Part shown: positions 1 to 64,000 of the stretch, one piece after another | How positions within the stretch are numbered: the stretch's first letter is position 1 | How the letters are laid out: each line of letters opens with the position of its first letter | From: Selaginella moellendorffii | Lineage: Eukaryota; Plantae; Lycopodiophyta | Assembly: GCF_000143415.4 (NCBI RefSeq) | Contig: NW_003314268.1 | Span: 2,744,494 to 2,808,493 of the forward strand | Direction: 5' to 3' | DNA: 64,000 nt | Program-made: the position numbers and the translations under genes | The notes under the pieces: generated by a model | What the model saw: only the letters and a program-made list of their open reading frames with translations | Database searches by the model: none | Told to the model about the DNA's origin: nothing

Positions 1-144
1 CTGGATCAGCAGCACGAAAGAGTTGATCGTTTCCGGATGCAGACTTGTGGCGAGCACCAGGAAGAGCAGACGGTGGCAGCCGCCTTGGTGGCCTCAGGAG
101 CTCGCGAATTAGGGGGTCAGCATCCGCCTTCTGCCTACCGGCAT

Positions 145-620
145 TCAACTGCGATGATATACTTTGGTCGGGGGAATATTAATGAGGTGCTCCTGCTGGC
201 TGCTGCTGCTGCCGCTGTTGCCACTGCCAGGCTGATGGCCATACTCCACGAAGATGTCGTCGTGCACCTTGTTCCTTCTCCTCTTCAAGAGTATCCAGAC
301 TCCAGTGACGATGGCTACCAGCGCGAGCAGGAGCATGACGATGCCTGCCGCGAGCACACCGGGTGATGCCACGAATGCTGCTGCTGCTGAAGATGGTGCT
401 GACGACGCAGTAGGCGGAGAGGTGCCCAAGCCAAGGGGCCTTGTTATGGTCGAAGGTGGTGGCGATAGCGGCCTTGGGTTCCACGTTATACTCGAAGGTG
501 GTGGCGATGGCGGCCCGGCCCTCCTTGGTCGCCAGGCTACAGTCTCGGGCTTGTTGGTCGGCGAAGAAGAAGGTACCAGAGAAGTGGGAGACTCGAAGTA
601 TTTCAGCTCAAACTCGCTTG
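145..620 (-). other. Pro/Ser-rich, single-transmembrane ORF fragment (receptor-like ectodomain/TM piece or pseudogene; may continue beyond the window edge)
   Basis: Open frame ...PPSPPPSSIT...PLSPPPSTIT... (42-bp internal duplication), then hydrophobic GVLAAGIVMLLLALVAIVTGVWILL followed by KRRR. No in-frame ATG was found. Confidence 0.3.
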
Positions 621-699
621 CTTACCACTTCCTTTTTTAGGGCATTAAAGTGTCTAAGTACTTACGATGTGTACGGTAAACGAATGTTTTTGGACAAAT

Positions 700-1280
700 A
701 TGAATAAGATTCGCAAGAACAACGAGCTTCCACTCATCGCCTGTAAGCTCAGTCTACAGATGAGCATTAAGATGCAGCGAGTTCCACCATGCACACGTAC
801 TTTGTAGTTGGCTTTCAACACATCGATCGATGTCCGCGTGATATGGCCCTTCCAGACATCCTCTCACCCATGATCTGAGACAATTCGTCCACAGAAGAAC
901 TCCCTAAACCTTACCTTCATTGCTACCTCGTCCCAGCAACATCAACCATCTTGTGATTGATTTCCAGCGACGGAATTCTGCCAAGATCGACGAACTCCTT
1001 CCCCGGAACGTGGTCATGGGAAGAAAAAACATCAGAATCAGAACAAAGACAGAGCGCATGAACCTTTGCAACGCCCACCCCGACAATGATCGAATCCATT
1101 TTGTTGAAGACGCAGTTGGGCAAATGCACGGGAATACGGCCTCCTCGGCCGCATCCCTTCTCTCGTCCTCCTTTGCGTTCGCCAAGGACGCGATGAACTG
1201 GTCAAACAAGTGATAGATGATGTCCGCCGTGAAGATCTTCACGCTCAGCTCTTCCGACAAGTCTGTGGCCTCATTTGGCG
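700..1280 (-). pseudogene. eIF5B (translation initiation factor 5B) C-terminal fragment, frameshifted
   Basis: Motifs VKIFTADIIYHLFDQF, AEEAVFPC / LPNCVFNK (frameshift between them), EFVDLGRI..EINHK, SIDVLKANYK-intron-ELTGDEWKLVV. No GTPase domain. Confidence 0.8.
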
Positions 1281-1356
1281 CGAGAGTGTGGTTATGAATG
1301 AAAACAATATCAAAGCATTCGTATCTTCTGTTTTTTTTTTTTTTTTTCACAAAAAG

Positions 1357-4300
1357 CTATGTATGATCTGGGATGTTGTGATCCTCCGCTTGCAAAACTC
1401 CCTTGAGGCTGCGCGTAAGCCAGATGGCCGTCTCGCGCGGAGAGACCTTGTCGCTGCCAAACGGCCTCAGCACGATGGCCAGCTCGTCCAGCCGGTGCTG
1501 CGACAGCAGCTGCGCGCACAGCTCCAGCAGCCCCTCCAGCGCCTCCGCCCTCTGCCGGAACGATTTCACGTCGATCCCTTTGCTGCTCGATCGGTTCTCC
1601 TCGCTTGCTTGCTGCTGTGACACTAACACCTCCGGCGTTGGCGGGCATGGATGGCTGCTGCTCACCGTCGTACCCGACGAAGAGACCGAGAGGACGTCCT
1701 TGTCCGAGCTCTGGAGCTCGATCACCGAGCATCCAATGTCAACTTTGCCTGGCAGCTCCAACTCGCTGCTGTCGAGCGGATGATCCGACTGCTGCTGCTG
1801 CTGTTGCTCTCCCGATCCGATCCGAAACGTGCTGTGGCGGATGACGTGAATCACGTCGTTGTAAGCTGGCCGGACCTGGACCGGGGACTTGTCGTAGACC
1901 TGTATGGTGCCTTTCTCCTGGGACCTGTTGTTGCTGCCGCCTTGCTCGCTCTCGCAGTCGTAGGACTTGTACGAGGAAGAGACCGTCTCCTTCTCCGTCG
2001 ACCTGTCCGCCAGCTCTTCCGACTCGCACTCTCGATCCATCATGGCCGCCGCAGGCTTGTCCTGGTCTTCGGAGCATGCACACGGCGTTTCCGGACGGAG
2101 GATCGCTTCTTTCTCCTCTGGCTTGTCCTCGGCGTCCACCCTCTGGAAACTATTCAGCAGCTTGGTCACTGATTTGGTGCTTTCCCGGAGATTGTCTTCT
2201 TCATAGTCACACGTCGACGAGTAGCTTGGCTTTTCTTGTTGCATCACCGCAGGGAGTGCTGGAGATGGAGGCTGAGGCGGGAACCCGTTCATTCTTAGAA
2301 AAGTTGGCGAAGAGTCGATCTTCTTGTAGCTCAGCCATGGAGACTCCATTTTGAAGTGAGACTGCCCAACTGATGGTTCCGGAGCTTGAAACCTGTCAGT
2401 TGCTGCCGAGTCTCTGGCGACTGCTTCGGTAACACCACAGAGAGTTTCCGCTCTGGCGAGAGGGAACTCTGGAATCAAATCCAGCCTTGGTGCGTTCATC
2501 GAAACATCTGGAGACTCCCCACTGACCGAGCCAAGTACCTGATCCGAATCGGACTGAACAGAAGAAAGCTGCTCGTCGACAACAAACTCACCGCGTTTGG
2601 TAGTATTCGCCACCCGAGGATGGAAAGGTGCGAGTTTTGATGGCTCAGTCGAGACTGGAGCATCGCATGCGGCGTCCTCAAAAATTCGATTCTTGTACGT
2701 ATTGCTCACAGGCGTTCCGTTCTGGAAGTTGCTCGCTGCCGGAATTCGACTTCTTAGTGGCGAGGAACTTCTTCTTCCAGCGGACGCCTTCGGCAGAGTA
2801 GACCTTTGAGCTGGACTTCCAAAAGCCGGAGAACGTGTGGCTTTTGCAGCTGGGAGTTTTTCTTCGACAGGTTGTAGAGCGAAGACAGGTGTGGCAACAA
2901 GCTCGGCTTTCACTTTAGCCTGAACAAGTAAGCACCAGTAAGAAACATAATAATAGCAAACAAAGCTTACTATGTGCTTTGGTAGTGGTATTTGAGTTGC
3001 TTTGTACCCGACGTCTGTTTTCATTCTCGATCTTTCAGGAGTCCGGGAAGGCGGAGAAGCTATAGCACGGCTAACATGAGTCACTCTAGCCGGTGAGCTG
3101 CTGATTGGAAACTTCTCATCCCCCTCATCCTTTTCAGTCGAGGTGTTTTCCGTTCCCTTCGAAATAGCACAGTGGTGCCGCTTTCCCATGCGGCTGTCCT
3201 CGGCCCATGCTACGTCTTGTAGATCCGTATCTTCTGTCGGTGACAGTGGCAAGGCATTAGCCGAAAGGTACTGACTGGACGATCTCGACGTTTCTTTTCC
3301 AGAAGCAGCGTCGTTCCATATTGGACTGGAGCAATCTACCATGTTATCTTGAGCACCACCCCAGCGACAATCACTAGAGTCGAAAGTTCTGCAAGGACTG
3401 CTCTTTCCACTGTTATAGCTGTCCTTGCCACTGCTCGAGTTGCTTATTCGACTGGCATCTCCGTTTTGAGGTCGGTGTTTTGACTGCCTATCCGGTGTAG
3501 AAGATTTGAGAAGGCTAACTTGAGTTTGGCATAGTGTAACATGTGCCTGCAGATGTGGATGACGAAGCAGATCTCCTGCCTATTGATTTATAAATCCATT
3601 AGAACAAATATAAGACATGCCTACAACCTACCGTTGGGCGATGTTCTGGATTTTTCCTCAGCATGCTCCTGATTATGGACTTTCTGCAGGCAAGTAACAG
3701 TAAGTAATAAGAGGCCGCTACGCTTTATAAAGACTTACAAGGTATTGGAATAGTTGTTGGGTAGAGGTCCTACAGTAGACTTGTTGATTTTACTGATCAA
3801 TCCTTGCATATCCTGCAAGATAAATTGGTAAATCATTGGGAAAGCTTCGGTACATAACTTACGAAGGCTTTGAAAGCAGGTCGGTGAGCAGCCATCTCAT
3901 ACATACAACATCCTAGCATTTCAAAAGATCAAGAAAATCAATGCGACAAGCTTGGAACCATCATCAGCATACCTAACGACCATATATCTGATTTGAAGCC
4001 ATATGGGATGTCGGCAAGAAGTTCCGGGCACATATAATTTGGGGTCCCAACCACCTGCAATGTTTTCTTCCTGTCAAATTCGCTGCCAAAACAGAATAGA
4101 ACTTACAGATGAAGCTAGATCATCTGCTTTAAGCAATTTGGCAAGGCCAAAATCTCCTGCTCATATAAAAAATATGCGTCAGCAAGTAGCAAGCAAAATG
4201 AACTGAAACTGGCATACCAAGTCGAATGTCTTGATCTTTTGTCAAAAATATGTTCGAGCACTGAAAAGTAGAAGAGCTTGAAACCAAATTCTGTCAGCGT

Positions 4301-5035
4301 TCAAAACGGTGCCTACCTTCAAGTCACGATGTAGTACGTGATTCGAATGAAGGTATTCCACAGCTAGAAGAAGCTGCGTAAACCACCTGCACAGCTTCTG
4401 CAAAATTTCAAAAGCGGTGATTGCTTCTTGTTGCTATGGATAGAGCTATAAAAACCTCTTCAGGAAAGAACGTTCCGTTGGATCTTCTGATCATCTCGGC
4501 CCTGGCAAGAAGTCAAACTCATTTTAGTGCTCTGTAGAGACGTAAAGGAGCACCCTCTTACGGTTCAAATGACTTACATATCACCCCCTTCACAATATCC
4601 AGTAACGATGCAAACATAGCATCCCTGTTACATCCAGTTATAGTCCATAAGCTGAACAGATCAAAGAGCAACACTCACCTTTTCGACCCAGGATTCCTTG
4701 TGGTCGACAATGTACGGATGAGTTATCCCAGCGATAAGTGCCATCTTCGAAATTTACACAAATTCTGTCTCGTGAAAGGAATCCAGAAAGGAAAAGGCTT
4801 TACCTCTTGATGAGCAGATCTCCTGCACCTATCAGTCTGTCGCGCAAGCCTGATTTTCTTCAACACATATCTGCAAGAGAACACACTTCATCAGCCAAGA
4901 AGAAAAATCTTAGCCAATTCTCAGCACTCACTTCTTCTTCTCGATTTTGTGATTGACGAGTATCGCAGAACCAAATGCCCCTCTCCCAACCTGCTCCATA
5001 ATCTCGTACTGATCCATCCTGGACTCCATTGCCAT
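1357..5035 (-). CDS. NEK: NIMA-related Ser/Thr kinase (plant NEK6-like), multi-exon
   Basis: Exon 1 (M)[26 protein letters not shown]; kinase motifs HRDLKCSNIFL, GDFGLAK and GTPNYMCPE in short exons; plant NEK C-terminal motif [12 protein letters not shown]...[10 protein letters not shown]. Start is 5035 or 5029. Confidence 0.95.
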
Positions 5036-5411
5036 TGAATCCGCCTTTTCCTGTTACCCTGTGTGGTCTGCTCCTCAAGAAACTAAATGCACGCCATAAC
5101 GCTCCCTCTTTAAAGAACTCCCCTTCCCTTGATCCAAAGAAACTTGAGCCACCTACATTACAAGCCCGCTATCTCATCTTGGTAGATCTGCATTGCCCGG
5201 ACGAAGATCCGGAGAGGACTCTCTTCACTGAGCACCGTAACCTGTCCGCCATAGCCTGTTCCACAGGGAGCATAATCGCGCCGAGGGAGTGGCGACTATA
5301 GCTTTGTCCCTATAACCTTTCCATCCGGCATTGAGTTAAAGCGCAGTTCCTGTGGGCCTCTGATCAGAAGAGCTGCGGCTTGCCGACACACCGTCGCGTT
5401 AGCGAGCTGGT

Positions 5412-5498
5412 CTATTCCACGGCAAAGAAGGAATGAGGGTGGAATCTGGCACTGACAGGGCAAGGACAAGGCACGCAGCTGCTCTGGCGATCCACCAT
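5412..5498 (-). promoter_or_regulatory. Upstream ORF (28 aa, MVDRQSSCVPCPCPVSARFHPHSFFAVE) in the NEK 5' leader
   Basis: ATG at 5498 and TAG at 5414-5412. It lies just downstream of a probable 5'UTR intron (GTAAG at 5625 to CAG at 5536). Confidence 0.6.
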
Positions 5499-6227
5499 AA
5501 TCTCCGCTTATCCGCTAAGAAATCTCGCCCGGAACCTGGAGATCAATCAAAGGAATAAGAAATCGCTCGAAATCCCCGAGAAAGAAGAGAGAGCGAAATC
5601 TCCGACAGGTAAAATCCGAGCTTACCGGCGCTAGAGATTTCGCGGCCGGGAACACGAGCACGAGCGCCTTGTGATCTCCATCGATCTTGATGGATCGTCG
5701 CTACCGCTGCTGCGATTGCTGGAGACGCGATTCAAGGCGCCACGCTGCTCTCTTAAATGCCGCTGCTCCATTCAAAGCCCTAAACGAGGAAGTATAAACA
5801 CTACTACAGAGAGAAAGGGTCGGTTGTGTGTGAGGCTTTCATACTTTCATAGAGGAAAGGAATGGAAGAGCATGCAGTCTTTACGAACACCAGCCTATAA
5901 CTTCCCATCTTATCCCACAGCCCAGACAAGTAAATCCAGGGAACGTATAGGCTGGTGCGTCATTGTCTCTTGTTAATTACCGGCCAGCTGTTTTTCACAA
6001 CACACCTTTTACCTTTTTGAGTGATTTTTTTTCACTGCGAAGTAAAAATCACAATCAGCATTGCTGTGTTGATCTAGCATTGCATCATTGATGTCGTACT
6101 TTAACCAAACTTTACGCAGCACATGGTTAGAACATTGATGTTCCAGCAATAACAAAAAAATCGAATATATAACCTTGGGAACTATTCTAACTTGTACAAC
6201 GAACCCGGGGACCACATTTTTCTATCT

Positions 6228-7940
6228 CTATGTATGGTTTAGGGCATTTGCAAAGAGTGTGTAGGCAGTCACATCTTCTCCACCAAGCTGTGCGGCCGCC
6301 AAGGATCCAATGGCAAGATCATTGTGGGCAATGCAATTCGATAGAAGGCATCTCCATTCCAGGGAATCAGGTGCAAATGCCATGGTCGTCAAGAGTTCTC
6401 TTGCGTCGTCAAGATACCCAGCCCTGGCAAGGATGCCTAACAAGCAAGAGTAGTGCTGCTTTGTGGGTTCCAGGCTATGATCAAATTTCATGGAAAGGAA
6501 GAATCTCTTGCTGGTGTTGACGCCACTGCTGCTGGAAGAGATTAAGATTGGGGAGAATGAAGCATTGTCATGATCTACGATGAGATTGGTCTCGTAGAAA
6601 AGCTCCAGTGCCATGGTAAACTGCCCGTTTTGCGAGTAGGCATTTAGCATCGCGCTACACGAAACCAGGCTACGCTCCGGCATTTTGTCGAATATAGATC
6701 TAGCGAGATCGAGATGCCCTTCCTGGGCATATGCGACCAGCATTGCGGTCCAGCTGGCAAGGTCCCTGAGTGGGATTCCATGGAATACTCGTAATGACTC
6801 TCCCACATGCCCAGATGTGGCATATGCTACAAGCATGGCCGTGCAGGAGAAGGAATCTTGGACGGGGAGTGTGGAATCTTGAAGATGACGTGCTGCCTCG
6901 AGCGCTCCAGTACGGGCCAAAGTTGCAACCATTGCATTGCACGAGACAAGATCGACAAATGGAAGTTGATGAAAAATATTCCTTGCGTCTCGCAAATGTT
7001 TGGAACTATTCGCTAGAGCGGCCAGCATTGTGGTGGAAGACTGGAGGCTATGAACCGGCATGTTTTGGTACACGGATTTAGACTCCTCAAGATGCCCTTT
7101 CACGGCATATGCCCAGAGCATTGTATTCCAGGACACCGTGTTGCGCTCTGGCATCGTATTAAAGATTCTTTTTGCTTCGAGAAGGTTTCCTGCTCGAGCA
7201 TAAGCCGCAAGAATCGTGTTCCAGGAGATTAAGTCATGCCCGGGACAAGAATCAAACAGTTTCCTAGCAGTATACAGTTGACCACTTTCGGCATATGCAA
7301 AAATGATAGCGTTCCAGCAAGCTTGATCTCTATATTCCATCTGATCAAACACTGTAGCTACGAATTCCAGAGAAAAAGAGTGATCTGTAAACTCTCTAAT
7401 AATTATTGTGCAAGATATAATACTAATTTCTGGGATCTCTTCAAAGAGCTCCCTACATTTTGTAAGATGCCCACCTTTGGCATTTGCAAAGAGAATTGTG
7501 TTCCATGCATATAAATCTCGCATTGGCATCAAATCAAACAGAGCCCCTGCCTGGCTAATGCCACCATTTCGTGCAAACGCTCCCAGCAGTGCGGTCCAGA
7601 CAATAAGATTCCTTCCCGGAAACCGATCAAACAAGAGCTCGGCTTCTCGCAAATGCCCACGCTCACTCAATGCGGTGATCATCGCGGAACACGAACAGGG
7701 CGTGAGGATCGGCATCGCTGCCAAGAGCTCCCGCGCCAACTGGAGTCGATCGCTGCGAAGCGCCGCCACGAGCATCAGATCCCAGCTGAAGGAATCCCTT
7801 CGCGATCCCAACTTGCGAAAGATCTCGAGCGCGGGATGGACGCTTCCACTCCTGCCGTGCTTCTCGATCATCTTATTCGCGGCAAACACATCAATTCGAG
7901 AGGAGAGGAAGAGGAAAGAAACTCTCTCGATTCCATTCAT
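6228..7940 (-). CDS. PLS-class pentatricopeptide repeat protein with truncated E domain, no DYW; intronless
   Basis: Repeated motifs of the type D/N-x-VSWNxILxAYAxxG-x-LxxAxxIFDxMP, then HYSCLLGILARAGYLDDARELLTTM.F.PD...WRCLL. Start codon uncertain (7940 or about 7871). Confidence 0.88.
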   Translation of the reverse strand: MNGIERVSFLFLSSRIDVFAANKMIEKHGRSGSVHPALEIFRKLGSRRDSFSWDLMLVAALRSDRLQLARELLAAMPILTPCSCSAMITALSERGHLREAELLFDRFPGRNLIVWTALLGAFARNGGISQAGALFDLMPMRDLYAWNTILFANAKGGHLTKCRELFEEIPEISIISCTIIIREFTDHSFSLEFVATVFDQMEYRDQACWNAIIFAYAESGQLYTARKLFDSCPGHDLISWNTILAAYARAGNLLEAKRIFNTMPERNTVSWNTMLWAYAVKGHLEESKSVYQNMPVHSLQSSTTMLAALANSSKHLRDARNIFHQLPFVDLVSCNAMVATLARTGALEAARHLQDSTLPVQDSFSCTAMLVAYATSGHVGESLRVFHGIPLRDLASWTAMLVAYAQEGHLDLARSIFDKMPERSLVSCSAMLNAYSQNGQFTMALELFYETNLIVDHDNASFSPILISSSSSGVNTSKRFFLSMKFDHSLEPTKQHYSCLLGILARAGYLDDARELLTTMAFAPDSLEWRCLLSNCIAHNDLAIGSLAAAQLGGEDVTAYTLFANALNHT

Positions 7941-7952
7941 CAATTTCAATTT

Positions 7953-9317
7953 TCAGCCTCGAGCGATCGACCCATGGGCTGCTTCCTCCAAAACCCGCTG
8001 GATCGCAACATCAAACGCATCACCCTCCAGCCGATCAGACCCTCCCCCGTGCGCGTAGATCAATCTGGGCGCCATCTCCAGCAAGCGCGCTCTCATTGCG
8101 GCCACCTCCTCGCGCGGGAACCTCCCAAGAACCTCGGAGATGCTCACGTTCCCGCCCTTGATCTCCTCCTCACGGACGAACACAGAGTAGCCACGCGGAT
8201 CGTCCGGAAGGTGCCACGTGTACTGCGAATATGCCGAGTCCTCGTGGAAGAACACCGGGATACACCCGGCGACGATGGCATCAAACACGGATCGTCGAGT
8301 GGCGCTATCGCCGCGCGGCTGGAGGCAAAATTCCGCGCTGAGGAACGCCGCGGCGATGGGCGCCGGATCGTGTCCGCAGCGTCGCTCACCACAGTCGACG
8401 AATTTGCACCGCGCGCTCGCCTCGCCCACGCACTGATCCAGCAGTAAGCTCCGGATGCTCGCTTCCTGCGATGGCCGGGGAGCCCCCGCAAACGCGAACA
8501 AGTAGCTCCTCCGCGAGCCCCGGACTCTCGCGACCCAATCGCCCAGCTCGCCGCGAGAGCCCGGATGGAACGCAGTCGGGTATGGTACCGCGTGTTGCCG
8601 GCGACGAGGATCCCACGGATTCTTCTCCACGAACAGCACGCTCATGCTCGAGAACTTTGGAGACGCGAGGATCGGCGTCCCCCAGCGATCAAGGTCCGGG
8701 TTTGATCCAGCTCCAAAGTCCCAGGCTGTTCTTCCCATCACCACGAAGTGGTCTCGACCGCCGCCGCCCTGTTCTTCATCCCAAAACTTCCTCGCGGCGT
8801 TCCTCTCGAGCCACTCCGCCACCCCGGCTCCATGCAAGCTCTTGTTGGCGCCGGGGTTGTAGAGGTAGTGCAAGGCGTCCAGCCCGGCGTAGTATGGGAC
8901 GTAGAACGCGTTTGCTCGAGCTGGATCGTCTGTGAGGCACTCGTAGCTCGCCATTCTCCGGTGGAAGATCACCTCGAGCATGTATGAGTCGGTCTTGTAC
9001 CACCCTTTTCCCAGCAGCGGCTCGAACTCCTGTGGCACTGGCTGTCCAAATCCGTCGTTGGAGACGTGATCGCAGAAGTTGAGCCAGTTGACAATGCCCG
9101 AGTTGCATCGCTCGAGCAGCTGCGAGTTGAATTCACTGGGGAGATCGTAGACGAAGACCCTCTTGCCTTTGCAGCCGTCTACGCTGCTGTTCTTTCCCAG
9201 TGAAAGTTCCTGAGAGGTTTGCTCCCGAGTTCCTGGACTCGAGTTGCGAAAGAACAGCAGCGCCATACCGGATACCAGAAAGCAATACAGACTTGCTGTT
9301 GCTACTGATTTCTTCAT
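7953..9317 (-). CDS. GT47 exostosin-family glycosyltransferase (xyloglucan galactosyltransferase MUR3/XLT2-like), intronless
   Basis: N-terminal TM, C.GKRVFVYDLP.EFN, WYKTD.YMLEVIFHRRM, GGRDHFVVMGRTAWDF, FCLQPRGDSATRRSVFDAIVAGCIPVFF. Confidence 0.93.
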   Translation of the reverse strand: MKKSVATASLYCFLVSGMALLFFRNSSPGTREQTSQELSLGKNSSVDGCKGKRVFVYDLPSEFNSQLLERCNSGIVNWLNFCDHVSNDGFGQPVPQEFEPLLGKGWYKTDSYMLEVIFHRRMASYECLTDDPARANAFYVPYYAGLDALHYLYNPGANKSLHGAGVAEWLERNAARKFWDEEQGGGGRDHFVVMGRTAWDFGAGSNPDLDRWGTPILASPKFSSMSVLFVEKNPWDPRRRQHAVPYPTAFHPGSRGELGDWVARVRGSRRSYLFAFAGAPRPSQEASIRSLLLDQCVGEASARCKFVDCGERRCGHDPAPIAAAFLSAEFCLQPRGDSATRRSVFDAIVAGCIPVFFHEDSAYSQYTWHLPDDPRGYSVFVREEEIKGGNVSISEVLGRFPREEVAAMRARLLEMAPRLIYAHGGGSDRLEGDAFDVAIQRVLEEAAHGSIARG

Positions 9318-9562
9318 GGATATCTATGCAAGAGGAGATCTGCGTTGGTATTTTCTTCAAGTGACAAAAGAGAAAGTTTGTTGTTACCTTTATTCGGTGG
9401 CTCGGGAATCGTTCGTGCTTGAAGAAAACGTTAGCAAGCAGCTTCGAAGGCAAGAAGAAAACTTTCCATAAAGCGAACCTTGAGATCGAGAGAAGTATCG
9501 AAATGCATGGGGCCTTCGAATATAAGAGGAAAAGAAAACGAAAAAAGAAAATGACTTGCCGA

Positions 9563-10897
9563 TTAGATGCTTGCCAGCTTCTGAATCACTCTAGACTTTT
9601 CCGCGTCGATGATCCCGCATATGGCGTTCACTGATCTCTCTAGTTGCCCGTCCGAGTTAACCACCGCGTAATCAAACTCTTCCAGTCTCTTGAGCTCGTC
9701 TCTTGCGGTTGCTACTCTCACCACCAGTTTCTCCATGCTCTCCGTCTTTCTTTCTATCAGTCTCTTCACCAGAGCAAACTCCGACTCTGCGACGATGTAG
9801 ATGAAAACGGCGTTGGAGCCGAGTATCGAGCGAACTGTGGCAGCTCCTTGGACGTCAACTCTCAAAACGACGTCCTTCCCTTCGGCCAAGCAATCTCGCA
9901 CCTACATGAAATTAGAAAAACCGAAGGAGAGATAGATAGACCAGCTTACTTGTTTCTTAGGAATCCCTTTATAATCTCCGTAGACCAGCGCATGCTCCAA
10001 GAGCTCTTTCTTGTCAATCATCTCCTCAAACTCTTCCTTGCTGACGAAGTAGTAGTCGACACCATGAACTTCTCCGGGACGCTTTTGCCTGCTAGTGGCG
10101 GTCACCACGAAATGTATCTCCTTCCTCACTTCTTGAAGCCTCTACACAAGACACAACCATGGAGAAATCAGCCCGAGAAACCAGACAATCCACAAACCTT
10201 GATGACAGAGTCTTTGCCAACACCGCTTGGGCCACTGATGACAATTACCAGAGGCTTTGGTGCGGGAACTTGAGGCCCGACATCGAAAGGCGTCCCCAGT
10301 GCCTCCTCGAGCTGCGTCATCATTTTCACCTGGAACATGAAGAGCCAACCAGTAAGAACATGAAAGAGAACTAGGAAAAGAACCTTAAGAAACTTACGAG
10401 CATAGATATAGATTCATAAGAAGAACAAGGAAATCAAGAACATAGACAAAGGAGAACAAGGAAAGAAGCTTACAACACACACAGGGATTGAAGAAGAAAC
10501 TTACGAGCGTAGATATTCATAGGAAGAACAAGGAAAAGAAGCTTACAACGCGAAGATGAAACTTACGAGCATAGATAGCAAAGAAAAGAAAGAGCTCCAA
10601 TACCTCGTTGAGGCCACTGGCGATGTCCGAGGGCGACGCTCCGGTCGAGTCTTTGTCTTTACATCCTGAAGCAAAGCTTGACAAGAGTGAGGACCAGGAA
10701 GGAGGAGGCCGATGATGCTTTGGACGCCTACTACCACTCCCACTACACAGCTCACTCACTCTCCCAAGTTTTAGCGAGCAGAACAAGCGGCTGGCAGTCA
10801 TTCTCTGCGGCGGAAAACGATGGAAATCTCTCACACAGCGGTGGGATTTGACGAGAACAAGCCTCGCGGCTCGAGGAGGGAGCCTAAATGCGCTCAT
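9563..10897 (-). CDS. Organellar guanylate kinase, multi-exon
   Basis: Transit-peptide-like N-terminus; [14 protein letters not shown]-loop; [21 protein letters not shown]; [16 protein letters not shown]; VLRVDVQGA. Confidence 0.93.
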
Positions 10898-11190
10898 CGA
10901 TTCCTTCCTTGCTTGTTACAATCCCTGGAAATGCAATGCACGCTACAGCTACATTGCGAGTGTGCCGGATTTTCTAACCAGACATGGATCGCGATGACGC
11001 CCTGCCCGCGATCGGAGAGAGCGACGCTTTTTCTTTGCTTCTTCCACGCTGGGGCAAAATTAGGGCAAGCGGGCAAATACCAAAGCCCTAAACAATCGCG
11101 GTATAAAGGCCGGGCGGCCACCAAATTTGGACCTCGCTTTTAGGGTTCTTCCGGAAACTTTGGAGGGCTTTTGGCGGGGGAGGGGGAGAG

Positions 11191-12111
11191 ATGGGACGCT
11201 GCAAGATTGAGATCAAGTACCTCACCGTCAAGAGCAATCGCAACGCAACCTTTCGCAAGCGCTCTTGCGGCCTGATGAAGAAGGCGGACGAGATCCACAT
11301 CCTTTGCGGTGCCGAGCTCATGCTGGAGATGGAGCCAGAAGGAGGGACGCCTCGCATCTACGCCTCCGAGAAGCGCAACGATTACGTCTCCAATCCCAGG
11401 TACCACATCAACTCCAAATCCAAGCCCAAGGATTCCTCCTCCCCAAAGAAAGGCTCGACTCTTCTCCAAAGCTCCAAAGCCAAAGCTCTCAAGCCCGCGT
11501 CCAGGGCGGTTCCAAAGCTCGAGCGAGGCATCAAAGTTCCATCAAAGGCTCCAAAGCTCAAACTCAAGGCTCCAAAGCTCGAATTCAAGCTTCCAGGAGG
11601 CTTGGAGCTTCCACAGACAGGCTTCAAACTCCCGAAGATCGAAGCTCTCGACGCACCACCGGCCTTGGCAGCGATCCCCCTCTCGGTTTCACTCCCGCCA
11701 AACGAGGACCAGCTCATCGGCTACCAGGGCTTCGACCACCATCAGCTCTTGCAAAACAGCGTCAACTTTGGACTACCTCCCACGAACTTGGACGATCATG
11801 GCTCCTCCTCCACCGCCGCCGCCGCCGCCGCCAACACACCCTTCTTCAGCGAAGAACACGACTTTGCAGCCATGGATCCGACCTCCAACAACAACAGCGA
11901 GCTCGACAACTTCCCGGACGATCTCTTCGACTTTTCGTCCCTGAAGAACTTCGATCCTGCAAGCGAGGAGCCGTCGGCACAGGATCAGACGACGAACTAT
12001 CCTTTACCTCCTCCAGCAGTGCCGCAAAACATGTTTGTCATCGGGGACCAGCTCTACTGCTTGCAGCAAGCCGCGGACGGACGAATGGTCTATACCGCTG
12101 TTACCTGCTAA
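11191..12111 (+). CDS. Type I-like MADS-box transcription factor, intronless
   Basis: MGRCKIEIKYLTVKSNRNATFRKRSCGLMKKADEIHILCG is a MADS domain. No K domain; low-complexity KAPKL repeats and an acidic C-terminus. Confidence 0.85.
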   Translation: MGRCKIEIKYLTVKSNRNATFRKRSCGLMKKADEIHILCGAELMLEMEPEGGTPRIYASEKRNDYVSNPRYHINSKSKPKDSSSPKKGSTLLQSSKAKALKPASRAVPKLERGIKVPSKAPKLKLKAPKLEFKLPGGLELPQTGFKLPKIEALDAPPALAAIPLSVSLPPNEDQLIGYQGFDHHQLLQNSVNFGLPPTNLDDHGSSSTAAAAAANTPFFSEEHDFAAMDPTSNNNSELDNFPDDLFDFSSLKNFDPASEEPSAQDQTTNYPLPPPAVPQNMFVIGDQLYCLQQAADGRMVYTAVTC

Positions 12112-12275
12112 CTTTAAGCTTACTTAGGACTTCGCGTCAACTTTAGATTTAGAACGCAACGCGGCTTTCGATATTTATACATTGTGTACACGTTGGGTCT
12201 TTCTTCCAATTATATCAAAAACAAAGAGAGAGTTTTAACCAAATAAGGAAAAAAGAAAGAATAATAGACAGGAGC

Positions 12276-15200
12276 TTATCTCTGTCGTTTGGATGAAGAA
12301 CCAGAAGCTCTGGCTTTTGGATCGTCTTTTTCTTTGTCCCTGTCGTTTGGTTTGAGCCGGCGCTGGAGCTCTTGAGCATGGCGGTGCCACCACGTTTCTC
12401 GAGCTCGCCGGGGCATCCTGTTGTAGCGATGGTCCGAGTTGAGCATGTCTTTGGCGTCGCTCCACACGCCCAGGATGTCTTTGCCGTCTTCCGCCAGCTT
12501 CGAGGCCGCGTCTAGCGTTATAGCCTCTGCCAGGAGTGCTCGGTATTCCTTCTCACACCGCTGTGTAGAACAACCGTCAATGGGCTGAAACAGTATGAGA
12601 AAAGCGTTTACCTCGTACAGGTCCTTGACGTGATCTCTGAATAATCTCTCCCGGTCCGCAGCATCTAGCTCTGGGTTTGTAGCGCGTCCAAGAGCGTCTT
12701 TTTCTAGCTTTGGCTTGCTCTCTGTCCACGATGCCTGGCAAAAACAATCAAAGTATAAGATGCATGGCATTTTCAAGAGCATACCTCGGCATCTTTGATT
12801 TTCTCCGTGAGAAGAGCCTGATAACCAGTCACTGCATCTTTCCGGCGAGCCTTGGCTCTAACTCTGTCGAGTTCCTGCTCGGTTCTTTCCTTTCGCTTTC
12901 GCATCACTCGTTCTCTTTCCCGCAGTTTGTTCTGACAGTTGAAACTTGTAAGACTTAGGACGAAAACTTGCGAGCTGTGCATGCTAACCTCTTCATCACG
13001 TTTTTCTTTCGCAGCTCTCTCGACTACCTGTTCAGCAGCCCTTAGTTCTGCTATGTAGCTGTTGAAGATGTTCTCTCTATCCTCGTGTCTTACAGCTTTG
13101 CATCGCGGATCATGTCTCACGAGATCTTTGATCTGCACCGACAAGTTGAGCGAATGTACACCTTTTTATACAAGATTAATACCTTCGACCAGCGAGTAGT
13201 AGAAGTTATGTCGTTTCTCTCTTTCAGCATAGCCTGGAACTCAGAGGATACAGATGCATAGGCCGCTTTAGCACGTTCTTCCTCCGCTTTCTTCAGCGGT
13301 AAGATCCTGCAGAAACATCTAGTTAGAAATGTAATCATTGAAAAGGTGGATGGTGCAGAAGCTTCGGCCAAACACTCGATTTCCATTACAGAAACAAAGT
13401 ATACCTGCTGTCACCGATCGCAAGTGGAACACATTTCACCTACATAAGGAAAAACCCATGGCTTTCTCTGGCTGATCAAGACTTAAGACTGTGCAAATTA
13501 GCATCTGCACCATCCACACAACAAAAGCTTTACTGATGCAGTACTCAGTTTACCTTTCATTGAGTAGCGTCTCCCTTTCTTTGCGATCCAAAGCTTCAAA
13601 ACGGGGATCCTGATTCCAAATGCTAGCAAAGTTCTCATATGTGGTGCTAGCAGAAAACTCCTGCAACCCCTGGGTATTAGAAAAAAAGAATAACGAAGAA
13701 AGCAAAAGGAGTCTTACATTGGATGAGTTTGCCTCGTCCAGGAGTTGTTTGAAACCTTCAACAGCCAACTTTTGTGCAGCCCTCTTTTCCTTTCTCTCTT
13801 CCTCTGCCCTTGTCCGAACATAATGCTCAAATATTGAACGCCTTTCAGTGTGGCCAGCAATAGCCTACAGAACCAAAATAAACAGAAAGCAGACCGAGGT
13901 CCAAGCGTACCTTGAAGCGAGGATCAAAGAGAATCTTAGGCAGTTCTTTCTCCCATTTCGAAAATGGTGCGACCCCTTTCTCTTTCAACATTTCCTACAG
14001 AACACAACAGGAAACAATTAGCTACAAGGAATACAAAAAAGCAAGAAAAAAAAAACAAAAACAGAAAAGAGCAAAGAGTACTACATTAATGCACCTTAAA
14101 CTGCCGGACGCGTTCTTCCTTTGTTACAGTTGGACCATCCTCTTCACTATCTGATGATGAATCTGATGTAGATGCTTCAGCGTTTTCTTTTGACTTGTCC
14201 TTCGACGTATCATCTGCCCCGGCTTTCGCAACCTCTGGTTCTGAGACTGTCGCAATTCCGCCAGAGTATTCCTGCAGTTTCTTCTTTATTGTATCAAGAG
14301 CTGTCGGCGTATTTGATGTGCCTTTAGCTTCCCTCCCACCAGTCAAAGCCGCAGGAGCATTAGACACGTCCTTCTTCCCTTTGTCGACAATCTCTGCAGG
14401 GATTTGCCAGCTCGTTGCCTTACAGGAAAAGAAAAAGATGTCATGACTTTGCAAAAGCTGCAAAGAAAATTGCCCAGTACCTGCGTTTTAGGATTGTAGT
14501 AATACTTTTTCCCGTCATTTGTAGTCACCAGAGACCAATCCGTGCCACTCAGCTTCTCACTGTGAAAAATAATAAAAATTTCCCATAAGAATTGCGGTCC
14601 AAATGCAACTCATGATGAACTTACCAGGACACTGGAGTTGGCTGGGACGTGACGTTGCCAGCCTGAACGTAAAAGCAAACATAGTACACACAACTAAGAA
14701 GAAAACAAGTTACCTCTCCTTTGAAGCCCGCGGGTTTCTCATACGTAGAATCCCCTGTAACAGAATTATAGTAGTAAATGACTCCATCTTCTGTTTTATG
14801 CGCAGCCCAAGCATCTTCCTCAGACACTTCAAATGGAAAAGCATTCTCCGATTTAGAATCACTCACAGCAGTGTGACTTTTGTCTTCGCCAGTAGCAGCA
14901 GCAGCAGCCGGCATTTTGTGAGCATGGAAGTCTGGAAGTTCATGGTGTGCTGCTGATCCAGAAATATCAATGCCACTGCCACCCCACACTCCAAACGCAG
15001 CACCACCTTGGAAAGGATCGCCCACTGGCCGGAACGATGGATGGAGCTCTTGCCTCTGGTATGGAAGAGAAAAAGTCGGTGGATAGAGAAACGGCCTTTG
15101 GGGATGTTGTCCCGGAAGAATCCACTGGTGGTTCGATGGATATGGCGGCGGCTGGACCAAAGGAGAGCTCGCTGGCTGCGACGTTGGCCGTGCTCCAAAT

Positions 15201-15552
15201 ATCGATGGCGGAGGAGCGCTAGCGTCCCATCTTACATGCGCGTAGCCCGTGCCATTCGTGGGGCTGGAGCCCATTTGCCCAGATGGCGATGGAGGCTGAT
15301 AGAGAGGAAGGTTTGGCGAGGAGGCGCCCTGCGAGAGAGATTGCGCGAGAGCGCGCGCCTTTCCAGTGAGAATTTCTAGACTGTGAGGCTTACCGGAGGA
15401 GTAGAATTGAGCTGGTTTGGCGCTCGATACGGCTGGAGCGGTGGCGCTGGGTAGCCTGGAAACACGGCGCGCTGCATTTGGCCTGCTTGCCAGTGCCCCT
15501 GCGACGGCGATCCTTGCCCTGGGAGCTGTTGCCACGCCGCCGGCGACGCCAT
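12276..15552 (-). CDS. PRP40C: Pre-mRNA processing protein 40C (WW + FF domains), multi-exon
   Basis: Start MASPAAW at 15552; two WW domains (DAWAAHKTEDGVIYYYNSVTGDSTYEKP; DWSLVTTNDGKKYYYNPKTQATSWQIP); FF domains ([47 protein letters not shown]). Confidence 0.92.
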
Positions 15553-17178
15553 CCAAGGATTCAAACGAGATTTCTCCTCTCGCCCTACCCTAAAAGTTTA
15601 GGGCTTGCTCGCATTTTCCAAGATTCTTTTTCTCTTCCATAATTCAACAATCGATCTCTCCCACGTAAGATGGTTTTCGAAGGTAATGGCTCACTGATTG
15701 AGGGAAGCTGCGCTGAAACCTTTCATTCCCGACCGATTGGTCCAAATCAGCATCCTGTCTGTGGCCTGCTTGAAGATAATACTTCGCCACCCGGTCAGTA
15801 CGATCCCCAAGATCTTGAGATTAACTACAAAACACATTCTCGCCATCCTTGTAGTCGGGCCTGCACAGGATGACGAGTCCACATTGTCAATTGGGTACTG
15901 TAGCCTGGACCTTTTCACTGCTTTCAGATGGGACGTTTGACGGCATTGTTCGGAGATGATCTTGCTGACTATATCTATTCCAGCCCGCGCCCTATTAAAC
16001 TTTTAGCACCACTGTTTTAGAATATAGCCTTTTTGTAGGTTGTAAACAACTCTGCAATACGCAACAAATAGGAACATAGTGAGAGGTTGACAAAGGGGGG
16101 CCATCCAAATATTCGGATTTGAATAAAATACGGTTTCGAGGCTCTAAAAGGTATTGCACAGAGATGTTTTTCTAAGGGGAAAAAAACAGGAATGGCAGTG
16201 GGTTTGTAAACTTGATTAGCTTGAATTTTGTCGTTGATGGGGCGGAACACCTTATCTTCCGAGACTGAATTATTTAGCAGATTAAAAGTCGTAAACAAGT
16301 TGTAAACATCAAAAGCGGCCTTCCAACCGCCATTCATTGATTTTTCCATGTCACCTCAGAAACCAGGAAGGGAGGTTTCGTCTCCTTGCATAAAAATCTG
16401 TAATAATCCGTCTCTAAATCCCTAAACATGCGGCGCAGGAATCAAACCTCTTCCGGAAAAGTTACGATTCCTCGCTGTTGCGAAGAGCGGCAAGCCGATC
16501 CAGGAGCCGCCACGCGCTTTGGATCACAGTGCGCATGTCCACCCTCGCATCTGACTTTGCCCGGCGCCACTTGGCACCCGTTGTTGTGCAATTCCACTTC
16601 TGTCTCTCTCTCTCTCACTCACTGTTATACTTGCGCCGACAATTGATCCATGCAAACCTCAGTACGAACTTTGACACTCTTTGTGTTTTTTATTTTTTAA
16701 TTTATTTTTTGGCATAAATATCTCTGTCAATGATCGAAGGCAGCAATCTCGAGAAGAATCCCAGCAAGCTGGATGCATGGATCAAGGAACTAGCATCCTT
16801 CGTTTGCGTATTCCAAGAAGCCATTGCCGTGCATGCAGCGTAGAGTAAAATAATCTCGCTCGTGTTTCCTCTGTGTTCAAACTTTCGCTATCAACAAGGG
16901 AGTGAGAGGAGCAGCCGCCGCCCTATTCACAGCCGTTGAGCTGCCAAGAAAGAAACTGAACTTGGACATTGGCAGACGTGTGCTGCTTGATCCTCGGGTA
17001 AGCAAGCGTTATAGTTTGAGATTTGTCGAGATTTTTCCAAGTTTTTTTTATCTCCTAGGCTTTTTGTTTTTTTCTTCTTTTTTAATCTACACGTAAAATG
17101 TGCTCCTTGTTCCTCGAGTTCACAAACCCGGACGAGCGTGGGCCACCAAGCGATGAAAAAAAAAAAATTCGCTAATTC

Positions 17179-17181
<3 letters not shown>

Positions 17182-17215
<34 letters not shown>

Positions 17216-17224
17216 TCTCTCCCT
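17182..17224 (+). repeat. (CT)n microsatellite in the FAB1 5' leader region
   Basis: About 20 TC units, directly visible. Confidence 0.9.
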
Positions 17225-17716
17225 CCCGTGAAATTCCGGAGATGATTGGTATGTTTAGATGATCTTTGCCCCTTGGCTTGTTTGTTCTTAAGTCGTGAAT
17301 AGCTTTCTCTTCCTTCCCTTCTCGCACTGACAGTCTTCTTTGTTTGCGCTTTTGTTTTGCTTTTCTTCTTCCAGGGTCACAGGACCGGCGGATGAAGGAA
17401 GAAAGAAATTTCTTTGAGCTTAATGATCCTAATGGCCTAAAAAAAGAGAACTCATCGTCTCCGGGAAATTTAGGGTTAGGGATGGTGCGCATTCTACCAA
17501 GGAATGGCGGATTCTAGGCGCGCCTCCTCGCAATTCGTCGACGATGCCCGACCGATGAGCTGAATTCGCAGGAATCGAGGCGTCGGCGGCGGCGACGCCA
17601 AATCGGGGGTCGTGAATCGGGGGCTATGTAGCAGCGCGCTAGTGTTCTTGCAGGATTCTTGTGATTCCAGCTAGGGTATAGGCGCGCAATCATCATGAGC
17701 GGGAGGATTCCGGTCC

Positions 17717-20700
17717 ATGGATGCAGTCGAAAATGTGCTGCATGGGATTGTGGGAGCTCTGAGCGCATGGATTCCGGGCGGCGGTGCTGGAGCCGGGGAT
17801 TCTAGCATGTCCCGCGAGTTTTGGATGCCCGATCAGAGCTGCCGTGTCTGCTATGAGTGTGAATCGCATTTTACGATCTTCAACCGGCGCCATCACTGCA
17901 GGGTTTGCGGGAGAGTCTTCTGCGGCAGGTGCACGCTCAATACCATCTCGGCTTCGTCGATCAATCTCGCGCCTCCAGAGGCGCCGGAGGAGGATTGCGA
18001 GCGCATCCGGGTGTGTAATTTTTGCTACAGGCTTAGGCAGCAGCAGCTGGGCAAAGGGGATTCTTCTTCTCTGGAGCCGGCGGTGACGAGCCCGTCTCTC
18101 ACTCCAACGTCGTCTAGGAGTAGTTTGATTAGCAGTAACACCAGCGGTAGCACGTCCATGGCTTCCCCTCGAGCGGCGCTGGCTTCTTCCGAGAGGCGAG
18201 GTGACGAGAGCGATGACTTAAAGCAAGAAGAGTATGGCAAACATTTGTCGTTAAGCATGAGGTAAGTCTGTTCGCTTCCCCAGTTTCCTTTTTTTTGCGA
18301 TTCGCCAACGTTGGAAACCTTCACAGGAGCGATGATGAAGACGAAGGGAGGAAAGGACGCCAACAAAACCATATATCTCGCGGTAATCAAGACGGTGGTC
18401 TGGATACGCATCTCAAAAGCCAAGCTAGCTACTACTCGCAGAGCTCCGAGAGCTTCGATGACAAGGGGGATACGTCCGAGAGCAGGCCGCCCAGCGAGAG
18501 GTCGTTCCGGCGTTCGTGCGATGATATTGAAAGCTTGGATGACGAGAACAATTTCCGGAACCATCTCTACGAGGCCGCGTGTCGGGAGGTCGATAAGTCG
18601 GTGGACTTTGAGAATAACAAGCATGTCTGGTACCCTCCACCACCGGAAGAAGACGAGGACGAAACGGGACCTGGATACGAGGACGAGGACGACGACGATG
18701 AAGGTGGCTGGGGTCTTCCACGGTCGTCCGGAAGTATGAGCAGCACTGAGTATAGGAGCCGGGAACGCGCTGCTTCGGAAGAACATCGAAAGGCCATGCG
18801 AGCCGTAGTTGACGGTCACTTCAGAGCTCTGGTGGCACAACTCCTTCGCGGTGAAAACATTTCCGTCGATGATGAAGATGAGAAGGATAGCTGGCTTGAC
18901 ATCGTCACTGGATTGGCTTTGCAAGCAGCAAGCATCGTCAAACCAGATAGCAGCAGGGGAGGTAGCATGGATCCGGGAGGCTACGTGAAGGTGAAATGCA
19001 TCGCATCTGGTCGGCGGTCCGACAGGTACGTTGGCATGCTGTAAAGCTGACGAAACAACATGTTCCTTGTTGCAGCATGATCATCAAAGGTATTGTTTGC
19101 AAAAAGAACCTTGCACATAAGAGGATGATTACGCGGTTTAAGAATCCGAGGCTGCTTATTATTGGTGGTGCGCTGGAGTATCAGAGAGTTTCGAACCAGT
19201 TTTCGTCGATGGACACTCTACTCCAACAGGTATGCCTCTCTAGGTGCGGCATTGTCTAACCTTCTGCTATAGGAAAGGGACTACCTGAACATGGCTGCGG
19301 CAAGGATCGAGGCTCAGCATCCCAATGTCGTGCTCGTTGAGAAAGGAGTAACTCGTTTTGCGCAAGACCGTTTACTGGCGAAAGAAATATCGCTGGTGCA
19401 GAATGTTAAGCGTCCTCTTCTGGAGAGGATTGCGAGATGTACTGGTGCTCAAATCATATCCACACCAGATAATCTCGCGGCACCAAAGGCTGGTCACTGC
19501 GAGCTTTTCCACATTGAGAAGTTTGTAGAGGAGCTCGGTAGTGCTGGCCAAGCAGGCAAGCAACTGTCCAAGACACTGATGTTCTTTGAAGGATGTCCAA
19601 AACCTCTCGGATGCACTGTAAGCATTCTCTATGGTTTGAGCTTTATATCTAATGTGAGTTTCATTGACAGGCTTTACTGAGGGGCGCTAATGGAGACGAT
19701 CTGAAGAAAATTAAACGTGTTCTTCAGCTCTCTGTCTTTGCATCCTATCATTTGGCTTTGGAAACATCATTTCTTGCCGACGAAGGTGCCTCTCTCCCCG
19801 ACCACAGGTCGCCTATAGTCGTCACGCTGCCTAGCAAGCAATCCAGCTCCGACCGGTCGATCACATCGATCCCCGGTTTTTCAGTAGCGACCGCAGAAGG
19901 TCAACGTGTTCCTCCAGTTTCTCCTTCTACACTCACCAGCAAAGGTGCGGAGACGAATAATACGTTGATGCACTCAGCAGGTCTAAATGGCTTTACAAGG
20001 GATTGGCAGTCGAGTTTATCAGATTTTACTGGGGAAAGTCTTTCCGGGTTATCAGTTTCTCTGAGAAGAGCCTTCGGTGAGGAGGCAATGAGAACCAATG
20101 CAGAACAATGGAACGTATCTGCTGACAGGTCTCCAAAGGAAAATGCGGAGTCATTTTTTTTGCAAGAAGGTGATAGAGAAGGATCAGACGCAGATGAACA
20201 GAGTGGAAAAGACGATTTCCCTCCAACGCCCTCCGACCACCAAAGTATTCTCGTATCGCTGTCAACACGGTGTCTCACCAAGGGATCTGTTTGTGAACGG
20301 CCCAACATAGTTCGGATAAAGTATTACGGAAACTCGGACAAGCCACTGGGAAGATTTTTGAGAGACACCTTGTTCGACGGCGTAAGTTGCTATCGTCAAT
20401 TTTTCTTCGCTTCTCATCCTGCTTTAATGCAGAACAATCGCTGCCAACATTGTGATGAACCCGCCGACGCACACATTCGCTGTTATACCCATCGCTTGGG
20501 TAGTCTGACGATCTCAGTTCGACGGATGGACGACCATACTTTACCTGGTGAAAGAGATGGAAAAATATGGATGTGGCATAGGTGCTTAAAGTGTCCTCGG
20601 ACTGACGATCTTCCGCCGGTGACTCGTAGAATCGTGATGTCTGATGCCGCCTGGGGTTTATCGTTCGGAAAGTTTTTGGAACTGAGCTTCTCTAATCATG

Positions 20701-23419
20701 CAGCTGCTAGCAGAGTCGCTGTATGTGGCCACCAACTTCACAGAGATTGTTTACGATTTTACGGGTGAGGGTTCTCGATTACGATTTTGTTCTCTTTTTA
20801 AATCTCGTAGATCTAACGACTGTTTTGATACAGGTTCGGCAATATGATAGCGTGCTTTCGCTATGCTTCTGTTCATTTGCATTCAATTCATCTTCCTCCT
20901 CCAAAGTTGGAGTTTAACGATCCGAGCCAACAGGAGTGGCTCAGGGACGAAGCTAATGAGGTACATTGTTGTTTAAAGACGATTTGGCTTTTAACATATG
21001 ACGTTAAGATTGCCAACAAGGGAGAGCTGGTTTTCACGGAAATACTGGATCATTTACGTGTTATTGGCGAACATATTGCCAGCTCGGGCTCCTTTTCTGG
21101 AAGCGGAAGAAACGCCGAAGCTAGAAAACGTGCTGTGTACTTGGAAGCGTTCTTCCAAAAAGAAAAGGCCGAGTTTGAGGTGGGTGGGTGTCGGGCAATT
21201 CAATGCTCATAACATGGTTCGTTTGGCAGAAGACACTGTTGAAAGCTGTTCCATCACATACTGATCCAGGACAGCCAGTCGCAGACATTCTGGAGCTCTG
21301 TCGTCTGCGAAAGGACCTTGCTCTCCGGGCCATGGAGTGGGATAAACGTCTTCATTACTTTGCTGCCTCTCAGCAGCGAAAGTATACGTCAGCAGGTTCA
21401 GATCCGGGGATGCTACCTGACCAGCCTGTCCCGAGCAAGGACGCGTCTGTGAAGCCAATATTGAAGACATACTCAAATACGAATGTGCAACCATTTGCTT
21501 CGCTTGTCCACGACGAAGAAGCGGACAAACCAACTTCCGTCAAAGACGATACAGTCGTGGTACATGATATGGTTTGCAACATGGATATGGTGGACGGCAT
21601 TCCTTGTTTGCCTGTGGCTCCTGCCGAGCCAGAGGGTACCGAAGGGGTTACAGAGGCACTTGGTTTGGATGTAGACCTCAGGAGGACACTCTCTGAAGGC
21701 AGTTGTCCGGTTGTCGCCGATATCTCTCATACGCTAGATGCTGCATGGAGTGGCGAGACACAAGCAGCTACAGAGGTTCCATGCAATGCGGAAGACCATG
21801 AAAGCGCCAAAGCCTCCGAGGCAGAAGTTACTGGAGAGAATGGAAGTAAGAAGGAGCACTCACCTACGAGCTCGACAAGCCAACCCGATGAAGAGTTAAC
21901 AGCGTCACGGCAAAAGGAGTTTGACGAGCTCGGCAACTGGATTGATGGACCATACTCGACGTTATACAGGGGTAGAGGGGCTTCAAGTCAGTCGCCGTCA
22001 ACCTCTTTTATATCCCAGCAGGCTTTACAAGGTGGAGCACGGCTTTTCTGGCCACCTGGTGTGAATGGCACCGTGAATGCGGTTTACGAAGACGAGCCTA
22101 CGAGTATCATCGCTCATGCACTTTTGTCGCAATACTACGTGACCGAGCTCGGTGGAGAGAAAGGGAAGGGACAAAGTGGAGAAAAAGAGAATGGAAGTGC
22201 GGTGGTGTCTGAGGAAGCGTCCTCACAAGTTCTCGAAGAAGGGGTCATGAAGGAGAGGTCCAACAGCTTCAAAGACGCTTCTTCAAATGGGAAGGTTGAG
22301 GATCCTTTATTGAGCACAAAGGGGGTGAACTTGAAGATCGAGAACTCTGAGACAGGTCCGGATGCGAAGCTGAAATACATCGTCACCGCCTACTACGCCA
22401 AGCACTTCGATGCGCTGCGGAAGAAATGCTGCGCTGGTGACTTGGAGTTCGTGCGGTCGTTGAGCAGGTGCCGCAAATGGGGAGCACAGGGTGGAAAGAG
22501 CAACGTCTTTTTTGCCAAGTCGATGGACGACAGATTCATCGTGAAGCAAGTGACGAGGACGGAGCTTCTCTCTTTCCTGGAGTTTGCACCGGAGTACTTC
22601 AAATATCTCTTCGATTCCATAAACTCTGGCAGCCCGACCTGTCTGGCTAAGATTCTGGGGATGTATCAGGTAAACTTTTGTCATTCACCTGAAAACTTGT
22701 TTCATTGTTTCTTTTGACGCTAGGTGATCATAAAGCAAGTCAAGGGAGGCAAGGAAGTACGCATGGATTTGATGGTCATGGAGAATCTGCTCTATGGCAG
22801 ACACGTTACTCGGCTATATGATTTGAAAGGCTCAGTGCGCTCTCGTTACAACTCAGACTCCACGGCAAAGAACGCTGTTTTGTTGGACCAGAACCTGTTG
22901 GAATCCATGCCAACGGCACCCATTTTTGTCGGGAATAAAGCCAAGAGGCTTTTGGAGCGAGCGGTATGGAACGACACCTCATTCCTTGCGGTAAGCAATG
23001 GTTTCTCTCTTTTTTTTCTTCTTCGCGCTCACACTTTTATACTGGTTTTGTAGAACATAGATGTCATGGACTACTCGCTACTCGTTGGGATTGACGAAGA
23101 ACGAGGGGAGCTTGTCCTCGGGATTATTGACTTCATGCGGCAATACACATGGGACAAGCATCTGGAGACGTGGGTCAAGGCTTCGGGCATTCTCGGAGGC
23201 CCAAAGAACGCGCCGCCGACCGTGATCTCTCCCAAGCAGTACAAGAAGCGCTTCCGCAAGGCCATGTCGACGTACTTCGTTACTGTTCCCGACCACTGGA
23301 CTCCTCCCTCGGTCATCAGCGCTTGTCCGGGGCCGGAGGAGAGTGGAAGCAGCAGCCACAACAATGGGAGCTCCACCACAAACGGGCAGGACGAGTACGG
23401 TGAAAGCTTTGGAGGCTGA
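17717..23419 (+). CDS. FAB1: Phosphatidylinositol-3-phosphate 5-kinase FAB1/PIKfyve (FYVE, Cpn60/TCP-1-like and PIPK domains), multi-exon
   Basis: FYVE WMPD..CRVCYEC..FTIFNRRHHCRVCGRVFC; MDPGGYVKVKCIA; FGKFLELSFS; WGAQGGKSNVFFAKSMDDRFIVKQV; MDYSLLVG...GIIDFMRQYTWDKHLETWVK. Confidence 0.97.
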
Positions 23420-24196
23420 GCGGAGCTCCGGGCTATCCATCCATCGATCTACCGATCGACCGGCTTCCTGGAATGGTACGTATTTCTAAAGTTCTTGAAG
23501 TTGATGCTCATTTTCTCCAGAGATTGTCCGCGAAGTTTGCGTTAAGGTTTCGTCGTAGCAGATTAAAAAGCATGAGAAGTAAGAAAAAGTTTTGTCCAGT
23601 TCGCTGGGGAGCCATTTCCCCGTCGTCGGTGTATTCATTCATTACTCGGCATATTGTATAGAGTGAATTGTCATCGTCCTTTATTTCTTCCGTTTTGATA
23701 AGGCGAGTTTAGAAGGTGGCAGGAAATCTTGAGATCACCCAAACCCTGTGCCTCTTCTGAAATGATGTTTTCGTTTTCAATCCAGAATCTTCATAATCTA
23801 CAAAGTCCTTGTTCCTCGTATATGGATTCGCATGCCATATGCTGTTGTTTCCCAACTTCCGCCACTTCAGATTTCTCACGAGTAACAAGTGGAACTGTGC
23901 CGCCTGCGAAAATTTGTAAGACCTGTTCTTCGCTCTTTGAAATTGTTGAAAAAGTACATTCGACGAACTTGCAGCATCAAACTCGTTGAATGAGATCATC
24001 ACAATCACAATCACATTCATCTATGCAAAAAGTGCAGTAACGAAGGGGTGGTTCGGAAAACACCCTGCACGGAGGGAAGAGCAGCTGTCCACGTTGGAAT
24101 ATGCTTCTTGTTCAAAAATGAAAATGAACTATGAAATTGAAACACCTTTAACACCCACATGGCAAAACTTAATAGTTTTAATTGCACTTTTGTGCT

Positions 24197-25249
24197 CAGT
24201 GGAGAGAAAAGGAACGTACAGAGAGTATCTGAGGAGGCGTCCTCACCAAGGAGAGTTCCAAAGGCGCTTCTTCAGATGGGAAGGTTGAAGATCCTTTATA
24301 GCAGCAAGGGTCAGGCATTTCGATGCGCTGTGGAAGAAATTTTGCGCTGGTAAGCTTTGGCTATCGTTGAGCAGGTGCCGTAAATCGGAAGCACAGGGTG
24401 GAAAGAACGTCGTCTTTTTTGCCAAGTCGATGGACGACAGATTCATCGTGAAGCAAGTGACGAGGACGGAGCTTCTCTCTTTCCTGGAGTTTGCACCGGA
24501 GTACTTCTTCAATTCTCTAGACTCTGGCAGCCCGACCTGTCTGGCTAAGATTCTCGGGATGTATGAGGTAAAGGTTTGGTCATTCACTAGGAAAGCTCAT
24601 TTCTGGTTTCATTGTTGCTTTCGACGCTAGGTGATCATAAATGGATTTGTTGGTCATGAAAAATCTGCTCTATGGCAGACACGCTACTCGGCTATATGAT
24701 TTGATTCATCCAACACATGTGAGTCTGTTTAGGCAAGTGAATATGTTGCTCTTGTATTCACTACCCTGGAGCAGGGTGCAACATACTTGCCGCAAATAGC
24801 CTTCGTGAATGCCACAGTGGTCCTGCTGAGGGGTTATGTTTCTCAGCTCAAGCCCGGCTCTGGACTAACATGACCTCCAGCTCCAGACCTTCTGAAAGCA
24901 ATGACCTTGAGCTGAGAGACATAACCCCCCAGCAGGACCATTATGTTATCCGTAAATGCTATTTGTGCCAAGTATGTTGCACCTTGCTCCAGGGCAGCCA
25001 ATACAAGAGCAACATATTTCACTTGCCTAAACATGTGGGTCCGGAGCCGGAGGAGAGTGAAAGCAGCAGCCACAACAATTGTGAGCTCTGGGCAGGAATG
25101 CTTTGGAGGCTGAGCCAAGCTCCAAGCTATCTATTTATCCCTTCCATCGATCCATCAATCTACTGATCGACCGGCTTCCTGGGCTGGTATGTATTTTCTA
25201 AAGTTCTTGAAGTTGATGCTCGTTTTCTCTAGAGATTGCGCAAAGTTTG
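24197..25249 (+). pseudogene. Tandem partial duplicate of the FAB1 3' end (kinase fragment plus 3'UTR), with many deletions and an inserted foldback element
   Basis: 24421-24507 is almost identical to 22514-22600. It keeps the intron ending gacgctag and continues into a copy of the stop/3'UTR (ctttggaggctgagc ... ttctaaagttcttgaagttgatgctc). Confidence 0.92.
24726..25033. mobile_element. 308-bp foldback/MITE-like element with about 127-bp terminal inverted repeats
   Basis: Arms 24726-24852 and 24906-25033 (TGTTTAGGCAAGTGAA... / ...TTCACTTGCCTAAACA), 53-nt spacer, flanked by tgtgagtc / tgtgggtc (8-bp putative TSD, 1 mismatch). Confidence 0.75.
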
Positions 25250-25685
25250 TCCACCTTTACTTTAGTTCCAACTAATAGTGATAAAGATAAAGGGCTCTTC
25301 TTACCATCACGAATCCGACACGTACACGTGGCATTGTCTAATTTCTTCATTTGCGCGTTCCAAGCGTTGGAGCGAGCCCCGGGCACGCGGGAGCTGGAAG
25401 GCTTCAAGCCCTAGCCTAGGGCGCGAGGGGGGAGCGAGCGGCCTCGCGCGCTCTCGGCTACCACAGGTACGTGCGTGGCAAGCGATCGCAAGCCCTACGT
25501 CGATCGAATCCGGCGTCGCCCGCCGAGCAGCAGCATTGATCGCCGCCGCCGCGATCGCCTGTCCTGGCCTGGAAGAGGTTTGGATGTAGGTAGGATCATC
25601 AAGAGGGGGCACAGGGATAGCGGGCATGTACATTGCGAATTTGGACCTTTTCGTATGCCTTCCGTGAGACTGGATTTCTGGAAAG

Positions 25686-27746
25686 ATGGAGGGGAAACTG
25701 CGGCGCTTCCCACTCTCGCTCTCGCTCCAGGACCTCCGGACGATCTCGGCACCAGCGGATCTCGAGGCCGCGTCTTCGCTAGACTGTTTCCAAGAGGATC
25801 CCCGTGGAACAGCGTCCAAGAGCTTGGGTTTCAGCCTTCCAGTGTACCATAGACCGGTCAGATGGCGAGTTGCTGCTGGGCTTTTGGTGCTCTCGCTGGT
25901 GCTGCTGCTCTTGTTCCTGGGATTTCTCTGGGGGAGGAGTCTGTGGAGCCAGGAGGAGCCGATCAAGTTCGCGATTGTGATGGACTGTGGCAGCACCAGC
26001 ACGAGAGTTTACGTCTATGGATGGGTTCACAACGGAGGATCTATCCCGGTTATGTATCGGCCACCTTCTCACAGCAGCGCCAATGCGAGAGTGAAGAAGG
26101 CTTACCACCGGATGGAAACGGAGCCTGGCTTCCACCAGCTGCTGCACAACGAGAGTGGCCTTGGCGCTGCTGTCCAGCCGCTGCTCGACTGGGCCAAGCA
26201 GCAGATCCCGGCTCGCTTGCACGGGGAGACGCCGCTGCTTCTCCTGGGAACGGCGGGCTTGCGGAAGCTGGCGACTGTAGACTCGGAGTGGCTGCTGGAC
26301 AAGGCGTGGGGAATCATCGAGAAGTCGCCGTTCAAGTGTAGGCGGAGCTGGCTGAGGATCATCAACGGGGTGGAGGAGGCCTACTATGGATGGGTGGCGT
26401 TGAACTATATCCTCGAGAGGCTGGGACAGGACGAGACGAAGATGACGCTGGGGACTGTTGGTTCTCTGGATCTGGGAGGCTCGTCCCTGGAGGTTACTTT
26501 CGAGCCGGGCGAGCCGATACGGCCAGACTACGGTGTGAATCTCAGCTTTGGTCAGGAGGAGCATCGGGTGTATGCGTACTCCCACTCTGGTTTCGGCCTC
26601 AACGATGCGTTCGACAAGTCCGTGGCGCTCCTCATGCACAACTCGAACGTGAGAAACGGGACTTTGGAAGTGAGGCATCCGTGTTTGCACTCCGAGTACC
26701 AGCAGTCTTACTCCTGCTCGTCGTACTGCGTGGCTCCTCCGTCCACTAACCGGGGAGCAGGCGAAGGTGGCGTTCCTATAGTTTTAGTTGGAGAGCCTCA
26801 CTGGGGAAAATGCCAGGCGCTCGCTCGTTCCGTCATCAACTCGTCGAGATTTACAACGCGGTCAGTAGATTGCGAGCAGAGTAACTGCGCGCTGGGGAAG
26901 TATCAGCCACGGCCGATCGGACAGTTTTACGCAGTGGCTGGGTTTTTTGTCATGTACAAGTTTTTCGGCCTGTCCTCCAAGGCGTCGCTGGACGATCTCT
27001 TGAGCAAAGGACAGGAGTTTTGTGGGAAGCCGTGGCCGGTTGCCAGGGACAGCGTCGATCCACAGGGATTTATCGACCGCTACTGCTTCCGAGCACCGTA
27101 CGTGGTGGCGCTGCTTAGAGAGGGCCTTCACTTGAGGGACGAGCAAGTAACAGTCGGGCCAGGGGACGTGACTTGGACACAAGGCGCTGCCCTGCTCGAG
27201 GCCGGAGTGCTGGAGAAGAGCTCACGCTCACACAGGAAGCAGAGGTGGTGGTTTTATAGCCCGTCCTTCTTGCTGCCAACGCTGCTGCTTTTTTCGGCGG
27301 CCGCGGTTCTCGTTGTGCTACTTCACTGGTGTGGAAGGCAGGCGTCGTACTCGAGCATTCTTCCGTTTGATTCAAAGCCGGGTGCTGCGAATGGAGGAGG
27401 CTCGCGAGGAGTGTCGCGGTGGCCACTCAACTTCGTGCGGCGTGGTAAGAAAAGCTTCCTTCTGTTTCTTTCATGTCTCGTTTGTTTTCCTTCTGATTTT
27501 GTGAGCGAAACCCGTGCAGGAGTGAAGTCGCCGCAAAGTCCCGCTCCGACGCCGTCCAAGAACATCTTCGAGGATCTTCATGCATCCTCGCCGCTGCTCT
27601 TGGAGGGTGATGCGCTGAGATTGCCACCGGCGGGTCCTGGACTGGGCCGAGCACAGCATCTCGCCAGCGCAATGATGCAGCTCAAGGTCGGCTCGCGGCT
27701 GCAGAGTCGGAGAACTTTGTCCAAGGAAGATCTTAACAACTTATAA
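25686..27746 (+). CDS. APY7: GDA1/CD39 apyrase (APY7-like), two TM segments, probable intron about 27445-27518
   Basis: ACR motifs DCGSTSTR, GTAGLR, GVEEAYYGWVALNY, DLGGSSLE and WTQGAAL; N-terminal RFPLSLSLQDL and C-terminal LQSRR.LSKEDL as in APY7-type proteins. Confidence 0.9.
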   Translation: MEGKLRRFPLSLSLQDLRTISAPADLEAASSLDCFQEDPRGTASKSLGFSLPVYHRPVRWRVAAGLLVLSLVLLLLFLGFLWGRSLWSQEEPIKFAIVMDCGSTSTRVYVYGWVHNGGSIPVMYRPPSHSSANARVKKAYHRMETEPGFHQLLHNESGLGAAVQPLLDWAKQQIPARLHGETPLLLLGTAGLRKLATVDSEWLLDKAWGIIEKSPFKCRRSWLRIINGVEEAYYGWVALNYILERLGQDETKMTLGTVGSLDLGGSSLEVTFEPGEPIRPDYGVNLSFGQEEHRVYAYSHSGFGLNDAFDKSVALLMHNSNVRNGTLEVRHPCLHSEYQQSYSCSSYCVAPPSTNRGAGEGGVPIVLVGEPHWGKCQALARSVINSSRFTTRSVDCEQSNCALGKYQPRPIGQFYAVAGFFVMYKFFGLSSKASLDDLLSKGQEFCGKPWPVARDSVDPQGFIDRYCFRAPYVVALLREGLHLRDEQVTVGPGDVTWTQGAALLEAGVLEKSSRSHRKQRWWFYSPSFLLPTLLLFSAAAVLVVLLHWCGRQASYSSILPFDSKPGAANGGGSRGVSRWPLNFVRRGKKSFLLFLSCLVCFPSDFVSETRAGVKSPQSPAPTPSKNIFEDLHASSPLLLEGDALRLPPAGPGLGRAQHLASAMMQLKVGSRLQSRRTLSKEDLNNL

Positions 27747-28108
27747 TGCTCACTCACTGGTAAGCTCAGCCATTTTCCTGTTCTTCTGGTTCCAATGCGT
27801 TCTTAGTGTTTCTTTACTTGTGTTCCTCGTTGTTTCGTTAGTGTTGTGGTTCGCTTTAGTTTTATTTCTTTAGTTTTGTTCTTCGTTTATCCATTCTTTC
27901 ATGGCTCTATTTATTTTCTCCCTTGCAGCCACCATTGATCGATAGCTCCACGGAATTTATATAAGAATTTTTTGCTTGAATAAAAGCCTGAGAACTTAAA
28001 GCATACATTAACAAGCACGTCATCTCCACAAGCTCTTGCTCAACAAGAAATGTATAAACATCAACGTAGAAGCGACAGATCCTTTTTGGTAGAATACAAA
28101 TCGAATCT

Positions 28109-29395
28109 TTACATGACAATCTCTGGCTTCATGATGTTGGCCTTGATCTCCTTGTGTGGAAGAACCACACCACCATTGCTATAAATCTCGTCCGACACAT
28201 GCACGTCCTCGCCAAGGACCGTCATGTTCTCCACACGAGCCCATTGCCCGACTGTGGAGTGCCAGCCGATGATACTCCACGAAACGCACGCGTGCTTCTT
28301 GATCCGGACCCCCCTCATCACCGTGCAGTGCTTGAGCCGGACTCCATCCTCGATCACGCACCCCTGCCCGATCGAAACATCCGGCCCCAAGAGACAGCCT
28401 TGTCCGATGCTGGCACTCTCGTCGATGATCACGTTGTCGACGACGTTGGAGCCGCTCGCGAGTTTCTCTGGAGATTTCTTCCTCAGGGACTCGAGGTAGA
28501 GCTGCAGGCCTGTGATGTAGTCCTTGGGCTGTCCAATGTCCATCCAGAATCCCGGCAGGACCATGGCAAAGAGCTGCTTCTCCTGAGCGATGCCTGGGAA
28601 GACCTCCTTCTCGATCGACGTTGGCCGCAGCTCGATCCGGTCCAGGACGCTCGGGTTGAGGAGATAGACCCCGGCGTTGATCTTGTTTCCGACAAACGTT
28701 TGTGGCTTCTCCACGAATCTGTGAACCAGGCCAGTGTCTTCGTCCAGCACCACGACTCCATACTTGGATGGCTCGTCAACCTTCACAGGGATTCTCTGTT
28801 AGATCTGGAGCAAAGGGAAAAAAGGAACAACGAAAAGGAGGAAGCGAAGCTTACCTGTGTGACCATGATCGAGGCCTCTCCTTTGTGCTGCTTGTGGAAA
28901 GCTATCATTTGCTCCAGCGGGTACTCGCAGATAACATCACTGTTGAGGACGAAGAATGGCTCCCCAGAGCCGTCGAGTAGCTTGTCGCGAGCAAGAGCCA
29001 GAGGCCCCGCAGTCCCCATCGGCTCTCGCTCCTGCGAGCAAGTGATCTTCACGCCCAGCTTCGCCTCGAAATCCTTTAGGAAGCTAAGCATCACCTACAA
29101 GGACAAAGAGAGTGAGCCTTTTCCTACAAATTCCCTTGACAAATCTTACCTCTGGCTGGTAACTGATCGCCAGAACTACCTCCGTGACTCCCACAGCCTT
29201 GAGCGCCTCGATCTACAACACACAAGAGTGAGATCTGGCAGCGGGAGAGCTGGATCTAGCCCCTAGATTGAAATTTCAACGCACCTGGTGGAAGATCATC
29301 GGCTTGTTGGCGAAATCTACCAGCGGCTTGGGCAGGCTGAGCGTGAGCGGCCTCAGCCGGGTGCCAAATCCTCCGACAAGAATCAGCGCCTTCAT
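28109..29395 (-). CDS. VTC1: Mannose-1-phosphate guanylyltransferase (GDP-mannose pyrophosphorylase), 4 exons
   Basis: [33 protein letters not shown]; [14 protein letters not shown]; FVEKP; [11 protein letters not shown]; ends KPEIVM. Confidence 0.97.
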
Positions 29396-29574
29396 CTCTT
29401 CCTTCTTCCTCCTCGCAGCGAAACCTAGGCCTCTAGGGACAAGAAGTTCTTCGCGCCCTTGCTCTAGCAAAATCCTAATTCCATGGCCCTCTTTAAATAA
29501 CCCCCACCAAAAAGGTTGAGCGCCGTAAAGGTACTGGGCGATAATTAGGTCATTGTTTAAGAAGTTACTACCAA

Positions 29575-29662
29575 TCTCAACCGCTAGATCGTATTAAAAT
29601 CCGACGGACCAGAACATAAACTCTCAACCGCTAGATCGTGTTTAATCCAACGGACCAAAAAC
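29575..29662 (+). repeat. Two-copy tandem repeat (about 47-bp period) with AACGG-core (MSA-like) motifs, upstream of VTC1
   Basis: tctcaaccgctagatcgt...aatccgacggacca and tctcaaccgctagatcgt...aatccaacggacca. Confidence 0.7.
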
Positions 29663-29669
29663 GATAAAA

Positions 29670-32218
29670 TCACACGCACTCAGTCTCGAGGCCGTACTCG
29701 AGGAAGTAATTCCGGAATTCTTCCCACACCACGTCCCCGTCGCCGTTGGCGTCGAGCTTCTTATACATGTCTTCCAAGAGTTCCTGTCACAAATCCAACG
29801 AGAAAACTCGTAAGGTTCTCATCATGGAACATGAGAGATTTGCGTAAACTTTTGAGAGATTTGGAGTAAACTTTGAGCATACCTCGGGGACGTTTCGATG
29901 GCCGCACTTGATGTCTGTGAGATCCTCCATCATCAGAAGCAACTCGTCGCGGCTGAGCTTGGTGTCTTTGTTTATGTTGTAGCGGTCCCAGATCCTGTGC
30001 AGCAGGAAGAATGTGAAGAAAAGAGAAAAGAAAAGGGAAGAGACAAACAACCGACCTTCGCAAGTCACCCTCTTGCAATTTGGTGCTCTGCAAATGACAT
30101 ATAAATGCTTTGCCTGGTGCTGCCCAAGACGCGGACAGATAATCCACGGACTGCATGTGGTTGAGTCGCGACACGGTCCTGGCAAACGCAAATTCCTCGT
30201 CTTTTTCTTCGTATGCGGTCGTTCCGCCCTTTTCTTCTCTCGGCTTCACGACTCCAGCAACTGGCTGGTCGTCCTCTAGTCTGCAAAGACAATGAGTCGT
30301 GGTTTTCAATGTTTTTCATAGAAGTACTAACCTTGGGAGGTATAGATCTCCAGGCTGTGCGTCCGCGCTAACGATTAGTTTAACTTTCTGCAAAAGAGAT
30401 TCCTGTGAGATAAACAAACAACCCGCTGAGAGTCAAACTTACATGCTCGTAAAATACATCAACAAGCGTGATGAATCTCCTTGCCTGTAACGCGCACAAG
30501 CGTCGGTCAGAAAACGAGTGGCGAGGAAGTTGTTTACCATTTCAGCATGAGAGCGTGTCATTCTAGGAATGCCGGCGATAAACACGGTATGGAAGGACGC
30601 AGCTATGGCGATGTAGTCGGCTGCGCCTTTGAAAGTTCCACAAAGTTCATAGAAGGTGAAGTATGCAATTCCACCAGCGGCCCTTGGTACTGCACGAGTC
30701 AAGATCGTTAGCTGCAAGGTTTGAGTAAGCTGCTTGGATACATACCAAAGATGGCCCTGTTACTCTCTTTCAAAACAGTCGTAAAAATCGGTCTATCGCC
30801 AGCAAGCTCGAGGAAAGAGCGCTCCAGGGCTTTAGAGGTCTCTTCGTTCAAAGGCATGTGCCATACGACAGACAGGGAACTACCAAAAACCACGTAGATT
30901 AGAAAAAGGCCGGCAAAAATTGCAACTAAAGACAGAATACCTGGAACCATCGGGACGTGCACCTATTAGACGATAGTCTGGAGAGTTTGGACGAAAAACA
31001 TGGACCTCGCAGCGGCTCTTAATAAGCTCTATGCAAGGTAGAAAGAGGTCTCTTTGCAAACCATTTTTGTAGAGCTGTATATGCAAGTAAGCACGTAAAG
31101 AAGAAATTTTCAATCCTTACTTCAGAAGGTGCACGATTCGAGGATGCTACCATCACTGCCCCTGATCGAAAAAGGTTCTCCAAAAGCCTTCTCAGTATCA
31201 TAGCGTCAGCGATATCTATGACCTGCAAGAAGAGAACAGGAGCGTTAATAGTTAGAAACAAAAGTATTTTGAAAGGACAACCAGAGCACGCAGACCAAGC
31301 AGCTTTGGTTCTTACAGAAAACTTATTTACGTGGTGAGGGACAAATGGAGACCACTCCTACTGGAAAAATCAATCAATTACAGTACACACCTGACAAAAA
31401 ATGAAGCGAGATCAGGATCCCTTTAAAACAAACGTCACTGAGAAAGCTCACGCACTTGAAACTCGTCAAAGCAAAGCAGCCAACCAGCCGCCAACAAGTC
31501 CCGAGCTACTAATTCGATCAAGTCGCCTGACTTCCCTTGTCCTTGCAAGCGCTTCTCATGCAATCTACACACACAAGAGTAGAGAATTTGTTCTTTTCTT
31601 CTTCAAGGAAAACAATGTATGTTGAAGTACCTCTTGTGGACGTCGAGCATGAACTGGTGAAAGTGAACTCGTCTCTTACTTCTCACAGGACTACAGTGAA
31701 AGAAGATATCTTGAACGAGAGATTTTCCAGTGCCGACTCCTCCATAGATATACACCCTGCAAACACACCAGTGCAAGTTCAAAGACAAAAGACAAGAAAA
31801 ACACAAAGAAGAAGAAGAAGAAAAAAAATTGGTACCCTTTGGGCGCTTCTTGAGATGGTTTGAGCCGAAAAGCACTGAAGAACTTGGAGGTGAGATTAGC
31901 TGAGGTCGCCGGCTCGTAGCCTTGGAGCTCTCGATGCAAGCGCTCCAGAGGCTGGAGAGCTGCAAGCTGGCCATTGTCGTGCCGAATCGTCCCAGCTTTG
32001 ACGAGCTGATGATAGGCGTCCAGCGGCGCAGTGCCGACTGGAATGTCCTCAATGCGCGCCGTGGAGGAGACCGCGCCATGGAGCTCGTGGAGGAAGCGAT
32101 TGAGCAGCGTGAGTGAGGGCCTGGGCGAGCGCTGCAAGTGGCCGATGCTCAAGAACGCCATGGATGATCGATCTGGAGAAGAAAAGGAAGAGATTGCGAT
32201 CGATCGCAAGCTAGACAT
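29670..32218 (-). CDS. AFG1/ZapE-like ATPase with a C-terminal EF-hand pair, multi-exon
   Basis: GVYIYGGVGTGKS (Walker A), RVHFHQFMLDVH, CFDEFQ (Walker B), SNRAPSELYKNGLQRDLFLP, ARRFITLVDVFYE, FAFARTVSRL.HMQS, then in-frame exons with NINKDTKLSRDE and DANGDGDVVWEE. Start is 32218 or 32161. Confidence 0.88.
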
Positions 32219-32371
32219 CGATAGAGCATTTGCGCCAAACCTCGGCTCCTCTTTCTCAGTGCAGCATCGCCCGCCGCTTCACGCAAAAGCGTTCTTCCTC
32301 GACATTTAAAAAACCTAACGTATATTCTGACGGCATATGCTCTGGGTTTAGCATAGGGACGGAATGTGCGC

Positions 32372-32379
32372 TAGGGTTT
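32372..32379 (-). promoter_or_regulatory. Telo-box (AAACCCTA) in the AFG1/NOL6 bidirectional promoter
   Basis: TAGGGTTT 24 nt before the NOL6 ATG. Telo-boxes are typical of plant ribosome-biogenesis genes. Confidence 0.55.
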
Positions 32380-32402
32380 ATGGGTTAGGGCTTTAGTCGC
32401 CA

Positions 32403-35400
32403 ATGGATTCGGCGCTGGCGCAGCTCAAGCTCGAGGCGCTCCTCGCCGAGATCCGTGTCGATTACGGCGATCTTGAGCCGGCAGTGGATGCGGCGATCGG
32501 AGCGGTCAAGGATGCTCTGATGAAAATCCCGGAGGAAAAGGTACCGCATTGTAGCGCAATGTGATTTTCAAAACATTTTTTTTTTCTCTTGAAGGTTCCA
32601 AGGTCGCTCGCCAGTGGATTCTTGGATGACCTTGGTGTTCCTGAGGACAAGTCTTTGCTCGAGTTTAAGAGACCCGAATCTTTCACTTTAGTCGGTAGCT
32701 ACTCAACACGAACAATGGCAAGGCCTGCTACAGTCGTGGATTTGGCGATGCGTATTCCAAAGGTTGTGCTTTTGTGTTTGCTGTTTTATGACTGAAATGT
32801 TTTTCTTCTTCCTTCCCAGGCTTGTTTCTACGAGAAGGACTACCTTAACCATCGTTACCATGCTAAGCGCGCTCTTTACTTGGCATACGTTTTCAAGATC
32901 CTTTCCAAATGTGGGCTTTTTAAGAGCATCGAGTGGGCATTTCTTCACCATGATGCCCGTAAGCCAGTGTTGGTTCTTCACACAGGTAAATGATCTTTTT
33001 CTTTTGATGTAGCTTTCTAACACTGTATCAGTCAGCCTCAGGAATGTTTGACCTTCGTGTGATACCTACGATCTCTAGCAACGTTTTTGATATCTCGAAA
33101 CTTGACGACGGAAGAAGTAATGTGCATAATGAAGGGACTGGAGAGCCGCTTCAGGCTACACCAAGCTATAACGGTAGCATCCTTGAGGACATGTTTGTAG
33201 AAGAACTCAGCACTGTGGAAAAGAACTTGTTATGCCATTCTGGAAGGTTGCAAGAGGCTGTGATGCTTTTGAAGGTGCGTTTTTTTTGCTTGTTGAGCTC
33301 CCAAGTTCACGTTTCTTTAATGTTTTTGAAGGTATGGTTACGGCAAAGGAGCTCTTATGCTCAGCCGGATACTATGAATGGATTCCTCCTATCGATCATG
33401 ATTCTCCATTTGAGTAGTGTAGCCGGTGGTCAGCGGCTGTCTAATCACATGACGGCCTTGCAAAATTTTCGCGTTTCTTTAGAGATGATCGGTAATGACT
33501 TGCCTTGTGCTTGCAATGCTCTTGGTAATAACTTTTCCCTTACTCAGCGAAGTATGATGTGTTGGGAAAAGGCTTCAGACTAGAACTTCAGGGGACTGAA
33601 AGGAGACCAGCTCTGATGGTAAAGTGATTATGTTCTTTCCTCAATGTTTTATTTGTGACCCACAGGTTGACGAGTCTCGAGTTCTATTTCCTGATACATA
33701 TGGAACGAATCTTTTGTTTCGGATGACAAAGAACTCATTGAAAGAGGTACTAGATGATCGACGTTTTTCGTTTTAACACTCTCCTGTTTCAGCTTAAGCT
33801 TTTTGCGGAGCGTACCCTCGAGGCCATGACCGCTGACAGTGGCTTTCAAGAGTCCTTTCTTGCGGCAGTTGAGTTTGCATCTTACTTTGATTGCCAAATC
33901 AGGTGAGTATGTGTTTTTTCTTGGTACTGGCGATGGACTAGAGTCACTGGTGCACTGCTGATTTTATAGTGCATTTAGCGCTGAAAATCGCCAATATTGA
34001 CGTGTTGCATGAAGATACATGCAGTATTCAAGATGAATTTCTGCTCTATCAAAAGCCAACAGCTCCATAGCATTTCACTGAATCTAATTCTCGTTAACTT
34101 TCAGGCTGGAAATCGACGACACGTCGAAATGTGATTTCTCTAATGATGGGGCGTGGAGAGGAAGTGAAGGAAAGGCTGAGAACGTCCTAAGTAAAGCTTT
34201 GAAAGATAGAACAAAACTAGTGCGAGTTCTCAGGAGAACTATTGCGAGCGGCTGGAATCCAAAGAAGGTAAGGTGGCCGAATCTAGACGAGCTGTATTTA
34301 AATTTATGATTTGCCAGGGTCTGTCGAAGTTCCTGCCCTCGAAAATCCAGATTGGAGCTATACTGAACGACATAGAGAACGCCTACAGAATGGTTGATGT
34401 GGGGCCAAGCGCAGACAAAAAAGAAGAGGTAAACATTTTACTTGCTTTGCGCTCTTTCTAACTCAATGCTGTAGTAGTCAGCAAAATTTCGATCCTTTTG
34501 GGGTAAAAAGGCCGAGCTTCGTAGGTTCAAGGACGGAACAATTGCAGAAGCAGTTGGTAAGCTGAGCTAATCGATGCTGTAAATGCTCACTTGTTTTTAT
34601 TTTCGCAGGGTGGGAGTGTGAACCATGGAAGCGTCATCTTATCATAGCTCGAGTTTCGGAATACATCCTTATCAGGCACTTTGCTGGCGCAGGACCGGTT
34701 GAAACAGTTTCTGACCAACTAGATTTTTCTTTACTAGACAAAAATCAAGGTGCGCGTTTTCTATATCCTCGAGTCTTGCTGTAGTCACAAGAGGTTTTGT
34801 AGATTCTATCGGAAGCACACCTAAGATTTTACAAGCGCTGGAAGAGTTTACAAAGCGCCTCAAAGCGCTTGCTCTTCCTTTAAAAATTTCCTCTGTACAA
34901 CCTATTAGCGCTGGTAAGTCCTAATGCTTTACTGATCATGGTTTATTTATTGTTATTTTAGCTTTCAGGCATGCTGCAGTGTACACACCTCGGCCTAGGC
35001 ATTCTACCAAGGGAGGTGTTGTAGGCGTGTTTTTAGAACCTTTGGAAGTAATGATACAGGTCTGACTCATTTGTCTTCCATAATGAACTGTATCTAATGT
35101 TCTTTTAGTTAGAGGGATCGGGTCGATGGCCAAACGACGTGATTGCAATCAAGAAAACAAAAGCGGCCTTTTGTTTGAAAATTGCGGATAGGTGAAACTT
35201 TTCCATGGATTGGTTTATGGCTGATTTCCTTCGCTTCTTCAGCATGCACAAGCAGTGGCATCTAGATTCTGTTGTATCTGAAGATGCAGTCGACATTTTG
35301 ATGAATGGCTTTGCATTTCGGATTTCTATAGCCTACGAAAAGGATCCCACGCTTATAAAACACAAGGGTAAGGTTACTAGTGTGAATATTTCTAACAGTT

Positions 35401-36920
35401 ATGGTCCACAGACATGGCGGCTATCAGTAATATCAGTATCAAGGATGATCTTATATTTCATAGCGTTCATTCCAGCACATTAAATGGCTTGCAGGGAAGG
35501 TGTCCCGCTTATGGTCCTACTGTCAGGTATTTTACGGCGTGTGTTCATAATCAGTTCTGACATAATGTATAGGCTTGCAAAGAGATGGATTGGTGCCCAT
35601 CTTTTCTCCGACGTCATTACAGAGGAGGCTATTGAGTTGCTGGTCGCTTACATTTTCACTCGACCACAGCCAATGTTTCCACCTTCAACGAGAATTACTG
35701 GCTTTCTGAGGTAACACTAAAATCTTCAAAAAATTTCGAGGTTGCTATGATGATACCACATGACTGATCTCGATGAAGTTTCAGTTTTCTGAATGCGGTT
35801 AACTGAGCAACCTTCTCGTTTGTGCCTAAATGAGCTATTCATTTAACTAATCTGCGGCTTTTCAGATTTCTTAGATTGCTCGCAAACTATGACTGGCACC
35901 TTTCTCCTTTAATTGTGGACATCAACGGAGATATGTCTTCGAAAGATCGGGAGACTGTAGTGGTAAGTTGCATGGAGTTAAATTTCCTAGTTTGAAGACC
36001 TCCCTTGTACCAGGCTTTTTTCGAGGCTACTAGAAGAGGTGAACACGCCGACTTCTACGAGGGTTCAAAAGAAGGACCTGCTATGTTTATTGCCACATCG
36101 TATGACATGCAGTCGGTCACTTCTACAAGGTGTTCGCCTTTAAAGCCAGTAAGTGTCTTTCTTTGTGTTTGTTTGTATTGGCCAATTTTCTTTTCTCTTG
36201 CTTTACAGGCTCTGAAAAGGCTTGTTGCGTATGCCAAAAGCTCTGCGGCACTGCTAACGAGCAATATAACTGGAATGGACAACAGATGGCAGGTTTGTTG
36301 TTGCTACTTAATTTTCGTTGACGTTAAGTTGTCTACGTTTTCTTGCTTGTAGTCATTGTTTCGAACTCCACTGAATTGTTACGATACCGTCCTTGTCTTG
36401 CAACGGAAAAGCTTACCCCACCCAGGCCGTGTGCTTTTCTCTCCTGAGTTGGGGAAGCTCCAAGGTAGGCTGACAGCAGTTTTATGATCTTCTTTCTAAG
36501 ACCGTGTTATTTACCAGCTGCGTTCGTCTGTCCGGATGTTAGAAGCCATCTCGCGTTCCGCACAAACCAGCTATTTGTCGGTTTCAATCCAGTCGTGGAG
36601 TTTGTGCAAGATATCAAGGTACAAATTGGCTTTTTGGTCTTTGCAAGAGGATGGTCTGTGGAAAAACAGGCAAAATTTGGTGACTACTATGACGTGTGGT
36701 ACGACGTTTTGGGAAGCGACGTCATCGGACTCACCTTGCAAAAACAGGAGGTACAATTGTGTGAATGTCTGTATGTCTTGATGCTTATGCCTACGACGCT
36801 GCTCAGGTGTTTGTTGGAACTAAAAGAAAACGTAACGACGAGAACTCTATCGCGGAGAACCTCGTGAGTTTAGGCAAGGGTCTTGTGGCGAGCATATACT
36901 TGAAAGTGAAGGAAAAGTAA
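32403..36920 (+). CDS. NOL6: Nucleolar protein 6 / Utp22 / Nrap, more than 20 exons
   Basis: EKDYLNHRYHAKRALYL, ATPSYNGSILED, FRSFWGKKAELRRFKDGTIAEAV, EGSGRWPND..AIKKTKAAF, RLAKRWIGAHLFS; stop TAA at 36918-36920. Confidence 0.93.
35739..35813 (+). ncRNA. Intronic box C/D snoRNA (D-box guide matches a 25S rRNA site; possibly U55-like)
   Basis: Terminal stem AGGTTGC/GCAACCT, box C ATGATGA (35747-35753), D' CTGA (35764-35767), C'-like CGATGA, box D CTGA (35803-35806); lies in an oversized 155-nt intron. Confidence 0.8.
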
Positions 36921-38848
36921 AATCACTGTAAACTGAGCAAGATTAAAAGCCTCTCGCCGATTTACTGATAAGAGGCAACTTGTTGATTAGTTCCGAGTGT
37001 TCACCTATAGAACAATGGTTTATTTAAAGCTGCGACCTTATCAGGGCTCTTTACAGTTTGTGTAGTTGAACTATCATGGTTTCCTCAGGTGATAACAAAA
37101 ATTATATCACTATTTTTTACGAAATTACATGCATACAATTGCTTAGATTTGTGTTTCAAAAGTAGACTAACCCATGAAAAAGCTAGCAAGAACTTAGAAT
37201 GCCTTTTTGTCTTTTTCTTGAGTCATGAATCTTTATAAGTGTATTTTATTTCTTGTGCCGCACTAGCTAGCAATAACATGATGATTTTAAAACAAGCTAG
37301 GTATAGTTGGACAGCTGTGCTAGACTTTACAAACTAATTATGCTGGATCATACTTGCAGATCAAAATAGATTTACACATGTGTATAAAAGTTAATATGTA
37401 AATTGACAAAGTCAGTTACCCCATTTTATCCAAGTTGAAAGTTGAACCCAAATTTAAGAAAATTTTATGCTAAAAAAAAAATCCTGAAGAAACAAAAATG
37501 CCAAAAAAATTATACTTTTATAATATAAATAGAATTTGTTACTATCATCATAAGTATACTTAAGAAAACTAAATTTTATACCCTTATAAATATTTTAAAG
37601 GATTAAGAGTATTTTTAAAGAGTGTATACCCTAAAAAAATTTGTTTTTTCATCCATGGATTAATTTAATTTTTATTTTATTATACATTACATTACATATA
37701 ATGAAAGTCATGGCAATAAATGGATTAAAATTTTTATAACTTCTATAATAATAATCTGGAAAAATAATAATAAAAATCAATTATGGGACTATTATCATAC
37801 ATAAAATAATATTTAATTCTTTTTGGAAGTTACTCTAAACGCTTTTTATATTATGTAATATTTTCCTACAAAACAAGTGTGGAGTGGTGATAATATGAGT
37901 ATATACAATCTTCAATCAATTGATTATTTAGCATATAATACTTCTGTACAAAAATATTTGGTTATATTTTAAAAAAGATAAAGTGAAGAATAAAAATTAA
38001 AGTTTTTGTCCAATACAAAAAATTATTTTAAATTTTGAACTTTTTGGGTGTGGCTTAAGAAATGGCCCAACACTATGTTACGTGAGCTCATTCTGGTCAG
38101 ATTTACCCAGTGGAATTTGTTACCTGGGCAAAAATAGTCTAATAATTTTTATTATATATAGTTAAAAATATTAAATATAAAAATTAAATATTTGGAGTCT
38201 TACTTTTTTCTTAAAGAGTTTAGTACCAAAGAATTATCACTGTGATTTTTCTTATGGATGTTTGATTGTTAAACTAATATACATAAATATAATTTGATAA
38301 ATTTAAATTTTACAAAACTACAATACTTTTAACAATTTTTTTGAGTCCAACAGAAAAAAATGTAAAAAGAAATTTTACATTTTCAATAGAAAATAAACTT
38401 GAAAAATATAAATAATTCACAATGCTCAATTCATCTTTCAAATCAAACACTTTACAAAATTGAATTAAATCATGCAATAAACTCAAATTAACAAAAAAAA
38501 GGCAAATAAATGACTGGTTTAAAGATTTGTTTATCTAAACTCAACTATTGTGGTTATGCTAAAAATCTTGTTCTGCTTGTGGTCAATGTGCTTCTATTAG
38601 TTAGTTTAGAAAAAAAAATGAAAAAAATAACAAAATAAAAGAGGTGATCTTCCTGGAATACAAATCAAGGTTATCTTCAAGGCTGAACCACATCAATGAT
38701 ATCATCAATTCCAGCTTCACACCTTTTACCCGATTCACAGATGGAATATTCAGCAACAAATTCTTACCATCCCTGTTTCCGCTTCTAATCCATTCCAGGT
38801 TTTGAAACTTTTCTTTCGAAACGAAAAGAAAAAGCTAGCAAGATAGAT

Positions 38849-38911
38849 GACCATTTCTTGTGCAGAGGCCATGCTAATCTTCTCTGTATCGTCTGGTGTC
38901 ACCAAAGAGAC
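38849..38911 (-). pseudogene. U6 snRNA pseudogene with two internal deletions
   Basis: Minus strand reads GTCTCTTTGGTGACACCAG-ACGATACAGAGAAGATTAGCATGGCCTCTGCACAAG-AAATGGTC, which contains the U6 ACAGAGA box and AGC triad region. Confidence 0.85.
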
Positions 38912-39135
38912 ATAAATACTTAGCCTTCTGATGGCTCTTCAAAGGTACGAAACTATCCTACATCATGGCATCATGGTGATCCTAGCAGTTGTTTATAGCG
39001 TCACGGCAATCAGTATCTTCAGTCTGGGTTGCAAGCAAGACAAACCAGGGGTGCACGGACTTGGTTCCCGAAAAACTGTGAGCTTAGTAAAGAATCACAT
39101 TTCTTTCTGATGAGGCTTGCATAGGAGAAGGGGGC

Positions 39136-41160
39136 ATGAGCTGGGAGAGCTTCCGGCAGGGGATCGCATCGGCCCTCAAGTCCTGTGGGAAAGACACTGC
39201 CCAAGTGAGGCAAATCCACGCCAGCATTGTCGCCCACGACGCACACCTCCTGCAGCGCGACACTTTTCTCGCCAATCACCTCATCGACGCCTACGGAAAA
39301 TGCAGCAGCAGCAGCACCGCACTGGATTGCGCAGTCGGGGTCTTCCGCGGCATTCATCACCCAAATCTCTTCTCCTGGAATGCGATCGTCGGGGCGCATG
39401 CCCAGATCGGGCATCTGGATCAAGGTTACAGTCTCGTTCTCAAGATGCCGCAGTGGCATCCAAATCCGTGTGCGATGATGATACGCGCCTTGGGATTAAG
39501 GCTCCGAGTTGCAGAAGCTAGAGAGTTGTTTGATCTAGTACCAGAGCGCGATAGATTTATATGGAACGTGATGGTCTCGGCGTATGCCCAGAGAGGAGAT
39601 ATGAACGAAGCTATGAAGCTGTTCTTGAGGATGGACGGCCGGGATGTCATCACATGGACGACCGTGATTCGTGGATTCGCTTTGCTCGGGGTGTTTCACG
39701 AAGCCGAGGCCCTGTTCGCGAGGATCCCCGCCGCCACCGCCGTGTCCTGGAACACGATGATCGTGATGAACGCCGAGAGGGGTGACGCTGTCCAGTCCAA
39801 GCGCCTGTTTGATCGAATGCCGGAGCCGACGATCGTATCGCGCACGGCGATGCTGGGCGTGTACGCGCAGGCCGGGCGGATCGACGAGGCGGAGGTGCTC
39901 TTCTCGGCCATGCCGGAGGAATCGCGCGACACCGTCTCGTGGACGACGATGCTCCAGGCGCTGGCTCTCCACGGCGAACTGGATCGCGCCAAGGAGGTGT
40001 TCGATCGCATGCCGTGCCGCGACGCGGTGGCCTGGACGACGATGCTTGCCGCCTTCTCCCAATCCGCGGGCAACTCCGACGTGAAATCCGCGGGGGCGCT
40101 CTTCCATCGAATGCCGCAGCGAGACGTGGTGGCTGGAAACGCGATGCTCGCGGCCTACGCCCACGGCGGCCTCGTAGATCAGGCGCTGGAGCTCTTCCAC
40201 AGCTCCCTCCACGCCGCGGATCGCAACCTCGTCACCTGGACGACGCTCGTCGCGGGATTCGCCCACAGCGGCCATGGCGAGCTCGCGCTGGAGCTCTTCC
40301 AGGAGATGATCCTCGACGGCAGCGCAATGCCGGACGAGATCATCTTCCTCAGCGTCCTCGGGGCGTGCGGCCACGTCGGGCTCGTCAAGATCGCGAGGAG
40401 CTTCTTCCTTGCTATGGTTGCCGATCACGGCATCTCCCCGATCCTAGAGCACTACTGCTGTATGATCGACATCATGGCAAGAACTGGCAAGCTGGGCGAT
40501 GCCGAGGAGCTCGCGAACTCGATGCCATTCCTGCCCAACGATCTCGTCTGGGCGAGCTTGATCGCGGCGTGCCGCAACCAGCAGGATCTGGAATTGGGCA
40601 CTCGAATCGCGACGCAGGCGATCGAGCAGAGCCCCGGGAACTACACGGCCTACGTTCTCCTCGCCAATCTCCACTCCAAGGCCGGGAGATTCGAAGAGAG
40701 TGCCAGGATCCGCAAGCTCATGGCCGAGAAGGGGCTGACCAAGCAGCCGGGCGCTAGCACCATCCGGATCGATGGGCGGGTTTACAGATTCGTGGCCGGG
40801 GATCTCTCGCAGCATCCACATAGAGAGGAGGTTTTGGCGGCGGTGGACAGGATCTGTCGGCTGCTGAGGGACCACGGGGGACATTCCCCGGAGATCGCGG
40901 AGGTGATGCATGACGTGGCCGAGGGGGACAAGGTGAAGATCCTGTCGCACCACAGCGAGCGGCTGGCCATGGCGCTTGGGGTGGCGAGGACGAGCCCTGG
41001 AGCGCCGCTCACCATCGTCAAGAATTTGAGGGTGTGCTCCGATTGCCACTCCACGATCAAGCTGGCATCCAAGGCATTGGGGCGGCGGATCAGCGTGAGA
41101 GATGCGAGTAGATTCCATCACTTTAGCGATGGAAAATGCTCGTGCCAAGATTATTGGTAA
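39136..41160 (+). CDS. PLS-E-DYW pentatricopeptide repeat protein (organellar C-to-U editing factor), intronless
   Basis: PPR arrays, PG box KQPGAS, HSERLA...KNLRVCSDCH zinc-binding motif, terminal CSCQDYW. Confidence 0.97.
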   Translation: MSWESFRQGIASALKSCGKDTAQVRQIHASIVAHDAHLLQRDTFLANHLIDAYGKCSSSSTALDCAVGVFRGIHHPNLFSWNAIVGAHAQIGHLDQGYSLVLKMPQWHPNPCAMMIRALGLRLRVAEARELFDLVPERDRFIWNVMVSAYAQRGDMNEAMKLFLRMDGRDVITWTTVIRGFALLGVFHEAEALFARIPAATAVSWNTMIVMNAERGDAVQSKRLFDRMPEPTIVSRTAMLGVYAQAGRIDEAEVLFSAMPEESRDTVSWTTMLQALALHGELDRAKEVFDRMPCRDAVAWTTMLAAFSQSAGNSDVKSAGALFHRMPQRDVVAGNAMLAAYAHGGLVDQALELFHSSLHAADRNLVTWTTLVAGFAHSGHGELALELFQEMILDGSAMPDEIIFLSVLGACGHVGLVKIARSFFLAMVADHGISPILEHYCCMIDIMARTGKLGDAEELANSMPFLPNDLVWASLIAACRNQQDLELGTRIATQAIEQSPGNYTAYVLLANLHSKAGRFEESARIRKLMAEKGLTKQPGASTIRIDGRVYRFVAGDLSQHPHREEVLAAVDRICRLLRDHGGHSPEIAEVMHDVAEGDKVKILSHHSERLAMALGVARTSPGAPLTIVKNLRVCSDCHSTIKLASKALGRRISVRDASRFHHFSDGKCSCQDYW

Positions 41161-41244
41161 TTCTTCGAGTCCGCTGTCGGTTTTTAAGTGTTTTAAGTGT
41201 AGAGATTCGCATGAATTGGTGGAACTTGGTAAGGTTCCAATGTG

Positions 41245-41325
41245 GTTGACATGGCCGAGTTGGTCTAAGGCGCCAGATTAAGGTTCTGGTCCGCAAGGGC
41301 GTGGGTTCGAATCCCACTGTCAACA
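41245..41325 (+). tRNA. tRNA-Leu (anticodon AAG)
   Basis: GTTGACA/TGTCAAC acceptor stem, CCAGA-TTAAGGT-TCTGG anticodon arm, variable arm, GTTCGAATC T-loop, upstream CAA, downstream T-run. Confidence 0.96.
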
Positions 41326-41407
41326 GATCTTTTTCTTTTTTTTGACCTCAGGAGCCCTAATTTCTTAAGAGACACATTTCGTGAGTTAGGGTGTGAGATT
41401 GCTGGAG

Positions 41408-42548
41408 ATGATCGAGAACCAGGAGAGCATTTACAAGCTCATCCCACCTATCGTGCCAGTGCGCCAGAGGCCACCCATCCCTAAAGCAAACGTAAGCCTT
41501 TCTCTCATTCAATCCTGGCCTTGATTTGTCTTGCCTCCTCTCTCAGTATGACGAGGATACGGATAATTTCTTGACGCACCGCGATGAGATTAGACCAGCG
41601 GCAACTTTCGGTCGACCGCTGGGATCTCGCAAGCCTCACACGGAGAGGTTTCTCAAGAAGCATTCCAGCCAACACTATAAGAAAAGTGAGCCTTTTTTCT
41701 GTTCTTTTCTTAAAAATAAAATTTCTTCTTTTTTCAGAACCCAAAGTAGCCTGCTGCTACAAGTCGAAGGAAAGGCCGCCCATTCCACATGAAAAACCGG
41801 TTTGATTCCATGTCTCACCATAACTCGTAAGGCAACTTTTCTGTGTGATTTGTTTGTTTTTCGATCCAAGATCATATTCTTCACGCTTTGCAGAAAATGG
41901 GATTGAACAGTGGGAAGAATTACGTGCATGACAACGCTGTGGAGATGATTCATTCTAGTAAGTTCGCCAACTAGCAGCAAGTTTTACAAGTCCATGCTTC
42001 TAGCACCCAAGAAACTGCCCAAACCGGTGAAGTTCTACGTTGACAAGTCGGACTATGGCAAAGTTCCGGAGTATCTCGTCAAGTTCAATAACGCGAGTGC
42101 GGAACTGCGCGAGAAAATGCAAGCTGCTATCCGGCTGGAGCAACTTGGTGGCCTGCATCCAAACTCCCGCAAGTAAGTTCCATCGTCCCAGATGTTTCAA
42201 GCGTCGGTTTGATCGAGCTATCTCGGCGCTTTCAGGCTGGACGAGGCGGAGAAGCGCGAGCTGATCATACTGCTCAAAGAGAAGTGGCAACAGGTGAACG
42301 AGGAATACCAGAAGTTACCGTTCTCGCTGGACACTCCGGCCAAGAAGAAACGCAAGGAGAGGTGCCTATCATCACCACCCAGCTATGATCCTAGTTTACT
42401 TGACCATTTACTATGGATCTGTTGGATCAGGTACGAGGAGCATTTGGGCCAGATTGAGAAGGATATACAGACCTTGTCACGGAGGGTGGTGATCGTTGTT
42501 GACAAGGGGAAATCCCAATCCTCGGGAAGCTCTGGCAGGCGGCGCTAA
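41408..42548 (+). CDS. ENKUR: Enkurin-like flagellar/axonemal protein, multi-exon
   Basis: ESIYKLIP; MGLNSGKNYVHDNAV; DYGKVPEYL; LKEKWQQVNEEYQKLPFSLDTPAKKKRKERYEEHLGQIEKDIQTL. Confidence 0.85.
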
Positions 42549-42751
42549 ACAAGCTGTCTGATACGAAGATGGCAAACACCTCGCCATGATCGTGAAACTC
42601 GTTAAATAACCATAAGATATATACATAAGAATCATATGGTATACAAACGAAAGACGTACCTATAAATCATTGTGAACGAGCCAAAATTTTCGATCGCGCT
42701 GCAAGGAACGAACGAGCGTCAGAACCGTCAAGGAGATCGTGCATACCTGCA

Positions 42752-44817
42752 TCACTGTGCTATGAGGAGCTGCGAAGGAAGCTTTGGAGCAGCGGCGAAG
42801 AGAGAAGCCATGAGCGCTGCGAGACCCGCAGAGTTGTAACTCGTGGCCTCGTTTTGCATGGAGTTGTCCCTGTCGTCCACGAAGCTATCGTTCTGGAAAG
42901 GCCCACCGACGAGCGCTCCCTCGGCAATGTTTGGATTCGGAGTTGAGGTGTGCAAGTATTGGAAACCTTCCTTGCACTCCACCTCGCTCAAGGTCGAAGG
43001 TATGGACGCTGCCCTGTGGTGTAGTCTCAGCGGGTATTTCTTGCCATATCCAACAACGTAGCTCATTCCCATTGGATTCTTGCCGAGAATATAGTCGGCC
43101 TGTAGATAAACCACGTCGGCAAACTCAATAGAATGTATTGATTTACCTGGAAGCCGGCGAGCTCGCGAAGATGTTCCACCTGGAAGATCTTCCCCGAGCA
43201 GCTCAAGGTTGTGATTCCAGCGCTGGAGAGGTAATCGGCGTAGAGGCAGGACAGAAATGCCGAGTTAACAGCGTGCTGAATCGAGTTCCACTGGCTCACC
43301 CAGATCATTCCCGCTGGAATTCATCCACAACAAGACAACGGTGAACAAGAGAACTAAAAAGAACTCTCTGATAGCGATGCTGAGGTAGAGTGTCGTACCT
43401 CTTGTTCGGTTGGTACTCGTTGTTGGTGAATCCGGAAGCAGCGCACAGACGAGCTCGTCAGCAGTGGATTTGTACTTATCTAGCGCCGCGCCAACTTTGG
43501 TGTTTGCTTCTTGCGGCTGGAAGATATGCTTCCTTGCCAACAACACCTGCGAAAAGAAAACGATACTTAGAAGAACTTGGACGTGCTAGAAGAAGAAAAC
43601 AATTCCTTTGGTCTTCACTTACTTGCAAGCCAGCCACCTTGTCGTCCCAGCTAAACCACGCAGGAGCTTTCCCCCATCCAGCATTGGGAGAAGCTTCTTT
43701 CCCCGTAGTAGCGTACTCCAGAAACTCTTCCTCTCCAGTGGCGTGATACAGCCACGCCGCCGCCCAGAGAAGCTCGTCCCCATAGCCGGTGGAGTTGTAG
43801 AACTGCTGATCCTTGACGAAGCTCCGGGTGTAAGATCCCCGGAAGCCATCCGCGAAGGAGAAGAGATCCTTGGCGTGGCCCAGCAGCTCGTCTGCGTAGG
43901 AAGAGTTGTCACTCCGGAAGACGAGCGAGGAGGCGGCCATGGCGGCCGAGGTCTCAGCCGCCACATCGCTGCCGGGCTTGGAGGTGTTGACGCTCAGGCA
44001 CGGCCGCGGCGTGTCCATGGTCTCGGGCTTCTCCCAGCAGACGTGATCGCTCGAGGGGCTGCCCACCTGGAAGAAGAGCTCGTTCTTGGAGGGATGCGCG
44101 GCGACGAAGTAGTCCGTGAGCCACTGGAGGGATTCCAGCGCGGATTGGAGCTGGCCCGAGGCGTTGTAGCCGGATCGATACTCGAGGATGCTCCATGCCA
44201 GGATCGTGGCGGTGAAGGCCATGGGGAATCCAAACTTGACGTTGTCTCCGGCATCGAACATCCCCTTGCTGAGATCCAGGCCCACGTCCTTGCCGTCGAG
44301 CAGCGCCGAATCGCCGCGCCATGGAATGGGATTGTCCTTGGGGAGCTTCCCGGCTGCGAAATATCGAGCATTGATGAGCGGCTAGATCTTGGGAGCCTAG
44401 ATCTTGGACATATTGGAGCAAGATCCAGGGGAGATCTAGATGGAGAGGGAAGAGAGCCTAGATCTTTCGAAATATCGGAGCAAGATCGATCGATCTTGGA
44501 GATTCTAGTGAAAAATCGAGAGAATCGAGAAGGAAAGAGGGATCGCGCTACTCACATTTCTGCGCATCCAAGAATCGCATGGCGAGCTCCAAGGGTTTGG
44601 AGAAGCGCTCCACGGATCCGAGCGGCTGCAACGCCGGATAGGACGGAGCGGCATTGCCGCCGCCATTGCGCCCGCCCGCCTTGCGATGCTGCGCAACAAA
44701 GATCCCTACGATGGAGCCAATGGCGATTGCCGCGACGACGATCGCCACCAGCCACCAGATCCAGCCGCCTCTAGTCTCCCGCCCTGCCTTGCGCGACCAT
44801 TCGTCCTCCTCCGCCAT
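42752..44817 (-). CDS. GH9 endo-1,4-beta-glucanase with N-terminal TM anchor, multi-exon
   Basis: DLSKGMFDAGDNVKFGFPMAFT, GSDVAAETSAAMAASS, DELLWAAAWLY, DYILGKNPMGMSYVVGYG..YP.RLHHR, FVDDRDNSMQNEATSYN. Confidence 0.96.
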
Positions 44818-45938
44818 GGATCCAAAGAGCTTAGAACTGGAGGAATGGATCGAGATGGATGGGATGGAGGGAATATGTATAGAAGTCTCGTTAGCTAGCT
44901 AGTCATCGTTGTGCTCCTTACAATGCCGCCATTCTACCTACACTCTCACTCCTATCTGGAAAGAACCTCCCAACCAAAGCTATGTTGACGCGGTCATAGA
45001 TTCGTTGACCCATTTTGACCATCTAACGACACTAAAAGTTATTTAATTATTCCCACTACCATTTCATGATTTAGATTGCTCGATTTCGTGCGTTAGATCA
45101 CTCCAGATGGGCCGTAGCATCGCCAGTGGAGGCCTGAAATGCTTGGATCAAAGCAACCAAGAACCAAGATCACTCGCTGCCTAGATCAAACGAGTGGAAA
45201 AATCTACCTCGAAGACGAGCGTGAGCGCGGGCTCCTGGTGGAGTACCAATGCCAGGTAGAAGTAGCACGAAAATGGCGTCACTGCCTCGTTGATCACCGC
45301 GGCCAAGAGCTTTTGCGTTGGTATGAAGCTATAGCGAGTCTTCCCACTGTGGCGGTCTTAAGAACAAAGAGAAGGGGGAGGAGAAATCTTTGTGGCAAAC
45401 CTTGTGTATTTCGTTTGGAGCTGGATTCCCAGCGTCGGCATGAGCACCACAGCCTCTGGAATTCACGCGAGGAAACATTCAATCCAAACGAGCAATTCCA
45501 ATTCATACCTTCCGTGACGAGAAACCGGCGCCGGAGGATCAATCCTGTGGAAGAAGTAGCAAGGAGCAGCGCAAGGCTATGCAATTCCTGGAATGAAGAG
45601 AAGAAGCCTAGCATTCTCAAAATTTCTCCCTGGAATACCGACCACCAAGTGAAATGCCGCAGAGATCACGAGCAGCAGCCATGGAAGAAGCCGCGCCGCC
45701 TCGCTCGCAAATCCCTTGCATTGCCTCCGGGAGATCCTATGCACCGATACGAGCTCCGACTGCTGCAATTCGTAGCAGTAGCGCATCGGATCGAGCAAAA
45801 CAAGTTAGGGCTCTTGTCTTCCGGGAATTTAGGGCTTAACAGAAGATTAGGGTTTTTATTTCTCTTCGTCTCCCGCGGCACGATGGAGGAGAGATCGAGC
45901 GGATCGAGGCGCTAGCCGCGAAATTTCAGGTAAAGAAG

Positions 45939-47105
45939 ATGCAAGAGCATCAGCAGCAGCAGGAATCTCAGTCATGGTGGAGCGAGATCACTCAAGCTCG
46001 AGCTCGGATCGACGCATTGTCGGCCATTCTCGGCGGATTTCCTTCGCTGGAGCCGCTGCGGGCCTCGGAGACCCCGGCGCGGGATCTTCTTGGCGACTCG
46101 GCCGTGGCGGACGTGGTGATCTCCAAGCTATCTTCGCCGGGGGCAGGGAAAGGGGACGATGAGCTCTGCCAGTGGATGTACGAGACATACCACTCGGGCG
46201 ATCCGGAGCTCCAGAGCGTGGTGGTGCGCTTCGTGCCGGCGATTTGCAACGCGTACCTCCCCCGCGCGGCCAGCAAGCCCGGACAGTCACTCTCAGGATT
46301 CGAGGCCGTGCTCCTCGCGCTCTACTCGTCCGAGCACAAGATCCGCCAGGGGAAGGGAATTCTCGTGACGATTCCCAATCTCTCGCAGCCCAGTCTCTAT
46401 CACACGCCAAGAGTTCCTTCCAGCTCGGCCACCGAGATCAAGGCCGGGTACTATTCCCCGTCCTTGCAGCCACAAGAGGCCGTCAAGACGACCAAGAGGG
46501 CTGCGATCGTCGGGGTGGCGCTGGACCTCTTCCACCGGAAGATCGCAGCGATGCCGGACAGATCCAAGCTCGAGCTTTGCTGCGCGATCCGGGAGTGGGC
46601 GATGCGGGGCTGCTCCTGGGCCGAGAGAGTGGACGAGGTGGCCAAGCTCGCGCTGCTCCAGGCCATCGCTCCCGGGCCGGACGTGACTCTCACGGGGCAC
46701 GTCACCACAGTGGGTCCTTCGTCGTCGACCAGCATCTTCGTCTCACGCCAGAGCTTCGACGACGACGAGGACGAGGATGGCGATCACAAAGAGCGAACTT
46801 TGAGAATACCGCTGCCGTGGGAGCTCTTCCAGCCGATTCTAAAGATCCTGGGACACTGCCTGTTGGGCCCGAGCTCGTCCCCGGAGACGAGAGACTCCGC
46901 CGGCGCCGCCGCCCGAGCTCTCTACGCGCGGGCCACGCACGAGATCATACCCGAGGCGATTCTTCCAACTCGGGGCTTGCTACGGCTGGACGAGGCTGCA
47001 AGAGCCGCGTCGCTGGCTGCTGCCACTGCGGTTGCCTCGGCGTCTACGAATTCGACGCCTTCCAAGCCGAAGAAGCCCGAGGTTCTTCTCACACCCGGGA
47101 AATAG
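45939..47105 (+). CDS. Hyccin/FAM126 family protein (PI4K-alpha complex subunit), intronless
   Basis: SWWSEI..ARARI; GDDELCQWMYETY; SGFEAVLLALY; IPNLSQPSLYHTP; RIPLPWELFQPILKILGHCLLGP. Confidence 0.82.
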   Translation: MQEHQQQQESQSWWSEITQARARIDALSAILGGFPSLEPLRASETPARDLLGDSAVADVVISKLSSPGAGKGDDELCQWMYETYHSGDPELQSVVVRFVPAICNAYLPRAASKPGQSLSGFEAVLLALYSSEHKIRQGKGILVTIPNLSQPSLYHTPRVPSSSATEIKAGYYSPSLQPQEAVKTTKRAAIVGVALDLFHRKIAAMPDRSKLELCCAIREWAMRGCSWAERVDEVAKLALLQAIAPGPDVTLTGHVTTVGPSSSTSIFVSRQSFDDDEDEDGDHKERTLRIPLPWELFQPILKILGHCLLGPSSSPETRDSAGAAARALYARATHEIIPEAILPTRGLLRLDEAARAASLAAATAVASASTNSTPSKPKKPEVLLTPGK

Positions 47106-47299
47106 TTCGAGGTATTCTTCCCACTTTTTTTTCCTCCGCCACCAAGTGATAAACGTTGCTGCTTTGATAGAGGCAGCTCCAAAACACAGATATACGGTCC
47201 GGGCTTCTTCATAGGCTTTGATGTTACGTTGCCATACGTTGCCAGTGTAATACTAATTCGTCACACACTTACCTTTCTCTTTCAGCCTCTCAAAACTGG

Positions 47300-48624
47300 T
47301 TACTTCTGCAGCGACTTCTTGATGGCTCGGATTGTCGCTGGAGTTGTCCGGCAGCAGCCTCCGATGAGTGAAGCTCCGGCCTTTTTCCACTCTCCGACGT
47401 ATGACACAAAGTCCACGTCCGAGACTCCGGTAGACGGCTGGAAAGACGAAAGAGGAGTTCAAAAGAGCTGCGAGAAGAACTGGAAAACTTACGATCCATT
47501 GCTTGGCGTCGGGATCAAACGTTTCTCCACTGTTTGGATAGACGACTATCGGTTTGTCCGTCACCTGTTTGGTTTGATCGCATCGAAAGCTTATAGAAGT
47601 TCAAGAGTTGGAATACCTTCCGAGCAGTAGAGACGAGGCCGTGTATGAATCGAGGAGGCGTGCAGTTTATACCGACGGCGGCCACTTTGGCGCTCTTGGC
47701 TGCCAGAGCGACGCATTCGCTTAATGGATCGCCGCTCACGACGTTGGCACCGTCTTTAGAGTTGAAAGATATCCAACTGGGAATCTGGATATCTTCTTCT
47801 TCCAAAAGCTCCACCAGTGCCTGGAAAAACTTCTGAGCTATGGCAAGAAAAAAAACACTCTAACAGGCAAACCTGGGCCTCGACTTGGCATGGAATTGTT
47901 TCGATTGCTAGCAAATCTGCTCCAGAAGAAGCGAGAATTTGTAAGCGCCTGCGATGGAATCCTTTCAGCTTGGCTACGTTCATCATCTCCGGGCCATACT
48001 GTCCACTGCGAAACAAAAAAATGTTTGATCAAACCGAGAGAATTACTTCGACAGGTTTGATACCTGTACTCGGAGCCATCTGCGAGATAAGCTCCATAGC
48101 TCCCAATAGAAGCCGCCACCAAGGCTCGATTGTAGCGAATCTCTCCCGAGCTGTTGTTCTGCTTGACTTTGTCCCAGAACTTGTCACGCACTTGACAAGC
48201 GATCGCCACGCTTTTTTTGAGCATTTCCTCTCCTTCCTTTTCGGAGAGGCCCTTGGAAACAAATCCCTGGACTGTTGCCTGTGCGAGCAAAAGAACTCTT
48301 TTGCGAATAAAAAACGAAGAAAACACTATTTTTCCAATCTCAAACCTGATAAGACGACGACACGAGTATGTCCGCTCCTGCCTCCAGGTAATCCCAATGA
48401 ACCTGGACACAACGAGAGAAAAATTTCACGCAAAGACGACGATTCCTAACAGACCAGACCTTCTGGATCAGCTGTGGCCTTGTGATCAAGCACAGCGCGC
48501 TCCACAGTGGATCATTAAGATCCGCGCCACAGTGCTCGAGCTGCGTCGCCAATCCGCCATCGAGAACCGCGCAGCCGCCGGACGATTCTAGCAGCTCCTC
48601 CAGCTTGTTCTTCCCGGCGCCCAT
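47300..48624 (-). CDS. HMT: Homocysteine S-methyltransferase, multi-exon
   Basis: VLDGGLATQLE.CGADLNDPLWSA; VAASIGSYGAYLADGSEY; GINCTPP; YPNSGE; IGGCCRTTP; stop at 47302-47300. Confidence 0.95.
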
Positions 48625-48764
48625 CGCGGTGAGAATGCCGTCGGGCTTCCTCGCAAACCCTGGAATTTAGAAGCTGACCTAAATGCATATGCTTCCAATT
48701 TAAATTTGGCCGAATTGATGTAAGTTGGCGGGAAATGCAGAGTATATTCGATCCCTTTCAAATA

Positions 48765-50836
48765 TTATGATTTTGGCACCACCACGTACATTTTGATGGC
48801 GTGCGCGTCCACAGCCTCTTCAATGTAGCCTTGCGAGAAAACTCCCAAATCCTTGTGCTGGAAAGAAGAAAAATCAATGTCCAGAGACTCTAGGATGAAA
48901 ATCTTCCACTTACCGCCCAAACATCTCTCACTTGGACAGACGAACCGGGCTTTGCACCGATTTGTTCCCAGTACGCGCGGATCTTGGCGGTGGAATCTCC
49001 TTGGTTGAGTAGCAGCGCCACGAATTTACCTTGCGAGAGAGGTCCGCCCCATACCTGGACGATTCTTTTGAGACAATCGCGATAGAAGTTTCATTACTAG
49101 TCTTGCCTCTAGAGCGCCCTTCCTGCTGACTCTTTTGCCTTGGACTCCCATAGAATCTGGAAACAAAAAAAAAAAAAAAATTGGTAAGCGATGGAAGAGA
49201 GAAGAGAAGGAATTTCTTGGTTCTCAGACCTTGGTTGATAGCAATGACCTCCTTGTTCATGAGAATGTTGAGATACTCTTGCTTTAGATTGCGCACATCG
49301 CAGCCAATGATCAATGGGGCCTGGAACAAAACGAGAGTTAGAAATTGGTGGCATTCTCGATCGATCGATAGGGACCTTCATGAGCGCCCAGAGGCTGAAG
49401 TGTGTGCGGTACTCCTCCAAGCTCATGCCACCATTGCCGACCTCGAGCATGTCGGGATCTAGAACAAGAAATGCGAGCGCGCAATGTCAGGTTCCCTCTC
49501 TTTTTTTTCTCTTGCTCTTTGTGACAATTTCGCGATCTATTACCATTCCAGCCGCCGGGCCCTGCGTATTTCGCCCATTTGTCGTTCTGATCCGCGCGCA
49601 CGATCATCCTGGGGATTGAAGGTATCTATCAGAGGTCAGCATTTCTAGTGCTGGTCTTTCTTACGATTTCCAATTGTCTTTGATGTCTCCCGTTGTTCTC
49701 CAGCTATTTCCCACGCCGGGAGCCCAGAGCGCCGGATCTTCGTAGCCCCTGAAAGGTTCCATCGCGTGATTTCTTTGGAAAACTCTCATGGGTTGTAGAT
49801 TTTTTTAATTTTATTTTTGCGTACCATTCACAGAGAGCGTAGAAAATTGGTCGACCGGTTGCGAGGAGGGCTTTTTGCATTTTCGGGTACCTGGATGTGC
49901 AAGGATTGAGGAGCAACAAAACAACAACACTGTGGTACGTTACCGGATTTTTGGTGAGGCTCCATCGTTGTGACAGTTATCATACTTTAGAAAGTCTACA
50001 CCCTGATAGATAGATAAAACCATTAGCACTTCCTTCTCTTTTTCTTTTTTTCTTGGTTTCCTGGGTCTCATATCACTCTAGAGAGCATCTGGCATACCCA
50101 TGCTGCGAAAGTCTTTGCATCTTGGTTCTCAAAGTTTAGTGATCCAGGTTGAGTTTTTGCACAGGTGAATCGCCTACAAGATAACAAAAAATAAGTGAAA
50201 AAGAGAGAGACTTTAGCTCATATGTACCCCGCATCCGAGTAAATTCCAAACTTGAGGTTCTTGGAGTGCACGTAGTCTGCAAGATTTTTTATCCCGGATG
50301 GAAACCTGTCCTTGCGTGGTTGAAGATTTCCCTGCAGTTCTTGGAGAGTTTTAGCTTGTTTGCCTGCGAGTGATCTGGTCAGACCTCTTTGTCTCGACTT
50401 TGTTCGGCCCATTCATCATCTGCAAGGTTTTTTTTTCATGAGAGAATCCAGGACACTCTGATTGATCTCTAATATCGTTACCAATGTTGATGTAGTTGTA
50501 ACCCAGCGCTGCCAGGCCAGTTGAGACGATAGCGTCGGCTACACAAAGTAAAGGGGTAAACAAAAAAGAGATCGTTCTAACGCGGAGATACCCGTCTCGC
50601 GAACGATCGTTTCATTGATCTTGTTATGGAAATGGTTGAAATCATTCCACCTGAGGTACACCATGGAGCAATTCTTATTCCTAATCGAAACTTACTTACC
50701 CCATTGGTGGTGTTCTTCCCAGGCCATTTTCGAGGAGCACACTTCCATGATGTCGAGGCAAGTAATTCGCCGTTGTGAGCGAGATTACGAGTAGTAGTGG
50801 TACTATTCTAGCAAACCATTCTCTAAACTCTTCCAT
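48765..50836 (-). CDS. GH27 alpha-galactosidase, about 15 exons, signal peptide
   Basis: [34 protein letters not shown] (nucleophile), SWRTTGDI (acid/base), [20 protein letters not shown]. Confidence 0.93.
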
Positions 50837-50988
50837 GGTTCGTTTGCTTTCCAGGTCTCTACAGCCCCTCCTTTAAATTGCTGAAGCCCAAGAACGAAGG
50901 TTTGTGACGTTGTCTCCAAGTCGTTTGGCGAACCTCCAGCCATGAACCTTTGTCGTAGACTTCTTTTGGCGGGTACCATATTCGTCGT

Positions 50989-51115
50989 GTGTACTTCTGT
51001 CTTCGTGGAGTAAAATGGTGATGCCGTGTACTTCTGTCTTCTTGGAGGAAAATGGTGACGCAGCGATAGCGCATGTAGAGTGGACGATTGTCTTCTTGGA
51101 GTAACATAGTGATGG
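50989..51115 (+). repeat. About 37-bp imperfect tandem repeat upstream of the alpha-galactosidase
   Basis: gtgtacttctgtcttc.tggag.aaaatggtga occurs twice, plus a partial third copy near 51089. Confidence 0.7.
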
Positions 51116-52912
51116 AGCTGAAGTGCAATAGAGTGGATGATTGAGCGCCATAGCAAACAACATACACACTCTTCAGGAAGCTTCCAGTTTTGCTGATAAG
51201 AAGAATGTACCAGACTTCACAAAACAAATGGTATCATAAAAAATAATTATTACTTTCTCACTTCACCAAAAAAATAACATACTAATACATACGTTTAGTA
51301 AAATGTATCATGGAAAAAGCAATCATGTCTGAAAGAAAAGGCATAAAATTGAAAATGTTAAACGTACCACTTATACTATGCACTTAATTAACCAAATTTT
51401 GATAGTTTTATTTATTTCATTAATATAATATAGTAAAGAAATAGAAAGGGTTAATGTATAACATAAAAGATCAAATAAATAAGAAATAAGAAAGATCACC
51501 ATTTCCAGGTTAAAAGAGGAACTTACCAAGCTCAAATAATCATTATCAACCTTACTAACACTTTTTTTTTCGTTTTTATTAAAGCAACTGCATAGTACAA
51601 AAAATTATTAATATGAATATAACATGGAAATAATTCTTGAAATTGTGAAAATCTTTTACTACTTTAGCCACGGAATTAAATTGCAAGGTTTCTACCCTTC
51701 CCAATAACTCCAGTTTGCAAGAGCCAACAACAGCCAGAGCATAGGCTTCAGGAATTTTTTTGTGTGTCTTCTGCTGATGATGGCAAATGGATAGATGGTT
51801 GTTCATGACAAGTTTTGGCTACTGAGCTCTTGTTGCTTGCAAATCAAAGTCATAAACCTTGAAGCTGACAAGCACTTGACCCTCACCTCCATCAGGATCC
51901 AGGAGAGTGACTTGCATGAAGATTTACTTGCTATTGTTAATCTTACAGGTCTAGAAATTATGTTTAATGGTACTAAACTGTTAAAACAGAAACAGCCATT
52001 TTCAAAGATTGGTCTATAGTATTTTCATTGGCAAAGTCTGTATAGCATACATCCAGATTTTCAATCCCTATTTTTTATTCTTGAATGAAACAATATACTA
52101 TTTATGAAACTTGTTGAGAAACACTTGACACTCCTTCACACACTCCACAAGAAGCTTTCCGTCCCATTCAACCCAGGCTTTGTGAATCTCCACTATATCA
52201 TAGTCTTGATTTTTCTTCAGATACACGCATCCATCATTTGTTGCCACAACCAGTGGGAACTCAAGTTCCTCCTTACCTACATGTATAGTGATCCAGTCTC
52301 ACCTAGTAATATCATACACCTTGCATGAAATAGCATAGTTAGAGCCCACTGTTTGTCTCCAATCACCCCAAAGGGCTCAATGTAGTCCTAGCCACCACAC
52401 AAGGCAATGAAATACCATGTGTTAACGAGCTCCCAAGCTCCAAATCTTGGTAGACACAAAGTATCCCATGGCGCTCAAGGTGGTGGCTGTTGGCCAGGAC
52501 GTTGTGAACCACAGGTCCAGTGCCAACACTCACCCATTCACCCTCTTGGAGCTTCAATACCTCACCTTCGTTCACAAAGGTAGTGGCCAAACCCAATTGC
52601 CACCATTTCTAATGCTTGAGATCCCACTTGCTAGATGCTACTATTTCCTGGTGTTGGATCCACCCTAAACACTTTCTTGGAGTCAAAGCCTTGGCACCAA
52701 ATTGTGCCCTTGCACACGATGGAAATCCCAAATCCTGTTGTCCCTCTGGTTGGATAGTTAAGGAGTTGGGAGTGGCTACCATGCAATCTAGTGAGCTTGA
52801 TACTTGTTGTTATGCCTATGTAGCCTTGGAACTGAGTATAAATTGCACCAGAGATTGCTATTGTGTTTGCTGAACTAAAGAAAACCTAGACAATGTAATT
52901 GTACTGTTCAGA

Positions 52913-55148
52913 CCTTGAAAACAATTGAAGTTATGTTTGATTGACGTAAGATGTGATGTGGAGATGCACAAATATTCCTCAAGAGCCATGAGAGGAGAAT
53001 CTACACTAGAGGAAATTAGCAGGAGAGCTAATTATAAAAAAAAGGGCAATAATAGGAAAAGATTAGGCTGGGCCTCACTCTTTTTTTGAAGTGTTTAACA
53101 ACATTTAAAAGTGTTCTTTAAAGTTATTTTAATAAACAATGAAGAGATTATAAGTGTTAATAAGATTGCATTTGGTTTTTTATAAGCTTTAGAGTGTTTT
53201 AGAGAGCTTTCTTTATAGCTCATAGTTGGCTATTAGCAACAAAGTGTCCCTAAGCAATTTTGTAATTTTTGTTTGTCTTTCTTGCAACTCTCTAGATTCT
53301 CACTTAGGTGTAGTGTAGTAGAATCTATATGGTACAGCACCTCCTGGCCTCAATTTTAATAGAGACAGGTTCATTGGGTTTTCATGAACTCCTGAATTTA
53401 GACTTCCCAGAAGGTCATTTAACTTAATATTATTCAAACACAAGGATGCTTAACCCTAAGTATCCTAAAACCTTTAACTAATTAAAAAAAATGTTGCACT
53501 TTTATTCATGGGCCTTTTTTCTCTATATTTGAACCCATATGGATTATCCTTAGAAACTTTCTCTTTAATTGTTTATAATCCACTATACTTCCTTATAAGT
53601 TCACGCTCTCATAAACTAAAAGAACACCTGCCTTGCTCTTTTAACACCCTACCTTTACCCAAAGTAAACTAAATTTGCCAGATATCAATCTTAACACATA
53701 GTGTGGTTCTTTTAACCAACTAATAGATCTGGACTTAAGACCTTTCTAATACTAAATGTAAGCTCCTGAATTTGGACTTATTGGGTTGAGTGAAATGTAA
53801 ACTCCTAAATTTGGATTTTTTAGGAGGTCACCGAACCCAATATTATTCAAACTTAAGGATATTTAACCCCAAGTATCCCAAAATCTTTAATCGATTGAAA
53901 AAAGGGATGCACTTTTATTTATAAACCCTTTTTCTCATATTTAAACTTATACAGATCATCTCTTGAGTCATTCCTCTTGGTTGTTTACAATCTTTAAATC
54001 TCTGTTACTTTTGTTCATGTTTTCACATTTTTGGAAAAACTCGCCACATAACAAGCCATAGGGCGGAATATCCATTAGTGTTAAAGGCCAATAAGGGTGA
54101 GTTCAACTGTTCCTTCTTCCTTGGTATCAAAGGGTAGTAATATATATATATTAACATTTGTCATATAAAAAGTGGCTAAATAGAGAAATTTGTTAACTTT
54201 TTTTAGAAATGGTAAAAGAATCTCTAAGATTCTCGGGAAGGAGTAGTTTGCTCTATGGTAGGGGGAAGTTTGACTCTGGGAAAAAAGACGATTCTTGGAG
54301 GAGATTTGAGTATGCACTTGGGCAAACATTAATGAGGAATAATGGGCCAAGAGGTAGTAGCAAGAGGATTTAATCTAACTTTTAGTGGACTTTCAAGAGG
54401 AACTTTAACAACATCACCAATAGTAATCACACCAGGAGCTAAATTGCTAGGAAGTTTTAGGGTAATATCAAGGACCTCTTTAAAAGCTACTAAAAAACCC
54501 TCAAATAATCATAAAAGGTGGTTCCTTTCAAAAGACATTCTAGTCTCATCCTTCTTCACACCTACTTTTATTCTGCTCTCCTCTATAAGAAATGGTCCTC
54601 TCTTACTACCCTATTTATGTTGTGAAGAAATTCATTTAATTTCTTACTTCTTTCTAATATAGGTATCATCATGTTTCTTTGTTGATTTTTTCACCAAGCA
54701 CCATATACTAAGCCACTACTTTTTTAAATGTATCTTTATATCATCTAAAGGTTTGTGCCCTTCTATTAATTTCTTCTCTCCATTATGCTTCTTATAAAGA
54801 AAAAACTTAATATAAAGGTGGAAAAATTTATTTGGATAGCACAAAGTTATTGTGTTATCCTTGCCACCACTTAAGATGCTGAGTGGTACAACTATCTTAC
54901 AAACAATCATAATTGTGTTTGATTGACGTGGCACCTAGGGTGTGATATAGAGATGCATAGATATCCTTTAGGAGTCATGGGAGAAGAATTTGTGTTAAAA
55001 GACAGCAAAAATCTAAAAGAAATTAGTGGGAAGAGAAGTAAGTTAAGCCTCATCCCTTTTTTAAAGTGTTTAACACTGTTTAAAAGTGTTCTTTAAAGTG
55101 ATCTTAGTGAGTAGTGAGGAAATTGTTAATGTTAGCGAGATTGCAATT
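52913..55148 (+). repeat. Two diverged direct copies of an about 255-bp repeat (52913-53172 and 54894-55148)
   Basis: Shared blocks tgtttgattgacgt, gagatgca, aagtgtttaaca and tttaaaagtgttctttaaagt appear in the same order. Confidence 0.75.
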
Positions 55149-56658
55149 GAAGTAGTTTTTTATGTTGCAACAAATAGTATGGCTTCATATTAATGAACAA
55201 AGCTAAATTGTGGATGCTTATTGTAGCGCATAGAAGTGCAATGTCTACACAATAAAAGGATTGGTAAATTTAGTGCTGGTTCCTCTTGGCTTAGTAGGGG
55301 TTATTAGTCAATAGTCAATAAGGACATTGACATCTCTAAAGGGGGAGTGAGTGTAGTGCATGTAATCATGGGATAAGATTTAAATATACTGTCACCATGG
55401 ATCCTTAGAACCTTAAAGGATAAATGGGGATAAAATAGCCACTAAGGGCTTTCTCATCAAGCAATTGCCCCTTTTTTAGTTGGCTTAAGGGGAGAGAAAT
55501 AGGGTTTGATACACTTACAAAGTTTCACTTCTCATGGAGTAAATTAGTTAATCAATTGAAATATGAGCAATTTTATTACCTTTTAAGTAAGAAATGCATT
55601 ATACTCCTATAGTGAACATATATTGCAGCAACACTAGAGAGCTCCAAGTAAATGTAGATGGTCTTGTAACCAACTTTCTCTTAACCACAACATGAATAGG
55701 ATGTTGTGGACCAAGAGCTTCAAAAGCACAAACAAACATTTGCTCATATTCCCGATATTTAAGATCATCGACAATGCTCAAGCTCACTCAAACTCCTCTT
55801 GTGCTAGAGAGTATGGAGTTTAGAAGAGTTCTATTCTCTTTCCTAGCCTTTTCTAGCTAAAGCAAGACCATGAAATTAAAGCACTAAGATCAATTTAAAA
55901 AGGAGATATACCTTGTTTTCCTTGGTCTAGTATAGGCTTGAAAGGATCAATGTAGTTTGCTTGATGCGTCAAAACAATAATACATATAACAAAAGGTCTA
56001 GGATGGATAAATGGTATTTCAAATGAAAGCTAACCAAAGCCATTTCCACCTTAAATTAGAAAGTGTCTCTAGACTCAATTCCTAATATCACCCCCACTTT
56101 GTTTGGAACTTGTCTGTGAGGTTTAAAGTCTCCTACAAGCTACCCTAGATGAGATTTTGGAGAGGATTGTGGTGCCTTAGCAACACTACTACTAGCCACT
56201 GCCACTACCGTATAAACTTATGAGTTTGGACTTCTTGAGAAGTCATTCAACTCAGTACTATTCAAGGCGAGGCTCTTGAGTGCATGGAGATCATGACCTT
56301 ACCCAATGCCAAAACATATGCATGAGATATATAATCCTCTTTTACACTATACCCTCTCTTCCTTGTGGCATGTAAACAACCAAAGGGAATGATTCAAAAG
56401 ATGATCTATAAAGGTTTAAATATAGAAGGAAATGGCCTATGAAAAAACGTGCACCCTTTTTTCCAATTGGTTAAAGGTCTTGGGATACTTGAGGGTAAAC
56501 ATCTTTGGCTTTGAATAATATTGAGCTAGGTGACCTTCTAGGAAGTTTAAACTTAAAAGTTTATATAGTGGTAGTGATGGCTGGTAGTGTTGTTATTGGG
56601 GCCCCACAATCCTCTCTAGAATCTCGTCTAGGGCAGCTTATATGAGACCCCAAATCTC
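53387..56658. repeat. Diverged repeat family of about 190 bp: direct copies 53387-53580 and 53800-53992, inverted copy 56372-56563, and an inverted pair about 56117-56270 / 56500-56658
   Basis: Shared aatattattcaaa...aagtatcc...tgcac blocks; gagaggattgtgg / ccacaatcctctc inverted match. Confidence 0.7.
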
Positions 56659-57421
56659 GTTATATTGACTTGTGATTTGGCAATGTCAATTGCCATTAAC
56701 ACGCTTGAGTGATTTAGCATCTTCCTAGTTAGAGAGCTCACCCCTAAATGTATAGTAGGGATAGTGGGTAGGTCAGATATGGCCGACCAATCTAAGGCAT
56801 AGTTCAACTCTCACTTGCATGCCTATCTTTATTTTGCATCTAACTTGGGTCTAAGCCTAAATTCCGCACCATGCTAGCTAGTAGAGTACCCATATTATCA
56901 CATTAGGCCACTAGTATGTTAAAATAGTGCCAAACTCCATTTAACTCCATTTTGTGTGCTAGTCTAATGAAGAGGTAAATGTTTTATCTTATGTATCATC
57001 CCAAGCTGAGCAAAAAAAGAAAGTTTATGCAAAATAGAGTTACACCTAAGCTTAAGCATCTAAAGAAGAAAAATTTGATCTATGCAATACTCGCTATAAA
57101 CAAGTGTGAAATAGTTATGAATAGTTATAAAATTATGTAGTATATAAGTAGCACTTAGACATGTTGGAAAACAACCCCCACTTATTGTTGTATGCATTTA
57201 TATTAATTAATCATCTTTTCTCCTGCTTATACTTGTTTGTGCAAAGTAGAATTGAAAGAGTGACATATGTTTATCCTTACTTAAGCCTTTAGGGTTTGAG
57301 GTTGAGTTATTTTCTCATTCTTCTTCTACTCTTTTCTACCTTCTTGTCTTTGTTTGTTTGTCACTATTTTGCAAGTAGGGGCAAAAATACAAGTATAGGT
57401 AGAAGAAGTTTTATTCATTTT

Positions 57422-60340
57422 TGGTGACCACGGTGGGATAAGCCATCACTTATTAGCATGAAAACCAGCTGGGAAAAAATTGCTTGTGAATTCCAAATTT
57501 GCCTAGTATTAAGAATCACAAATAGATAAATGTTTTAATGATTATAGAGGCCTTTAGCCCAAATAAAATTAAACGAAGGAGCTCTTTTTGCAATTGCAAT
57601 GGCTTAGCGTCTAAACAACGTAAGAAAGATAGTTTTACAATTGTTATATAATCCATAAAGTATGAGATAAGTTTAAAATTGGAATTTTGCATACATTGCC
57701 AAGAAACTCAAGTTTAAATTATTTCACTAGTAATTTCTTGAGAAAAATCTAAAAGAAGAAGGAATGGAGTTTGTTTGATGTATAAAACATAATTAACTAC
57801 TTTACAATCTTTTCCTTCTAAGCAAGTTCTTACTTGGGTTTTTACAAGATATATTTTTCAGCAACGTGTCACAATTTTTTTAAACATACACAAGCAAGAA
57901 AATTGAGCATTTATAACTTTTGTCTTCAACTCCAGATTAAAGAGAGCTAAATTCAGCTTTAGTGAATAGCAAATTGGGGAATTATTCACCTAAATATTAT
58001 AAAGCTTTAATAGAGGTAAAATCACAATTAAAATATTGTACTATCTCAAGGCTTAGATCCAAAATCTTTTAGCTTGAACAACTACTTAGACACAATTTAA
58101 GAGTAAACTTGTCTCGAGTTTAAGTCTCTTATGCATATTGCAAGAACCTATAAGATTCTAATAAGACTTATAAGTCAAAAATTCAGAAATACTTATTATA
58201 AACTGCTCTAATCGTTTAAACCACTTTACAGTTAGTACATTTTAAAAAATTAATTAAAGCTCAAAAATTTGTCATATAAGCTTGAACAAAGACTTGTATT
58301 GACTATTACCGCCCGTTAGTGAAGAGGCTAGAAAGAAATTTATCTTGAAAAGAAATTTTTGTTTAGATCTAAAGAAAAATTTTCCACAAATTAGCTATTA
58401 CATGTTTGAAAAATTATTTAACATCATTCCACAAGCAAATTAATCTAGAATAGGGTATCATACGCTAAACAATTTAATCCTTGTATTGATTCCACAGGAC
58501 AATTTTAAAAAGGTTTTCATGCCCCTTTCAAATTAGTTGAAATATATAAGTATAGACTAACAATTGATCTTATCTATAAAGCTTTAGAGGATATAGTCTT
58601 TATACATAAAAGTGTCATTATTTATACCAAATAAACTAATAAATATACAACATTTCCTTCATAATCTGATGAGCGGAAGACAATCTGAAAATAAATATTC
58701 ACAAGATCTAGAATGAGATTACAAAGCACTTGTTCGTGATATTTGCAATTTTAACCTCCCTTCAAAGTAGACTAAACCATTACTCAATCAAGTTAGAGAA
58801 AAGTTTGAAAGAGAGTGAGTTGAAAGTATATTAAGTACACCTCAATGAAAAGAAAATCATAAATCCCAATATAACTTTGATAGTCATCTAGAATACTTCT
58901 CCTTGATAGTATTGGTACATAAAAAATGCCTTTGCTTTAACTCAGAGTAGTGGAATACAAAACAATTGAAGTGATTCTTCATAAAAGGAAGAAGAGCAAA
59001 ATTTACAACCCTTACCCTTTAATAGTGATCTTGATTCCTTTACAAACCCAACATCTATTTTGTTTATACTAGTTGCAAAATAGAGAATTTTTTATCAAAT
59101 TGCAATGAATATGATGGCAATTGTAAGAAAAAAAACACTGTCATCACATATTCATCCTTTTCTAGAATTAAAGGAGAGGACTCACAAGTACATATTGAGC
59201 AATACATAGAAGTAATTAAGCTCAATTAGGTAAGAAAAAAATCTTTTCCCTTATATACTAAAAACAAAGCTAAAGATTGGTACTATGACAATTATATAAA
59301 AAAGTTTAGCACATTTGATGAGTAAATAAAGTTTTTTCTTAAAGCTTTCTCCATAGAAACAATCCCATAAAAAAAACTATAATGAGTTGTAAAAGCTTTA
59401 TCAAAGAAAATTTGAGATAATCGAAGAATATACAACTTGATTCAACAAGTGTAATAAATATTGTAAAGACTTAATGTCAGACAAAATGTGCTTACACTTA
59501 TACATACATGGCCTCAAGAAAATTTATTACAAACATGCGATAAAGAGAGCTCATACAGATTTTAAGCCATGATTGCCTACCAAAATCTCATCAAACAATA
59601 TGACATGGTAGATATAGTAAAATTAAACAAAAAGATGATTCCTATAGGTAAATAAACCAATTATCTAAAAATCCTCAAATTACAAACTAATCTCAAACAA
59701 AGGATTTAGTGTACCAAATGCAAAAATGAAGACTATAGCAAAGAAGAATGTAAATTTCAACTGATCAAGTGCTAAGTTTGTGAAAAAGAAGGGCATTCAA
59801 CTAAGGAATGTAAAACTTGATTTAAACAACTAAAAGGCAAACAAGCAACCCGAGTTGATAAAATAACACATAGGCAAAACTATGATTATAGTTATAATCA
59901 AAGTGGCAAATATGAATACCCATGCATTGAAAGGCAAAATGACTATTGGGATTATTCACTTAGGGGTAATTTTCAAAATTATCCACCTAGTTATGAAGAA
60001 AATAGGAATAAAGACTATAATCAGTTTAAAGAATACAATGAGCCTAAAGGTTACAATAGGCTTAGAGAATATAAAAGGCCAAAAGAGTATGATCAAGCTA
60101 AAACTTCTATTCACTATCTTAAGCCATACAATCAAGTTGAGTCATCAAGCAAGAATGATAAGCCTCTTAAAGATATACAACCTATAGTTAAATACGTTGA
60201 GGTAAAATGGTTAGATACAGAAGAGCCACTTAATATTTGTATTATGACTAGAGCACAACAAAGAAGGGCTAAATCTAAAAGCCAAGATGAAGAGAGTGAT
60301 GATGAAGTAGAAATTATCTCTAACTCTCAATGGTGCTAAA
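57422..60340 (+). mobile_element. Decayed Ty3/gypsy-type LTR retrotransposon (PBS plus gag remnant)
   Basis: CA-tttt-TGGTGACCACGGTGGGAT putative PBS; gag-like F.RIKGED..VHIEQY...FPLY.KNKAKDWY...FLKAF (about 59150-59350); two CCHC knuckles CTKCKNEDYSKEEC and C*VCEKEGHSTKEC (about 59710-59810); many stop codons. Confidence 0.75.
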
Positions 60341-61145
60341 AGAAAAATATCAACATAGAAATCACTTAATAACTTTGACTCCAACACTTCTATATTTATA
60401 TATCGTGAGGATGTAAAATTCTATTAGTGCTTTATTAAATAAGCTTTTCTTTTGTCATAATCTTAATTGAAGTTGAGTTTACATTCACATTTGCCATAAG
60501 CTACTGATATTAGGTACTAGGATTAATATTTGATAAACATTCTTTCATTAATTCAAGTAAAATTTACTAAATAATTAAGTTACATAAAAGTGAATAACAA
60601 CAATATTATAACTCTCATCATCATCCACTAATGGAATACAAAGTGTATGATTTAGTATTACTTCATTTTCCAATACTATAATATGTAAATTGTCTAAGAG
60701 GCTGAGTGAAAAGGACTATATTAAATGTTATGGTACTACAAGTTTATGAGTTTTGACATGACATTCAACAAATCAATCTTCCATAAATATATATATTGAG
60801 TAGCTATAAAGTGTTATGTACAAAGAGATCAAGGACAAATTACACTACCTATAAATCCTTCAATGACTCTTAATATTCCTCTAGATCCTGAGAAAAAACC
60901 ATAACAACCTTCCATCCTTCAATTAACAAAAGGAAAAAAAACTTTAATTGCTTTCTATCTATTTGAGAGGGATGTTTGTCTATGATGCTATATGCTATTA
61001 TTATTATAATAGAATTTTGATAGTTGTTATATTTGTTGCAATCTGGATTACTCACTCTTGTATGTAAGCTACTATTTTTAGGCTAATCAAATATACACAT
61101 TTCTATGTTCCATGCACTCACAATTATTTTATATTTTAAGAATAG

Positions 61146-61148
<3 letters not shown>

Positions 61149-61198
<50 letters not shown>
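61149..61198 (+). repeat. (TA)n microsatellite
   Basis: About 25 AT units. Confidence 0.95.
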
Positions 61199-61201
<3 letters not shown>

Positions 61202-61649
61202 TTCTATCAAATAAAATTTAATAATATATTAACTTTTAGTTTTATTAAAAATGTATTATAGGTAAAGCATATTATAATATCAGCCAATTTTAAATAATTT
61301 TATTTAAATATTAAAAAACAAATTCTAGCAAACTTGTCAGCTAAAAACATTAAAAAAACATTTTATAAGTAAATTTTTTAATATTGCCAGTTGTATGAAG
61401 GTAAATTTATGTTTAAAAATATATCAAAAATATGATATAGGAACATTAAAGGAACATTAAAGAAGGTTCACTATATTGTTGCTAAAAGAAGCTAGCTAAT
61501 AATATTATATCACATTAGAAGATAAAAGTATTCAGAAATAGTTTTATCAAAAGTATTTATTTATTTATTTTTTATAGTATTGAAATATCTTTAAAATTTA
61601 TATGAGAATTTTCATGATACTTTATTAAAGTAATTTAAAATACTAAAAT

Positions 61650-62464
61650 ATGTTAGCTATGATTTTCTTTTTCTTGATTCAACCATGTTATCAAGTTTCA
61701 TATACATGGGGAAATACAGGTAAGTTAAATGAACAAGATATCAATGATATTATTAATAAAGGAATTTATGAACTTACTAGAAAATTAATTCTTACTGAAA
61801 AATATTCACCAAAATATGTTGATTTTAAATTAATTACAGTTTCTCAAGGTATAGTTTGTGTGGCAATAAGAAGATTAGGGGGATTTTGTGATGAAGAATT
61901 TTTAAATATAACTATTAAAGGATCAACTATAAGCCGCCAAATAAATGAGCTAACTGAAAATCATCACCAATTAATGATTATACAAGGCGCAGATGCAGCA
62001 CAAATAACTGCACGTTTATATGAAATACAGTATGCTGTAATAATTTGGAAAAATAAAAGTACATATTTATCTAGAAGTAAATTCAATACTATCATTTCTT
62101 CACTTAAAGATTGTCATATTTCATTAACTACACTTGACAGTAGTTTTCCAATTTATCAAATATTATATAAAGGTAATTTTTTAATATCACAAAATAAAAA
62201 GAATTTGCTATTTTTACAATCTAATTAAATATAATATTTGAAACATCTAGTTTTTATGATAAGGGTAACTGTATTTTAATAAATCAAAATGATGGTAACT
62301 TAGTTTTATATGGTGGTAATTTTCAAAAATTTTTATGGTCCATAGAAAAATATTGTTCAATAAAACGTTGTTTTATTTTTACATATATAATATTACAAAA
62401 TGACTGTAATTTAGTATCTTACAAGTTAAATGCACTTAATACAGTTTGGTGGGCATTGAAGTAA
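61650..62464 (+). pseudogene. AT-rich frameshifted gene: signal peptide, unknown (possibly RIP-like) domain, and bulb-type/GNA mannose-binding lectin domain
   Basis: The 192-aa ORF ends in ILYKGNFLISQN..LLFLQSN. A shifted frame continues with QNDGNLVLY (62285-62311) and QNDCNLVSY (62396-62422), which are QxDxNxVxY motifs; stop at 62462-62464. Confidence 0.7.
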
Positions 62465-63659
62465 TTTTTATATATTGAGATTTTAATCAAAATAATCACA
62501 AGCTGCAATTGTAATAGACTCTCCAAGAATATCTAAGCATAATATAATACTGTGATTTTTTGGTCTTAAGCTTTTGTCAAATTGTAGTCAAGTTTTAAGG
62601 TTAATCTTTTTAATAAAAACTGTGAGATAGCATGATTTCAGCTACACTATCAATGAATTAAAACCATATCATTTAACTTGCTGTGAGCCCCACTTACAAT
62701 AGAAGTAAAAAGCAATCAATCATTCTCAGCCTAAGCTCAAACACTTGGCCAATGGTGTTCCAGTTGATGCCACAGCCAGATTGATAAGAAAAGGACTAGC
62801 AAAAGGATAGGCAAAGTAGAAGGCAAAGAAGGCTGTCTTAAGTTAGATTATGAAATTATTCCTATTATACCAGATTTGGTAGATGATACAATTACCGAGA
62901 AAGGTGATTGTCATTTACCTAGAAAAACAAGTAGTTCTGGCAAGGGAGCAATGTTATAAATGACACAATTGCCAAGAAAAGTGAATAACATCAACTTAGA
63001 ATTCCTATTGTGTTTGTCTCCTCTTCTTCTAGCAAAGGAACAATTGAAGACTCATTCTTAAAGACAAGAGAGTGAGGCTAAAAATAAGTGTAGGAGGAAA
63101 ATTATTGGCCTAGGGCAGAAACACAATAATGTGGTATAGATTTTGAAAGCTTATTTATAAAAATTAATTATATGACATGCTCGTCAGTCCTCTTCCGCGC
63201 CACCCAGCAACGCGGCCAGCTCCAGCAGCATCGGCATTGCCACAAGCGCCAGCGGCTCCCTCCGCAAGTGCTGCTGCTCCGCCGGCGCGGCCGCCTTGAC
63301 CCCAGCGCCAACAGCAGGAGAACAGCAGGAAAAAGCAAAAGAAGGAAGAATGGAGGTTCAACGACAGCGAGGCTCCTGAAAGGAGGTATCAAGATCAAAG
63401 CCAAACATGGCCATTTGCTGCGAGCATGCCTTCAGGTTAGAACTATCTATGGTTTTTTTTGTGTGTTGGATTTGATTGTTTTTATTTGTTCTCCTCGACC
63501 CCTTTGAATTGATGCTGCTACTGCTACTCGCGACCTAGCGAACAACTAGTGGCGAGCCTGCATCCACGACGATACACTGAAGACATGGTCACAACCGAAA
63601 CTGCAGTAAATTAAGAGTTTTGCCTTTTCATTTCTTTTTCATATTTGTTCTTGGAAATC

Positions 63660-63900
63660 GTAGGGCCGTGTGTCAAACACCTATGGCTTTGCATACGCTA
63701 CCCCATCCAGCTTGGAAGGAGGCAGGTGACACTATCGCACGAGCTGGCCCAGGGTTCGAGTTACCATCCGAAGACGCTCTACGCACTATCCTGCTGGATC
63801 GTGCTTATGGCAAGAGCAAGGTGGCAAGGGTGATGGAAAATCACGCAGCGAATTCTCTCCCTGGACACAAAAACAACGTCATGCTCATATCTGTGCGCAT
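63660..63900 (+). mobile_element. hAT-type transposase fragment (DUF659-like)
   Basis: HPAWKEAGDTIARAGPGFELPSEDALRTILLD resembles the hAT GPGFxPPSYxxLRxxLL segment; the frame degenerates afterwards. Confidence 0.5.
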
Positions 63901-64000
63901 CGAGACTTACGACCACACCATTCAAGTTCGTGAATTGGGAATCACAGGTACGTAACATTTTCTATTACAGTGTCTGTTTTCTGAGGTGAGGCCATTGCTG

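Follow-up and report, generated by a model that had tools for sequence, protein, structure and literature searches.

PRP40 proteins help to bring an intron's two ends close to each other, and the C-type is specific to plants. In mammals the poison exons of splicing factors are often flanked by detained introns. The study of PRP40C in PMC6700278 makes no mention of isoforms. In Arabidopsis AtGRP7 a donor located within the gene's own intron gives rise to a second transcript, in which part of the intron is kept together with a premature stop, and Arabidopsis PRP40C (At3g19840) has an alternative 5' splice-site event with products of 171 and 207 nt, the large product being at 39% (both in PMC3526319).

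Intronic pairing has been described in yeast as zipper stems, for which the limits given are a total linker of 42-85 nt, one side having 10 nt or more and the other 20 nt or more (PMC12350175). The zipper stem of RPL7B, an autoregulated gene, competes with an alternative structure. Alternative splice sites in Drosophila and human genes can lie between complementary stretches of intron, the pairing of which is believed to favour the outer sites (PMC2724269, PMC8052449).

We discuss here intron 8 of PRP40C in Selaginella moellendorffii. Positions are those of the window, which is the whole 64-kb stretch of DNA that was analysed, and the features are listed in Table 1.

PRP40C and the transcripts of its eighth intron

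The gene had been named PRP40C in the initial annotation, and this is borne out by the translation of the gene model, which is identical to XP_024526718.1 ('pre-mRNA-processing protein 40C [Selaginella moellendorffii]'). Pfam finds WW in two stretches (E 9.5e-15), WW_TCERG1 (E 1e-11) and FF in four stretches (E 4.5e-45), which is the WW pair followed by an FF array that marks the plant C-type PRP40 / TCERG1-like proteins. The top matches in protein searches are PRP40C of liverworts, ferns, conifers and angiosperms, with 60-69% identity over the FF half, and the protein is an orthologue of the land-plant proteins of that name. The same searches gave no orthologues from other Selaginella, Isoetes, mosses or hornworts, and a look-up of the locus in Cryptomeria and Elaeis gave no record.

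Table 1. Features of PRP40C and its intron 8 (window positions)
Feature	Position	Strand	Remarks
PRP40C gene, ATG to stop	12276..15552	-	13 exons, 791 aa, two WW domains and FF-domain array
Exon 8	13554..13660	-	107 nt, phase-2 end (..AAT GAA AG); junctions with exons 7 and 9 in RNA contigs
Exon 9	13183..13306	-	124 nt; gene model and RNA contigs
Intron 8	13553..13307	-	247 nt, GTAAAC..TGCAG; sole PRP40C intron >100 nt
149-nt exon 8 extension	13405..13553	-	kept in alternative transcript; in-frame TAA 13552-13550 (AGG TAA)
Duplex arm A, GUGGAUGGUGCAGAUGCU	13500..13517	-	starts 36 nt downstream of canonical 5' splice site
Local 8-bp hairpin GUGCAGAU/AUUUGCAC	13491..13510	-	-8.7 kcal/mol; nascent-transcript fold, in silico
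Candidate 35-nt cassette (tag|GTGAAATG...CAGCAG|gt)	13405..13439	-	3' end used in RNA; 5' end unseen
Internal 5' splice site GT (cag|GTatac)	13403..13404	-	joins canonical acceptor; leaves 98-nt intron 13404..13307
Duplex arm B, AGCUUCUGCACCAUCCAC	13346..13363	-	ends 22 nt upstream of putative branch A
Putative branch-point motif CUAAC	13322..13326	-	branch A 13323; 16 nt upstream of 3' splice site

The introns of the gene are, in order, 65, 51, 65, 62, 100, 46, 57, 247, 50, 57, 50 and 51 nt, and intron 8 is indeed the outlier in length that it had been taken for, at 247 nt against 46-100 nt in the others. Within it ttttccttatgtAG, with the acceptor AG at 13441-13440, stands directly before the 35-nt unit 13439..13405, and GTatac directly after it. 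If included after the phase-2 end of exon 8 (GAA AG) the unit would read AG|G TGA. The initial annotation had proposed this unit as a poison cassette exon, and the unit itself, its borders, the phase and the AG|G TGA reading are all present in the sequence as it described them. The putative branch A, placed by its match to the consensus, would be common to both of the donors discussed below. Coding potential in intron 8 is limited on either strand to short chance ORFs.

The RNA data are the assembled contigs of three runs guessed to be RNA (X4, X8 and X6, from three studies), which were picked for containing the intron 8 stretch; each contig carries one depth figure and rare forms are dropped. 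All three have the junction 13405|13306, with 98 nt skipped between 13305/6 and 13404/5 and ends CT..AC, and the donor of the proposed 35-nt exon is therefore real. The canonical 247-nt skip is in two of the three (X4 and X8), so that the 247-nt and 98-nt skips share one acceptor at 13307, as is expected of an alternative 5' splice site. The junction 13554|13439, the other side of the proposed cassette, is absent from the contigs of all three runs, in which rare forms can be missed. The contigs instead read through the would-be acceptor: they are unbroken over 13404-13582 (X4, X8) and 13404-13659 (X6), and in X4 and X8 the alternative-form contig has no branching across 13439/13440. As they are continuous from exon 8 to 13405, exon 8 is extended by 149 nt. 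In X6 the alternative form alone was assembled, as a 1807-nt contig with the neighbouring introns removed and the 149-nt segment kept. In the expressed event either an alternative 5' splice site is used or an upstream sub-intron A (13553-13440) is retained. Of the poison cassette as first put forward the donor side thus stands and the acceptor side is missing from the RNA contigs, and the immediate stop that was predicted among the FF domains is present, but as a TAA (AG|GTAA) and not as the TGA of the cassette.

In contig depth the two forms stand at 46 and 61 in X8 and at 17 and 32 in X4, which makes the alternative and productive forms roughly equal in abundance on this measure. Among the RNA-like runs listed the 31-mer share is 0.59-0.65 in 15 runs and 0.88 in X4, with seven studies represented if X4 is included. 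The expected share is 0.66-0.73 for the extended form, 0.36-0.39 for the canonical form alone and 0.41 for the canonical form plus cassette, and the shares in the listed runs fit the extended form and neither of the others.

In the extended form the reading frame ends after residue 518, in the second FF region. The TAA is 145 nt before the 13405|13306 junction, with four further junctions after that, and is thus a premature stop in the position associated with AS-NMD (more than 50 nt upstream of an exon-exon junction).

The predicted intronic duplex and conservation of the intron

The inverted repeat 13517-13500 / 13363-13346, which was reported in the initial annotation as bracketing the cassette unit, is there as described, with 17/18 positions complementary and a 14-bp perfect core. 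It spans 172 bp with its arms included, and the loop is 136 nt. No perfect stem in 300 shuffled versions of intron 8 exceeded 11 bp, whereas the observed one has 14. The predicted duplex energy is -30.9 kcal/mol and, with intron 8 folded alone, the arms have a pairing probability of ~1. Predicted occupancy in a 478-nt context is 0.22 at 10 C, 0.60 at 20 C and 0.93 at 37 C. A role as a simple thermometer is doubtful, because the duplex alone would be far too stable to melt in the range of growth temperatures and its predicted occupancy in context rises with temperature. The local hairpin would occupy the 3' half of arm A, and its formation would therefore exclude the long duplex.

A repeat of this kind is not in itself rare in the genome, as the 64-kb window has another four or five inverted repeats of comparable quality that do not consist of simple repeats. 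The inverted repeat 3922/4224 was considered as a second 'zippered intron' and rejected, one of its arms being within a kinase exon.

The two Selaginella haplotypes are identical over the 247 nt of intron 8, where ~5-7 differences would be expected, and the other PRP40C introns have ~18 events in 654 nt (P ~0.001, or 0.007 without the variable intron 5). This is evidence that the sequence of the intron is under constraint. The sequence of the duplex arms is the same in both haplotypes.

The position and phase of intron 8 are kept in liverworts, a fern and angiosperms. In the liverworts the orthologous intron includes a block of ~290 nt, 84% identical between Marchantia and Calypogeia, and in this block there is a unit of the form AG|GTGA..CAG|GTATAG that would give an AG|G TGA stop, as would the 35-nt unit of Selaginella. 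In Marchantia its borders are AAG|GTGATGAAC and CTACAG|GTATAG. The unit and ~240 nt around it are far better conserved than the remaining intron. When the liverwort block is compared with the 64-kb window in a gap-tolerant search the best match is intron 8, and the reverse search points back, the top match in Calypogeia being beside the block and outside it. Plain local alignment of intron 8 gave z of 2.7-3.6 against Marchantia and was not significant against Riccia, and an nhmmer profile of the liverwort block had no match in the window. The resemblance is thus weak, and homology of the liverwort unit to the 35-nt unit is a suggestion only. A related element was not found in the orthologous introns of the fern (287 nt), Amborella (100 nt) or Nymphaea (96 nt).

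Covariation in orthologous introns had been proposed as a check on the duplex, and here the outcome is against it. The share of cells that pair in an alignment of five species is 59.5%, with 51-55% in controls slid by -3, -1 and +3 columns and 29-32% for other slides, and judged in this way the liverworts do not keep the duplex pairing. For four liverworts RNAalifold predicts two hairpins, a local one in arm A and one over the cassette donor, and a weak 5-bp outer helix; the changes among the liverworts are mostly one-sided, and are compensatory in two pairs, neither of them inside those helices.

Legume contigs from metagenomes have a conserved 50-nt cassette-like block. It was not found in grape, tomato or an L018-type plant, and we therefore make no pan-plant claim.

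It is rather unlikely, in our view, that the 35-nt unit is the Selaginella version of an ancient PRP40C unproductive-splicing module, to which an 18-bp duplex with a competing hairpin has been added and sets the balance. An origin of the module before the split of liverworts and vascular plants is part of this joint reading and is put forward just as tentatively. The features that can be cited for it are the same phase-2 intron, the G TGA after the exon AG, a TGTYCCAC-TTGCGAT core and the ACAG|GTATA end.

Proposed donor competition and other readings of the locus

The best explanation overall, for which we consider the chances evenly balanced, is that intron 8 is a constrained regulatory intron in which two donors compete and the duplex steers the choice. 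Two 5' splice sites would compete for a single branch point and a single 3' splice site. Use of the canonical donor 13554|13553 would remove 247 nt and give the full 791-aa WW-WW-FF protein, and use of the internal donor 13405|13404 would remove the last 98 nt and keep 149 nt, giving the stop AGG TAA. The transcript from the internal donor is expected to be unproductive, as the stop is immediate with five exon junctions downstream. It might be degraded by NMD, be detained in the nucleus or, at most, serve to make a truncated protein. The 98-nt option is probably a natural size for the spliceosome, since the introns of the genome are mostly 46-100 nt.

The duplex would link a point 36 nt past the canonical donor to one 22 nt before branch A, bringing the effective length of the intron to normal, and would close both internal splice sites into the 136-nt loop. 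With this zipper-stem spacing, and with the internal sites looped out, it should favour productive splicing. The folded state would then lead to productive splicing and the unfolded state to the unproductive form, and unfolding could be due to the local hairpin on arm A, to a helicase or to protein binding. Which way the duplex acts, what becomes of the transcript and whether PRP40C feeds back on it are matters of our inference, as is the branch point.

A duplex that formed as firmly as predicted and did block the internal donor would be expected to leave little of the alternative form, which is however abundant.

An unlikely alternative is that there is no regulation, with the repeat a neutral relic of template switching or of an old insertion, and the internal GT a cryptic donor that gives splicing noise because a 98-nt intron suits the Selaginella spliceosome better than one of 247 nt. 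The other inverted repeats of similar quality in the window, the lack of duplex conservation in liverworts, the borderline similarity to the liverwort sequence and the insert-free homologous introns of 96-100 nt in Nymphaea and Amborella all fit this. However, a neutral intron should have accumulated some of the ~5-7 expected haplotype differences, and noise does not readily account for an alternative form that roughly equals the productive one in abundance and turns up in seven studies, nor for two-way searches that point to a conserved block in liverworts.

We think it about as doubtful that the 35-nt unit is a strict cassette, included as an exon in an mRNA that NMD removes too fast for it to be assembled, in which case the abundant form would be a half-spliced detained precursor with sub-intron B removed and sub-intron A (13553-13440) still present. 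The acceptor ttttccttatgtAG is good on paper, the X6 contig is otherwise spliced and retains just this segment, the liverworts conserve a unit with AG| and |GT borders and the same G TGA start, and the detained introns of mammals that often adjoin splicing-factor poison exons would be a precedent. Against it, 13554|13439 is seen in none of the three runs and the X4 and X8 contigs are unbranched at the acceptor, and the immediate TAA of the retained segment makes the TGA of the cassette unnecessary.

Removal in two nested steps, in which the 98 nt are excised first and the new CAG|G then serves as 3' splice site for the canonical donor, is very improbable, as is the status of on-pathway intermediate that it would give to the extended form. 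The AG|GT at 13405/13404 does recall a recursive-splicing site, and an AG ending is found once more at the new junction ..GACAGCAG|GATC, but few pyrimidines precede that AG and an intron of 247 nt has no need of subdivision.

That the 172-bp inverted repeat in this over-long intron is a MITE with terminal inverted repeats, or that the intron hosts a snoRNA or miRNA, is extremely unlikely: no second copy was found in the window (pattern search with up to 2 mismatches, and blastn of intron 8), the 203-Mb DNA run X1 at >=85% likeness gave no extra contigs but a single contig with flat depth over intron 8, the arm flanks ..ttgttgt / cttttca.. form no target-site duplication, and with no Rfam family matched by intron 8 even at E up to 10 and a 136-nt loop unlike that of a Dicer substrate, snoRNA, miRNA and riboswitch were rejected also. 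The dispersed MITE copies that the initial annotation had named as one of the findings that would overturn its proposal are thus absent from both the window and X1.

An abundant stop-containing isoform made by donor competition in a constrained intron is a testable handle on the control of PRP40C dosage. The locus also offers, in a plant with short introns, a compact test of whether a stem that shortens an over-long intron can tip the choice from one splice site to another. Should the connection with the liverwort block prove true, the module would rank with the oldest elements of unproductive splicing that land plants are known to have in genes other than SR genes.

Comparison with described systems

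The kind of event is already known, and Selaginella PRP40C adds to it a new case with partial support. With the poison cassettes of SR and other splicing-factor genes it shares a short AG|..|GT unit that would bring a stop into a splicing-factor gene, and the liverwort PRP40C orthologues conserve such a unit at the sequence level; the difference is that in the Selaginella RNA contigs just the donor side of the unit is used. AtGRP7 and AtGRP8, which are subject to AS-NMD, are alike in being splicing-related genes with an intronic donor, partial intron retention and a premature stop. The At3g19840 event can be likened to that of intron 8 by event type. Neither the AtGRP7/AtGRP8 cases nor At3g19840 come with a described long-range duplex.

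With regard to looping-out in Drosophila and human genes, the likeness is in the complementary intronic boxes around alternative splice sites. Those cases rest on conservation or covariation together with mutagenesis, whereas the Selaginella pairing is seen in one species only.

In the case of the yeast zipper stems (RPS17B, RPL7B; Rangan et al. 2025, PMC12350175; PMC12311795) the intron 8 linkers, 36 nt and 22 nt long, add up to 58 nt and are within the published limits, and so agree with the positional definition, given the putative branch A, and the stem is predicted to form on thermodynamic grounds. Like the stem of RPL7B, the intron 8 duplex has a rival, the predicted local hairpin on arm A. 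Unlike yeast, Selaginella is a plant with intron-definition splicing, and its stem also encloses a competing donor, so that it would pick the outcome of splicing and not just speed it.

PRP40C and its eighth intron

With regard to the gene itself, the name PRP40C given in the initial annotation stands, as the 791-aa translation of the 13-exon model is identical to P0001 (XP_024526718.1), the NCBI "pre-mRNA-processing protein 40C" of Selaginella moellendorffii, and Pfam finds in it two WW, one TCERG1-type WW and four FF stretches. Introns 1 to 12 are 65, 51, 65, 62, 100, 46, 57, 247, 50, 57, 50 and 51 nt long, and intron 8, already remarked on for its length, is thus a clear outlier at 247 nt against 46-100 nt in the other eleven. 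Exon 8 ends in phase 2 (GAA AG), so that inclusion after it of the 35-nt candidate cassette unit would read AG|G TGA. Only chance ORFs were found over intron 8, and the reading as a known RNA was dropped, as an Rfam scan of the intron gave no match even at E=10.

PRP40C lies tail-to-tail with an SRF-type MADS-box gene, ~150 nt from the PRP40C stop codon, and a guanylate kinase gene lies beyond; the second haplotype has the three genes in the same order. The window also carries a U6 snRNA gene and a tRNA gene.

Features of the window and of the liverwort PRP40C loci
Feature	Position	Strand	Remarks
PRP40C gene	ATG 15552 to stop 12278-12276	-	13-exon model, 791 aa
Intron 8	13553..13307	-	gene model
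35-nt candidate cassette unit	13439..13405	-	ttttccttatgtAG before, GTatac after
Inverted repeat, arm A / arm B	13517-13500 / 13363-13346
Predicted arm A hairpin	13510-13491		8 bp, -8.7 kcal/mol
CUAAC motif	13326-13322		putative branch point
Liverwort ~290-nt block	L002:4636-4926, L003:4960-5252, L007:4592-4890, L006:4962-5253
Guanylate kinase gene	9560-10340	-
SRF-type MADS-box gene	~11190-12100	+
Near-perfect hairpin	24726-25033	+	~308 nt, MFE -197 kcal/mol, z -18.5
U6 snRNA gene	38820-38911	-	44.2 bits, barely above gathering score 44
tRNA gene	41245-41325	+

Transcripts and constraint

The intron was compared with assembled contigs of one DNA run (X1) and, for transcripts, of three runs from three studies (X4, X8 and X6) that were only guessed to be RNA, but behave as such in that introns 6, 7, 9 and 10 are cleanly spliced out. 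Canonical removal of intron 8, a 247-nt skip, is present in contigs of X4 and X8, and a 98-nt skip with GT..AG ends, joining 13405 to 13306, is present in all three. The latter is the downstream junction of the poison cassette proposed initially; the contigs of X4, X8 and X6 lack the upstream one, 13554|13439. The donor side of the cassette is thus real and in abundant use, but its acceptor was not seen. In the contigs with the 98-nt skip the sequence continues into exon 8 with no break at either the would-be acceptor or the canonical donor (13404-13582 in X4 and X8, 13404-13659 in X6, where the contig is 1807 nt long with all neighbouring introns removed), and the alternative transcript therefore consists of exon 8 plus 149 nt. 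This extension can equally be read as an alternative 5' splice site or as an upstream sub-intron that is retained. A strict cassette model, in which the extended form is a detained-intron precursor, is a main rival, and nested splicing is another.

As AG|GTAA reads AGG TAA the extended form stops immediately, 145 nt ahead of the next junction, and its product would end at residue 518, inside the FF array. The immediate stop foreseen among the FF domains is real, but the codon is TAA and not the TGA of the cassette. In rough figures, contig depth for the alternative and productive joints is 46 against 61 in X8 and 17 against 32 in X4, and in X6 the alternative form alone was assembled. The fraction of sampled 31-mers present is 0.59-0.65 in fifteen listed RNA-like runs and 0.88 in X4 (16 runs, seven studies), against computed values of 0.36-0.39 for canonical mRNA alone, 0.41 for canonical plus cassette and 0.66-0.73 for the extended form. 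The retained 149-nt segment is thus widespread, an estimate of breadth limited by the runs having been ranked by their content of the very stretch under study. The unproductive isoform and its internal donor are real and abundant; the transcript would presumably meet an unproductive fate, and PRP40C itself may feed back on it. The X1 contig is without one G of the GGG run at 13573-13575 in exon 8, which would shift the frame; this was not seen in the second haplotype or the RNA contigs and probably stems from an error in the reads or the assembly.

Across the gene, the second haplotype of the assembly (P0164, locus L001) shows 97.3% identity. The exons (2376 nt) differ at 11 columns and the eleven remaining introns (654 nt) by ~18 events, and intron 8 (247 nt) has no difference at all; had it diverged as fast as those introns, 6.8 events would be expected (P=0.001), or 4.9 if the variable intron 5 is excluded (P=0.007). 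Intron 8 thus matches coding sequence in its conservation, and it is with this constraint and the abundance of the isoform that the third main rival, a neutral relic with splicing noise, has to be reconciled. As the arms of the repeat do not vary, the comparison says nothing on their pairing. Intron 5, unlike intron 8 with none, has a cluster of differences at 14034-14056, with an 8-nt indel and several substitutions within ~25 nt. Haplotype differences at 13565, 13140 and 13089 are also seen in runs: RNA contigs of X4, X8 and X6 all carry the other haplotype's letter at 13089, and X4 has both alleles at 13565, so that both PRP40C alleles appear to be expressed.

The inverted repeat and a possible gate

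The inverted repeat reported in intron 8 was confirmed, with 17/18 positions complementary and a 14-bp perfect core, against a longest perfect stem of 11 bp in 300 shuffles of the intron. Leaving simple repeats aside, the window has four or five comparable inverted repeats at other places, and the repeat is therefore real and non-random yet not one of a kind in the genome. The initial annotation had allowed for the repeat being the TIR of a dispersed MITE, and a MITE or transposon is excluded: the window has no second copy of the 14-mer (<=2 mismatches), blastn of the whole intron against the 64 kb finds nothing beyond the intron itself, X1, from the same organism with 203 Mb of contigs, has one contig over the intron at flat depth (>=85% likeness), and no target-site duplication was found beside the arms. 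Elsewhere in the window is a near-perfect hairpin, with 113-nt arms at 85% and 16-nt perfect termini, which may represent an inverted duplication or else a locus of hairpin-RNA or young MIRNA-like type.

When intron 8 is folded alone the arms are predicted to pair with a probability of ~1 and a duplex energy of -30.9 kcal/mol, the folding z-score of the whole intron being only -1.87. The 3' half of arm A is also predicted to form a hairpin with the adjoining downstream sequence, leaving GUGGAUGG free to nucleate with arm B and so giving two mutually exclusive predicted folds. The internal donor is also inside a predicted local hairpin (-11.4 kcal/mol). With 478 nt of sequence folded together, the duplex core is predicted to be occupied more at higher temperature, from 0.22 at 10 C through 0.60 at 20 C and 0.88 at 30 C to 0.93 at 37 C; a duplex only partly formed at growth temperature, as predicted, would be in keeping with a mixed splicing output.

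We suggest that two donors would vie for a single branch point and a single acceptor. Neither donor fits the consensus perfectly, with matches, counted by eye, at 7/9 positions for the canonical GTAAAC and 6/9 for the internal GTATAC. To a spliceosome handling introns of 46-100 nt, the intron offered by the internal donor would be of normal size (98 nt) and that of the canonical donor over-long (247 nt). The duplex starts 36 nt after the canonical donor, and 22 nt separate its end from the A of CUAAC, the sole good branch motif ahead of the acceptor and the putative branch point; given this spacing, pairing of the arms would normalise the effective length of the long intron and close off the two internal splice sites within a loop of 136 nt. 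We infer the direction of this effect on splicing, and offer structural gating by the duplex as a reasoned hypothesis. The observation made initially is thus confirmed and its interpretation partly supported.

Homologous introns and known systems

The position and phase of intron 8 (LLNE-R|V/ILPL, AG|G) are identical in every orthologue examined, the homologous intron being 1087 nt in Marchantia paleacea, 1019 nt in Riccia fluitans, 1009 nt in R. sorocarpa, 1027 nt in Calypogeia fissa, 287 nt in Adiantum, 100 nt in Amborella, 96 nt in Nymphaea, 2743 nt in grape and 1295 nt in tomato. The four liverwort introns are unalignable apart from one ~290-nt block, in which Marchantia and Calypogeia agree at 84% (E 1e-85) and Marchantia paleacea and Riccia fluitans share stretches at 100%. 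Within the block is a 51-nt unit, CCAAG|GTGATGAACCCTGTCCCACTTTGCGATTCGCCGAGGCATATTTGGCTACAG|GTATAG, a candidate for a deeply conserved poison exon. Like the Selaginella unit it starts G TGA after the AG of the exon and would stop the frame. The two units share, in the same order, a GTGA start, a TGT[CT]CCAC-TT(T)GCGAT core and an ACAG|GTATA end, and ~65-75 nt upstream of both is TTTTGTGGATGG, the core of arm A.

Strict local alignment between Selaginella and liverworts does not reach significance, a softer scoring does so at z 2.7-3.6 with Marchantia alone, and an nhmmer profile of the block has no match in the window. A gap-tolerant scan of both strands of the 64-kb window with the 206-nt Marchantia block places intron 8 first in 2/3 scorings, and when intron 8 is in turn scanned against the Marchantia locus the block ranks first; with Calypogeia the top match adjoins the block and is not within it. 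Whether the Selaginella unit is homologous to the liverwort block is, on these comparisons, about evenly balanced. The long duplex is not kept in liverworts, with 59.5% of cells pairing in a five-species alignment against 51-55% in controls slid by -3, -1 or +3 columns, and local pairing is predicted instead for the arm-A-like sequence.

A metagenome scan with exon 8/9 peptides returned mainly legume contigs (L023-L033), in which the last ~280 nt of the homologous intron form a block conserved at 85-93%, with a 50-nt cassette-like unit, TTTTTCCTAG|ACAGAGAAATGA..CAGCAG|GTAGTA, and an in-frame TGA. As grape, tomato and another rosid (an L018-type plant) do not have this block, we keep it as a separate observation.

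Unproductive splicing through intronic donors is established for plant splicing regulators, AtGRP7 being the textbook case (PMC3526319). In the same study an RT-PCR panel includes Arabidopsis PRP40C (At3g19840), for which an alternative 5' splice-site event gives 171-nt and 207-nt products whose ratio shifts under AtGRP7 overexpression; the likeness to Selaginella is in gene and type of event. The sole functional study of PRP40C found (PMC6700278) does not mention isoforms. Yeast, flies and mammals provide known cases of stems that bridge intron ends or loop splice sites out (PMC12350175, PMC2724269, PMC8052449), and we found no example in plant PRP40C in the literature.

Follow-up and report, generated by a model that had tools for sequence, protein, structure and literature searches.

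An AFG1-like ATPase of Selaginella moellendorffii with a C-terminal EF-hand pair, a conserved and uncharacterised variant of a known family

We report that a gene on the minus strand of the Selaginella moellendorffii window (the whole stretch of DNA analysed, 64,000 nt) encodes an AFG1-type ATPase fused to a C-terminal EF-hand pair, and that both parts are carried by one mRNA. The fusion is a real, conserved and uncharacterised variant of the known AFG1 family. NCBI and UniProt already have entries for it, with automatically assigned names ('AFG1-like ATPase isoform X2', 'EF-hand domain-containing protein'). A reading made earlier from the sequence alone had allowed that the architecture might turn out to be widespread and already characterised; widespread it is, and a literature search returned no paper describing or characterising an AFG1 + EF-hand fusion. 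The protein is probably an expressed Selaginella member of an old clade of EF-hand-tailed AFG1/ZapE-type ATPases, with what may be a Ca2+-responsive role in mitochondria. How AFG1/LACE1 ATPases take part in the turnover of respiratory-chain subunits is poorly understood, and to our knowledge most organisms have no known regulator of them. A built-in EF-hand pair on such an ATPase suggests a direct coupling of organellar calcium signals to protein quality control.

Gene structure and transcripts

The gene occupies 32268..29565 of the window, and its 12 coding exons give a protein of 543 aa (Table 1). All coding introns are GT-AG, and the spliced model contains no internal stop. Past the AFG1 family motif EEFAFARTVSRLNHMQSVDY the open frame runs stop-free to a GT donor after ...GDLRR at the end of exon 10. 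Translation probably begins at the second ATG, since the 5' intron that holds the first one (ATG 32218) is spliced out in RNA contigs. Read from the second ATG, the model is identical to a database protein, P0001, which NCBI names "AFG1-like ATPase isoform X2 [Selaginella moellendorffii]". Searches were made with the spliced model exon by exon, and P0001 served for whole-protein queries; exon 10 as a query retrieved P0001 together with fragments from other species that stop at the same exon boundary. A repeat search found a 24-nt direct repeat in the 3' untranslated region (29575-29598 and 29622-29645); Tandem Repeats Finder reported no repeat in the same region of this gene.

Table 1. Features of the AFG1/EF-hand gene, in positions of the window
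Feature	Position	Strand	Basis or remark
5' untranslated exon 1	32241..32268	-	X1/X2 RNA contigs join 32241 to 32172; upstream limit approximate
5' intron, GT..AG, 68 nt	32173..32240	-	RNA-contig joint 32172/32241, CT..AC on the + strand
Exon with ATG 32161 (MAFLSIGH...), N-terminal extension of ~43 aa and start of AFG1 domain	31836..32172	-	
Coding exons 2-9, AFG1 AAA+ core	30332..31756	-	Colinear with PF03969
Exons 2-5	31756-31631, 31564-31456, 31222-31121, 31074-30941	-	
Walker A, GGVGTGKS, residues 114-121	31720..31743	-	Motif search
Walker B, LLCFDEFQ, residues 180-187	31456..31479	-	Motif search
Exons 6-9	30879-30746, 30689-30538, 30484-30443, 30387-30332	-	
Exon 10, end of AFG1 domain (EEFAFARTVSRLNHMQSVDY, 30198-30139) and linker to GDLRR	30056..30280	-	
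Intron 10, GT..AG, 61 nt, between ATPase/linker exon and first EF-hand exon	29995..30055	-	
Exon 11, EF-hand 1 and GHRNVP linker	29883..29994	-	Reads IWDRYNINKDTKLSRDELLLMMEDLTDIKCGHRNVPE
EF-hand 1 loop, NINKDTKLSRDE	29978-29943	-	Exon 11
Conserved GHRNVP linker	29903-29886	-	Exon 11
Intron 11, GT..AG, 99 nt	29784..29882	-	
Exon 12, coding part, EF-hand 2	29670..29783	-	Reads ELLEDMYKKLDANGDGDVVWEEFRNYFLEYGLETECV, then stop
EF-hand 2 loop, DANGDGDVVWEE	29753-29718	-	Exon 12
TGA stop	29672-29670	-	Exon 12
3' untranslated region	29565..29669	-	RNA contig ends at 29565-29606

Logan assemblies from four studies were compared with the locus, and every predicted intron is removed in their spliced contigs. 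The run labels in the records read 'RNA? (a guess)'; we took the four contig sets as RNA because all introns are absent from them, not from these labels. Each of the four runs lists ten of the 11 coding-intron joints, the same ten throughout. Those of introns 10 and 11 are among them, as expected from the two canonical GT-AG introns that had been placed between the AFG1 motif and the EF-hand exons. The joint of the remaining coding intron (31835-31757) falls inside a skipped repeat, and contiguous contig pieces show its removal. A transcript spanning the junction, which had been proposed as a check, is at hand in X4 record 8, a single contig of 1,769 nt that covers all exons, ATPase and EF-hand alike; X2 record 5 likewise carries AFG1 and EF-hand exons on a single contig and covers most of the exons. 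The 5' untranslated exon is also matched by 17 loose letters of the X4 contig. The fusion of ATPase and EF-hands in one mRNA is a confirmed observation.

We give next to no credence to the idea that the EF-hand exons form a separate small gene, or are linked to the ATPase only through occasional read-through or transcript chimeras: Logan contigs are assemblies and not single molecules, and X1 includes a low-depth contig on intron 10 (places 30011 and 30041), retention of which leaves a frame that misses the EF-hands (ORF 29761-30309), but the joints are identical in four studies, one X4 contig spans all exons and one X2 contig most of them, the same fusion is found in transcript ORFs of other species (eukprot c19432 and MMETSP 'type:complete' ORFs) and is encoded by the intron-free Logan contigs L003 and L004, the exon structure is kept in the moss Ceratodon (whose intron positions are those of Selaginella, including both that flank the first EF-hand exon), and neither a start codon nor a promoter-sized gap lies ahead of the EF-hand exons, introns 10 and 11 being as short as listed in Table 1.

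The AFG1-type ATPase core

P0001 matches the Pfam family AFG1_ATPase (PF03969) over residues 44-392 with 325.6 bits (cutoff 27), and the exons are colinear with this profile from position 1 to position 359 of 361. G114, G117, G119 and K120 of Walker A as well as D184 and E185 of Walker B are invariant in an alignment of 45 sequences (A2). The C-terminal family motif DExFAFxRTxSRLxxMQ is present, and its D, E, F, A, R, S, R and M are invariant in alignment A1. In the AlphaFold2 model the core adopts an AAA+ fold with pLDDT mostly above 90, and the best Foldseek matches of the model are the AAA+ modules of DnaI, DnaC, DnaA, IstB and TnsC. A PDB sequence search and Foldseek returned no AFG1/ZapE structure; the tail matched EF-hand proteins and the core generic AAA+ modules. 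Judged by its sequence, the protein is an AFG1/ZapE-type AAA+ ATPase with intact catalytic motifs.

The Selaginella protein shares with yeast Afg1 and human AFG1L (LACE1) the PF03969 family, Walker A and B, and the DExFAFxRTxSRLxxMQ motif. The sampled fungal and amoebozoan AFG1 proteins stop about 11-18 residues (in one case 65) after SRLxxM, whereas the Selaginella protein continues for 107. Alphaproteobacterial ZapE is a homologous ATPase with 42-46% identity to the Selaginella protein over the core, but it measures about 370-390 aa and has neither the N-terminal extension nor the tail. ZapE is described as a cell-division factor and not as an organellar protein.

The EF-hand tail

Within the tail, GHRNV starts at residue 500, and P0001 matches Pfam EF-hand_7 (PF13499) at residues 466-533 with 33.5 bits (cutoff 30); searched singly, the EF-hand exons gave sub-threshold EF-hand matches. 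Together with the stop-free frame and the AFG1_ATPase match, this bears out the proposal of an AFG1-type ATPase fused to a C-terminal EF-hand pair. The AlphaFold2 model of the whole protein has a mean pLDDT of 84.5. It places tail helices at 464-474/484-499 and 506-516/526-536 (pLDDT about 84-94) and short strands at 481-482 and 524-525 in both tail loops, and the tail is thus predicted to form two helix-loop-helix units with paired loops. With a pTM of 0.53, the model does not place the tail against the core with confidence. A complex prediction of the core (60-440) with the tail (441-543) and two Ca2+, for which controls were not run, scored 0.00 and is neutral on docking.

The second loop had been called canonical before, and this description stands for its ligands (Asp1, Asn3, Asp5, Gly6 and Glu12) and fails at position 9, which is Val. 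The first loop reads N, N, D, T and E at positions 1, 3, 5, 6 and 12, with Asn instead of Asp in first place and Thr replacing Gly6. These features recur among the land plants: loop 1 has Asn at position 1 and lacks Gly6 (and in Marchantia also Glu12), and in loop 2 position 9 is Val or Ile and the five ligands are kept in all of them. As the land-plant loops are off consensus, they may bind Ca2+ only weakly, or one of the two sites may have lost binding. Neither Selaginella loop fits a PROSITE-like EF-loop pattern that the algal relatives do fit; the pattern is a simplified one, and the mismatch is a reason for caution and not proof of non-binding. Two members of the clade, one of them the oomycete Aphanomyces, have long tails in which Pfam detects no EF-hand, which indicates that the EF character of the tail can be lost.

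These observations lend some weight to a rival reading, in which the tail is a docking or dimerisation module of EF-hand fold that does not sense calcium in land plants and keeps a constitutive hold on a partner or a neighbouring subunit. Constitutive partner binding of this kind is known from EF-hand pairs that do not sense calcium, EH domains among them. Neither land-plant loop follows the strict consensus, as described, the second loops are clearly degenerate in brown algae and the labyrinthulid, and the tails of Aphanomyces go further still; the best-conserved element of the tail is the GH(R/K)xV linker between the hands and not a loop residue, and the tails match EH domains weakly to moderately (18 bits for P0001 and 25.8 bits for Ectocarpus, against a cutoff of 22). 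However, the loop 2 ligands are retained in all land plants, the EF-hand_7 match lies above the Pfam threshold, and no lineage examined lacks a loop with the complete canonical ligand set, which suggests selection on metal binding. On balance we regard a constitutive docking module as rather improbable, and a tail that binds calcium remains the preferred reading.

Distribution and phylogeny

Orthologues with the tail and 57-69% identity were found in Physcomitrium, Ceratodon, Calypogeia, Marchantia, Adiantum and Ceratopteris, and tailed relatives with about 40% identity in Cymbomonas, Ectocarpus, Scytosiphon, Tribonema, Haptolina, Hondaea and MMETSP transcripts. The homologous tail is therefore present in mosses, liverworts, ferns, a prasinophyte, brown and yellow-green algae, a haptophyte and a labyrinthulid. 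Physcomitrium patens A0A2K1KUX4 (an 'EF-hand domain-containing protein') and Ceratodon M758_1G128000 have the same architecture, with 542-543 aa and 66% identity; they do not differ in kind from the Selaginella protein, being the same gene in other species and equally uncharacterised. The Selaginella tail aligns with 18 other tails, and His and Val of the GH(R/K)xV linker are invariant. A tail of about 100-165 aa after SRLxxM, made up of the first EF-hand, the linker and the second EF-hand, was taken as the mark of the clade, and the Selaginella protein has it.

An IQ-TREE phylogeny was built from the ATPase part alone, with the tail excluded, and comprised 38 tailed-clade rows and 19 tail-less rows; Arabidopsis and human AFG1, neither of which was among the listed matches, are not part of it. 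The branch between the tailed-clade and the tail-less rows has a support of 98/89, the land plants 100/100, and the land plants plus Cymbomonas 100/98. Oomycete members fall within the tailed clade. Its sisters are tail-less fungal and amoebozoan AFG1 proteins, and alphaproteobacterial ZapE lies outside as the outgroup. The tree and the aligned tails indicate that the fusion is an old and conserved clade, which runs from bryophytes, lycophytes and ferns to prasinophytes, brown algae, haptophytes and labyrinthulids.

In the protein database searches the combination of AFG1 and EF-hand tail was not found in any named seed-plant, animal or fungal protein. To this extent the sequence-only reading, which did not recognise the architecture from angiosperms, fungi or animals, was right; overall, the architecture is not rare and was already on record. 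The unnamed Logan matches (ERR2020652, SRR8210167) include P0012, for which a seed-plant origin is possible. There was no animal protein among the best matches of the Selaginella query. Nor was there a seed-plant protein among its 120 best matches (303 bits or more), or at E<=1e-100 with a fern query; Arabidopsis AFG1L1 would therefore be a distant paralogue of the tailed protein at best.

Possible function and localization

We infer both the calcium regulation and the mitochondrial location of the Selaginella protein. Yeast and human AFG1 have a role in the turnover of complex IV subunits, and the Arabidopsis AFG1-like proteins are mitochondrial (PMC12464808). If imported into mitochondria, the Selaginella protein may, like yeast Afg1 and human AFG1L/LACE1, act at the inner membrane and help there in the extraction or turnover of respiratory-chain subunits. 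The only hint of an association with the mitochondrial inner membrane is the short basic N-terminal extension (43 aa with 4 Arg/Lys and 3 Asp/Glu, all acidic residues lying at position 26 or beyond). By binding Ca2+, in land plants mainly through its second loop, the tail would shift on the ATPase or on a partner, and ATPase activity, ring assembly or substrate handover could then track matrix calcium.

The logic would be that of the calcium-dependent protein kinases (CDPK/CPK), in which a fused calmodulin-like domain replaces a separate calmodulin. In these kinases the enzyme is joined to a calmodulin-like domain with four EF-hands through a defined autoinhibitory junction. The likeness, a works-like analogy only, is that an enzyme with calmodulin-using relatives bears its own C-terminal EF-hands; the Selaginella protein differs in belonging to another enzyme class, in having two EF-hands, and in having no demonstrated autoinhibitory segment.

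Arabidopsis AFG1L1 (At4g30490) is also a plant AFG1-family ATPase tied to calcium signalling. According to later papers, it binds calmodulin in a Ca2+-dependent manner, and does so inside the AAA domain (Bussemer et al., 2009, cited in PMC3830196 and PMC4844381); the findings of that study are given here second-hand, as passages of PMC3830196, PMC4844381, PMC6471148 and PMC12464808 relate them. In the Arabidopsis case the EF-hand protein is a separate molecule, whereas the EF-hand pair of Selaginella lies within the polypeptide. The tailed clade provides an evolutionary context for this isolated report of calmodulin binding.

The same calmodulin-binding AFG1L1 is reported, in what the later papers relay, to be dually localised (Bussemer et al., 2009, via PMC4844381 and PMC12464808), and most fusion-bearing lineages are photosynthetic. 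Both points would suit a chloroplast or dual-organelle protein, and not an exclusively mitochondrial one, which would make it a rare stromal EF-hand protein. We consider this unlikely, since Hondaea, a labyrinthulid that does not photosynthesise, has the fusion too, the oomycetes belong to the tailed clade, and that clade is sister to the mitochondrial fungal AFG1 proteins and stands beside alphaproteobacterial ZapE, not beside cyanobacterial sequences.

The preferred reading, a mitochondrial protein responsive to Ca2+, can be carried further to a scheme that has only a small chance of being right. The tailed form would be the ancestral calcium-gated mitochondrial AFG1, shared by plants, algae and related protists, in which the tail acts in cis as a Ca2+-dependent clamp on a conserved basic helix; the gene would have been lost in seed plants, and control would have been kept in trans through calmodulin on AFG1L1. 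If this were true, the fusion would be a natural 'Rosetta stone' for a link from mitochondrial calcium to respiratory-chain proteostasis. The helix in question follows Walker A (residues 133-157) and is a candidate calmodulin-binding segment only. Physcomitrium, Marchantia and Ectocarpus offer tractable models of the tailed clade.

The ATPase and the EF-hands are encoded in one spliced message

The gene for an AFG1/ZapE-type ATPase with a C-terminal EF-hand pair (the tail), here called AFG1-EF, was read on the minus strand from 33200 to 29400 as 12 coding exons in a frame without a stop, with all introns bounded by GT..AG (see table). Past the AFG1 end motif EEFAFARTVSRLNHMQSVDY the frame stays open for 27 further codons, up to ...GDLRR, where a 61-nt intron leads into EF exon 11, IWDRYNINKDTKLSRDELLLMMEDLTDIKCGHRNVPE; after a 99-nt intron come EF exon 12, ELLEDMYKKLDANGDGDVVWEEFRNYFLEYGLETECV, and the stop. 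The sequence-only reading had described this succession of AFG1 motif, stop-free frame, two GT-AG introns and EF exons correctly in every residue, and lacked only the strand.

Features of the AFG1-EF locus and its neighbours (window positions)
Feature	Position	Strand	Remark
Exon 1	32218/32161-31836	minus	gene model
Exon 2	31756-31631	minus	gene model
Exon 3	31564-31456	minus	gene model
Exon 4	31222-31121	minus	gene model
Exon 5	31074-30941	minus	gene model
Exon 6	30879-30746	minus	gene model
Exon 7	30689-30538	minus	gene model
Exon 8	30484-30443	minus	gene model
Exon 9	30387-30332	minus	gene model
Exon 10	30280-30056	minus	gene model
Exon 11	29994-29883	minus	gene model
Exon 12	29783-29670	minus	gene model
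5' leader intron	32240-32173	minus	68 nt, GT..AG
AFG1 end motif	30198-30139	minus	in exon 10
Intron 10	29995-30055	minus	after GDLRR
3' UTR direct repeat	29575-29598 / 29622-29645		24 nt, 92% identity, 47-nt spacing
GDP-mannose pyrophosphorylase gene	28109-29400	minus	NTP_transferase + GMPPB_C
Apyrase ORF	25686-27746	plus	686 aa

The 2.7-kb locus was found in 20 public sequencing runs from about ten studies, with about half of the sampled words present, as expected for exons only. Logan contigs of four runs (X1, X2, X4 and X12, from four studies) were mapped to positions 29400-32400 (3,001 letters). In all four runs, 10 of the 11 coding-intron joints lie at the exact predicted positions, including 29783|29883 and 29994|30056; the remaining coding intron (31835-31757) falls inside a stretch skipped as repeat, and the contigs nevertheless pass straight from 31755 to 31835. 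One 1,769-nt contig of X4 covers all exons, from 29565 to 32174, a 1,506-nt contig of X2 joins exons 5-12, and a single X12 contig holds exon 10 and both EF exons. The run records carry no 'RNA' label; a spliced-RNA origin follows because DNA without all these introns has no other source. Spliced contigs thus join the two parts that the sequence-only reading had placed in one gene, and we consider it practically certain that the fusion is real and expressed.

A low-depth X1 contig lies on intron 10 and carries variant letters at two places, 30011 and 30041; a low-depth X2 contig lies inside intron 3 (31231-31394). They represent either minor intron retention or the second haplotype. When intron 10 is kept, the frame misses the EF-hands and runs into an unrelated out-of-frame tail. 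Such a transcript looks like a minor form, the contigs giving no quantity.

In contigs of X1 and X2 the 5' leader intron has been spliced out, and X4 supports the same junction with its loose contig end. This splicing removes the first in-frame ATG (32218), which lies inside the intron, so that translation most likely starts at 32161 (MAFLSIGH) and the product has 543 aa instead of 562. With exon 10 as query, HMMER (1.84 billion representatives) returned at 100% identity a 543-aa protein, P0001, to which residue numbers below refer; it is identical throughout to the joined gene model from the second ATG. Its NCBI name, 'AFG1-like ATPase isoform X2 [Selaginella moellendorffii]', suggests another annotated isoform.

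Domains and predicted structure

Searched exon by exon, exons 1-10 are colinear with Pfam AFG1_ATPase over profile positions 1-359 of 361, and exons 11 and 12 each give a weak single EF-hand match. The whole protein matches AFG1_ATPase at 325.6 bits and EF-hand_7 at 33.5 bits (cutoff 30, residues 466-533). Both Walker motifs are preserved intact, A as GGVGTGKS (114-121) and B as LLCFDEFQ (180-187), and their key residues are unchanged in all 45 relatives of the family alignment. By every sequence criterion tested P0001 is an AFG1/ZapE family member. The AlphaFold2 model built on this alignment has a mean pLDDT of 84.5; its tail is predicted to be a classical paired EF-hand, with helices at 464-474, 484-499, 506-516 and 526-536 and a short strand per loop (pLDDT about 84-94). 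The pTM is only 0.53, so tail placement relative to the core is not predicted. Among solved folds, the core comes closest to DnaI/DnaC/DnaA/IstB-type AAA+ modules; the PDB copy searched yielded no AFG1/ZapE structure.

Distribution and origin of the tailed family

The tail region and the whole protein were used as queries for the architecture. It was found at 57-69% identity in mosses (Physcomitrium, Ceratodon), liverworts (Calypogeia, Marchantia) and ferns (Adiantum, Ceratopteris), and at about 40% in the prasinophyte Cymbomonas, brown algae (Ectocarpus, Scytosiphon, Choristocarpus, Discosporangium, Undaria), Tribonema, the haptophyte Haptolina, the labyrinthulid Hondaea and MMETSP transcripts. 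A number of the relatives are transcript-derived ORFs or intron-free contigs, which places the fusion in the mRNA of other species. Exon structure is shared with the Ceratodon gene, down to the introns at GDLRR|VWDRY and GHRYVPS|ELV, and fragments from further species likewise stop at GDLRR. Typical AFG1 members end about 12 residues past SRLxxM, whereas tailed ones run 101-165 residues further.

A tree of the ATPase part alone (tails removed, 57 rows, IQ-TREE LG+C20) divides all tailed-clade rows from the tail-less ones (support 98/89); a single short sequence inside the tailed clade probably represents a truncated gene call. Land plants are supported at 100/100 and land plants plus Cymbomonas at 100/98. 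The sister group consists of tail-less fungal and Acytostelium proteins (98/88), with alphaproteobacterial ZapE as outgroup. The tree indicates that the fusion arose once, early, in the lineage toward plants, algae and stramenopile/haptophyte protists. It sits on the mitochondrial-type (alphaproteobacterial-like) AFG1.

The sequence-only reading did not recognize the architecture from angiosperms, fungi or animals, and this holds: among named proteins, none from seed plants, animals or fungi was found to have the tail. Seed-plant proteins are absent from the best 120 matches (at least 303 bits) of the Selaginella query, and the fern query gave none at E<=1e-100, its scores dropping from bryophytes (at least 576 bits) directly to Cymbomonas (408 bits). 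The angiosperm absence is strong because hundreds of genomes are in the database; that in gymnosperms is weaker. The impression of rarity, in contrast, fails against the spread from land plants to labyrinthulids. In the ESM Atlas, a 140-member cluster also combines AFG1_ATPase with an EF-hand, and full-text literature searches found no mention of an AFG1 or ZapE fusion to EF-hands; the architecture is widespread, with no paper found on it. AFG1-EF belongs to an unnamed tailed subclade already in public databases under automatic names (the Physcomitrium orthologue is UniProt A0A2K1KUX4, 'EF-hand domain-containing protein'). It is not new in kind: within a known family of ATPases it represents a variant that is conserved but uncharacterised.

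Calcium loops and linker

Loop 2 (DANGDGDVVWEE, 517-528) has canonical Asp1, Asn3, Asp5, Gly6 and Glu12, with Val at position 9; in loop 1 (NINKDTKLSRDE, 475-486) positions 1 and 6 are Asn and Thr. All land plants share a loop 1 with Asn1 and without Gly6 (Marchantia also without Glu12) and a loop 2 of the form D-A-N-x-D-G-x-(V/I)-(V/I)-W-x-E. Both loops are textbook in Cymbomonas and haptophyte-type sequences; brown algae, Tribonema and labyrinthulids have a textbook loop 1 and a degenerate loop 2. In every lineage compared, a full ligand set thus remains in at least one loop, as expected if metal binding matters.

The inter-hand linker GH(R/K)xV (500-505) outranks both loops in conservation, its His and Val being invariant from liverworts to haptophytes and labyrinthulids, in 19 of 19 aligned tails. 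We regard it as the signature of the tailed family. Three tailed-clade proteins, P0036, P0037 (Aphanomyces) and P0064, have tails of about 118-139 aa with neither an EF-hand match nor this linker; these tails are either degenerated or replaced.

Possible function

The protein joins an intact AFG1 ATPase covalently to an EF-hand pair, well folded in the model, and this union has persisted over hundreds of millions of years. Afg1 of yeast and LACE1 of humans help to turn over complex IV subunits, and the three Arabidopsis AFG1-likes are located in mitochondria (PMC12464808). The trypanosome homologue is cited in PMC12699882 as interacting with Oxa1, and PMC3830196 and PMC4844381 describe Ca2+-dependent calmodulin binding within the AAA domain of Arabidopsis AFG1L1. 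The N-terminal extension of P0001 (43 residues, basic, first acidic residue not before position 26) and the tree position suggest a matrix-side location, and we consider a mitochondrial location likely. Ca2+ occupying the tail would change its contact with the ATPase or a partner, and activity, assembly or substrate handover could thereby be tuned; such calcium sensing is plausible, with the balance tilting slightly in its favour. By analogy with calmodulin binding in AFG1L1, a family-conserved basic helix following Walker A (133-157) is a candidate contact site for the tail. Bussemer 2009 reportedly places the AFG1L1 calmodulin site close to Walker A.

Neighbouring genes

In Ceratodon purpureus (L001, CM026434.1) another AAA ATPase, fidgetin-like (FIGL1_N/AAA/Vps4_C), adjoins the AFG1-EF orthologue at 10269-10668; no such neighbour was seen in the Selaginella window. 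Here the GDP-mannose pyrophosphorylase gene follows downstream on the same strand, with only about 170 nt between the AFG1 transcript end and its start, and its RNA-contig coverage is separate and much deeper. The apyrase ORF (GDA1/CD39 family of nucleoside phosphatases, 193 bits) likely contains a short intron near 27447-27520, read through by chance in frame.
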